From Prorocentrum cordatum (lineage: Eukaryota): 55,980 nucleotides of DNA. The stretch is taken from contig CAUYUJ010000119.1 of assembly GCA_963575745.1 (NCBI GenBank), forward strand, positions 62,001 to 117,980, in the 5' to 3' direction. Both the position numbers and the translations under genes were made by a program. The notes below the pieces were generated by a model. The model saw only the letters and a list, made by a program, of their open reading frames with translations. It was not told where the DNA came from and did no database searches. Shown piece after piece: positions 1 through 55,980 of this stretch (its first letter is position 1; the number at the start of each line of letters is the position of its first letter).

Positions 1-243
1 TCTCCTCTTCCTTTTCCTCTTCCTCTTCCTCTTCCTCCTCCTCCTCCTCCTCCTCCTCTTCCTCTTCCTCTTCCTCTTCCTCTTTCTCTTCCTCTTCCTT
101 TTCCTCTTCCTCTTCCTCTCCCTTCCTTTCCTCTTCCTCTTTCCTCCTTTTCCTCCTCCTCCTCCGCCTCCGCCTCCGCCTCCTCCTCCTCCTCCTCCTC
201 CTCCTCCGCCTCCGCCTCCGCCTCCTCCTCCTCCTCCTCCTTC
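1..243. repeat. Degenerate (CCT/CTT)n polypyrimidine microsatellite
   Basis: Direct reading of the sequence. Confidence 0.95.
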
Positions 244-519
244 CCCGCCCCCCCGTCGAGCGGATCGTCTTTACATCGCTCGAGCGCAGTTCAGCGCTTG
301 ATTGGATCATCCCACTTGACTTCTCGGATGGCCAAATCTGCTGGAGGTCGGTGATGCGGGGAGGCTCGGGGGAACTCATCTATTACAGCGGCGATCATTC
401 CTCACGGATTCCTTTTCAAATCCGATATACAACAATGTACTTGTGCAGTGGGGTCCACAAGAGTTCCTTTTTGTAACAACGACTCGTTCTGAAATTATAT
501 GAAACCTTGGTGCTCGTTT

Positions 520-792
520 GCGCACAGCTGCTGTTGTGCACACAGGCGCCGTGGTGTACACAGGCGCTGGGGTGCACGCGGGCACTCTGGTGTACAGTGG
601 TGCTGTGTTGCTCGCGGCTGATGCGGTGTACGCAGGCGCTGTGGTGTACACAAGCGCTGCGGTGCACGCAAGCACTGTGGCACACACTGGCGCTGTGTTG
701 CACGTGGTTGCTGTAGTGTGCACTGGCGGTGTGGTGTACACAGGCGCTGTGGTGCACGCAGGCACTGTGGTGTACACAGGCGCTGCAGTGCA
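520..792. repeat. 18-bp minisatellite (consensus ~GGCGCTGTGGTGTACACA), about 15 diverged units
   Basis: Periodic units; the + frame translates as GAVVYT-type hexapeptides. Confidence 0.85.
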
Positions 793-1504
793 GATCGCCA
801 CCGACCTGCTGCTGGTACCCGCCCTAAGCATTGCCAGTCGCAGCGGGCGCGAAACGTGACGTCATCGGCCCTCTCCCTCCCCCCTCCTCGCTCGCTCCTG
901 TGCGCCTTTTGCTCCTCTCTGCTGCGCCGCCTCCGCTTCCTGTCGCTCGCCGTCGCGGCGCCCCCGGTCGCCCGAGGCCCCCCCGCCTGCGCCTTGGGCG
1001 TCGGCGCGCAATCCCGAGCCTCCCAGCGAAGGGGCCACGCTGGCCGCGCGCGACCCCGCTCTGGTCGGGCGCGACTCCGCGCGCGCTGGCCTTGCGCGCC
1101 CCTTCTGAGAAAAAGAGGTCTTGGGACGCAGTGGCCGCAGTCAAACAAATGATTTCCGAGTCATCGAGCGACTCCTGACGCATCGCGAAGGCGTCGTGCT
1201 CGTGGACTGGCTCCTCTCCTGCTGCCTCGGGCGCCGCGGCTGCCTCGCCCTGCCCGTTGCCTCGCAGGGCGACTGAGCCCTTGAAGTTCCACCTCGCCTC
1301 CGGTGCCCGTCCAAACGCGGCGCTTGCGCGTGCCCGGCCCGCCTGGCGACGCACGCGCCCTGGACTGGTCCGGCACAGCTGGTGAGGAGGGGGCACTGGC
1401 GCAGATTCGCCAAGAGGTGTGCTCCCCTCCCTTCTTGCAACATCCTTCGCCCGGCGGTGTCGCTGGCGATTCGGGGAGGGGGGGGCCCCAGCGGCTGGCC
1501 CCCC

Positions 1505-1506
<2 letters not shown>

Positions 1507-1559
<53 letters not shown>

Positions 1560-1581
1560 ATGTATATATATAATATAATAT
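1507..1581. repeat. (TA)n microsatellite
   Basis: Direct reading. Confidence 0.97.
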
Positions 1582-2224
1582 GTGCAGGGGCGGCGCCGCG
1601 AGCCCGCGCCGCCGGCCCGCGGACCCTCGCAGCGCCCCGGCGCGCCCCCTGGGAGAATGCGGGCGAGGCGGGGCGCATGGTGCCCCCCGTCTAGGGTCGG
1701 GTCTTTCACCGCCCTTCGTGGGCCCCCCAACGGAAGTGCAGCAGGCTCGCAGCCCCCGCCGACCCGCCCACCGCCGCGCGCCGCAGGTCGACGGCGCCAG
1801 CCCACTGAGAGAGGGCTGGCCCCCCCAGCCCGAGCAAGACGCGTGGCGAGCAGATCCGCGCGCGCGGCCAGCAAGGGGAGGAACAAGAGAAGACAGCGGA
1901 TGCAGCGGCGGGTGTGGGAATATCGGACCTCTTTGTCCCGTGCGCGCCCAGCGTGGGCGGCCAGACAGCAGGCTCGGGGGACGGGCGAGACGGCGTGGCA
2001 GGGGACGACACGGCACCGGGGCCCAGGGCCCAGCACAACACGGACCCCGAGAAAGGCACGGCACGGCAGCACGGCAACGGCGGTCCGGGCACAGCACCGC
2101 GCAGACCCACCACGACACTGCACAGCAGCACAAGGCCACGACACGGAGCGCGAAAACAACAAGCAAACAACAAGAAACAGAGGATGGGGAACAAAACACA
2201 AAAGCCGTGCTCCGAGGGCAACCC

Positions 2225-2342
2225 ATATGAGGACAAATGCTGACAACGAGGCAAGGGGACAAGCAAGGAAACAGCTTCCAACCTGACGCCCGGCAAAGGT
2301 GGAGCTCCCCGACAGGGCACGGACCAGAGCAACGACGACAGA

Positions 2343-2407
<65 letters not shown>

Positions 2408-3031
2408 CCGACCAAGACACCAGTCCCCTCCCAGGTGAGCCGAAGGCTGCCCGACAGAGGCGGGCACTGGTCAACAGCCCCTTCTCCGCGGTCAGAGGGG
2501 TAGCGTGTCTCATTAAAAAATAATATCAAACCGAGCGGGCGCACTGGGACGACGCCGCATAGCCGCTCCCCAGCGGACAAGGGTGTCACCGCGAATGTTG
2601 CAATAAGTGAACACAAAGGGCCGCATCACCACTGCGAGGCAGGAATTTGCAGGCAACACGGGCCGCAGGGAACGCATCACCACTGCGAGGCAGGAATTGC
2701 GCGCGGACGTGCTGGGAAGCATACGACATGATACAGTGGATGGGGCACATAACGCAGAAGCCGAGCTTCACAGTCAACCCAGATGTGGACAAATGCGTAA
2801 AACGATAAGGCACGAGGACGTGCAAGGAAACAGTCTTCAACCTAACGACCGCCAAAGGTGGAGCTCCCCCACAGAGCACGGACCAGAGCAACGACGACAG
2901 ACGACGACGCCGACGACGACGAAGACGACGACGACGACGACGACGACTGACGACGACGACGACAACGGCGACGAAGACGACGAAGACGACGACGACGACG
3001 ACAACGAGGACGACGACGACGACGACGACCA

Positions 3032-3091
<60 letters not shown>

Positions 3092-3390
3092 GGACGAGGA
3101 CACCAGCGCCCTCCCATGTCAGCCGAAGGCTGCCCGACAGGGGCGGGGCACTGGTCGACAGCCCCTTTTCCGTGGTCAGAGGGGTAACGTGCATATCCAA
3201 AAGAATTTCAAACCGAGCGAACGCACTGGGACGTCGCCACATAGTCGATCCTCATCGGACAAGGGTGGCACCGCGAATGTTACAACAAGTCAGCACAAAG
3301 GGCTGCGTCACCACTGTAAGGGAGGGGTTTGCACGCAGTACGGGCCGCAGGGACCGCATCACCACTGCGAGGCAGGAGTTGCGCACAGAT
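2225..3390. repeat. Diverged tandem duplication of a ~560-680-bp unit with an internal (GAC)n tract
   Basis: GCAAGGAAACAG...GGTGGAGCTCCCC...GGACCAGAGCAACGACGACAG occurs at ~2262 and ~2822. AGCCGAAGGCTGCCCGACAG...CACCGCGAATGTT occurs at ~2438 and ~3121. The GAC tract length differs between copies. Confidence 0.9.
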
Positions 3391-3789
3391 GGAACACAAA
3401 GAGAACGCAAGGGGCCGCAGCGCCACTCAGAAAAGGGGGCCGCATCACCACTGAGAGGCAGGACTTTTGCACGCAGCACCCAGCGCAGCACGACAGAGAG
3501 ACCGGAGGGCGGGCGCAACGCGAGGGCATGGGGCAGGCGCGGGCAAATGCGAGACAAACGAGAAGCAGGACAGGCAAGCAGGCGCGATGAGTAGTGCGCG
3601 CAAGCGGAGTGGGTAGCAAAGGATCCAGTTCGTATTTTGCCACCACGCGCGCGCGGTCCACAAACGCCCTGCGCGCGCGCCCCCCTGGGGGCAGGTCACG
3701 ACGGTGCCGACGCTTGCCTGGCGCCCCCCTGCCCATGCGCCGGTCGGGGGCCCACTCCGGGCGCTCCACTAGCGGCGCCGCCCCGCAAA

Positions 3790-6700
3790 CAGGCCGGGCT
3801 TAATGGTGCGTGGCGCCAGTCCTTGCCAAGAGCACGGCCGCGGCAACAAAATGGACGCGCTCACGGCACTCCGCTGGCGGGCGGCACTGGTGGAAGAGAA
3901 ACTGAGAAACCTTGGCCGGACAGGGGGGGGAGGCAAGGGGAGGCGAAACCACAGAGAGGAAATAAGAGCCGAGGCTGAGGAAGAAAAGAGGGCATCCCAC
4001 GCATCCATGTCGCGCGCGCCACAAGCCCCGCAACAGGGCAGCGTAGAAACGCAGGGCGGGGCCCCCAGCATTTGGAGAGGCCAGCCTCCAGACATTCGCA
4101 CCGCAGCCCAGAGGCGGAACTGGGGCCGAGAGCCAGGGCCAAGTGCCAAATCTAAAAGGTTTCAGTGCGTCCCTGGCGGGCCGGACAGCCGCGCCGAGAG
4201 CGGGGGGCGAGAGACAGGCAGGGCATCTGCAGTAGCCCGCTGGAGCGAGAGAGGATCCAGCTTGAGGAGTGCAGGGCGGGCGACATAAAACTTGCGGGTG
4301 CGGAGGAGCAGGCGGCGCGCTGCAGGATCAGCGCGCGCCTTTGCGCGCGCCGTAGACCCGGCGAAGGGCCACTCTACAACGTCAGGAAGGGGGGGCCCAG
4401 GGGGCGCAGGCACGGCCGGACAGCGCTCGCCCACGTGGAGCAGCTTGTGCTCGAGGCCACTGCAAGCACATTGGCCCCCGGGTGCTCGGCCGTCAGGAGG
4501 AGCAGCCTCGCGCGAGCGAGGAGAGGAACGTACGCTCAAGCATCTTAGTGCCCAAGCGCAGCTGCCACCCACACTGCGCTACGACAACCGCGCCGGGCAA
4601 TTCTGGGCCGATAGCGCGCCCCAGCAAGCGTCGCGCCCACGACGCATGCATATGATCGGGTGAGAAACGCGCCCGCTCAGCAAGGAAGAGGAACGGGGCG
4701 GGGTGCAGCAAGGCAGCTTCCACGCGCGATGGCACCTGGGCACGCAGGATGGGGGGGCCAAAGCTGCCGGATTCACCGGCGCGGGGCAACGCCTCGAATA
4801 GCCGATAACCTCTGGCCAGCGTAGCCCGCAGCAGGGGGCGGAAAGTGAGCCAGGAGGCAAAGAGCAACTTAGTATCCACTGGGCAGCCGATGTCCCCCGC
4901 AGGGGGGCTGTCAAGGATCACCATGGCCGCAGTTTTTCCCTTCTTGTAATTCAACATGGACCGGGTGCGGCGTGCGTACCACGAGCAGGCTGACCAAGGC
5001 CCCCGCGACGCGTGGGCTCGGTGAGCCCCCGGAGAGGACGCGGCGACCGTGAGGTCATCAACAAACTGCAGTGGGGGCAAAAGACCCGTGCCCAGGCGGT
5101 CCAGCAAGTAGGCCCTGTCGGCCCCAGAGGCTAACCGATGTGCTCCACGCAGCATTGCTCGCTCGGCTCTCGGGCAGGGCGCCCGCTCCGCGGCAGCTGC
5201 CGACGCCACCTCGAGAGCCAAAGCTTCAAGGTCGCCCCCCACAGCTGGCGGCGCTGGCCTTCCCGTGGCAGCGGAATCAGGCGTAGCCAGCGCTAAGTGA
5301 AAGCGCCGCAGGTGGGGCTCAACCCAAGCCTCGCAGCTCCCACGCACCTCCTCCGCCAGCCACTTGAGCTGCGCGCTGAAAACGCCAGCGCTGAACCTGC
5401 GGCCCTGCGCCGCGCCGCCACCGAGCGAAAACAGAGAAGAGACGTGGCCGCCAAGCGCAATCTATTGTTTCGACGACATGAAATCGTCGAGATGGAGCCA
5501 ATCATGGCCACGGGCTCCTGCTTCGTAGGCATCCAGGAACATGGCGGGGCGGGGGGCTACATCAAACGCCCACTGAAGATCCGCGACCGCCCATTATGTG
5601 GGCAGGCCCTCGGCGCAGCGGAGTTGGGCATGAGGGAGGAGAGCGAGGAGAGGAGAGATGCGGTCACCCACCCCGCCCTGTTGGGCCACCCCGCAGTATG
5701 CCGGGAACAGCGGGGCGTTGCGCAACGCCCACAAACCATCCGCGACGGACGTCAGGACCGCCGAGACAGACATGGGGCGCAAGCACAAAATGGAACGGAC
5801 GACGCGTGGGCCCGACTTGCGCAGGGGAGTCTCCTGCCGGCTCGACCACAGGGTGCTTGTAATGACGCACTGCCGGGACAGGTTCGCGAGGGCCCGGGTG
5901 GCCCTGCGGCCCTCGGGCCCCGCCGACGGGACAGAAGCGAAACACCCGCGGAGCGCGGAGGAGGTGGTCTTCAAGCTGTCTCAGACGGCCTCCACCTCAG
6001 AGGTCGAGTAAAGGGCGAAGCCAGGAGAGGTAGGGCCAGCGCCAACCGACCAGATCGCCGCAACCGCGCAGGCCTGCGCGTGCTGCTCATTCGGGTCGAA
6101 AGGAAAATCGTTGCGGACGCGGTCCATCATGTCAGTCAGCAGCGCCTCGAGCATCTCCCCCACATTGAGAGGTTGCCCATCTACCAGGTCTGCCAACGCA
6201 ATTGCAAAGGGGTTGCGCGACCGGGGAAATTCCGACAGAAACCAGTCGGCCAAGCCAGGTGAAACGGAGCAGAGGTCGGAGAAGCGCTGAAACGCCAGGT
6301 GGCGCTCGGCCCACGCGGCTTGCGCAACGGCCCTTGTATCAGCAGCTTGCGATTCATGCGCCTCGGGGGCAAGCGGAGGCCTGCTCGGGCTCACGGGGGC
6401 AGCCGCGGGCGCCTTAGTCGCCTTCGCCGCAAACCCAGCCAGGACGTAAATCATGTCGCGCGCCCAAGCGGCCGCGTCCAATAAACCAGGGCGCTGCTTC
6501 TTAGTGGCGCCCCCCCCGCTCCGCGGAGGGCGCAGCCACTCGCGGGCAATGAGGGGCTCAACCGCGTCAGCCAGGTGCGCCAGGACAGGCGCCGCGGCGA
6601 GCAACGCATCGCCCCGCTGGCCATCTGTGCGCCGCGCCACGCGACGCAGCCCTGACAGCTGCGGGAAGCGGAAAACGCACGGGAACGAGCACGAGACCAA

Positions 6701-8125
6701 CCGATGCTCCGAGTCTACACCACTAGCATGGGTGACAGTGACAGTAATGAGACAGTGGCGCTCGGAGAGGACCAGGTCGATGCACGTGCCCGAGTCATGC
6801 GTGGCAGCTGGCGGGTTGCACGCCACAAAGCCGGCGGCGGTGATCATAGCTTCGATTGTGCGGTCTGGCGCCGACCGGCGGCAGTGGAGGCAAGCGCAGC
6901 CAGGAGGAGGCTGCAAGACATAGAAGAGGTGGGCGTTACCACCGCCACAGATGAAGACGCGCGCGCCCGGGTGGCGCGCGCGGGCCAAAGCAATGGAATA
7001 AACAATCGCAGTCCACGTCGCAACCTCGCCGCCAGGGGCTGGGTAGCGCACGCAGAAAACAAAGCGCGGGCCAAGGGCCTGCGCGCCGGGGGCAGCATCG
7101 CTACATAACTCAAACCACTGAGCGCGGTCAGAGGACAAGTCAGGGAGAGGGCGGAGGAGCGAGACAATCTCGGTGCGCACAAGAATCCCGGCCACGCCCC
7201 AAGAAACCGACCGCGGGCCCAGCCGCGAGAACGGAATGCCCGCCAGTAGAACCGCGCCAGGGGGCAGGCGCGCACCCGGAAGCGCGCAAATGTCGGCGCC
7301 ACTTCCAGTTAAATCGTGGGCGACAGCGTGGAGGCGCCACTCCAAGAGCACATCAGCGCCCAGGGCAAGGAAGCTTAGGCGGCCTGGGTTTGGCACTGCT
7401 AGGCAGACGGCGCCACGAGACTCGGGGCCCTCGGCGGGGCGCGTCGGGGCGGCGCCCCCCAGTCGGATGCCCCCAGGGTGCGGGGAGACAACTTGCCGGG
7501 GCTGCTGGCGCCAGCCCGCGCGCGCTGGTGAGGGCGCGACTTCTCGGCGCAGCAGCGTCGAAAGTGCGGGCGCCAGGGCCGCAAGCGGAGCGGCAGCCCC
7601 GTTGCAGCAGAGCAAGAGAGAGGGCGGGAGGGAGGGGCAGGCTGCTAACAGTGCATCGCAGTCTCTGGCGAGCGCGGACATTTCTAGGCCGCGGCTCTCC
7701 GTGCCAAGCCAGAGCAAGATCAAGTCACGCAGTGGTTTTGCCGGGCGTGCAGGCCCACGGGCTCCTATGGCTGGGCGCGCCCCGCCCTGCGCGGCGGGCG
7801 CGCCCGCGGGGGGCGCGGCAGGTTCGGCCGCTGCCGCTCGCAACGTGGCTGCTGCGCGGCTGCGGACGGAGCGAGACGGACAGGGCGTGGATGGGGGCCG
7901 CGTGAGAACGCGCGGAGAGGATGACAACATGCGCGTTGGGCCCAGCAAGCGCGCACAAGGAGCAAGGGCGGCCTCATTCGGCAAGCCGGTGCGCATCAAG
8001 GACGATCGCAAAAGGAAATGGGGTTGGCTATAAAGCACAGCGCGCAGGAGGACTGCGAAGCACAGACGGGCGCGGGCGCAACAGGACTGCGAAGCACAGC
8101 CCGGCGGATCAGGACTGCGAAGCAC
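3790..8125 (-). mobile_element. Decayed APE-RT non-LTR retrotransposon (LINE)
   Basis: APE-like motifs ~7410-6695 (VFICGGGNAH, THDSGTCIDLVLS, DSEHRLV). RT motifs: TPLRKSG...LRPMS (~5830-5770), ADLQWAFD (~5585-5560), GAAQGRRFS (~5415-5390), LQFVDDL (~5070-5050). C-terminal CGACG at ~4035. Several frameshifts and stops. Confidence 0.85.
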
Positions 8126-8799
8126 AACTCAAGGGCGAAGGCAACACTGATCAACCAACTTGGTCGTGCGTGCACAGTCTCTCTGACTGCAAAGCTGCCG
8201 AGACAATGCAGTGAGGACGCCGCGCGCGCGTAAAGCACGCGGGCATGCAGCGCGGGCTGCAGGGCGCGCGCGCGCGCCAGACATGGGGGCAAACGCGCGT
8301 GGCGATAATGTGTGGGACACGCATGTATTACCGCTACGCTGCAAACAATGCGGTTCATAAGGCTTCCACCGGCCGTGAAACAACAGAGGATATGTAGCGG
8401 TGTGTCCCGCCGAGATTTCACGCGGCGCCCATGCGGGCCGAGCGGGGGGCGGTCAGCAACCCGCCCTTGCTGGAAGACCCGCGGGTCTCCACCCTGGTCG
8501 GCGGCTCCCGCCTCACTCGCGATCTGCCGCGCCGTCCTCTTGGGGGCCGGGGCGCAGAGCAAGGGCGCGGATGAGGCCGGGGGGATGGGCGACTGTAAAT
8601 CGGTCCTGGGTCTTCGTGGCTTGCGCCATTCAGCCCTTGCCCCGCACGCTGGATCGCATTGAGATTCTTGAGGTCCTGCTCGGTGCTGCTGCTTGGCGGG
8701 GTGGCTCCGCCCCCGAACAGCTCGCCCAGGCCTGCGGCGGCTTCAAGCAGAGGGCTGGAGAGGCGCGTCTGCACCCGTCGGCCGAGGACGTTCTCGCCC

Positions 8800-8930
8800 T
8801 CGCCGAGCCTGCCGCCGTGCTCCAGCCACTCCTGCCGCCCGCCGTCAGCGGCAGCACGGCCCTGATCACGGTGGCTTTGCGCCTCTGGGTGGCGATGGTG
8901 ATCTCGTGGCGCCACCAGTCCTGGAGGTCG
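8800..8930 (-). mobile_element. Probable 3'-terminal fragment of an RLE-type (CRE-like) retrotransposon ORF
   Basis: DWWRHEITIATQRRKATVIRAVLP resembles the C-terminal helix of the RLE domain at ~21460-21525 (VWRQLSRHLRRGNAEMVLSAIG). Truncated upstream by a CCT-rich tract. Confidence 0.4.
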
Positions 8931-10484
8931 CCTTCCTCCCTCCCTCCTGGCGTGCCTCCCTCCTCCCTCCGTGCTGGTGTTCCTTCCCTTCTCTTCTCCC
9001 TCCCTCCCTCGTCCTCTCCTCCTGTCCTTCTCTGCCCCTCTTCCTCTTGCCGTCCTCCTCCGCCGTTCCTCCCCCCGCCCCCTCCTCCGACGCTTCTGGA
9101 GGGTCCGCGGCGTCGCCCGAGCATTCGCTGGCACGCTCTGCCATCACATCCATTCGGGGCCCTGCGCGGCGGGATGAAAGACTCCCTCTGCACGGGCCGC
9201 AATCTGTGCCATCCAGGGGGCGGGCGCGGTGGCGCCCGCCGCCACGCGCCCTGCGGCAGTTTGTCAGGGGCTGTGGTTTCGGGAACGCGAAGCCGTTGTG
9301 CTTGAGGTGCTTGTTCTCGGGAAGCGGCCCTTTTTAACATATTTTTTAGCGAGAGCGTCGTTTCGGGAGCGCGGTGCTATCGGAGTTTGCGAGGGGATTG
9401 TGGCCTCTTCGCACCGCAATTCAGAGGGGGTGCTGCTCCAGGGGCGGGAGCACCTTGTAATTTACGAGGGGCTGTGGCATCGGGCATCGGGGCTGTGGCA
9501 TCGGGCTGTGGCATCGGGCGCGCGCGTGTCCCAGGGCTTCGCCCGTGACTTCAGAGGACGTAGCTTCGACGTGGTAGTGGGATGCAGTTCGGGGGGGCAT
9601 CGCGCATGCTGCGTTCATAAAAACAATGGAGCCGCAACGTTTATAGCTGTACTCGCAAAAAGCTTCGCACTGGAAATGTTGCGGGGAACAGACGCACCTG
9701 CGTCTCGTCGCAGCTTGTTGGCCCCCGATGGGCCGGTGGTTTCTTGGTCTGGCTGTTCTGTTTCAGATTCGCCAGTCATCATCCAAGTTCCGCGATCTAA
9801 ACAATAATGCGTGCATCCTGACGCAAGTTGCCGCATCCGTTGCCGATTCCGCTCGATGCTTCATCCTCGTCGCCGTCCCCATTGTCGTCCTTTGACTTGC
9901 TCCCTTTCCTCCGTCTGGTCGTATCACGCTCCCTGCCTTGTGAGTCCGATGCCGCTCGCAGGACATGCCAGCACGGCGATCTACCGACAGCGCTCGCAAC
10001 CCGCCCGTGCTGACGGCCTCGGGGTATGGGGGCAGGAAGGAGAGGGATAGAAGCACCGGCAGGGGAGGACGATGAGGAGGAGACCCAGGATCAGGGTCGG
10101 ATCAGGGCTGGCCGAGAGTGAAAAACGCAGGCGTTGAACACTGCCCATCAGCCAGCTCCTTGGCACGAGTTGTTGGTCGTGGGAGCCCTTGTGCTCGGGT
10201 GTGGCTTCTTCCTCCCCGCGCCAATCTGCACGTGGTCATTCTTTCACAAGCGTCCCTTCAGAGCCCCTCGAGTTCACGAAAGTGAGACTGTGCGTGGGAG
10301 TCGCCCTTGCTGCCAGTGAGACCAGGAACATCCGCCTCCCCACAGACGTGCTGAACCGTTCCATGCCCGAGCGGCCTGGTCCCCGCGTCCCGCCAGATCC
10401 AGCCGCCGCTTGCCCCGATCTCCGCACCTCCCGCACGCCGCCGAGTGGCGGCTGAGGCTGCTGCCACGGCGTGCGCTTCTCTTA

Positions 10485-10696
10485 CGGTGGGTTCCTGCGG
10501 CGATGGCGCGCTGGCGACGCCAGCGAAGGCGTTCAAGGTTGAATTCTGCGACGCGGAAGCGCCGAGGGACGCGGCGGCGCCACCGGCTCGACGGAATTCA
10601 ACCTTGAGAAAGATCGGGGCCGCGATCGATCCGAGCTTGAGCGATCGACGCGGTGTCAGAGACCTTTGCGCGTGCCGACGCCGCACGAACTTGCCG
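10485..10696. mobile_element. 212-bp MITE with imperfect TIRs and TA flanks (Tc1/mariner-like), copy A
   Basis: TA|CGGTGGGTTCCTGCGGCG...CGCCGCACGAACTTGCCG|TA. A paralog lies at 49541-49875. Internal 14-bp inverted repeat TCAAGGTTGAATTC/GAATTCAACCTTGA. Confidence 0.7.
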
Positions 10697-10698
10697 TA

Positions 10699-10864
10699 CT
10701 CAGGAGGAGCAAAAACACGCAGACACAATTAATCGTCGATTCCCGAGAGAATGTGTGAAAATATGGGCCGTGGGGGGGAAGACAGAAACCGAGAAAACAT
10801 GGGAAAATATGGGGAATCCTTTTATTTGTGTGTATTTATTTGTGTGTCCCAGGGCCCCATCACG
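10699..10864. repeat. ~165-bp dispersed repeat, copy 1 (possible MITE)
   Basis: Closely matches 42450-42614 (ACAC(G/A)CAGACACAATTAATC...GGGAATCCTTTTATTTGTGTGTATTTATTTGTGTGTCC). Confidence 0.85.
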
Positions 10865-11399
10865 TACGCGCTGTCCCCGTCGTCGCGGCTGCGCCGAGCT
10901 CGGGCTCCAGAGCTTCGCCTCCAGCGTGGCGCAAGCCCGAGCCCCAGCCCTGTCGCCAATGGCGTCGGGGCGTCTCGGCGGGGGCTCCAGCCGCCCCGCC
11001 TCTGTGGGCTTTTGTCGCCCACAGAGGCGGGGCGGCTGGAGCCCTCCTCCTCCTCCTCCTCCTCCTCCTCCTCCTCCTCCTCCTCCTCCTCCTGCTCCTC
11101 CTCCTCCTCCTCCTCCTCTTCCTCCTCCAGGGCGCCGTCCAGGGACCGAGTTCGCGCGGACCTGCCTGTGCCCCTCGTGACCGGCTCCTCCTCGGGACCC
11201 ACCCAGCGCAGACCCCCGGGGCCACGGCGATCTCGCCAGTGCGCTGCCCCAGAGGTGCAGACCCTCTCCCATTGGTCGGAGGGCACCAACTATACACCAA
11301 CACCGATCCTGGCCCAGGATCACCCTGGGCCCAGGATCGGTGTGTATGCCTTCTTGCGCAAGGCAGGAGGGCGTATACACCGATCCTGGGCCCAGGGTG

Positions 11400-11580
11400 A
11401 TCCTGACCCCCAGAGGTCTGGACCCTTTCCCCATTACCAGCTCTGCGTCCTGAGTCGTTTTTTGACGCTCCCGAGGCCCGGTGAGGGCCCCCGGAGGCAG
11501 AAAATTAGGAAAAACATCCCGCCATGATTTTTTCATTGCTCGAGGAGGTCTGGGGAGGTGCAGACCCTCTCCCATTGGGG
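11400..11580. repeat. Dispersed repeat family (GAGTCGTTTTTTGACG..CCCGAGGCCCGG..GAAAATT..CATGATTTTTTCA)
   Basis: Related copies at ~32510-32600, ~32860-32965, ~34240-34320 and ~50438-50520. Confidence 0.75.
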
Positions 11581-11967
11581 GGCCAGTCTTTCGCCGCGGC
11601 TCCCTTCGGGTGCGGCCGCGGGGTCCCCGGCGACGGACCTCGGAGGCCGAAGTCCAGTCAAACCGCCCAGGTTGAACATCAAAACGTAGCCTCCTCCTCC
11701 TCCTCCTCCTCCTCCTCCTCCTCCTCCTCCTCCTCCTCCTCCCCCTCCCCTCCCTCCTCCTCCTCCCCCTCCTCCTCCTCCTCCTCCTCCCCCTCCTCCT
11801 CCTCCTCCTCCTCCTCCTCCTCCTCCTAAACCAGTGGAGGGGTTGACCAGTAAAACAAGAGCGCACAGAACATGAGCTTTCAGAGGTCCGCGCGGATTTC
11901 TCTCGGAGCCGGCGGCCCCGAGCTCAAGCAGGAGTGCCTTTCTGTGGGGGGTGGGATCCGATTTCCA

Positions 11968-12218
11968 TGACGCGGAGGGGCGTCCTCCACGGAAGGCAGT
12001 CCTCCACAGAAGGGCGTCCTCCACGGGAGGGGGTCCATCTCGGAAGGGAGTCCTCCACGGAAGGGAGTCCTCCAGGGAAGTCCCCCACGCAAGGGAGTCC
12101 TCTGGGGAAGGGAGACCTCTAGGGAAGGGAGTCCGCTAGGAAAGGGGGTCCTCTAGGTGGAATGACGCGGAAGGGCGTCCTCCACCGAAGGGAGGTCCTC
12201 TAGGGAAGGGGGGTCCTC
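11968..12218. repeat. ~17-18-bp minisatellite (CGGAAGGGAGTCCTCCA-like)
   Basis: About 13 diverged tandem units. Confidence 0.8.
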
Positions 12219-12339
12219 GTCGCCATCCCCTGCAGGCCCGCTCCGCCAGCCTCCCGGTCGCGGTCGCCGCCGTCGGCAGGGACAGAAACAGGCCACACCC
12301 GCCGCAGCCCGGCAGGGGGGATGTACCGAGAGAGCCACG

Positions 12340-12580
12340 AGGAGGAGGAGGAGGAGGAGGAGGAGGAGGGGAGGAGGAGGAGGAGGAGGAGGAGGAGGAG
12401 GAGGAGGAGGAGGAGGAGGAGGAGGAGGAGGAGGAGGAGGAGGAGGAGGAGGAGGAGGAGGGGAGGAGGAGGAGGAGGAGGAGGAGGAGGAGGAGGAGGA
12501 GGAGAGAGGAGGAGGAGGAGGAGGAGGAGGAGGAGGAGGAGGAGGAGGAGGAGTAGGGGGAGGGGGAGGAGGAGAAGGAG

Positions 12581-12613
<33 letters not shown>

Positions 12614-12950
12614 AAGGGGGATGATGATGCTGATAATTCAGATAATCATGCTGATCATGCTGATGATGTTCATGATGGTGATGATGATGCTGCTGATGCT
12701 GATGATGATGCTGCTGATGATGATGCTGATGGTGATGATGATGCTGCTGCTGACGATGATCATGGTGATGCTGATGCTGATGATGATGATGGTGGTGATG
12801 ATGATGCTGCTGATGATGATGCTGATGATGATGCTGCTGGGGAAGAGGAAGAGGAGGAGGAGGAGAAGGGCTGAGGAGGAGAGGAGGTTGAGAAGGAGGA
12901 GGAGGATGAAGATTATGTTGATGGTGATGATGATGACGATGATGATGATA

Positions 12951-13023
<73 letters not shown>

Positions 13024-13774
13024 CGATGATGATGCTTATGACGATGCTGCTGATGATGATGATGCTGCTGGGGAGAAGGAACAGGATGATGATGAGGAGG
13101 AATAGCAGGATGAGGATGAGGAGGATGAGGAGGAGAAGGAGGAAGAGGAGGAGGAGGAGGAGGAGGAGGATGGGGAGGAGGAGGAGCAGGATGAGGATGA
13201 AGAGAAGGAGGAGGAAGAGGAGGAGGAGGAGGAGGACGAGGAGGAAGAGGATGGTGATGATGATGATTGTGATGCTGATGGTGATGATGGTGATGCTGAT
13301 GCTGATGATGATAACGATGATGCTGCTGCTATGGATTGTGATTCTGGTAACGGTGCGGATGCTGCTGATGATAATGATGGTGACGATGTCGGAGATGATG
13401 CTGCTGCTGATGATGCTTATGATGATCATGATGCTGATGATGATGCTGCTGATAATGATGATGATGATGATGATGATGATGATGCTGATGATGATGCTGA
13501 TGATGATGATGGCGAGGATGATGATGCTGCGACCGATTACGAGTTTGATTCTGATGTTGCTGACGATGATGATGAGCATGCTGCTGATGATGATGCTGCT
13601 GATGATGCTGATTATGTTGCTGCTGATGATGATGCTGATGCTCATGCTGATGGTGATGCTGAGGCTGGTGCTGCTGGCTGCTGCTGCTGATGAGGGAAAA
13701 GCTGCTGCTGATGCTGATGTTCATGATGGTGATGATGCTGCTGATGTTCATGATGATGATGATGATGATGATGC

Positions 13775-13806
<32 letters not shown>

Positions 13807-13971
13807 CTGCTGCGCATGACGATGACGATGCCGACGACGATGCCGACGACGATGGGGCTGGTGGTGATGATGACGCTGATGATGCTGATACTGATGATGA
13901 TGCTGATGATGCTGATGATGATGCCGTTGATGATGCTGATGATGTTTATGATGATGCTGCTGATGATTATG

Positions 13972-14032
<61 letters not shown>

Positions 14033-14295
14033 GGATGTTGGTGGTGGTGATGATGTGGGTGTTGCTGCTGATGATGATGCTGATGCTGTTGCTGCTGATG
14101 GTGATGGTTATGTTGAGGGGGAGAAGGAGGAGGAGGAGGAGGAGGAGGAGGAGGAGGAAGAGGAGGATGAGGAGGAGGACAATGAGGCGGAGCAGGAGCA
14201 CTGAGGAGGAGGACGAGTTGGAGGAGGAGGAGGAGGAGGAGGAGGAGGAGGAGGAGGGGGAGGGTAATGGGCGGAGGAGGGGTTGGGGTGGGGTG

Positions 14296-14329
<34 letters not shown>

Positions 14330-15957
14330 GTTGTGTTGGGTTGTTTGTGTGTGTGTGTGCGTGTATGTGTGTGCGTGTTTCTGTACTTGTTTTTTTGTGG
14401 GTGGGGGGGGGAGGGGAACTGGGCGATGCTGTTGATGATGATGATGCTCATGATGGTGGTGATGCTGCGCATGACGACGACGATGACGATGATGATGATG
14501 GTGATGATGCTGATGATGATGATGCTGATGATGATGATGCTGATGATGATGATGCTGATGCGCATGACGACGGCGACGATGATGATGATGCTGTTGCTGC
14601 TGATGATGATGATGCTGACGCTGACACTTATGATGATCACGCTGGTGACGATGCTGATGCTGCTGATGATGCTGATGATGATACTGATGCCGATGACGAT
14701 GATGACGACGGCGACGATGATGATGATCATGACGATGATGCTGATGATGCTGATGCTGGTGGCGGTGGTAATGATGATGCTGATGCTGGTGCTGTGGCGG
14801 CGGAGAAAGGGGTGGACGATGAGGGGGAGGAGGAGGAGAAGGACGAGGAAGAGCAGGAGGATTGAGAAGAAGAAGGACAAGGAGGACAACCTGTGGGGAG
14901 GGATGAAGCGGATGAGGAGCAGGATGATGAAGAGGAAGATTGTGATGATTCTGATGATTATGATGATTACGGCGATGATGATGATGCTGCTGATGGTGAT
15001 GATGATAGCGACGATGAGGATGAGGCTGATGATGCTGCTAATGTTGGTAATGGTGATGATGATAATGCCGAATCATATGATGATGATGATGATGGTGATG
15101 ATGGTGATTCTGGTGATGCTGATGATGATGCTGCTGACGATTGTACGTGGGATGATGTTGACGATCCTGGAGATGATGCTGCTAACGATGATGGTGATGA
15201 CAATGCTGATGTTGACGCTGGTGATGCTGATGACGCTCATGCTGCTGGTGATGCTGATTATGCTGATGAGGACGAACGCGATGACGACGATGATGATGCT
15301 AGTTCTGATGATGATGCTGATGCTGATGCTGCTGATGATGATGCTGGTGCTGATGCTGCTGCTGATGATTATTACTAGTTCTATCATTGTGATGATGATG
15401 TTGGGGATGATGCTGCTGATGCTGATGATGATGCATATGATGAATATGATGCTGCTGCTCAGTATCATGATGCTGATTCTATGGCGGTGACGGTCATGCT
15501 TACGCCTGTGATGATGTTGTTGAGGCTGCTGCTGTTGTTGTCGAGAATGCTGCTAATGATGATGCTGATGCTGGTGCTGATGCTGATGCTGATGATGATG
15601 ATGATGCTGCTGCGAAGGAGGAGGATGAGCAGGAGGAGGATGAGGAGGAGAGGTGGAGGAGGAGGATGAGGAGGAGGGGGATGCTGCTGCAGATGACGCC
15701 CAGGATGATGATGCGGATGATGATGTTGCTGATGAGGCTGATGCTGATGATGGTGATGATGATGCTGATGACGATGATGGTGCTGATGCGTATGACGACG
15801 GTGACGATGCTGCTGCTGTTGATGGTGAGGATTGATGCTGCTGATGATGATGACGATACTGCTGATGATGCTGCTGATGATGATGCTCATGACGACGCGG
15901 TTGCTGATGATGATGCTGATGCTGATGGTGATGAGGATGATGACGATGATGATGAGA

Positions 15958-16034
<77 letters not shown>

Positions 16035-16039
16035 CCTGC

Positions 16040-16077
<38 letters not shown>

Positions 16078-16699
16078 CTGATCATGGTGATTGTGGTGGT
16101 GGTGTTCATGACGGTGATGTTAATGCTGCTGCTGATGATGATGATGATGATGCTGATGCTGATGGTGATGTTGAGGATGAGAAGGAGGAGGAAGCCGAGG
16201 AGGGGGAGAAGGAGGACTGAGAGGACGATGAGGAGGTGGGTAATGGGCGGGGGGGAGGGGGTGGGGTGGTATGTGTGTGTGTGCGTGTGTCGGGAGGACG
16301 TAGAGGAGGAGGGGGAGGATACTGACGATGAGGATGATAATGATCATGCTACTGATGGTGATGATGATGACGATTCTGCTGGTGATGATGATGATGCTGA
16401 TGATTATGGTGGTGGTGGTGATGATGTTGATGTTGATGATGGCGATGCTGATGCTGATAATGCTGATGCTGATGGTGATGGCGAGGAGGAGAAGGAGGAG
16501 GAGGAGGAGGACGAGGAGGAGGAGAAGGAGGAGGAGGAGGACGCGGAGGAGTAGGGGTCTGGGCGGGGGGAGGGGGTGGGTCGGTGTGTGTGTGTGTGTG
16601 CGTGTGTGGGGAGGAAGTGGAGGAGGAGGAGGAGGAGGATACTGACCATGATGATGATGCTTATGCTGATGATGATGATGCTGATGACGATGCTCCTGG

Positions 16700-16743
<44 letters not shown>

Positions 16744-16975
16744 GTGATGATGACCGTGGTGGCGGTGGTAGTGATGATGTTGATGCTGATGATGGTGATG
16801 CTGATGCTGATAGTGCTGATGGTGATGGGTATAGTCAGGAGGAGAAGGGTGAGTAGAAGGAGGAGGCGGATGATACAGAGAAGGAGGCGCAGGAGCACTG
16901 AGGAGGAGGACGACGAGGGGGACGAGCAGGGTTATGAGCGGGGGGACAGGTGGGTTGGGGTGGGGGGGAGGGGGG
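12340..16975. repeat. Composite low-complexity block of (AGG)n, degenerate (GAT/GCT)n and (GT)n with higher-order duplication
   Basis: Direct reading. Recurring junction motifs such as CAGGAGCACTGAGGAGGAGGACGA at ~14192 and ~16890. Confidence 0.95.
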
Positions 16976-16977
16976 AC

Positions 16978-17620
16978 GAGCGGTCCCAGCAGCGCTGCAG
17001 AGAGAAGCACGACCTGGAGCAACACGACAGAGAGCAGCAGCCCTTGGACGTTGACATCCGCGAGTGGTCCCAGCAGCTCGGCAGAGAGCAGCACGACCCC
17101 GAGTAGCACGACAGAGAGCAGCAGCCCTTGGACGTCGACATCCGCGAGTGGTCCCAGAACATCGGCAGAGAGCAGCACGACCCCGAGTAGCACGACAGAG
17201 AGCAGCAGCCCTTGGACGTTGACATCCGCGAGGGGTTCCAGCAGCTCGGCAGAGAGCAGCACGACCCCGAGTAGCACGACAGAGAGCAGCAGCCCTTGGA
17301 CGTTGACATCCGCGAGTGGTCCCAGCAGCACGGCAGAGAACAGCAGAGAGCAGCAGCCCGTGGACGTTGACATCCGCGAGGGGTTCCAGCAGCTCGACAG
17401 AGAGCAGCACGACCCCGAGTAGCACGACAGAGAGCAGCAGCCCTTGGACGTTGACATCCGCGAGTGGTCCCAGCAGCTCGGCAGAGAGCAGCACGACCCC
17501 GAGTAGCACGACAGAGCGCAGCAGCCCTTGGACGTCGACATCCGCGAGTGGTCCCAGCAGCACGGCAGAGGGCAGAACGACACGGAGCAGCACGACATAT
17601 AGCAGCAGCAGCCCGTGGAG
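16978..17620 (+). repeat. 84-bp tandem array (8 units, one shortened to 64 bp) directly 5' of the CRE-like ORF
   Basis: Unit starts at 16978, 17062, 17146, 17230, 17314 (short), 17378, 17462 and 17546 (diverged). Confidence 0.95.
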
Positions 17621-20600
17621 GTGGTGCAAGCCGCCCAGGGCGATCTCGCTCGAGGCAGGGCCCCCAGGCACGCGCACAAGCAGTGCGGAGCTATTCTACT
17701 TGCACCACAGGCGGTCCTGCGCCGCGTCTGCGAGTGGGGCCCAATCTCAGGGGGCGAAAAGGCCGTCGCCGCGCCCAGCAGTGGCCCCTCTCCTGATCTC
17801 GTTGGGCCCATGCATGGGTTTTGGTATGGACATCGTTTTCGTCTTCACCAGCCTGCAGTGCAACTTTCTTCTCAGGAGTCTTTTGCTCGTCATCGAGCGG
17901 CCAGGCTCTTGGGCCCCCGCTGTCTTCGCCTGCCTGGCACACCCCCCCTTGGGCGAGCACGGCACCGCGCTGCAGCTCTGCGCCTTGGTCTCGGGCGATG
18001 CCGTGCCGTGGATGGCCGTGCAAGCCGTCCTCCTTGGGAGCTGGCGCGCGCCTGTCGGGATCGTCGCTCTCGCGGCTTACGCGTGTGACGTGCACGTCCA
18101 GCTGCGATGGTGCAGGCTTGCTAGCGCTGGCGTGGCCTTTGCAGGAATCCCCGGTTGGGGCACAGGCGCTGGGACAGCTTGGGCGGCCGCCACGGTAGGG
18201 GCGGCGTGGTGGCGACCAGCCTTTCCAGACGCGGGGCCGCCGCCTCCGGCGCCGCACCCGGAGCCGCGGCCAGCAGCCAGGGAACTCCGGGTCACCAGCT
18301 GGGGCGTCGACGTGCTCGCCAACCGCCGGAGCTGCTACTGCCACCTGGAGTCGTGCAAGGGGCCGATACGGCGGGGAGACCTCCGGGCCTTCAGCACCAC
18401 CCTCGCGCACAAACTGTACTACCACCCTGAGTGCGTGGAGGGTGGCCTAGGGCCCTACGACAACGTCGCGGGCACCGATCAGCTCACAGACGCCCAAAAG
18501 GACACTGTCCGTGACCTTTGCGACAGGCCTGGGAGACCCACCCGCGAGCAGTTCGTCGAAGACGTCCGCAGCGCGAAAAGAGCACGGCAGCAGGGCACGG
18601 ACGGAGGCGGGGCGCCTTTGCAGGGAGCAGACGACGGCGACCCGGGAGAGCTGCCCGAAACACTAGAAGGAGACGCGGGGAACGGGCCCCAGGCAGATTT
18701 GTCTAGTCTGTCCTGGTGGGACTCTGTGTCGTACGACAGCCTCGCCCAGGATGTGCCCACGGTGGCAAAGGTGCCGGACGAGACGGCGCGGGCCTTGGCG
18801 GCGCTGCGCGGCCGAATAGCACAGACACTGCTCAACGCTTACGGCGCCGGCGACGCCACCGCGCAGCACCGCGCCGAGAAGCTCGTCACTTTCTTCGACC
18901 GCCTCATGCTCCACAGGAACCAGAAACAGCGCGGCGGCAAGGCGACGAAAGGGCGGGGTCTCAGCCAGGCGTTGATCAGCAGACTGAGGCTGGCTGAGCG
19001 GGGGGACTGGGCCGCTCTCTGGAGGGCGGCCCACGCCCCGGGCACTCGCCCGCCTGGGCGCAGCGGCCGGCGGCCCACGCCCGAGCGAGCCGCCCAGCAG
19101 GCAGAGACGCTGGTGAAGGAGGGTCTGGTCAGCAAGGCGATGACGGCCGTCGCCCGCCCGACGACGCCAGCCCAGGGGAGCGGCGTCTGCGCCACTCTGG
19201 AGAGCCTTTTCCCGACGGGGGCCCCTGCCACCTGGAACGGTCCAGCGCCGCAGCCACTTGACGAGGACTTGCAGAATGAATTGCTCACCGCGGTCAAAGA
19301 CCACGTCCGCCGCGCTCCCCGCCGGTCTGGTCCTGGACCTAACGGCTCCCGCTTTGAACACTGGCGTACCCTGCTGTGTGACACACCTGCCCTCGAAGCT
19401 TGCGCCAGAGTCGTGGTCCTGTTCCTTCACGGGCAGTTCAGCCCAGGAGCCATGGAAGCGAACCTCGGGGCACGGCTCGTGGCTCTTCGCAAACCGAATG
19501 GAGGCTTCCGCCCAATCGCTTGTGGCGGCGTACTGCGGCGCTTGGCGGGGCGGGCGGCCTGCGCGGTGTTCGGGGACATCATCAAAGCGGGGTGTGGCCG
19601 GTTCCAATATGCTGTTGGCCGGCCAGCAGGCTGTGAATTAATCCACAAGACGATCGCTGCCCTCACGGAGGCAAGCCCGCGAGGAGTGATCCTGGCCTTC
19701 GACGCGAAGAACGCCTTCAACAGTGTGCCCTGGCAGCAAGTTCTGGACAGCGTGGCGGCGAGAGCACCGGACCTCGGCCCGACGGCGGCCGCTTGGTTGG
19801 GCAGGACCACGACGCACCTGTTCTGGAACGACACCGAAGACGCCGCTCGGGTCCGGGCGACGAGCGGAGTCGACCAAGGCTGCCCCTTGTCCCCTGCCTT
19901 GTTCGCCATCGCCATCGCTGGCGCCCTGGGCGAGATCCACGCCGCGCTGCAGACGTTCTCGCCCGCTTGCAAGGTCTTCGGCTACTTGGACGACGTGATG
20001 GTTTTCACTCCCCTAGAGCACGCTGCGGCCGCTGACCAGATCGTCGCGGAGACGCTTCTCCGGCACGGGCTACAGGTTCAACAGGACAAAACGCAAGCTT
20101 GGACAAAGGACGCCAACGCGGCCCTTCCCCCCACGCTCAGCGAGCGCCGGGTGCCGCACCTGAAGTGTCTGGGCAACGCGGCGCCGTGGCTGGACCAGGA
20201 GGAGGAGCGGATCCGAGTCCACGCCGGCACGGACGGCGCCGCCGCAGTGGCGAAAGCGGTCAGGTTCGGCTACCGACTCCGCGAGCTACGTGCAGCGGGC
20301 CTCTCAGCTGGGGCCACCTTCACGCTGCTCCGCGCCTGCGCCCAAGGCGCCGTGACGCACCACCTGCGAGCCAGCCGCGACCTGTCCTGGGTGGACCAGT
20401 TCGATCAAATCATACTCGGCTGTCTGGAAGAACTCATCGGGGCCGCTCTCGACCCGCAGCAGCGCGCGCAGGCCACGATGCGCCTCAAAGACGGCGGTAT
20501 CTCCTTGCCTTCCGCGCGGACCACCTCCCCCGCAGCGTGCGCGGCAAGCTGGGCTCTCACCATGAAGGAAGTGGCCCGCGCCGCCGGTTTCCAGAGCTGG

Positions 20601-21532
20601 GAAGACTTCCGGGCACAATGCCCCCTGACGCACCAAGCGCTCAAAGAAGCCGACGCTGGCCTCCGGGCCCAGGGGGCCGTCAGCGGCGACTTCGATTGGT
20701 TGGGGTGCTTCCAGGAGCCCACGCCCAAGTTGCAAGGCACGTGGGGCAAGGCGCGCTCTGCGGCCACGAGCAAAACTCCTCCGGGAGCTCGGGGGGGGCG
20801 ACCGCCTGGCACTCCGCGGCGCTGGCGGGACAGGAGCCGGCAGTTTCGTCCTGCCCAGCGAGGAACATGCCCGACAGGCACTTCATCACCTCTGTGAAGC
20901 TGCGCCTCCGGTGTGATGTCTGCCCGCAAGGCGCCGTGTGCCAGCTCCGCCGCCAGGGCGGCACAATCTGCGGCGCCCCACTGGACCGGCGAGGGTGGCA
21001 CGCGAGATGCTGTGGAGTCGGTCAGTCCCGCACCGCCCGCCACGACCGCATGCGGGACTGGCATGCCAAGCTGCACACCAGCCTCACAGGCTTCGCCGCG
21101 ACCACAGAGCAGCTTGTCCCTGCATGGGACCGCGTCAACCGGCGCACAGGCCTGCTGGAAGCAGCCAAGTTAGATGTCGCCACGACAGATCCCAGCACGG
21201 GCCGGCCCGTCTTCGTTGATTGGAGCATCACCTGCGAATACTCTGAGTACGCCCCTCGCAGGCAAGCACGCTCCAACAACGATGGCGCCGCCGCAGCGGC
21301 CATGGTGCGGGAAAAGCGGGACAGATACCCCCCGAGTGGGGGAGACCTCGCCCCACTCGTCTTCGAGACATTGGGCCGCCCGTCAGACGAAGCCGCAGAG
21401 TTCCTCCGGGCTTGCGGACAGAACCTCGGCGAGGCAGAGCGGGGCGAGGTGCTCGCCAGAGTGTGGCGGCAGCTGTCCCGCCACCTCCGGCGTGGCAATG
21501 CCGAGATGGTGCTCAGCGCCATCGGCCAGTAA
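17316..21532 (+). mobile_element. CRE/SLACS-type non-LTR retrotransposon ORF: PARP-type zinc finger, RT, CCHC knuckle and restriction-like endonuclease; two frameshifts near 20773 and 20867
   Basis: RT motifs SGPGPNGSRFEHW, LVALRKPNGGFRPIACG, QYAVG, FDAKNAFNSV, GVDQGCPLSP, GYLDD, LKDGGISL. Then LRGAGGTGAGSF in a shifted frame. Then CGAPLDRRGWHARCC, RHD, KLDV, VFVDWSI, REKRDRYP, PLVFETLGR. Stop at 21530-21532. True start codon uncertain. Confidence 0.9.
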
Positions 21533-21534
21533 GG

Positions 21535-21732
21535 CCGCGACCACAACCACCACCAGCACAACCGCTACTACCAGCACCACGACGACGACCCTAAGGACGG
21601 CAACCGCCGCGACCACCAGCGCCACGACCACGACCAGCGCCAGCACGACGACCACCGCGACCACCGCCAGCAAGCACCACGACCACGACTGCACGACAGC
21701 ACCACGACCACGACCACTACCACCTCCGACCT
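21535..21732 (+). repeat. Degenerate (ACC/ACG)n tract directly after the retroelement stop (3' tail or target)
   Basis: Direct reading. Confidence 0.75.
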
Positions 21733-22850
21733 GACTGCCAACGCCCCCGTCCGCCCCGCCCCTCCCCTCTCCTCTCCCCGTCCCTGGCGGGCCGCCCCTG
21801 CAGCCGCGCGGGCCTTGCGCCTCCCTCCCCCTTCGCCTCCTCCTCCTGCTGCTGCTCCTTCTCCCGCAGGCTGAGCCGGCCTAGCCAGGGCCCGAAGACG
21901 GCTCGAGGCTCGACGGTTCCTTCGGCGGCGGACTCGGACTCGCCTCACACGCCTGGCCCCGGTGGCCACTCGTCCCAAAGGTGGACGTGTGCCGGGGCCG
22001 CGGGGGAGTAGGAGGAGGAGGAGGAGGAGGAGGAGGAGGAGGAGGAGGAGGAGGAGGAGGAGGAGGAGGAGGAGGAGGAGGAGGAGGCAGCGTGCGCGGA
22101 AAAATCCGGAAGCCCCAGTAACCTGATGCCCATGCGTTCCTGCCGCTTGTGACCCAGCCCTCTCGATGAGCCCTATGCTGACGTACTTCTGAGGCACCCG
22201 TGCAGCACCGCGTATGCGCGTGCTAGTGTGCTTGGCCCTGGCAGCGCGTTCGGTACGAGTGGCTCTGGCGAGCCTGCCAGCGCCGAGGTCAACCCCCAAG
22301 TGGGCACTGAAGAGCTGCCGGCAAAGCGAAGCCACGCTTCCCAAGCCGACGCACAACATGCTTGCCGTCCGCGGCGGGCGAACACAAAACTGCACTATTG
22401 CTGGCCACCTGGAGCCCGTGCTCGGCGAGCGTCTGACAGGTAGCGAGGATACCATGAACCAGCCTGCCTCGTACAACTGTGCGCTTGCCCGCGGTGTGCT
22501 GCGTGAGGTCGTCGACCCGGATGCGATGCGACATGCGCGGATGTGCCAGTGGTGAGACGCTCCAACATTTAGAACACATGGCAACGATCGAATCGAGTAC
22601 CATTGCGAAGCCCCTGGACGATGCTCTGGCTCGGCTAGAACGCATGAAAACACGATCTCATCTGTGAAGGCACACGTGGGGTAAAGCACATCTGCGACTC
22701 GAGCGCAAGCACTTGAGGCGGCAATCCCATCTTGGGTGATATCCTCGCGGGCGAGAGACCACGTCCTTTAAAACATTGGCATGAGTCCGATGACTCTGCT
22801 CCCTTACCTTTCCTCCGAAGGAGACGGCCCAGGGCCGCCGCGAGTTTCCG

Positions 22851-23160
22851 GGAGGAGGGGGCGGAGGGGGAGAAGGAGTAGGAGTAGGATGGGGAGGAGG
22901 AGGAGGAGGCGGAGGGAGAGGAGGGGGAGAGGAGGAGGAGGAGGGGAGGAGGATGAGGAGGAGGAGCGGAGGAGGAGGAGGAGGAGGAGGAGGAGGAGGA
23001 GGGGAGGAGGAGGAGGAGGAGGGAGGAGGAGGAGGAGGAGGAGGAGGAGGGGGAGGGAGGAGGAGGGGGGAGGAGGAGGAGGAGGAGGAGGAGGAGGAGG
23101 AGGAGGAGGAGGAGGAGGAGGAGGAGGAGGAGGAGGAGGAGGAGGAGGAGGAGGAGGAGA
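22851..23160. repeat. ~310-bp (AGG)n tract inserted in LINE RT coding sequence
   Basis: Flanks read ...CLPWP | RKLAAALGRLL... on the minus strand. Confidence 0.85.
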
Positions 23161-23258
23161 AGGCCAGGGCAGGCAGGCCTCGCGGGCCCCAAACAACTCG
23201 GTCGGCTCAGGGATGCCTTGGGGTGGGGGTTTGTGTGTGGGGGGGGGGGGCGCTACAT

Positions 23259-24019
23259 TGAAGTCGGGCCTGTCCCTCTACAGGAGGGATATTCGGAAAT
23301 AGTCCAAAAATAGTCTGGGAACTATTTCTTTGAGTACTTCCCTACCTAGGCTCTGCCTAGAAGGGTTCTTACTCTCTTAGCTTAAAGGGGCCGGGCAGTG
23401 GAAAGCGCCCCGGGCGGTTCCCCAGTCCCCTGGGAGCGGTTCCCCCCAGTCCCCTGGGAGCTTTAGCTTTAGCTTTAGCTTTAGCTTTAGCTTTAGCTTA
23501 GCTTTAGCTGAGCTTTAGCTTAGCTGCAGCTTAGCTTTAACTTAGCTTTTCGCTTAGCTTTTCGCTTAGCGTTTAGCTTAGCTTTAGCTTAGCTTTAGCT
23601 TAGCTTTAGCTTAGCTTGAGCTTAGCTGTAGCTTAACTTTAGCTTAGCTTTAGCTTAGCTTTAGCTTAGCTGTAGCTTAGCTTTAGCTTAGCTGTTGCTC
23701 AGCTTTAGCTTAGCTTTAGCTTAGCTTTAGCTTAGCTTTAGCTTAGCTTTGTCTTAGCTTCAGCTTAGCTTTAGCTTAACATTAGCTTAGCTGTGGCTTA
23801 GCTTTAGCTTAGCTTTAGCTTAGCTTTAGCTTAGCTTTAGCTTAGCTTTAGCTTAGCTTTAGCTTAGCGTTACTGTTACTACTAATGCTGCTTTCCTAGG
23901 GGTTCCAACTCCTAGGTAGGGTTGCACTGGGATAATTTTGATAATTTTTGGGGTATTTGTTTTGGGTATTTTTGATTTTTCGCCCCAAATCCCCCTGTAG
24001 GGGGACACGCCCGACTTAA
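23259..24019. mobile_element. Non-autonomous TIR element carrying a (TTAGC)/(TTTAGC) satellite, 8-bp TSD, copy 1
   Basis: TIRs TGAAGTCGGGCCTGTCCCTCTACAGG / CCTGTAGGGGGACACGCCCGACTTAA. CGCTACAT at 23251-23258 and 24020-24027. Splits the LINE RT. Confidence 0.85.
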
Positions 24020-24964
24020 CGCTACATATTAAGTGGGGTCATTTCGTCAGCCCCGCGTCCTGTTTTAGGCCTCGTCGAATGCAGAGCGTATTGTACGCGT
24101 TCGGGTCGCAAAGGTTCCAGCTGCTCCACAGCGGCCGCGTACCCGATCTCCCTGAAGATGCAGTTGACCTCGTCGAGGTCCGGTGGCTGGGGGCTCCATA
24201 GGGCATGCCATTTTAGGGCCTTCCTATCCACGATGTCGATCGGATGGGAAATAATCTTGCCATACACCCGACGTTCATCAGGCACAGTGGGGATCTTCTT
24301 CAGGGCTCCGTGGAGAATTCCCGAGGCCCCAGGCGAAGCAACCCAATCTCTGAACTGCTTGAGAGCCCCTGGCAGCCCGACGACGTGCACGGGCAGCTGC
24401 ACGTTCGGTCGCAAAGGTCATTTTGTGAACCAGTGCGTCAGAGAGCGAGGAGACGCGCAGAAGCTTAGCCTGCCAGTCGCTCGAGGCGGGGGCGTTCGCG
24501 CCGTCGTCGCCGTGGGCAGCGCGCGAGTCATCAGAAGCATAATCAGCCAATGGAACGGTCGCGCCAGGGGGTTAGTCGCTGGCCAAGGCCCGCAACGCTT
24601 CAGAAAGCTGAGCTTGCTGCACAACACCATTGCCTCGACTGCGGTGCTTGCTGAGCCCAGACAAGACCGTGGAGAGTCGGCCCCGCCAGGAAGCCACAGT
24701 ATCATGGAACGGCTGGTCACGATCATTAAGTATCCACCGCCTGGACCTCGACGACCTGAGAGAAAGGCCCCTGGGCCCCAGAAGTCTCACCTCCAAAACC
24801 GCACTCATGATACTCAAGAATCGCAAGCTCCACGGTGGACGCCAAAGCACCATGCAGAGCTCCCAGGCGCAGTATGTGTTGGCCACCAACCGCGGAAGCA
24901 GCATATTCCCTGGCAGCGCCCCAAACGTTGCTGACATCGCGCCTGTTGAGGTATCCGACCTTCG

Positions 24965-25180
24965 AGGAGGAGGAGGAGGAGGAGGAGGAGGAGGAGGAGG
25001 AGGAGGAGGAGGGGAGGAGGAGGGGGAGGAGGCTGGGGGAAAGGGGGAATAAGTGGGGGGGGGCCTCCAACGGCCGAGGGCGGACTCGGGGTAAAGAGGT
25101 GGCCCCTGCAAGCGAAAGAGTCTTGTCTTCCGCAGCGCGCTCCTCCTCCTCCTCCTCCTCCTCCTCCTCCTCCTCCTCCT
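24965..25180. mobile_element. 216-bp insertion bounded by inverted (AGG)n...(CCT)n tracts with a 5-bp TSD
   Basis: CTTCG at 24960-24964 and 25181-25185. Excision joins the LINE frames ...LRPGPK|VGYLNRRDVSNVW... Confidence 0.65.
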
Positions 25181-27489
25181 CTTCGGGCCTGGTCTGAGAG
25201 GGGGCGGGGGCGGCGTCGGCCGTCTCGTCAAACAAGGAACGCGCGACATCGGGCTCGACGTCAGGCCCGCAGTCTGCGGCGACTTCCCCAAAAAGGTGGC
25301 AGGGGCCCTCTCGGGGTCTTCCAAGTCACCGAGCATGGCATTAGCTGCCTCTGAGAAACGCTCTCTCGACCACTGCTGCTGAATCCTACGTTGCTGCTTG
25401 GCAATAGACTTCGACCCCTGGGTGGGGGCGACGCGTGGGCGAGGCGTCTGGGGAAGGCGAACTGGCAAGACCAGCTCGCGACAGAGCAGCTGGCTACCCG
25501 AACCCCGAAGACGGATCTCTGTGGTCGCCATGGAACTGCAAACATCGCCGAGACGCCTGCAATGCGCGCCGCACAACAGTGATTGGCCACAACGTAATCT
25601 GAACGAGCTCCTCTTCCTGATTCACAAGGGGTAGGTGTGCCTGGTGTGAAAATGATTTCTCCAACTTTTTCGACGAAACCTGTAGCTGTCAAAACTTCGG
25701 GAGACAAGCTGGAGTCTCTGGCGATAAACCTAGGGGGTCGAAGCTGAGAGACACATGCACCGAGACGCGCATACCTTTGCAAATTTCTACCACCGAAGCC
25801 GTCGGAGCAAACGCAGTAGAAAGTGATCGCCACGACTGAGTACCCATGCTGATGAAGGATGGTGGCCGCGAAGCCGTCGACCGCTGAGGTGCCCTCGGAA
25901 ATGAGATTGCGGCAAATGCATCGTCTGCTCCGGTATGCTGGACCTGAAGTTGCCTGGTGCTTAGACAGCTCTCGCCGCCCTCGTTGGCCCTGTCACGCTG
26001 TCCCCCCGCGTCCTGTGGATCGGGCAGGATTGGTCATGATCTTGAATTGGCCTCGTGGCGTCAGTGCTGGATGTCCTTGCTGGTGGCCACGTGCGTCTCG
26101 ACAACGCCGAAGTGGTGATAGGGCAAGTAGCTATCACTTATGAAAAAGTTTCAAGCTTTCTTGCCCGATGCCGTGATGGTGGCCACCATGATGAGCGCGT
26201 CGGCCCCACTTTTGGAGAGTGAGGGCCTCTCCCCAGCATCTTGAGCTGGCGACTGTGCACACCTATCAGCAGATGCTGAACCCCCCGTGCTGGTGGAGGC
26301 GTTCCTGGCCGTGGCTGCACGCGCCGCGCCAGCGCCTCGCCGCGATCATGATGCTGGAATTGTTGGCCGCGCCCTATGCCATCTTGGCCGCTCGCGCCGC
26401 CTCTCCCTTGGCTGCGGTGAGCTTGGCCGCCGCCTCCCTGCGGCGAGCCTCCTTCGCGGCCGCCTCCTCCGCGGGCGCCGCCGCTGCGGCGGCTGCGGCT
26501 GTCGCGGCTGGCGCGCTTAGTTGTGCACCTGCATCGCCGCCGCCATTGGCCTCGTCCTCGCACCTGCGCTTCTTGGCCAGACATGTCTGGGTCTGCTGCC
26601 GCAGCCCCTTCCCTCTCGCCAGCCGCGCCTGGACCTCTGAGTTCTTCGACGTGAGTTGCTGCTTGGCCTTCTTGAGGTCTGCCCCTAAGTGACGAAGTGC
26701 CTCGATCTCCGACTGCTCTGCCTCGAGCTGGTCGAGCTTGTCAAAGACTCGTATCGCTGAATGCCGAACAGCACCTGGTCGCTCTTCTTGTCGCCGTTGG
26801 GCAAGACCCCGCACTTGGGGGCGAGCGCCTGGGCGCCATCCTCTTAGCCTCCAAGGCCGCCGCGAGTGCCATGGACGTCTCCGCCTCGCGCCCCTTCGCA
26901 CTGCCGAGGTTGGCCTGGCACCGCTGGAGCTCCGCGACGGCTTGCTCACGCTTGAGCTCGGCGTCCTTGACCGCGCCCACGCCACGGCCCTGCGGAGCGC
27001 CTCTCCGCTGGGGTGGTGGCCGCGCCTTGGCGCCCGCGGCCTCGACGCTGGCAGTCTTGGCTTGGGGCGCCTTCTGGAGAGCCCCGTCGCCCCCTGCCGC
27101 CGCCGGCGCTCCCTCCAGAACCGCCAGGGGCGACGGTGCGGGAGGGGCTGGGGGCAAGGGAGAGGCGGTTGGAGGCCTTGCCATTGCCGACGTCGTCGCT
27201 GGCCTGCTGGCTGCCAACCTTCTTGCTACGATAAAGCTTGACAAGACGACCATCACCAGAACATTTGCGATCTGCCTTGGGCAGGGTCGAATTCCAGTCG
27301 TGGCGTCCACGACGTTTGAACGTGCTTCATGACCCTGCGGGAGACGACATGCTGTGATTCGCCCTCTTCGCCACCGAGGATGGCGTCCCTCGTGTGGAGA
27401 TGCTGTCTCGGTGCCCCCCAAGCGCCTCGATGCGGCGAGGGCTCGACTGGAGAGTGGCCAAAATGGAAACTCTCGAGCCACATTGCTTC

Positions 27490-27844
27490 AGAGGAGGAGG
27501 AGGAGGAGGAGGAGGAGGAGGAGGAGGAGGAGGAGACGAGGAGGAGGACGAGAGGAGGAGGAGGAAGGAGGAGGAGGGGAGGAGGAAGGAAGGAGGAGGG
27601 GAGAAGAGGAGGAGAGGAGGAGGAGAAGAAGGAGGAGGAGGAGGACGATAAGGAGGAGGAGGATGAGGAGGAGGAGGAGGAGGGGGAGGAGGACGCGAGG
27701 AGGAGGGGAGTGGGTGTGGTGGAGGAGGAGGACTGAGGAGGAGGAGGAGAGGAGGAGGAGGAGGAGGAGGGGAGGAGGAGGAGGAGGAGGGGGAGGAGGG
27801 AGGAGGCGGATGATGATGATGATGGATGATGATGATGATGATGA

Positions 27845-27881
<37 letters not shown>

Positions 27882-28628
27882 GGATGGAGGAGGAGGAGGA
27901 GGAGGAGGAGGAGGAGGAGGAGGAGGAGGAGGAGGAGGAGGAGGAGGAGGAGGATAAGGCGTAGGCGGAGAAACAGGGCACACCCGCCGCTGCTCGGTAG
28001 GGGGGGTTACAAAGAGAGCCGGGAGTAGGAGGAGAATGCGAAGGATGAAGAGGAAGAGGAGGAGCAGGTGGAGGTGGAGGAGGACAAAGAGGAGGAGGAC
28101 CAGGATGATGAGGATGAATAGGGAGAGGAGCAGGAGCAGGATGATAACGAGGAGGTGGAGGAGGACAAGCAGGAGGGGGATGATGATGAGCATGGTGCTG
28201 CTGAGTATTCTTCTTCTTCTGATGATGATGATGATGATGATGATGAAGATGATGATTATGGTGATGCTGCTGATTATGAGGATGATGCTGATGAGGCTGC
28301 TGCTGCTGCTGACGACGCCGATGATGATGATGCTGATGATGATAATGATGATGACGATACTGGTGTTGACGATGTTGATGCTGATGATGCTGATGATGCT
28401 GATGATGCTGATGATGCTGATGCTGATGATGCTCATGCTGATGAGGATGATGATGATGATGATGATGTTGATGTTGTTGACGCTGATGATGATGGTGACG
28501 ATGCTGCTGATGACGATCATGATTAATGGTGTTGATAATGTTGATGATGATGCTGATGATGATGATGATGACGATGATGATGATGATGACGGTGATGATG
28601 ATGGCGATGATGATGATGCTGATGATGC

Positions 28629-28694
<66 letters not shown>

Positions 28695-28949
28695 CTGTGA
28701 TGATGCTGCTGATGATGCCGATGTGGACAATGATGACGGTACTGCTGATGCTTTTGATGATGCTCATGGTGTTTTTGATGATTATGAGGAGGATATCGAT
28801 GATACGGATCCTGATGATGTCGATGATGGTGATGATGCTGATGTTGATGCTGATGCTGTTGCTGTGGATGCTGCTAATGCTGATGGTGCTCATGCTGCTG
28901 ATGCTGATGATGCTGCTGATGATGCTGCTGATGATGATGTTGATGATGC

Positions 28950-29003
<54 letters not shown>

Positions 29004-29580
29004 CGGTGATGATGATGGCGATGATGATGATGCTGATGATGCTGATGATGTTGATGATGATGCTGCTGCTGATGATGATGATGATGATGATGATGATGAC
29101 TGTGATGATGATGCTGATGATGTCGACGTGGACAATGATGACGGTACTGCTGATGCTTTTGATGATGCTCATGGTGCTTTTGATGATTATGAGGAGGATA
29201 TCGATGATACGGATCCTGATGATGTCGATGATGGTGATGATGCTGATGCTGATGCTGATGCTGTTGCTGTTGCTGTTGCTAATGCTGATGGTGCTGATGC
29301 TGCTGATACTGATGATGCTGCTGATGATGCTGCTGCTGATGATGATGCTGATGATGCTGATGATGATGTTGATCCTGCTGCTGCTGATTGATGACGGGTA
29401 ATGTATCATGTTGATGGTGATGGTGATGAGGAGGTTGCAGAGGAGGCGGAGGAGGAGGGGGAGGAGGAGGAGGAGGAGGAGGAGGAGGAGGAGGAGGAGG
29501 AGGAGGAGGAGGAGGGGGAGGGGGAGCATGAGCAGGAGGAGGGGAATGAGGAAGAGTCGGAGCAGGAGGAGCAGCTGGAG
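27490..29580. repeat. Composite (AGG)n/(GAT)n block with an internal ~405-bp tandem duplication
   Basis: GTGGACAATGATGACGGTACTGCTGATGCTTTTG at 28723 and 29128. Confidence 0.95.
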
Positions 29581-29602
29581 AAGGCTCCGTGCGCGCGCAC
29601 GG

Positions 29603-29745
29603 GCTGTCTGTTCTTCTGTCCGTCTGTCTGCCTGGCTGTCTGGCTGTCTTGTCTATGCGTTTGCATGTTCGTCTGTTTGTCTGTCTGCCTGCCTGCCTGT
29701 CTGTCTGTCTGTCTGTCGGCCAGTCTGTCAGTCAGTCTGTCTGTC
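29603..29745. repeat. (CTGT)n microsatellite
   Basis: Direct reading. Confidence 0.9.
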
Positions 29746-31129
29746 CTGCCACATTCGCAGTGTTCGTAATATGATCGATCCACTGGATCGGAAGTGCCGT
29801 TCTCTGGTGTGGGAGGACTTGCCGAAGCCATATTTCACTTTCCTTTCGTCCACCCTGTCTGGCTCTCGGTTTTGGATATGCTAGTCTGCTGCTTCTTGTA
29901 CCCATGCGGTAGTCAAGCGGTTCGTCTGGCAGTGTCTTGGATTAAACTTGAGCCACAAAGACCTCCGCAGAAAAGAGTGCGCCATAGCCAGTCCACGTGG
30001 CTATGCACGTGCTGCGGAATTCGAGGGAACACGTCGCCTTTCTCCCTTTTCCCCCCGCCGTGCTTCTCAGGCCCCACGTGCTAAAATCGCTGGAAGTGCG
30101 GGCAGCGATTCCGACTGACGCACGCTCTTGGCATGCTTACTGTTTCCCGGTCGAGCCCAGTTTGGCCACTCCAAGGAGTCGTATCCTGTCTCCTGGGTGT
30201 TTCACCCCAGCGGGCGCGAGTCTAGTTAGGCTCAGACTGTACCCAGGCGGGCACAAGCCTAGTTAGGAGCACCTGGCGCAGGAATGGGGGATGATTCGTT
30301 ACCCATCCCCTACCCCGATTGCGACACGATGTACCGGCCCATGCAGCTACCCCTACAAGCCGTCCCTCCACTCAGCGCGCACGCAGAGGGAGACTTCGAA
30401 GCACGCGCCCTGAGGGGAGGGGGAATCAGCTACATTGAGCCTCTGTCTTGACGCCCCCTTCGTCTGCTCACCCCTTCGCTCCTCGAGCCACGCCGCTGGC
30501 GAAGCACAGATCGTCGACCCGGTCCCCGCAGGAACCCTCGCAGACGCGCCGCACGATGGCCCGGAAGGCCTGCGCTTCGCCGCAGGGCCCAGATGACACA
30601 GGCCTCCCACGTGCAGAGACTCGAGAACGTGCAAATCGCCCTCCTCCTCCTCCTCCTCCTCCTACTCCTCCTCCTACTCCTCCTCCTCCTCCTCCTCCTC
30701 CTTCCTCTCCTCCCTCTCCTCCTCCTCCTCCTCCTCCTCCTCCTCCTCCTCCTCCTCCTCCTCCTCCTCCTCCCCCTCCTCCTTTTTTGACGTTGGTCAT
30801 ACCTGAGTCCTCAGGTTGTGGCGTTCTAGATCCTTCTTCTCCTCCTGCTCCTCTCCTCCTCATCCTCCTCCTCCTCCTCGTCCTCCTCCTTCTCCTCCTC
30901 GTCGTCCTCCTCCTCCTCCTCCTCCTCCTCCTCCTCCCCCTCCATCCGGGCCAGCGTCGTAAGGGCAAGGTGATCGAAACCGCTCACGGCGTCCAGCGAG
31001 GAACGCCACCGCGTGCCAGCACATCGGCGCAAAGCACCGTCAGCGCGAGTGATGGGGCAGTGCATGTGCCGAGTCACGGCGCTGACAGCATGGTGGACCA
31101 TGAAAGCCAGTGTAGCCCAGGCTCCGACA

Positions 31130-31400
31130 TGGCGCGTGAGAGTTCCCATCGGCATACTCTTCGAAACATGGGCTCCGCGCTGTGCAGCCTCTGTGGGGCT
31201 CTTGCGGCACGGCCGCTTTTTGGGATTTGGTGAGGGTGTTCGTCGAGGGATGTGCCCCGGAGTCTTCAAACCCTGGAGGATGCCTTTTCTGGTGAGGGCG
31301 GCGGCGAGATCCATGGCCAAGTCTCACGCCGCCCACTCGTGCGAAGGACGCGCTCTCGATCCAAAGCGCCTGCCGCCACTCCACACACACACGCCCACAC
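31130..31400 (+). mobile_element. Possible C-terminal Cys/His fragment of an RNase H-type LINE
   Basis: SHRHTLRNMGSALCSLCGA...CPG resembles the H..C-x2-CG..C tail of the element at 46500-46700. Confidence 0.3.
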
Positions 31401-31619
31401 ACCAGGGCTGCGCCATTCTCCTCCGAGATGTGAGGGTCGGCGAGGGCCGGCTGCCAGGCCTCGACAGCGGTGGTCTCGGCGTACCAGGATGCCGTCCGAG
31501 CGGCCGTGTTGAAGCTGCTCCCGCCCGTTCGGATCCTGCAGTGCCCGTCGGCGCCCAGACCTTGCGGCGCGACGGACGTCGGGGCGCCGCCGACTACCAC
31601 GTTTCGGGGAGCAAGCAAT

Positions 31620-31880
31620 GACAGACACATAAAACCTCGGAGCTCCGCGCGGATTTCTCGCATCGGCGCGGGACCCCCCCTCCCTGGTGATGTCGCACGT
31701 CGTGGTGTCTGCCACTTGCCGTCGCGCTGCCTGCATGTGGCTGTTGCCGGCTCGTCCTCCTCTTCCTCCACGTGAGGTGCGGGGCGTCCTTGGTAGGGGA
31801 ACAACAAGTGGCATAAACATAAAACCTCGGAGCTCCGCGCGGATTTCTCGGATCGGCGCTGGACCCCCCTCCCTGGTGCG
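31620..31880. repeat. Two copies of a ~55-bp repeat (CATAAAACCTCGGAGCTCCGCGCGGATTTCTCG)
   Basis: Copies at ~31628 and ~31818; a diverged copy at ~11871. Confidence 0.8.
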
Positions 31881-33299
31881 CGGAGTGCGCCCGGGGCGGC
31901 GCTGGAGGCGCTGCCAGGGGAGCCCAGTCGCCGATCCGAGGAATCCGCACGGACCCCCGCGTTTTCCTGCTCAGGCCGGTGGTTGTTCCCCTGACGTTCG
32001 GCACCTCCCGGGACTCGCCCTCTGGCCTTTCAGGGGGCAACTGCCGCCTCCTCCACTGGCCGCGCCGAGGCGCGGGCCGCCAGGCTGGCCGCTGCCGGAG
32101 ACTCGCCCCTCTCGCGCCCTGCCGGGGCGGGGCTCGTCTGGCCCGTGCAGGCGCTCGGCCTGGCCGGCATGCCGTCGGCGCGCGGTCCGACGCTCTTCGG
32201 TCCGCGCTCACCCCGGCCCCTCACCGGGCCCGTGCGGGCCTGGGATCCATCGGCGGCGAGCGAGGGGGGGGGGGGGAAACGAGAAGGAGAAGGCCCTCTC
32301 AGAAGGCGGCGGGCCTCCTCAGGAGCCCTCGCGCCTCCCGAGGGGTCTCCCTGTGCCTTCGGGGAAGGCTTTTGGGCAGCCTCTCCGAAGGCCGGGGGAC
32401 TGCCGAGCCCTCTGAGAGGGCCTCCTCCCCAGAGATCCGACGTCGTGTTTTTTTCAATGCGGGGTCCCCGGAAGGCTCGACCCATTCCCCAGGACCGGTT
32501 GTTCATACTGAGTCGTTTTTTTTGATAGTCCCGGGGCCTGGCGAGGGCCGCCAGAGGCTGAAAATCTAGGAAAACCTCCGCCTTGATCTCTTCAAGGCGT
32601 TGGGTCTCTGGGTCCTGCTCCCTTCCCCCCCCTCGCTCGCCGCCGACTTCGGGCTGCGCCCACCCCGGCCCCTCACCGGGCCCCTCCTGGGCCTGGGAGT
32701 GCCGGCGGCCGCTGGGCGCTCTCGGCGGAACGGGGGGCGTGAGGAGACAGGGGAAAGCATTGACGACAAAGTGCTGTACCCAGACCCCCGACGCCATGAT
32801 TTTTTCATGACGCGACCCCCAGAGGTCCAGACCCACTCCCTGGGAAAAGTTTTTCATCCCGTGCCGTTTTTTGACGGTCCCGAGGCCCGGTAAGGGCCCT
32901 CGGAGGCCGAAAATTGCGAAAAACCTCCCGTCGTGATTTTTTCATGACTCGAGGAGGTCTTGGTACGGCGGTCGCGGATTCTGCGCGGATGTGGGCACCA
33001 CTGGCGCGTCGACGAGGCTGGCGCCACCCGCCCGTCCACCGCGCGGGGTGCCCGTCTCCCCGCGCGCCCGCTCGCCCGGCGCAGCCTCCCACGGGGCAGC
33101 GCCGGGAGGAAGTCGCGGCCCCCTCCCCCCTGCTCCCTCCCTGCGTGCCTCCTCCCTCCCTCTTCCTCCCTCCCTCCCTCCTCCCGCTTCCCTCCTCCCC
33201 TCTCCTCCTCCCTCCTCGCTCCTCCCCCCCCCCTCGCCTCCTCTCTGCTTGCTTCTTTTTCCGTCCCTCCCTGTCCTGCCCCTCCTCCCCCTCACTTGC

Positions 33300-33735
33300 A
33301 ATCTACTGCAATGCAAGGTGATGTGCATGCAGTGCAAATTCAACGAAGTGCAGTACAATGCAACGCAATGCAGTGTAATGCAACAGGAGACGCCACGTTG
33401 CAATGCAATGCAATGCAATGCACAGCTATGCACAGCTATGCAAAGCAATGCAATGCGATGCGATGCGATGCGATGCAATGCGATGCAATGCATTCCACAT
33501 GCAATGCGATGCGATTTACGATGCGATGCGATGCGATGCGATGCGATGCGATGCAATGTAATGCAATGCAATGCACTGCGACGCAATGCAATCCCATGCA
33601 GCAGGATGCACGCTGCAACGATTAGCAATGCAATTCAACGCAACGCCTCAGGACGCAATGCGATGCAACGTAACACAATGCGATGAAAGGCGATGCGACA
33701 CAACGCAATGCAACGCAGCGCAATGCAATGCAATG
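33300..33735. repeat. (ATGCA/ATGCG)n pentamer satellite
   Basis: Direct reading. Confidence 0.95.
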
Positions 33736-33837
33736 TCTCCTCCCTCCTCCCTGCTCCCCCCCCTCTGGGGCCGGAATCATTTCTGATCCCTCACGGCCAG
33801 GCCCCCAGGCTGCGTCAATTGGCCTACCTTGGCGCAC

Positions 33838-34631
<794 letters not shown>

Positions 34632-36784
34632 CTGCAGTCCGCGATACGAGTGGCTGCTGGCGCGCGTCCTCCGTGCCGGCCGCTGCACTGGCGCCCCCGC
34701 TGCTGCAGCAGAGTCTGTGCTGGGTCTGGGGCCGTTGCTGCGCCTATGTGATGCCTGCCTTGCCCTGTGGGAGGTTTTTAGCCCACCTGCCTCTTCGTCG
34801 TGCTCCGTCGCCGCGGCTCCGTTTTCTGCCTCCTCAGCCGCCTGGTTCCGGTTCGTGCCATCGATTGCGCCCTCCCGTCGTCACTCCAAGAGGAGGGAGG
34901 TCTCAATTGAAACGGGGACTCGTGTCGCTGCCCTCGGTCAACCAGACGGGTCCGAGGACGACGTGGCGTTGCGTGATTGGTGGCGAGTGCGAGTCGGCCA
35001 CGCGCAGAGGGGGGTAGGGGGAGGGGGGAAGGAAGGCTTCTTGGAATCACCCCGTCTTCCTTGAGGGCGTGGTCTATCGATGTAGGGCCCGCGCCTTCTA
35101 AGAAGCAGCCTCCTTCTAGTTACGGGAGGTGCCCAGAGGCTCCCAGAAACGCAGTCCTGGCGGCCCTGGCGGCCCCTGGGGACCTCCCGCAAATGAGCGC
35201 GGAATGGCGGGAGGTCCCCGCAGGCTGCTCGCAGCCCGTAGAGAACTTAACTGCCTCTGGGCACCTCCCTCAAAGAGGTCCATTGCAGGAGGTGCTACTC
35301 GGCGGGATAGCAGGGTTCCTACCCCTTTGTCTCCTTTTCGCCTCTTCCCCCCTCTTCTCCAAAATAGCGCGCAAAAATAAAGGGTTCCTACCCCTTTGTG
35401 CGCGCCGCCACGTGACGTCGCACCTGACCTTGGCACGAGTTGCCGCGGCGCGCCGGCTCTTCTGCCGCTCGCGCTTGGCCCGGGGATGCGACCCCACATG
35501 AGGAAGGAGCCCCATGCCCCTCCTCCTCCTCCTCCTCCTCCTCCTCCTCCTCCTCCTCCTCCTCCTCCTCCTCCTCCTCCTCCTCCTCCTTCCTCCTCCT
35601 CCTCTTCCTCCTCATCTTCCTCCTCCTCCTCCTCCTCCGTCCTCCTCCTCCTCCTCCTCCTCCTCCTCCTCCTCCTCTCCTCCTCCTCCTCCTCCTCCTC
35701 CTCCTCCTCCTCCTCCTCCTCCTCCTCCTCCTCCTCCTCCTCCTCCTCCTCCTCCTCCCCCCGCTCCAGCCGCGGCCGACAGGCCAGCGTCCTCGAGCAG
35801 CGCCCCCGTGTCCCGCCAGCTCGGCCCGCCGGAGGCGCCCCGCCTCGGTGCTCCCGCGCTTCACTCTGGCTGGCTCCAGGGAGGATCGGCTGCTCTGCTC
35901 GGCGGCCGCAGTGGGGGTACTCTCGGGGGCCCCCAGACGGGGTGGTGACCACAGCGTGTTGTGAGTCGGTGGGGATTCGGGGCCACCGCACGGTTAGGGG
36001 ACTCGGGTCGTCCTCCGAGGACGTCTCGGGCGACTGGGGCATCCGAGGCCCCAGGACCGTGCGCTGATGGACCGCGCGGTGAGGCCGTGGGGGATTTCGA
36101 GGTCACCGCACGGTCTGTCACCGCACCGCTGTGGGACTCCACACGGTGGGGGTGCTCGCGCTGGGGTCTTCGGTCCCCGTCGGGCGAGGAAGTCTGTGCT
36201 CGTCCACTGCCCCCCCCCTCCCCGGGGGTGGGCCCTGCCCAGGTCCAGCAGCTGCGTTCGCGCCCTCCTGGGCAGGCTGCGGGGGCGTGGCGTGCATACC
36301 GCTGCTGGGCTCGGGATGGGCCTGGCCAGGGAGCAGCGGATATGTATGTATAGATTGCCTTCGGGGGTGGAGAGAACCCCCAACAGTGCCACGTCGATTA
36401 GTGAATTGTCCGTTTTCGGTTCTCGAGATGGCGCCGTGCCGTTATTTTCCAGGCTTGCGCCCGCCAGGTTTGGGCCTCAGGTCGTTTTCAATAAACCACG
36501 TTTTACTAAAGGGGGGTCTGTCCATCCCCGATGCGTCGCCCAACATGGGCCCCTTTCTAAAGCGCAAGCATCCAGCTTTCGCGCCGAAGGCCGCCGAAGG
36601 CCGCGGGAACCCGCCGGAGAGCGCTCGAAAGCGCCGAAGACCGCGGGAAGGCGCCGAAGAGCGCCAGAAGCCGCCGAAGACCGCCAGAAGCCCGCCGGAG
36701 TCCGCCGAAGACCGCCCGAGGCACACAACAAGGGGTCCGTGATTGAATGCGCAGGTTCGCGATCGGCGCCGTGAGGGCTTAGGC

Positions 36785-37775
36785 TTAAATCGGGCCTGTC
36801 CCTCTACAAGGGGAATGTTTCAATTATCCCCAGTGCGACCCTACCTAGAAGTTGGAGCCCCTAGGAAACAGCATTAGTTGCTATGCTATGCTATGCTATG
36901 CCATGCTATGCTGCGCTATGCTAGGCTATGCTATGCTATGCTATGCTGCGCTGTGCTATGCAATGCTATGCTATGCTAAGCTATGCTATGTCATGCTGCG
37001 TTGTGCTATGCATAAGCTATGCTATGCTATACTATGCTGATCTGCGCTGTACTGTGCTATGCTATGCTATGCTATGCTGTGCCGAGCTATACTATGCTAT
37101 GCTATGCTTGGCTATGTTATGCTATGCTATGCTATGTTAATGCAGCGCTGCGCTAAGCTAAGCTAAGCTAACCTTCTAGGCAGAGCCTAGGTAGGGAATT
37201 ACACCCATGCTATGCTATGCTATGCTATGCTATGCTATGCTATGCTATGCTGCGCTGTGCTATGCTGTGCTGTGCTGTGCTGCGCTATGCTATGCTATGC
37301 TATGCTATACTGCGCTATGCTATGCTATGCCGGGCTATGCTATGATATGCTATGCTGCGCTATGCTATGCTACGCTATGCTATGCTATGTTGTGCTCTGC
37401 TATGCTAGAGCTCAGCGAAGCTAAGATGAAGGTACATTAAGCTAAGATAAACCTGAGCTAAGATGAAGCTAAGCTAAGCAAATATGAAATAAGCTAAGCT
37501 AAGATGAGACAAGCAACGCTAAGCTAAGGGGACGTAACTGGGGGAACCGCGGGGCGGATGCCGGGGGAACCGCCCGGGGCGTTATCCATTGCCCGGCCCC
37601 TTTAAGCTCACACAGTAAGAACCCTTCTTGGCAGAGCTTAGGTAGGGAAATAGTTACAAAAATAGTCAGGGGATTATTTTTTGAATATTCTTTTGACCAT
37701 TTTGGAGTATTTCTTGTTTTTGTTTAAACAACTTTTCGTTGAAAATCCCCCTGTAGGGGGGCCCGCCCGATTTAA
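36785..37775. mobile_element. TIR element copy 2, inverted relative to copy 1, carrying mainly a (GCTAT)n satellite
   Basis: TIRs TTAAATCGGGCCTGTCCCTCTACA / TGTAGGGGGGCCCGCCCGATTTAA. 36820-36878 is the reverse complement of 23881-23938, and 37565-37650 is the reverse complement of 23338-23425. Confidence 0.85.
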
Positions 37776-38349
37776 CGTTTGGGCTTAGGGGTCCCTTCGT
37801 TGAGCCAAGGGTTTGACGAGCGCTCGTCGGAGCGCGGCAGCGACCTCTGTCGAGGTCCTTGCCCAGGTGCGGGTGGCAAACCACACCATCTGCAAACCTC
37901 ACCCTCGGGAGTCGCCGAGCTTCCTCGCGCCGTGAAGCCTCGCAGCGGGTGGTGTCTGGCAGTTTTCGGCTTCGATGTGCGAGCGTTTCGGGCGCTCTCG
38001 TGGGTTCCCAGCCCCGGGTTGCGCTCGAGCAGCTGCGCCTGGCCGAGAGCTTTCCAAAGGGCGCCCAGATCGTCCGGAACGGCCGCCGGAGGCCCGAGCT
38101 CCCTGTCTCTCCACTGTCTACACCGTCCGACCAGCAGGTGGCCGATTTCGTGGTTCAGGTGGCTCACGCCGTGCCGCCGACCCCCACAGGGAGTGGAGTG
38201 CTGGAGACGCTCGTGGGAGGTATATCTTGGGTCAGGGGCCCCCTGGATGAATCTGAGGGTCTCTTGGGACGCCTCTCTGGGGTCTCTTGGAGGGCTCCTG
38301 GGGGGCATCTGGGAGGCTTTTTGGGGCCTCGTGGGGGCTTCTGGGAGGC

Positions 38350-39050
38350 TTCAACACGGGAGGCGATGCGAGCGCACAGTCCAGAAAAAAGACGAAGAAG
38401 GAACTGGCCGCCCAGCGCATGTCACAATGGAAGTGGTTGAAAGTGGACGAAATGAGCATGATGAGCGCAAACTTCCTAGCAGAGCTCGACTCGCACTTGC
38501 GTTCGTGCATGTCAGCTGCAAGCGACACAAAGGTATACGGACACGGAGTGGATAGGCCCTTCGGGGGCTTGAATGTGTTATTGTGCGGGGGATTCTACCA
38601 ATTGGAGCCGCCGTCGGGGACAGCCATTCATGCACTGCCCACGTCGTATCTGCAAAAACGCGAGGAAGTACGCGCTAGGTGCCACGGATGACCTCGGGCA
38701 GCATATCTTGTGGGGTGCAGGAGGCGTAGGGGCGGTTCAGGGAATGACGGAGTGAACGGACTGCAAGCGCGTGGAAGACCAGGGCGAGTGGTTTCTTGGA
38801 GTGCAGGACGCGTTTCGCTGAGGAGAGCTGAGTGAACGCTCGCACAATTTGTTGCATGGCGGACCGGCGGATGTTCCGGGGTCGTGGGTGAACGGTGCAA
38901 CGTTGCGCGGGAACGCGCGTTGTGTAAAAGACGCCGAGGCCATTGCGAAGCAAAACGGGCTTGGGTGGGAGAAATGCAGAGTGGAGCGAGAGAAAAAACT
39001 CGTCGCGACGTCGCCAGAAGACGCGCGATTTCGGGAATAACAATTTCTTG
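38350..39050 (+). pseudogene. PIF1-family (SF1B) helicase fragment, probably Helitron-derived
   Basis: WLKVDEMSMMS (motif II), RPFGGLNVLLCGGFYQLEPP (motif III; GD is GG here), TE*TDCKRV (motif IV region). Frameshifts and stops; Walker A absent. Confidence 0.8.
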
Positions 39051-39596
39051 AAGCCGTCTCGATTTTTGCAAATCAAGACGCTCGCTGCCACGTCGGGGAG
39101 CTCTGAGGCCTGCGAAGCCTTCGGAGCCTCCGATGGAGTTTCCCATCGCAGAATTTCTTTTGATGTGGCTAGCTTGCGAACGAGTGCCAGTGGATGGTGT
39201 CTGGCAGAAGCAGGCGGACGTGAAATGTTGGCGGCTACGCCTGCGGAAGCCGGCGGAGGTAAAGCAAGTCGCCCCTGAGAGGTAAGATACTCAGGTAGAC
39301 CATTTTGTATTTGGCCGCCTAGCTCCTGTAGGCCATCTCGGCCCTCCTGAGCAGGTCCTCTAACGAGGCCTGCGTTCACAATGCTACGGAGGAACCTAGA
39401 TGCTCTACTGGCTAATCTTCTGGCTTGGCTGGGTCGGAGTCGTTCCCAACTGTCTTTGTCCTTTGTCCTTTGTCCTTCATTTATTTTCCTTATTCCCCAA
39501 TCAGAACTTGCCTCTGTATGGGGTCCTAGCGGATTCATATGTTTAGGTGGGCTGTGCCGCCGATTTCTGTGGCCAGGCCGGGCGCCCGGGTGCCCG

Positions 39597-39897
39597 GTAG
39601 CCCTATAGCCCTATAGCCGTTTAGCCCTATAGCCATATCTTCTTATAACACGATCGCCCTGTAGCCCTAAATCCCTACAGCCCTATAGCCCTACCAACCC
39701 TATAGCCCAGTAGCCCTTTAACCCTATAGCCCTATATTTTTCCATTGTGGCCCTAGAACCCGATAGCCCTATATCCTTATAGCCCAATAGTCCTATAGCA
39801 CTGCAGACTTCTAGCCCCGTAGCCCTATAACCCCATAGCTCTACAGCCCTATAGCCCCATAGCCCAATAGCCCTATAGCCTCATTTCCCTATAGCCG
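39597..39897. repeat. (TATAGCCC)n 8-bp satellite
   Basis: Direct reading. Confidence 0.9.
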
Positions 39898-40074
39898 TAA
39901 AACAATTTGATTGTGTTTGTCAGGTATCATACATGACTTCTCCCTGTCGCACCCCGAGGCCAGTTTTGAGGGCGGGCCGGGTGTTTTGCATGAGACTTCC
40001 TCACCACCTACGACCCTGAAGTTTAAAAATTGGCAACAGTTTCACACATGGATGGCGGGTCGTTTTCAAGATGG

Positions 40075-40292
40075 CCGTAGCGCCGCGCAAATTCAAAATT
40101 TTTGCAAGGGGAGCCTCACGGATTGAGGGCGCCCCGTTTTTTTAATGTGGTTCTCGCCTTAGCGCCGCGTGCATTCGCTCCAAACAAAGTGCAAAAGCTT
40201 CATGGATTGAGGACGTTTCCTTTTCAAACTGTGGCTCTCGCCTTGTCGCCGCGCACGTTCGGTTTTAACACTTGCAAGAGTTTCACGGATTT
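40075..40292. repeat. ~83-bp diverged tandem repeat (2-3 units)
   Basis: CA(C/T)GGATT at ~40117, 40201 and ~40284; GTGG(T/C)TCTCGCCTT in two units. Confidence 0.65.
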
Positions 40293-40829
40293 CCGTGATC
40301 AGCGTGCCAGAGATGGTGTTGTGGAAAGATTCAGGAATATAGGGGTGCAACCGTTACGTTGGTTCGCGGTGTTGAAGTCCCATGAATGGCGTTCGGGCGC
40401 GATTCAGGATCGTCAAGACGCAACAGTCATGTTTATCCGTGGCGTTGGAATACCGAAAACATTGTTTTGGCATGCTCCAGGGTCTTCAAACGGTTGTCAT
40501 CCAACGAGGCACTTCCCTCAGTGGACATGAGCCGTTGTGGGGGCCTATGAGGAGGGAGCTTGGAGGGAAGGCTTATTCCATCCAACATCGTTGATGACTC
40601 TTGGGTTTCAACTGGTCCTCCTTCTCCTCCTACCCCCTCACGAGTAGTGCGGGAGCTCGTCGCAGGCCTTCGTTGGTGCACTCTGCGAGCACCCAAGCGG
40701 ATGATCGCGGACGGGTCTTTCCTGGCGACGTTCGGTCCCTTCTCCCTCCTACTTCAACTCTTTCGCTCCCCCCTCCTTCTCCTTCTGAAGCCCCTGCCCA
40801 CTGAACGGTTTTTGACTGATCGTGCGCTC

Positions 40830-42086
40830 GCCTCCTCCTCCTCCTGCTCCTCCTCCTCCTCCTCTTCCTCCTCCTCCTCCTCCTCCACCCCGTCCTCCTC
40901 CTCGCTCGCTCGCAGTCGGCCGGAGTGTCGAACAGATGCGGCCTTTTTTTTCTTCCTCCTCCTCCTCGCGACAACGTCGCTGACTGCTGCCTGCGTCTTC
41001 CTTTTTTCCTTGCTCTTCCTCTCCCAACTCCATATTTTCCCCCTCCCTCTCCTTCTCCTCTTCCTCCTCCTCCTCCTCTTTCCCCCTCCTCTCCTCCTCT
41101 CCTCCTCCTCCTCCTCTCTTCCCCCTTCTCCTCCTCCTCCTATCTTCCTCCTCCTTTTCTCCTCCTCCTCCCTCCCCTCCTCCTCCTCTCCTCCTCCTCC
41201 TCCTCCTCCTCCTCCCCCTCCCTCCTCCTTCTACTCCCTCCTCCGTTTCTTCTCCTCCTTCCTCCTTTTTCCTCCTCCTCCTCCTCCTCCTCCTTTTCCT
41301 CCTCCCCCTCCTCTCTGGGGCCAGTTTTTCGTGCCGCACCGTTTTTGGTCGCGCCCCGTGGCCAGAAGATCGTCCCCTTTTGTAGGCAGGAATGGACGAG
41401 CACCGGCGGCGCGCGCAAGTTCTGTTGTTTTTCCGTTGGGGGGCGTGTGCCGGACGGGGCCCTCTCGGACGCTCCCAGAGCGTTCCGGAGCGCTCCGGGA
41501 AGGCCGCGGCGCCCGAGTCACCCTCCTGAGCCGCGGGGTCTCAGAGATTCTCGCGATCTATCCTCACCCGACTTTGTGCTCGTCCTGGCTTCGTCTTATC
41601 CTCACGAGGACACGAGGTGGGGTTCTTCTTCCTCCCTGGCGGCCCCGAGGAGGAGGAGGAGGAGGAGGAGGAGGACCGGAGGAAGAGGATGAGGAGAGAG
41701 GAGGAGAGGAGGACGAGGAGGATGAGGAGAGGAGGAGGGAGGAGGGAGAGCAGGAGGAGGAGGAGGAGGCCGAGGAGGAGGAGGAGGAGAAGAGGGAGGA
41801 GGAGGAGGAGGAGGAGGAGGAGGACGAGGTCGTCCTCGTCCTGGCTTCGCCTCGGTGGCGCGCCGCCCCGCGGGCGGCTGCAGGCGGCCGCCGCCGCCGG
41901 CGCGGGCGCCGGGCGGCTCGCGGCCCCGCGGCCCATGGGCGCGGGCTCCCCCAGCGTGTCGCCGGCTTCGAGCGTCGCCGCCCTCGCCGCCGCCGCGGGC
42001 GACGAGGGAGGCGCCCTGGGCCTCCGCGGCGCCACCGCCCGCCGGCGTCGCTTCCGCCGCCCGCCGCCCGCCGCCTCGTCGTCGTC

Positions 42087-42139
<53 letters not shown>

Positions 42140-42272
42140 TCTCGTCGTCGCGCTTGTCGTCGTCGTCGCTCTCGTCGTCGTCGTCGTCGTCGGTCGTTGC
42201 GGCGGCGGCAGCGTCGGCATCGCTTCCGTCGCCGCCGCCGCCGTCGCCTCGTCGCTCTCGTCGCTCTCGTCG
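40830..42272. repeat. Low-complexity block of (CCT)n, (AGG)n and (GTC)n tracts
   Basis: Direct reading. Confidence 0.9.
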
Positions 42273-42449
42273 TCCCCCGGGTCTGCGACCACTTGCGAAC
42301 CCTACCCGTATGGGTCCAATCGACGCTGGATTATCGGACACCCCGCTTGGGTGCACTTGACTGCAGACGTCCTTCAATTTTTGAACCCGGCCAGTTCAGA
42401 AATCTGACCTGTAGGGTTGCAGGGTCCACGCGTGGTTGCCTACTGCATA

Positions 42450-42614
42450 CTTCAAGAGGAAAAGAAACACACAGACACAATTAATCCTCGATTCCCAGGA
42501 AAATATGGGAAAATATGGGAAGTGGGGGGGAAGACAAAAACCCAGAAAATATGGAAAAATATGGGGAATCCTTTTATTTGTGTGTATTTATTTGTGTGTC
42601 CAAGGGCCCCTTCA
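42450..42614. repeat. ~165-bp dispersed repeat, copy 2
   Basis: Matches 10699-10864. Confidence 0.85.
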
Positions 42615-43435
42615 ATACTGAGATCCTGGCGTTGCAATTTCGCTCAGATTCGAGCCCTGGGACCCTCACAGATCGATTCGGCTTGAAACTGATGCAGCAC
42701 GAGGGGGTCTGAGGCCCCAGTCATGAATTTGTGCGATGTGTTTTTCGGCATTATTGGATCTGAGGGTGGTCGTCGGCGTCGTCGTCGTCGTCTTCAGCGT
42801 CAGCAGTGTCCGCGTCGCATCCGTCGCCGCCGCCTCCGCCGTTGCCTTTTCGCTCTCGTCGCTCTCGTCGCTCTCGTCGTCGTCGCCGTCGTTGTTTTTG
42901 TTGTCGTTGTCGTCTTCCTCGTCGTCCTCGTCGTCGTCGTCGTTCTCCTTTCATCCTTCTGGCGACCTTCCTGGGGCCTGCCTGACGGACGTGTTTGATT
43001 TTGGTTTGACTCCAGTTCGATTCTGGTCCGCCTCGACTCGACGGACGTTCGACACAGCATCGACGCACGAGCTGAGCGAGTGGCTCCAGGAAGGTCCCCA
43101 GAACGAGCATCTAGATCTCTGGGGCCCGCAGCGTCCGAGAGGGCACAGCCGCAGACGCCTCATCGCGCACACGGGCGGAAGCGCTTCGACCAGTCGTGCC
43201 TACAAAGTTCAGCGGTCCTACGGCGACACGGCCCAACGTCATGGGGTCGAAAGCGCCGGGGTAGAACAGGCGGTGCACGACAACGGCCCACACATTGTTC
43301 ATGTCCAATTCTTCGAAAGTTCTTGGATTTTTTTGGGGGGCCAAGGTCCGTTCAGTCCTGATTGTTCTGTCCTGGGCCTTTTCCTGGCCACCAGGGGGCC
43401 AGGAACAATGAGGGACGAGCACGATTAGACATGAG

Positions 43436-43577
43436 CGAAGGATTGCAAAAAAAACCCTGGGTTTTTTTGCAATCCTTCGGGTTTTTTTGCAATCCTTCGG
43501 TTTTTTTTGCAATCCTTTGGGTTTTTTTGCAATCCTTGGGTTTTTTTGCAATCCTTCGGTTTTTTTGCAATCCTTCG
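43436..43577. repeat. ~20-bp unit GGGTTTTTTTGCAATCCTTC x6, preceded by one inverted copy
   Basis: CGAAGGATTGCAAAAAAAACCC-T-GGGTTTTTTTGCAATCCTTCG palindrome followed by tandem units. Confidence 0.9.
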
Positions 43578-44789
43578 ATTGGAAACGAACGACGTGTAGA
43601 CCTTGGAGGCAGAGCGAGCGTCTGGTCCTCCGCCTCGTCGGCGTGGGCCTTGTCGCCCGACGGCGGCGGCGGCGACGGAGAGCGCGCCGCCGCCGCGAGG
43701 AGAAGGGCAGGCCGGCAACGAATTCTGCGTAAGAGCAATAAGGAGGAGGAGGAGGAGGAGGAGGAGGAGGAGGAGGAGGAGGAGGAGGAGGAGGAGGAGG
43801 AGGAGGAGGAGGAGGGAACCTCGTCTCATCAATCGTACTACTACGATTGGTGTCAGTAGTAAGAAGATCAAGAACACCTAGTGCTAGTACTACTACTGCT
43901 ATGGATAAGCAACGAATGGTAGATATGATTCTTTATACTACGACGAGCAATATCAGCAATATTGCTAATACGAGTGTCAACAGACATCGCACTAGTCATA
44001 TTTTCCGTACTAATATCAATGATAATAATAATAACACGAATAACAACATTACTAAGACTACGAGTGATAAGAAACATCGCAGAAACATCACATGATGATA
44101 ATGCGAAAGCTACTCGTAATAAAAAGACACGACATCAGCACCAACACATCTAGTGGCCTGCGGCCCATTCCGCCACCTTGCAGTGCCTTGGTTGTTGGCC
44201 AGTGGCCTCCTGGTTGCCCGTGGCAATCTCCTGGGAGGCGTCGCGGAAGTCTCGTGGAGGCAGCTTGAAATTCCGAAGCCGTGTTTCCTTCGGGGGTGAA
44301 GCGTCGACCCCCAGAGGTCTGAACATCCCCGAAGGCAGGATGTCTTCTGACGGTCCTGGGTCCCAGCGAGGGGCCCCCCAGAGGCCGAACACTGCCTAAA
44401 CCTTTCCGCCGGGAAAATACGACGGGTACCAGGAACCTTTGAGCACCAACCGGGAGGTGGGGGGACGCCAATTTGGAGAACCTCGCGAAGGCTCTGGAAA
44501 GCTGGGCCTCCCACAATGGGATCCGAGCAGAGGGTGTCGGAGGATGGCGCCGCGATCTTGTCGGCGCCGATGCATCGCCGAGGCATCGCCGATGCATCGG
44601 CGGTGCGGCGCGATCCTCCGACGCCGTGTGCTCGGACCTCGCTTGGGAAGCCTCTGGGCAGACCTCCAGGAGCCGACGATTTTTTTCCGCGCCCCATCGC
44701 GGGCGCGCGCCGCTCTGTGTGTCGCGTGCCCGCCTCGCCGGCGCCCGACAACGCGAGCCGCGGAGCCCCTGGGGGCCCGCCCTCCGTCG

Positions 44790-45344
44790 GCGTTGTGGTC
44801 GTGGTCGCTCTCGTGCTCGTGGTCGCCCTCGCGGGCGCGGTCGCGGTCGCTGGCGCGGTCGCGGCCGTCGGCGTGGCCGTGAGCGTCTTCGTGCTCGTGC
44901 TCGTGGTCGTCTTCGTGGTCGTCTTCTCGTGCTCGGGGCCGTCATCGTGGTCGCCTCGCCGTGCTCGTGGCCGCCTCCGTGGTCGCCTCGCCGTGCCCGT
45001 GCTCGTGGTCGCCGGCGTGGTCCCAGCCGCCCTCGTGGCGTGGTCGTCTGCGTGGCCGTGGTGCTCTGCGGGCCTCCGCCGCCCGCGCCCCTCGCAGGCC
45101 CCGCGGCGCCGCGGCCGGCGCGGCGGAGCAGCGCCGATGCCGCCGCAGCGGAGGGCGGGCGCGCCTCGGGGCCGCGCAGCGCGGCGCTGGACCGCCCGCC
45201 GCCGCCGCGGCGGTCGTCGTGGCGGTCGCCGTCGTCGCCGCCGCAGTGGCGGCCGCCGCCGCCGTCGTCGTCGTGGGCGTGGTCGTGGTCGGGGTCGTGG
45301 TCGGGGTCGTGGTGGTCGTAGTAGTAGTAGTAGTAGTAGTAGTA

Positions 45345-45407
<63 letters not shown>

Positions 45408-45559
45408 TTCGTCGTCGTCGTCGTCAGTCCGGCGTCGTCGTCCGTCGTCGTCGTCCGTCCGTCGTCGTCGTCGTCGTCGTCGTCGGCCGCTTCCGTCGGC
45501 TCGGAGTCGCCGTCGGCGTCGCGTCGGCGTCGCGTCCGGCGTCGGCGTCGGCGGCGCGT

Positions 45560-45626
<67 letters not shown>

Positions 45627-46028
45627 GCGTCGGCGTCGCGTCGGCGTCGGCGTCGGCCATCTCATGTCGTCGTGGTTCCGTACGTTTTCCAGTTGCGCGG
45701 CGTTTTTCTTCTTCGTCCAACGTTCGTCGCCGGAGAAGGCATATGCTGATAATGAAGATGCGTGGGAAGGAGGAGGGGAGGTGGGAGGAGGAGGAGGAGG
45801 AGAGGAGGAGGAGGGGAAGAAGGAGGAGGAATGGGCGGAAGGCGAAGGCGAGGCGGAGGGGAGGAGGAGAAGGAGGAGGACGGCGAAGGCGGTAGGGAGG
45901 ATGAGGAAAGAGGAGGAGGAGGAGGCGTAGGGGAGCAGGAGGAGGAGGAGGAGGAGGAAGTGACGGAGGAGGAGGAGGAGGAGGAGGAGGAGCAGGAGGA
46001 GGAGGAGGAGGAGGAGGAGGCGGAGGAG
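44790..46028. repeat. Low-complexity block of (GTC/GTG)n, (GTA)n, (GGCGTC)n and (AGG)n
   Basis: Direct reading. Confidence 0.9.
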
Positions 46029-48720
46029 TTTTTTTTTAACATCCGCAGAGCTACCCACATACACCCCTGGGGTTGGGTGAGTCCCCCAGGGGAAAAGCTG
46101 AGAGCGAGCCAGCAGTGAACGCAACTGAGCAACAGCTCCGAAAAATAATCAATAACACTCGCTGCTCCAGCAGCTGTGTGAAACCAGCGGGAGGCGAACG
46201 CACGACACCAGGCTTGCAGCACATCAGCGAGCGAGCACCTCACAAGAGGTCCGCTGTGGGTGCTGACGGGAGGAGCCACTAAAAGTGAAAGAGCATAACA
46301 AGTTCATCAGTCGGAGCCTGATTCCAAAAAAGATGCACACGCCTCCTGCGAGTCGCCCGCAACTTCCTCCAAACGAAGGGCTGTCACAACACGGCGAGTC
46401 GCCCAAACAGGATCATAATCGCTACAAGCATCGGCCTCAGCCAGCCCGTGGTCAAGGCCGGGAGCGACGCTCGGCAGGACCACGGTCTCCACAATGCGGA
46501 GGTCACTCCTGCGCGGGTGCTTACCTTCGAACACTTTGTTTCTAACCGTATTGCCGTGCCTGCCAATAGGGGTGGCGCATCGTCTGGCGAAGTTGCTTTT
46601 CGCGAAAGCTCCCTGATGGAGGAAGGCACCACACCTCAGGCACAAGAAGCAATCCGTGCCGTCAGAAACGTGAAACAGAGCTGGACTGTGGCCCAAGGCC
46701 TCAGCAGCATCCATATCATGTTGGTTCGGCCCAGGGCACCTGCCGGGAGGAGGCTTCGACACAGACCTAGATCCTAGCCGGCACACCGAGCAACGCCACA
46801 TGCTGCCGTGACCATGCCAATCGTGAGAACAAAAGTCGAGCGGCTCCGACTGCACTCGGGCCGCTGGCTGGAAAGCAACACCATCCAGCTTGAGGCGAGG
46901 CCCGAGGGACAATAGCTTCGCAGCCAGACGATAAACAGCACGCGCTACAGCAATGGTGGCATCCAGCGATTCATGCTCATCCGTGGACGCACGGGGGTGG
47001 GTCAGGGCACCAAGCTGGGCGGCAGTGTCGGCACATCCGTTACCTTTACGCCTCCACGACTCGCCCTCTTCGATCCCCTCTTCGTGAGGGTCTAGGTGCG
47101 CACGCACCTTGGTTAAGCTGGCAATGTCAGAGCAGGCGTTGATATACTGAAACTGACCTGCATATTTACGGGGGTACGATAGCCGTTCACCGCGGGGCAA
47201 CTGGAAATGCTTGCACACTGCCAGGCATTCAGAATACAGATCTCTCGCACCGCCCAGCTGCAGATAGGCCTGCCCGAGCGCAGTGAACTCAGCGGCGGGA
47301 GCCGTCTGGGGCAGCGGCGCGTGCACAGGTCCATAGATCGTGCATAGAGGCGCGCCATGCACATCTACTCAAACAATTCCCCAACCAGCCCTCGAAAGTT
47401 CTTTTGGATCGGGTGCCATAAAACAACTACCGTCAATAAAAACCGCTCCGTGGATCAAGCCCGCAGCGAAATCGACCCCCTCGGAAACGTTCTCGGCCCC
47501 GCCAGAGGCCAGCAGATCCGGCCAAGACCCCTCAGGGTGAGCGAACAACCCCCGAGTGAACAGGATCATGTCACTATCAGACAAGACGCCATTCGCTCGA
47601 TCAAGGGCCGAGGCGGTGACCAGAGGTTCGCGTTCTTCGGTAACCGCTTCGCATTGCCAAAGCCTATGGAGAACTGTGTCGGGGGCCTTCTTGCACAGAG
47701 GGCACAACCTCTGCTCGTCCGAAAGCTGGTACCCCAGGGAGAAAGCGCGCTCAGCCGTTCAGCAGCCTCCACAAACCAGATTCCTGATCGTACCCGCCTC
47801 CAGAGGCGTGTATTTCTTCTTGCGGGTTTCTGCTTTGGCGACGTCGAAGCATACGCGAGACCAGCCTACCTGGAGCTTATCAGCAGCTTGGCACTCGAGC
47901 TGACGAGCTGCAGCACGACGCAATACATCCTTGAGCAGGGCCGGGCTGATAAAGGTCAACATGATTTCCACCCCCTTGTGGTCGACGAGGGTCACGAAGT
48001 TCTTCATAGACCATCCCAGCCTGCACACCGACATGTGCAGCGCACTGATGGGCCCCGAAACTTGCCTCCAGGATTTCGGGACCGGCCCCTCGAACACACG
48101 CGACCACATCCGGTTCAGTTCCGGGAGACCGATGGAGTAAAGAAATGTGTGGCACTGAGCTGCCCAAACCTCCTTCGCCCACCGAACAATAGGAGCAACC
48201 ATGCCATACCAGCACGGCACGTCGTCGAAGATGAGCGCGGCGGTGAGTGAGCGTCCGCCGGCCTGCGTGCACAAGGATTTTGGGACAACTCAAAGTTGCT
48301 GATGCCAAGAGCCTCCGCACCGTAGCACAATCCGGGCAGCGGGCCACTCACGAGAAGCTTCCTGGCCTGACGACCCAGGATGTGCTGCTGCTTCTTGATC
48401 TTGGAGACTCGGGCGCTGAGATCTCTGGAGCGCTTCTTGAACTTAGCCCCACGGCCGCGAACACGTCTTGGGCGTCCAGCCGTGTCATCGATGCCTAAGT
48501 TGACCGTCGTGTCCGTGCGACCCGATTGCGCAGACAACCTGTCCAACCACGAAACAAGAGAGCGGCCTAGCCCAGGGTCGCTTGCCACAACTGTTGCCTT
48601 TTCTGGAGCAACCACAGCCTTGATATCATCTGTCACGGCCCGATACACGGCAGCAGAGCCCACCTTGAGGCCCGCGAGCACATCCTGGGCGAGGCCCAGG
48701 CGTCCGTGGGCTGCCGACGG
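46029..48720 (-). mobile_element. 5'-truncated LINE: RT C-terminus, zinc-binding motif, RNase H, Cys-rich tail, 3' UTR and poly(A)
   Basis: NLGIDD and PGLCYGAEALG (RT thumb); CPLCKKAPDTVLHRLWQC; RNase H motifs VFIDGS, QTAPAAEF, LYSEC, KVRAH, GNGCADTAA; CSVC and CLRCG. T9 at 46029-46037 is A9 on the minus strand and abuts an AGG tract. Confidence 0.88.
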
Positions 48721-49540
48721 GGGCCTCTGCCAGAGGACCTCGCCGCACCTCCCCTCGCCCATGCCCTCCCATGCCCGCGTCTGCGATCCGCGGGCCGCGC
48801 CTTCATCTGACTCCTGCGACCTCCTCCACCCTGACCTCGGAGATGCCGTGCTCTGGTCGATTTTCCGGCCTCACGCTGCACTGGAGATGCACCCCGAGCC
48901 ATGCGAGAAAGCAGGGCGGCAGTTTCCGCCTCACACAAAGGTGGGGCGGATACGCCCGCAAAGGTATGGCGGGAACGGCGACGCAAAAAAGGGCGGCAAC
49001 GGCGACGGCAAAGTACAGCGTGCATCGACGTCCGGGGAGCTTGACGTGTCGGGCTGAACTTTCCGCCCTGCTTGCGACGTCGCCCAAAGTACGGCGTGTC
49101 CGGAGTCGGGGCGTCCGTCGCCCTGGTTGTCTGCCGACCCCCCGGGCGTCCGACGCCGTGAGCTTTTCAGCCTGGGGCTCCCTTCGGCGCCTTCCCCCCC
49201 AGGGCAGCTTGCCGTTCCAGCTCCATCTGTCCTGGCCCCGGGGCTGGAGAACGAGGCCTTCCCCGACGGCCGAGGTCGAGGAGCCATGCGGGGACTACAG
49301 TCGGGGCGCTGAGGAAGGAACCTTTTTCGTTGGGGAGGGGCTCGGTGTTCTTTAGTTGTTTTGCAGTTCGCCTTTGGTTTTGCTAAGGGTTTCGATGGGA
49401 AATCGAAGTTTAACTTGTGGGAAAAAGGGGCCTCGTTCCTTATCTAGGGTTCCTTAGGTCAACGCCCCGACTGTAGAACAGCAGTCCGCCGGCATGCCTG
49501 GTCGACGATCCTCAGGACGTGTTGGCCCGATGCGGGTTCA

Positions 49541-49875
49541 CGGCAGGTTCTCGCGGCGATGGCGCGCCGGCGACGCCTGCGAAGGCGCTCAAGGTTGAAC
49601 TCCCCACGATGGAGCGTCGAATCAACTTTGAGCGATCGGGGCTCCGATCGGTTCAAGGTTGAACGATCGACGCAGGGTCAATCGCCGAGCGCGTTCCACT
49701 ACTCGCAGAGTGCCTACTCGCAAACGTTTGAAAAACACGTGTCTGCTTCGATGTTCTTTATCGTAGACCCCCCGCGGCGGATCCAGGCCATTTGCGAGTA
49801 GCTACTTTGCGAGTAGTGGAACGCGCTCGTCCAGTCAAGAACCTTTGCGAGCGCCGACGCCGCACGAACCCATCG
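49541..49875. mobile_element. MITE copy B (family of 10485-10696) containing a nested insertion
   Basis: CA|CGGCAGGTTCTCGCGGCGATGGCGCG...CGCCGACGCCGCACGAACCCATCG|TA; collinear with copy A. Confidence 0.7.
49682..49833. mobile_element. 152-bp MITE with ~40-bp TIRs and 5-bp TSD GTCAA
   Basis: CGAGCGCGTTCCACTACTCGCAGAGTGCCTACTCGCAAA / TTTGCGAGTAGCTACTTTGCGAGTAGTGGAACGCGCTCG. GTCAA at 49677-49681 and 49834-49838. Empty site in the paralog near 10655. Confidence 0.85.
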
Positions 49876-50594
49876 TATCCTGTCCAGGTCTACCAACAGC
49901 GCGCAGTCTTCGCCGGCCTTCGTTGCGCCGCCTGCGTCGTGTTGAAGGGCCTCGGTGGGCAAGCATGCGTTGGCCCTGGCACACGTTCTGAGGGCCATCC
50001 AACCCATAATATCCGACGTTGCGGTTTGCAATTCACGGCCGTAAAGGCGCCGACTCTTCCCCTGGGGTTATTTTTCGTCCCTGATCTATTTCTGATGGTC
50101 CTGGGCCTTGATGCCCAATAGCTGCTTCCAGAAGCCGAAATCCTGGAAAACGCCTTGACTGAGAGCATCAGATCGTAGAAGATCTCGGAATTGGGCTGTA
50201 ACATTTGCCACTATCGAAGAGAGGAGGTCTGGTCTCGAACCTCGATCCTCCTCCCGCCTCGATCTTCGTATATCCTCCCCCCTCCTCCTCATCCTCGTGC
50301 CCTCCTCGAGGAGGAGGAGGAGGAGGAGAATGAGGAGGAGGAGGACCCTAGACCCTAGACCCTCGACGCCATGATGTACTGATAACGTGCCCTCCCCCAA
50401 TATCTCGACCCCGTCCCCAGGGCCATCGTTTCATCCCGAGTCGTTTTTTCACGGTGCCGAGGCCTGGTGCAGGCCCCTGGAGGCCGAAAGCTAGCAAACA
50501 CCGCCCGTCGTGAGCCGTCATGTTTCTGCGACGCGAGGGCGTCTGGGGCTATGACTCTGGTCTTTCCCGAAGGACCCCGCCGCGCCCGCCGACC

Positions 50595-50609
50595 ACCACG
50601 ACGACGACG

Positions 50610-50641
<32 letters not shown>

Positions 50642-50862
50642 CACCACCACCACCACCACCACCACCACCACCACCACCACCACCATCACCATCACCATCG
50701 CCATCGCCATCACCATCACCATCACCATCACCATCACCATCACCATCACCATCACCATCACCATCACCATCACCATCACCATCACCATCATACATCACCA
50801 TCACCATCACCATATAAAAAAAAAAAAAAAACCATCACGACGACACGACGCGAAGCGTCGTC

Positions 50863-50930
<68 letters not shown>

Positions 50931-51179
50931 TACGACGGCAGTGACGACGGCGGCAGCGGCGGCGACGACGGCTAAGACTGTGGCCTCTCCCGAAGGACCC
51001 CGCCGCGCCCGCCGACCGCCATCGCCCGCGCGACCGCGAGCGACCGCCGAGGGAGCAGCAGGAGCCGCGGCCGCTGCAGCCGAGGGCGGGCCTGCCGCGG
51101 GCTTAGGTCGTCGGGCGGTGGGCGTTTTCGATGGAGCCTCGTTGTGGTGGTCGTCGTCGTCGTCGTCGTGATGGTGGTT

Positions 51180-51227
<48 letters not shown>

Positions 51228-51312
51228 TTCGTCGTCGTCGTTGTCGTTCGGGTTCGTCGTCGTCGTCGTTCGGGTTCGTCGTCGTGGTCGTCTTTCGTCT
51301 TCGTCGTCGTTG
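50595..51312. repeat. (ACC)n/(CCATCA)n, A16, (GAC)n and (GTC)n tracts
   Basis: Direct reading. Confidence 0.9.
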
Positions 51313-52559
51313 GAGACGGCATATGCTGATGATGGGGAGGAGAGGGAGGCGGCGGAGGAGGTCTGGAAAACCTCCCTCGGGCTTGTTTTGCATTCCAAAT
51401 TCTTGCCTGTCAGCCGCAGGGCCCGCTGAGGGTCCTCGGAAGCCCCGAAGGTGGTCCAAGACCAGTCGCCCCAATGTTCGTCGGAGCCTCGGGCCTCCGG
51501 GAGGGCCGCTTCGCAAAGTATTCAAAGGGCGCCTGCCCAGCTCGCGAGTGCCTGCCTTACCACTGTAACCAGGGGTGCCCCTGTCGCCAGTGCCGCCTTC
51601 TTGACATGCGCCTGTTTTCGTCTCCGTTGTCGCACGACTACTTTCGGCTTCTATTCCGTACGCGCGGCGGCAAGCATTAGTTTGGAAACGAATGCTCCTC
51701 ACGCTGGCGCGCCCTAGCCCTAAGCCTTGAGAAACTGGCGCCACGGGTCGAGCAAGACTCACTACGTCGGAGGGCGTCCAGGAGCTCTGGGAGGATCGAG
51801 CGACGTAGTCTGCAGGCGTTTCTGGCCCCGTGGTTGGGCTTCCATGCGGGCCTCCCGTGGACCTCTCTGCGGGAGGCTCCTGGCTTCTTCCGCGGCCGGC
51901 TCGGAAAAAGAGCCGACGCCCCTCCATCCGACTACGGGGACGTGGCGCGGAGAGGAGGAGGCGGAGGCGGAGGAGGAGGAGGAGGAGGAGGGGGAGGAGG
52001 AGGAGGTGTTTAGATTGTAACCTTCCGACTGGGTGAGCAGGATAGGCCATCTGCCAGAATTGTGGTTCAGGAATTCCAGTCGTGCGTGCTAGTTGTGGGC
52101 CGCAATTTTTTTCGTTCAAGAGCTATCGCTCTCTCGTAAAACAACTTTTGCCACATTTTCACGTTAGCAGAGCTCGTGTCGCGCCCTGGGAGTTCCAGAG
52201 CAGAGATGGTCGCGGCGGCAGTTGCAGCTGCCCCCCGGGAACCCCAGAACCAACGATCCAGGTCATGATGTGTCCTTACCTGAAGTACGCGAAGCGTGGT
52301 GCAATTTGGGGACGAACCAGTTCTCGGATCTGTGGAAAGCAGTCTATGAGAATGGGGACTTCAGGTACGTGAGCACGGCGCTCGAAGCCAATCGCGAAGG
52401 CATGAAGCTATTCTCCGAGCGCAGTGCCACACAGGGCACCAGGACTGTGGGCAACGACGAAGCATTCACTATGTTGCAGATAAGCTGCACAATGAATTAA
52501 TTGTCTCTTGATGTCAGTCATCAGCCGCACCGTGTAGTGCGAGGAACAGTTCAATAGCT

Positions 52560-54000
52560 TGAAGGATTACGTGAGGAATGAATTCCAACATCAAGCGAAC
52601 ACATCGGAACACGGTTCCAAAATCGGTGAGGTATTACAGTTCGCAGGAAGCCGGTAGGGCTGGTGGAGGTGGAGAGGCCCGTGGGTGCATACAAGGTGGG
52701 TCAGCAGTTTCAAAACGTGGTCAGGCAACAGGACCAGATTCAGACAATGGAGCGAAAAACTGTTGAATGCACTCGCCAAGTGAAGCACGGTTTCCGGAAG
52801 GCGCCCAAGAACTTGACCAATAAATTCGAAACCATGGATGGGGCTCCCCTGGAGGACGAAGAGGGCAATCCGATCAATATCCTGAACGGAATGTTCACAC
52901 TGAGCGAGTGCATCGAAGCATCGGAGCGCAAACTGAGGGAATACGTCAAGAAGGGGCAATCTGAGTTTGATGCAGACGGCCATTCCAGTTTGGACGACGA
53001 CCTCTGGAATTTGGCAAACGACAAACTAGGGGGAACAGGGCCCTGGGGGAAGCGAAAGGTTCGCAAGAAGGAGATGGTTTAGTGGCCTATCAACAAGAAA
53101 TTTACAACAGGTGCTTTGCGGTTGCCGAGGTTACTCTTTCGCGCGAGATGTACTAGGCCTTGCGCCCCGAGAAGCCGAGGAGGCTGTGCAGCTTGAACAG
53201 TGGAGTGCGTGAGTAGAATCACTGAAAAGTATAGGTCCGCCCATTTTTTTGCCGCGGCCTTCAGGGCTGCAGCCTTGAGAACCATTATTATCCACGCCGG
53301 TGATTGGTTTGATGGCTGGCCGCTAGATTGCTTTGCAGCTCCAGAGTCGTTGAACATCGGCATGCACCAAAGTCTTTTCGTCAAGTGCGAGGATTGGGCA
53401 AGGGAGACAGCTTTAGACGCGGACGCGAAGAACACGGATGCGATGGGCACTGACCAGACGAATTCTGCCGACAGTTGATATTCGAAGGACAATGGAGACG
53501 ACGCGGGTTTCTACGACGAGGTCGGTAATTGGTGGCCTTGGACTGTGGGCGAGATGGCAGAGAACGACAACACGAAGGAAGTTAGCAATGGAAAGGGTAA
53601 CGGCCAAGGACGCATGACGTGCTACAGGTGTAGAAGGCGCGGGCACACGGCCAAGGATCGCACCACTACAGGAGCCGTTTAAGGAAACGGGGGCGGGCAG
53701 GGATGATGCAAAGGGTTCAGCGTCCACCGGGGAGCGCGGGCAAGGGATTGCAGGGGGGGATATGAAGGCGCCAAGGGCTAACCGGGGAGTCGCGCAAAGG
53801 GAGGCCACAGAGGGGTTCACCAGGAGGTTGCCAAGGGAGCCAAACCCCAGGCTGGAAAGGAAGAGGAGGAGGTGAGGAAGGATTTGCGCCGATTCTTGAG
53901 TGGGGGCGTTGCGCGTGCGGCGAGAGAGGCCGCGTGGCACTTCCGCTGCGCCGAGACACCAATGAGGTTACTCCAGATCAGAGGGGGGCAAGAAGCCCAG
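52560..54000 (+). pseudogene. Decayed Gag-like ORF of an LTR-type retroelement
   Basis: FRQWSEKLLNAL...LDDDLWNLANDKL...GDGLVAY, then Gly/Lys-rich linkers. Knuckle TCYRCRRRGHTAKDR at ~53618-53662 (last C is R); a second degraded knuckle at ~53910-53950. Confidence 0.55.
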
Positions 54001-54528
54001 GAGAGCCCGCGCAGATGTCAGGGCAAACCTTTTCCTGGGCTGGGGTGCTACGGCGTCGAGATGGGCGGAGTTGCCGACGAGCGCAGAGGCGATGACGAGC
54101 CCGGGGCGCTGGAGCCACCTGGGGGGGCGCAGGAATGGGGGGGGGGGGCAGCGCCGGGTGACGAAGGGGAGGAACTGGGAAGCCAAGTTAGGGGTCAAGA
54201 TGGAAGCCTGTGCTGCAGTTGCGTGGCGTTCAACAGTGGCGCCGTCTGGGGCAGCGGGCTTTCGGAGTGTATCGAGCAAGAGAAACGCCGGATGCAAAAA
54301 TATACCGAGGTACAGATAGTCGAGATGGAAGGCCCCGAGAAGGAAGTCAATGGGGTACCAGTGAGGGAGGGGCCAGGAAAGCGGTGGTTGCCGTGGGTTC
54401 AGGGGCCGCAGCGCTCCTGGGGCCCCGAATGAAGGGTGTGATTTTGCATGCCCGAAGTGCGGCCCTCCGCACTCCTTTCATCTGGATTGTTTTCCCGGCG
54501 GAGCCGGGTGAAATTCCGTGCCCGCCGG

Positions 54529-54580
54529 TGACTGGCTGACTGATTGACTGACTGATTGACTGACTGATTGACTGACTGAA
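54529..54580. repeat. (ACTG/ATTG)n microsatellite
   Basis: Direct reading. Confidence 0.9.
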
Positions 54581-54599
54581 CGTCAGGAGGGCACCTTGA

Positions 54600-55860
54600 A
54601 CAACGCATTTCAACCCGCCCGCGGGCGCGCAACCGCAACTGGGCGACGCATTTCGACCCGTCCGCGGGCGCGCAACCGCAACCGCAACTGGGCGACGCAT
54701 TTCAACCCGCCCGCGGGCGCGCAACCGCAACTGGGCGACGCATGTCAACCCACCCGCGGGCGCGCAACCGCAACTGGGCGACGCATGTCAACCCGCCCGC
54801 GGGCGCGCAACCGCAGCCGCAACTGGGCGACACATTTCGACCCGCCCGCGGGCGCGCAACCGCAGCCGCAACTGGGCGACACATTCGACCCGCCCGCGGG
54901 CGCGCAACCGCAAACGCACCTGAGCGACACATTTCAAATCGTACGCGGGCGCGCAAGCGCAAACTGGGCGACGCGTTTCACTCCGCCCGCGGGCGCGCAA
55001 CCGCAACCGCAACTGGGCACCGCATTTCGACCCGCCCGCGGGCGCGCAACAGCAACCGCAACTGGGCGACGCATTTCGACCCGCCCGCGGGCGCGCAACC
55101 GCAAGCGCACCTGGGCGCCACATTTCGACCCGCCCGCGGGCGCGCAACCGCACCAGAGCGACGCATTTCAAACCGTACGCGGGCGCGCAAGCGCAACTGG
55201 GCGACGCATTTCACCCCGCCCGCGGGCGCGCAACCGCAACTGCAACTGGGCGACGCATGTCAACCCGCCCGAGGGCGCGCAACAGCAACCGCAACTGCGC
55301 GACACATTGCGACCCGCCCGCGGGCGCGCGACCGCAACCGCACCTGGGCGCCACATTTCGACCCGCCCGCGGGCGCGCAACCGCAAACGGGGCGACGCAT
55401 TTCGACCCCCCGCGGGCGCGCAACCGCAACCGCAACTGCGCGACACATTACGACCCGCCCGCGGGCGCGCGACCGGAACCGCAACTGGGCGATGCATTTC
55501 AACCCGCCCGCGGGCGCGCAACCGCAACCGTACGACCCGCCCGCGGGCGCGCGACCGCAACCGCATCTGGGCGACGCATTTCAACCCGCCCGCGGGCGCG
55601 CAACCGCAACCGCACCTGGGCGACGCATTTCAACCCGCCCGCCGGCGCGTAAATACAGGCAACTGCACGACGCATTTCGACCCGCCCGTGGGCGCGCAAC
55701 CGCAACCCCAACTGGGCGACGCATTTCAACCCGTCCGCGGGCGCGCAACCGCAACCGCACCTGGGCGGCACATTTCAACCCGCCCGCGGGCGCGCAACCG
55801 CAACCCCAACTGGGCGACGCAGTGCAAACCGCCTGCGGGCGCGCAACTGCAACCGCACCG
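54600..55860. repeat. 42-48-bp minisatellite (CTGGGCGACGCATTTCAACCCGCCCGCGGGCGCG[CAACCG]1-2CAA), about 27 units
   Basis: Contiguous units with a variable 6-bp subrepeat and no unique spacers. Confidence 0.95.
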
Positions 55861-55980
55861 CTCACCTGCCGCCCTCCTCCAGGGGATCTGAGGCGGAGGA
55901 AGGGTGGGAGGGAGGTGGGAGGGAGGGGGGGGGAGGAGGGAGGCGGGAGGGAGGAGGGGGGGAGAGGAGACGGAGGGAGG

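What the first reader, a model, noticed from the sequence alone, without database searches (positions are those of the whole stretch)
24960..25185. Insertion whose terminal inverted repeats are microsatellites: (AGG)n...(CCT)n with a 5-bp TSD
Seen: CTTCG | AGGAGG...~110-bp unique core...CCTCCT | CTTCG inside a LINE. Removing 216 bp plus one CTTCG fuses two separate minus-strand frames into ...PPLRPGPKVGYLNRRDVSNVWGAAREYAAS..., so it behaves as a discrete insertion. Inference: either a MITE-like element using simple-repeat TIRs, or break repair in which both ends were extended with the same repeat (telomerase-like) before a filler was captured. Either could help explain the density of AGG/CCT tracts here.
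Basis: partly seen in the sequence, partly recalled or inferred. Interest (0 to 1): 0.7.

Follow-up and report, generated by a model that had tools for sequence, protein, structure and literature searches.

The report
Inverted AGG/CCT microsatellites in decayed LINE
Two opposite-facing AGG/CCT simple repeats with a matching 5-base flank sit in the spacer of a decayed jumping-gene copy; they could be an insertion, but more likely grew in place from repetitive coding sequence.

Summary
The sequence is as described: CTTCG (24960-24964), (AGG)n (24965-25032), a 107-bp unique core, (CCT)14 (25140-25180), CTTCG (25181-25185).

The right flank is a decayed LINE-like ORF on the minus strand: an APE-type endonuclease remnant (about 26046-25519) and a linker (25519-25304), with relatives in EukProt Pyramimonas sp.. 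The left flank has no detectable relative and no RT domain.

- **Frame fusion:** literally true, but not diagnostic. All three minus frames are open across the block, and 41 of 41 deletion lengths (200-240 nt) keep an ORF of at least 189 aa.
- **5-bp repeat:** modestly unlikely by chance, 11 of 689 (1.6%) control boundary pairs. It is the only positive evidence for an insertion.
- **Against an insertion:** next to the junction, the family-like frame is the one that reads (CCT)14 as poly-Glu, where relatives carry an acidic motif.
- **Not obtainable:** no sister copy, empty site or second copy of the core; no genome is held.

Weights: in-situ microsatellites with a chance repeat about 0.5, a true insertion about 0.35. 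Interest is low to moderate.

The parts
24960..24964 (.). Left copy of the 5-bp direct repeat CTTCG
   Evidence: Read directly; identity of the two 5-mers checked.
24965..25032 (+). (AGG)n arm: 16 perfect units (24965-25012), then imperfect G-rich units towards the core. On the minus strand it reads poly-Ser in frame b and poly-Pro in frame a.
   Evidence: (TRF 24964-25032, 23.3 copies, 94% matches).
25033..25139 (.). 107-bp core. The left third is G-rich; the rest is unique sequence.
   Evidence: Unique in the window by blastn. Longest exact match elsewhere is 11 nt, no more than shuffles give. No tRNA. No Rfam family reaches its gathering score. Its translations show no similarity to 14 family tails.
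25140..25180 (+). (CCT)14 arm, perfect. On the minus strand it is (GAG)n, read as poly-Glu in frame b.
   Evidence: (TRF 25140-25181, 14.0 copies, 100%).
25181..25185 (.). Right copy of CTTCG. On the minus strand it lies within the codons CCC GAA GAG (Pro-Glu-Glu) of frame b.
25188..25292 (-). Right flank next to the junction, frame b ('LFGEVAADCGPD...RP'). It is the candidate continuation of the LINE-like linker after an a-to-b frameshift.
   Evidence: tblastn HSP with P0006 residues 155-187. Sum of the five best pairwise scores is 168 against 137 +- 11.5 for shuffles; 5 of 500 shuffles reach it.
25304..25519 (-). Linker of the LINE-like ORF, frame a (motif LRxSGxQLLxRxLxLPxRLPQxPRP...GSKS...LGD)
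   Evidence: 16 relatives among 1.84 billion representatives, best E 7.8e-10. In-window HMM E 5e-23. tblastn.
25519..26046 (-). Remnant of an APE-type (Exo_endo_phos) endonuclease domain in a third frame; the frameshift lies near 25519.
   Evidence: P0018 (precomputed PF03372) residues 42-222 align at 28% identity, set E 6e-26. HMM E 2e-12. A direct Pfam scan of this window ORF found nothing at E<=1.
24726..24959 (-). Its origin is unassigned.
   Evidence: No Pfam family, no homologue, and no similarity to the tails of P0013 or P0018 in any of six frames. Public contigs hold diverged pieces at 24598-24655.

Best explanation
The block is most likely not a discrete insertion. It lies in the poorly conserved, low-complexity spacer that follows the endonuclease domain of an old, frameshifted LINE-like retroelement copy on the minus strand.

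In relatives this spacer has an acidic motif (WPEExEDPWAxELNF), and in the single longest relative (P0018) a Ser/Pro-rich stretch follows it. I infer that GAG/GAA (Glu) codons of the acidic part expanded by replication slippage into (GAG)n, which is (CCT)14 on the + strand. I infer that TCC/CCT (Ser/Pro) codons further on expanded into (CCT)n, which is (AGG)n on the + strand. GAG and CTC are reverse complements, so a poly-Glu run and a poly-Ser/Pro run in one ORF automatically look like inverted repeats. On this reading the 5-bp CTTCG repeat is a coincidence.

Shown: the LINE-like context on the right, the family's motif order, and the weak but collinear match of frame b. Inferred: the slippage origin of both arms, and that the core is native sequence.
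For: 1. The right flank is a LINE-like endonuclease plus linker. The copy is decayed, with a frameshift near 25519 and stops between the left-flank ORFs.
2. Six of the 14 aligned relatives reach a conserved acidic motif, 'P[DE]E..DPWA.E.NF', about 13-42 residues (my reading of the alignment) after the FGD motif. P0018 continues with a Ser/Pro-rich stretch.
3. In frame b the window reads 'LFGE', then 33 residues, then 'RP' followed by 15 Glu. That puts the Glu run at the expected place.
4. Frame b next to the junction is family-like: 5 of 500 shuffles reach its score, against 98 of 500 for frame a. BLAST links a frame-b HSP at 25292-25188 with the upstream HSPs.
5. ORF b (24729-25325, running through the block) scores 6.6 bits against the family HMM. 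That is third of 892 six-frame pieces, behind the two true hits. It is reached by 2 of 400 shuffles. It ranks first of the 32 pieces holding a run of 8 or more Glu, the next scoring 2.6 bits.
6. AGG/CCT tracts make up 5% of this window, 53 tracts in all. In-situ microsatellites are therefore the local norm.
7. The block is 216 bp, exactly 72 codons, and is open in all three minus frames.
Against: - A flanking direct repeat of 5 bp or more occurs in only 11 of 689 (1.6%) control boundary pairs. No other tract cluster shows a unique-sequence repeat.
- This is the only tight AGG-then-CCT pair in the window. The right arm is the only CCT-oriented tract between 22 and 29.5 kb.
- Translations of the core show no similarity to 14 family tails: 231, 134 and 118 of 500 shuffles score as well.
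- The frame-b HMM score is small (E 0.32 against 892 pieces) and partly rests on acidic low complexity.
- Frame a also offers a motif-like 'LEDPERAPATFL', and it needs no frameshift.
- I ran several alternative tests, so the nominal p-values are optimistic.
- The left flank could not be tied to the LINE at all.
Confidence: 0.5

Rival explanations
1. A discrete insertion of a small non-autonomous DNA element (MITE-like or foldback-like), or of a captured DNA fragment, into the LINE-like copy. A staggered cut made the 5-bp target-site duplication. The ends were short AGGAGG / CCTCCT inverted termini that later expanded by slippage, or the fragment already ended in such tracts.
For: - An exact CTTCG on both sides, seen in 1.6% of control pairs.
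- Arms 42 nt long and 100% complementary.
- Both arms are perfect at their outer ends, and the right arm has sharp edges on both sides.
- The core is unrelated to anything else in the window and to the family tails.
- Removing the block plus one CTTCG leaves an open 224-aa frame.
Against: - No second copy of the core and no empty site could be found. The searches possible here were narrow.
- The frame argument is empty: 41 of 41 deletion lengths stay open.
- Frame b, not frame a, looks family-like at the right junction.
- The right arm falls where relatives have an acidic motif.
- The arms are pure microsatellite to their very ends, with no specific terminal sequence for a transposase to recognise.
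Confidence: 0.23
2. Dual-end templated repeat addition. A staggered break or endonuclease cut left two 3' ends. Both were extended with (AGG)n by a reverse transcriptase copying a (CCU)n-containing RNA, in a twin-priming-like or telomerase-like way. The gap was then closed with about 107 bp of filler.
For: - Both junctions read ...G|AGGAGG on the strand that would have been extended, which allows 1 nt of microhomology.
- The 5-bp repeat fits a staggered cut.
- An RT-encoding element lies 4 kb away at 17307-20894.
- Twin priming is described for L1 as two cDNAs of opposite orientation, with 5' inversions detected in 18-22% of L1 insertions (PMC12016303, passages read).
Against: - The sequences just inside the two arms are unrelated to each other, so they are not two copies of one RNA 3' end.
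- Sequences next to the other 36 tract clusters examined share no common end that would mark a repeat-tailed retroelement.
- The core has no template in the window.
- No other tract shows a flanking repeat.
- The evidence that the right arm is native counts against this reading too.
Confidence: 0.12
3. A rearrangement junction. The LINE-like copy ends at or near the block, and the left flank is unrelated DNA. The block then marks a deletion or joining point, not an insertion into continuous LINE sequence.
For: - No RT domain and no family similarity anywhere in 23972-24960 on the minus strand, although the endonuclease part is still recognisable.
- An 11-bp satellite starts at 23463.
Against: - P0018 shows that the family's spacer runs at least 223 residues past the endonuclease without reaching the RT. 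The RT could simply lie beyond the satellite.
- Diverged pieces of both flanks occur in the same public run, X1.
- This reading does not explain the 5-bp repeat.
Confidence: 0.1

Closest known systems
In-situ microsatellite expansion from low-complexity coding sequence (poly-Glu GAG and poly-Ser/Pro TCC/CCT runs) in a decayed APE-type LINE
   Same: The arms lie in the variable spacer after the endonuclease domain. Frame b reads them as Glu and Ser runs, in the same order (acidic, then Ser/Pro-rich) as in relative P0018.
   Different: The exact 5-bp flanking repeat is not expected (1.6% of controls). Homology of the core to relatives could not be shown.
Foldback transposons, e.g. Tetris of Drosophila virilis (PMC4079207, passages read)
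   Same: Non-coding elements whose long terminal inverted repeats contain tandem repeats, separated by a middle domain and flanked by target-site duplications.
   Different: The TIRs of Tetris carry a specific outermost flanking domain, its tandem units are about 220 bp, and its TSDs are 8-10 bp. Here the arms are pure trinucleotide repeats to the very end, the repeat is 5 bp, and only one copy is known.
Microsatellite-targeting DNA transposons, e.g. MuTAnT in Medicago (PMC4486113, abstract read); Micron of rice (recalled, not seen in any call)
   Same: An element bracketed by microsatellite on both sides.
   Different: Those elements insert into a pre-existing TA microsatellite, so the same repeat continues in direct orientation on both sides. 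Here the two tracts are reverse complements of each other and unique sequence lies outside them.
Twin priming in LINE-1 retrotransposition (PMC12016303, passages read; Ostertag & Kazazian 2001 seen only in its reference list)
   Same: Both strands of a staggered cut prime reverse transcription. The result is two oppositely oriented cDNAs between target-site duplications.
   Different: In L1 the inverted cDNA is primed on an internal sequence of the same RNA, and both parts are recognisable L1. Here neither inner part resembles a retroelement or the other part.

Membership tests
APE-type non-LTR retrotransposon (LINE): the host element | Apurinic/apyrimidinic-like endonuclease domain (Pfam PF03372) | tested here: met
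   Met indirectly. P0018 carries precomputed PF03372, and its residues 42-222 align to 26046-25519 (28% identity, set E 6e-26). Family HMM E 2e-12. A direct Pfam scan of the window ORF found nothing at E<=1, so the domain is decayed.
APE-type non-LTR retrotransposon (LINE): the host element | Reverse transcriptase domain downstream on the same strand | tested here: not met
   No RVT_1 or other family at E<=1 in minus-strand ORFs 24022-24417, 24418-24786, 24726-25325 and 24572-25621. The only RVT_1 in the window is on the + strand at 17307-20894 and shows no similarity to this region. ORF 24278-24571 was not scanned.
MITE / TIR DNA transposon: the block | Terminal inverted repeats | tested here: met
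   42 nt, 100% complementary. This is trivially so, because the arms are complementary microsatellites.
MITE / TIR DNA transposon: the block | Target-site duplication of fixed length | tested here: inconclusive
   One 5-bp repeat; 11 of 689 control pairs do as well. A fixed length cannot be judged from one copy.
MITE / TIR DNA transposon: the block | Several copies sharing core and termini, and empty sites | not testable with these tools
   No genome held. The core is single-copy in the 56-kb window. Public runs do not cover the block. Collection scans gave nothing usable.
Foldback transposon | TIRs with a conserved outermost terminal domain outside the tandem subrepeats | tested here: not met
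   The perfect AGG / CCT units abut the CTTCG directly.
Twin-primed LINE insertion | Two oppositely oriented cDNA parts of one retroelement RNA, with its 3' tail at one end | tested here: not met
   The sequences just inside the two arms are unrelated. The core matches no retroelement in the window. No shared tract-adjacent end among the other 36 tract clusters.
Microsatellite-targeting transposon (MuTAnT-like) | The same microsatellite in direct orientation on both sides | tested here: not met
   The tracts are reverse complements, and unique sequence lies outside them.

The most novel reading that the evidence does not exclude
The block records a break at which both 3' ends were extended with the same (AGG)n repeat before about 107 bp of filler closed the gap. 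The extending enzyme would be a reverse transcriptase copying a (CCU)n template, in a twin-primed, telomerase-like reaction. If that reaction recurs, it would be a source of the very dense AGG/CCT tracts of this genome.
Probability: 0.08. Interest if true: 0.7.

Novelty: new member of a known kind. Interest (0 to 1): 0.27.

Why it matters
If the block is a real insertion, it would be a mobile or repair-derived unit whose only terminal signal is a trinucleotide repeat. That would offer a mechanism for seeding microsatellites in a genome where AGG/CCT tracts make up 5% of the sequence.

If the tracts arose in place, as I think more likely, the case is ordinary. It is still a useful caution in two ways. 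In GC-rich DNA, 'excision restores a reading frame' is not evidence, because every frame is open. A poly-Glu run and a poly-Ser/Pro run in one ORF mimic terminal inverted repeats.

The work also identifies a decayed APE-type LINE-like family. Its only named relatives here are predicted proteins of Pyramimonas sp.

Tried and rejected
**Searches for the source genome, sister copies or a second copy of the core**
- Own genome: none held.
- Public runs: only small-share holders, 0.16, 0.12 and 0.05 of the words.
  - No RNA holder is listed.
  - Laid contigs gave 100%-identical pieces of both flanks (24268-24474, 25383-25533, 25580-25730, 25880-26000) and diverged pieces.
  - Nothing lay on 24688-25297, and no joint crossed the block.
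- The search for homologous proteins, left flank, longer proteins: none.
- The search for homologous proteins, profile A1, longer proteins: 1 hit, P0018.
- The search for homologous proteins, profile A1, near lengths: 8 hits, none reaching past the acidic motif.
- Metagenome contig scan: 416 pattern matches and 1 tblastn-confirmed locus. That locus, L001, reads to me as a bacterial NADH-dehydrogenase (nuo-like) operon, judged from its ORF translations and not scanned. I count it as a false positive.
- Viral contig scan: 78 pattern matches, none confirmed.
- Earlier findings of this scan: nothing by place, sequence or words.

**What the block itself might be**
- Rfam on 24900-25250: 36 matches, all below gathering score. 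Most are miRNA-precursor models that simply fit the arm pairing.
- tRNA scan: 0 genes.

**Frames and family comparisons**
- Protein atlas on ORF 24022-24417: recognition value 1938, below the 2300 that the tool says 91 in 100 proteins of known families reach, and no family.
- My eyeballed match of 'VGYLNRRDVSNVWGA' to the P0013 tail: rejected, since 596 of 1000 shuffles score as well.
- GC by codon position: too weak to pick a frame.
- BLASTP of ORF b against P0013, P0010 and P0009: E 0.11, 1.2 and 0.15, not significant on their own.

**In-window controls**
- Local templated filler: rejected within the window. The longest exact match of the core elsewhere is 11 nt; 9 of 200 shuffled cores had a shorter longest match (10 nt) and 191 of 200 reached 11 nt or more.
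- A shared retroelement end next to AGG/CCT tracts: none among the other 36 tract clusters.
- Assembly artefact: unlikely, because the core is unique and is not a palindromic copy.
Full report
**1. Observation**

The region reads ...GGTATCCGAC CTTCG (24960-24964), then (AGG)n, then a core, then (CCT)n, then CTTCG (25181-25185), then GGCCTGG....
- The left arm has 16 perfect AGG units (24965-25012), then imperfect G-rich units to 25032.
- The right arm is 14.0 perfect units; TRF reports 25140-25181 at 100%.
- The core, 25033-25139, is 107 bp.
- The arms pair over 42 nt at 100%. As single-stranded DNA the region folds at -75.4 kcal/mol, against -52.2 +- 3.6 for shuffles.
- The block between the two CTTCG copies is 216 bp.

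**2. Is it more than chance?**

AGG/CCT tracts are very dense here: 53 tracts, 2.8 kb of 55,980 bp. They lie in orientation blocks. This is the only AGG-then-CCT pair closer than 1 kb, and the right arm is the only CCT-oriented tract between 22 and 29.5 kb.

As a control for the 5-bp repeat, I paired every left edge of an AGG tract with every right edge of a CCT tract in the window, 689 pairs in all.
- With no slack, 2 pairs have a direct repeat of 5 bp or more.
- With +-1 nt slack, 11 pairs do.
- With +-2 nt slack, 17 pairs do.

With my regex-defined tract edges the observed pair needs +-1 nt slack, so the fair figure is about 1.6%.

No other tract cluster has a flanking repeat made of anything but the low-complexity sequence around it.

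The frame argument does not survive. ORFs 24572-25621, 24726-25325 and 24814-25227 show that all three minus frames are open across the block. Every one of the 41 deletion lengths from 200 to 240 nt leaves an ORF of at least 189 aa, and 216 nt gives a longer one (277 aa) than 221 nt does (224 aa).

**3. Context: is it inside a LINE?**

Pfam finds nothing on the flanking ORFs. The only RVT_1 domain in the window is a 1196-aa ORF on the + strand at 17307-20894, and it is unrelated to this region.

The right flank in minus frame a (25186-25621) nevertheless has 16 relatives among 1.84 billion representative proteins. The best has E 7.8e-10, identities are 36-63%, and the matches lie within query residues 31-118.
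- A profile search for longer proteins adds P0018, 445 aa, which carries PF03372 (Exo_endo_phos).
- The named relatives are EukProt predictions of Pyramimonas sp..
- A family HMM hits frame a at E 5e-23 and a third frame (25264-25992) at E 2e-12.
- tblastn places P0018 residues 42-222 on 26046-25519 and residues 226-298 on 25519-25304.

The right flank is therefore a decayed LINE-like element on the minus strand: an APE-type endonuclease, a frameshift near 25519, then a linker.

The left flank cannot be assigned. It has no Pfam family and no homologue. None of its six frames resembles the tails of the two relatives that extend furthest. No RT is seen before the 11-bp satellite at 23463-23872.

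**4. What relatives have at the position of the block**

In an alignment of 14 relatives, the linker ends in an FGD motif. Six of the 14 go on to a conserved acidic motif of the form WPEExEDPWAxELNF. P0018 then continues with about 95 Ser/Pro-rich residues.

In the window two readings compete.
- **Frame a.** It gives 'MLGDLEDPERAPATFLG', then a Pro-rich stretch up to the junction.
- **Frame b.** It opens at 25325 and gives 'LFGEVAADCGPDVEPDVARSLFDETADAAPAPSQTRP', followed by 15 Glu (the right arm). No excision is needed.

Tests between the two readings:
- Right flank only, sum of the five best pairwise scores to the family tails. Frame b scores 168 against 137 +- 11.5, reached by 5 of 500 shuffles. 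Frame a scores 166 against 156 +- 11.7, reached by 98 of 500 shuffles.
- BLAST links a frame-b HSP (25292-25188, P0006 residues 155-187) to the upstream HSPs.
- ORF b scores 6.6 bits against the family HMM. That is third of 892 six-frame pieces, behind the two true hits (E 0.32), and is reached by 2 of 400 shuffles.
- ORF b ranks first among the 32 pieces that hold a run of 8 or more Glu; the next scores 2.6 bits.

Results against the frame-b reading:
- The right-flank-only HMM scores hardly differ: b 0.3 bits, a -0.6 bits.
- BLASTP of ORF b against single relatives is not significant.
- Core translations show no similarity to 14 family tails.
- I tried several tests, so the nominal p-values are optimistic.

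**5. Search for sister copies, an empty site or more copies of the core**

- None could be obtained, because no genome is held.
- The flanks and the core are single-copy in the window by blastn and tblastn. The core's longest exact match elsewhere in the window is 11 nt, within what shuffles give.
- Three public runs hold short 100%-identical pieces of both flanks, and some diverged pieces that suggest repeated DNA. Nothing covers 24688-25297.
- The metagenome scan returned one false positive, which from its ORFs I read as a bacterial nuo-like operon. The viral scan returned none.
- The core is not a tRNA. It matches no Rfam family at gathering score; the sub-threshold miRNA-precursor hits only reflect arm pairing.

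**6. Explanation**

I weigh the evidence in three steps.
- The insertion reading rests on one datum, the 5-bp repeat at about 1.6%.
- The in-situ reading rests on a comparable level of surprise in the other direction. The family-like frame at the right junction reads the right arm as poly-Glu exactly where relatives are acidic, and a Ser/Pro-type tract follows as in P0018.
- The in-situ reading also has the much higher prior, because 5% of this window is AGG/CCT microsatellite.

A poly-Glu (GAG) run and a poly-Ser/Pro (TCC/CCT) run in one ORF are reverse complements by construction. That explains the apparent 'TIRs' without any transposition.

My weights:

| Reading | Weight |
|---|---|
| In-situ origin with a chance repeat | about 0.5 |
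| Discrete insertion of an element or captured fragment | about 0.23 |
| Dual-end templated repeat addition (twin-priming or telomerase-like) | about 0.12 |
| Rearrangement junction with an unrelated left flank | about 0.1 |
| Unassigned | remainder |

**7. Comparison with known systems**

- **Foldback transposons.** Tetris has TIRs that contain tandem repeats. It also has a specific outermost domain, roughly 220-bp repeat units and 8-10-bp TSDs (PMC4079207, passages). The terminal-domain criterion is not met here.
- **Microsatellite-targeting transposons.** MuTAnT is flanked by the same TA repeat on both sides (PMC4486113, abstract). Here the tracts are inverted.
- **L1 twin priming.** It yields two oppositely oriented cDNAs between TSDs (PMC12016303, passages). 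Both parts derive from one L1 RNA, whereas the two inner edges here are unrelated.
- **In print?** I found no description of an element with trinucleotide-microsatellite TIRs. This rests on one four-term search that listed 6 papers, none on such an element by title and abstract start, and one foldback search. It is not an exhaustive claim.

**8. Verdict**

The LINE context is supported on one side only. The frame-fusion argument is invalid. The insertion reading is neither confirmed nor excluded, and in-situ origin is somewhat more likely.

Interest is low to moderate. A BLAST of the flanks and the core against the source genome would settle the question at once.

Noticed in passing
window 17307-20894 (+), ORF continuing in another frame to 21529: A 1196-aa open frame with a reverse transcriptase domain (RVT_1, E 5e-20). 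It is a second retroelement, on the other strand, with no similarity to the LINE-like remnant at 25.2-26.0 kb. The following frame contains Cys-rich and acidic motifs; no endonuclease test was run.
   Followed up: partly
window 10982-11009 / 11017-11044: A perfect 28-nt inverted repeat with a 7-nt loop, ending exactly where a (CCT)n tract starts at 11043.
   Followed up: partly
window 23463-23872: An 11-bp satellite (TTAGCTTTAGC), 36.8 copies at 89% matches. It lies where the RT of the LINE-like copy would be expected.
   Followed up: no
window 28220-29429: A 1.2-kb array of TGA-type units (period 6/9/15, about 73% matches), flanked by long GAG tracts at 27491-27954 and 29440-29571.
   Followed up: no
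window 26374-27487 (-): Ala/Glu/Lys/Arg-rich ORFs, coiled-coil-like by eye only, upstream of the endonuclease remnant on the same strand. They might be an ORF1 of the same element, but have no Pfam family at E<=1.
   Followed up: partly
window-wide: AGG/CCT tracts lie in orientation blocks: CCT at 11.0-11.8 kb, AGG at 12.3-16.6 kb, AGG at 22-29.5 kb, CCT at 30.6-41.3 kb and AGG at 41.6-52 kb. This suggests strand-linked (transcription, replication or gene-orientation) control of tract polarity.
   Followed up: no
window 24200-26000: Three coded public runs from three studies hold 151-207-nt contigs 100% identical to parts of both flanks at depth 2-2.7. They also hold 80-90%-alike pieces at higher depth, so the flanks probably belong to repeated DNA in those samples.
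   Followed up: partly
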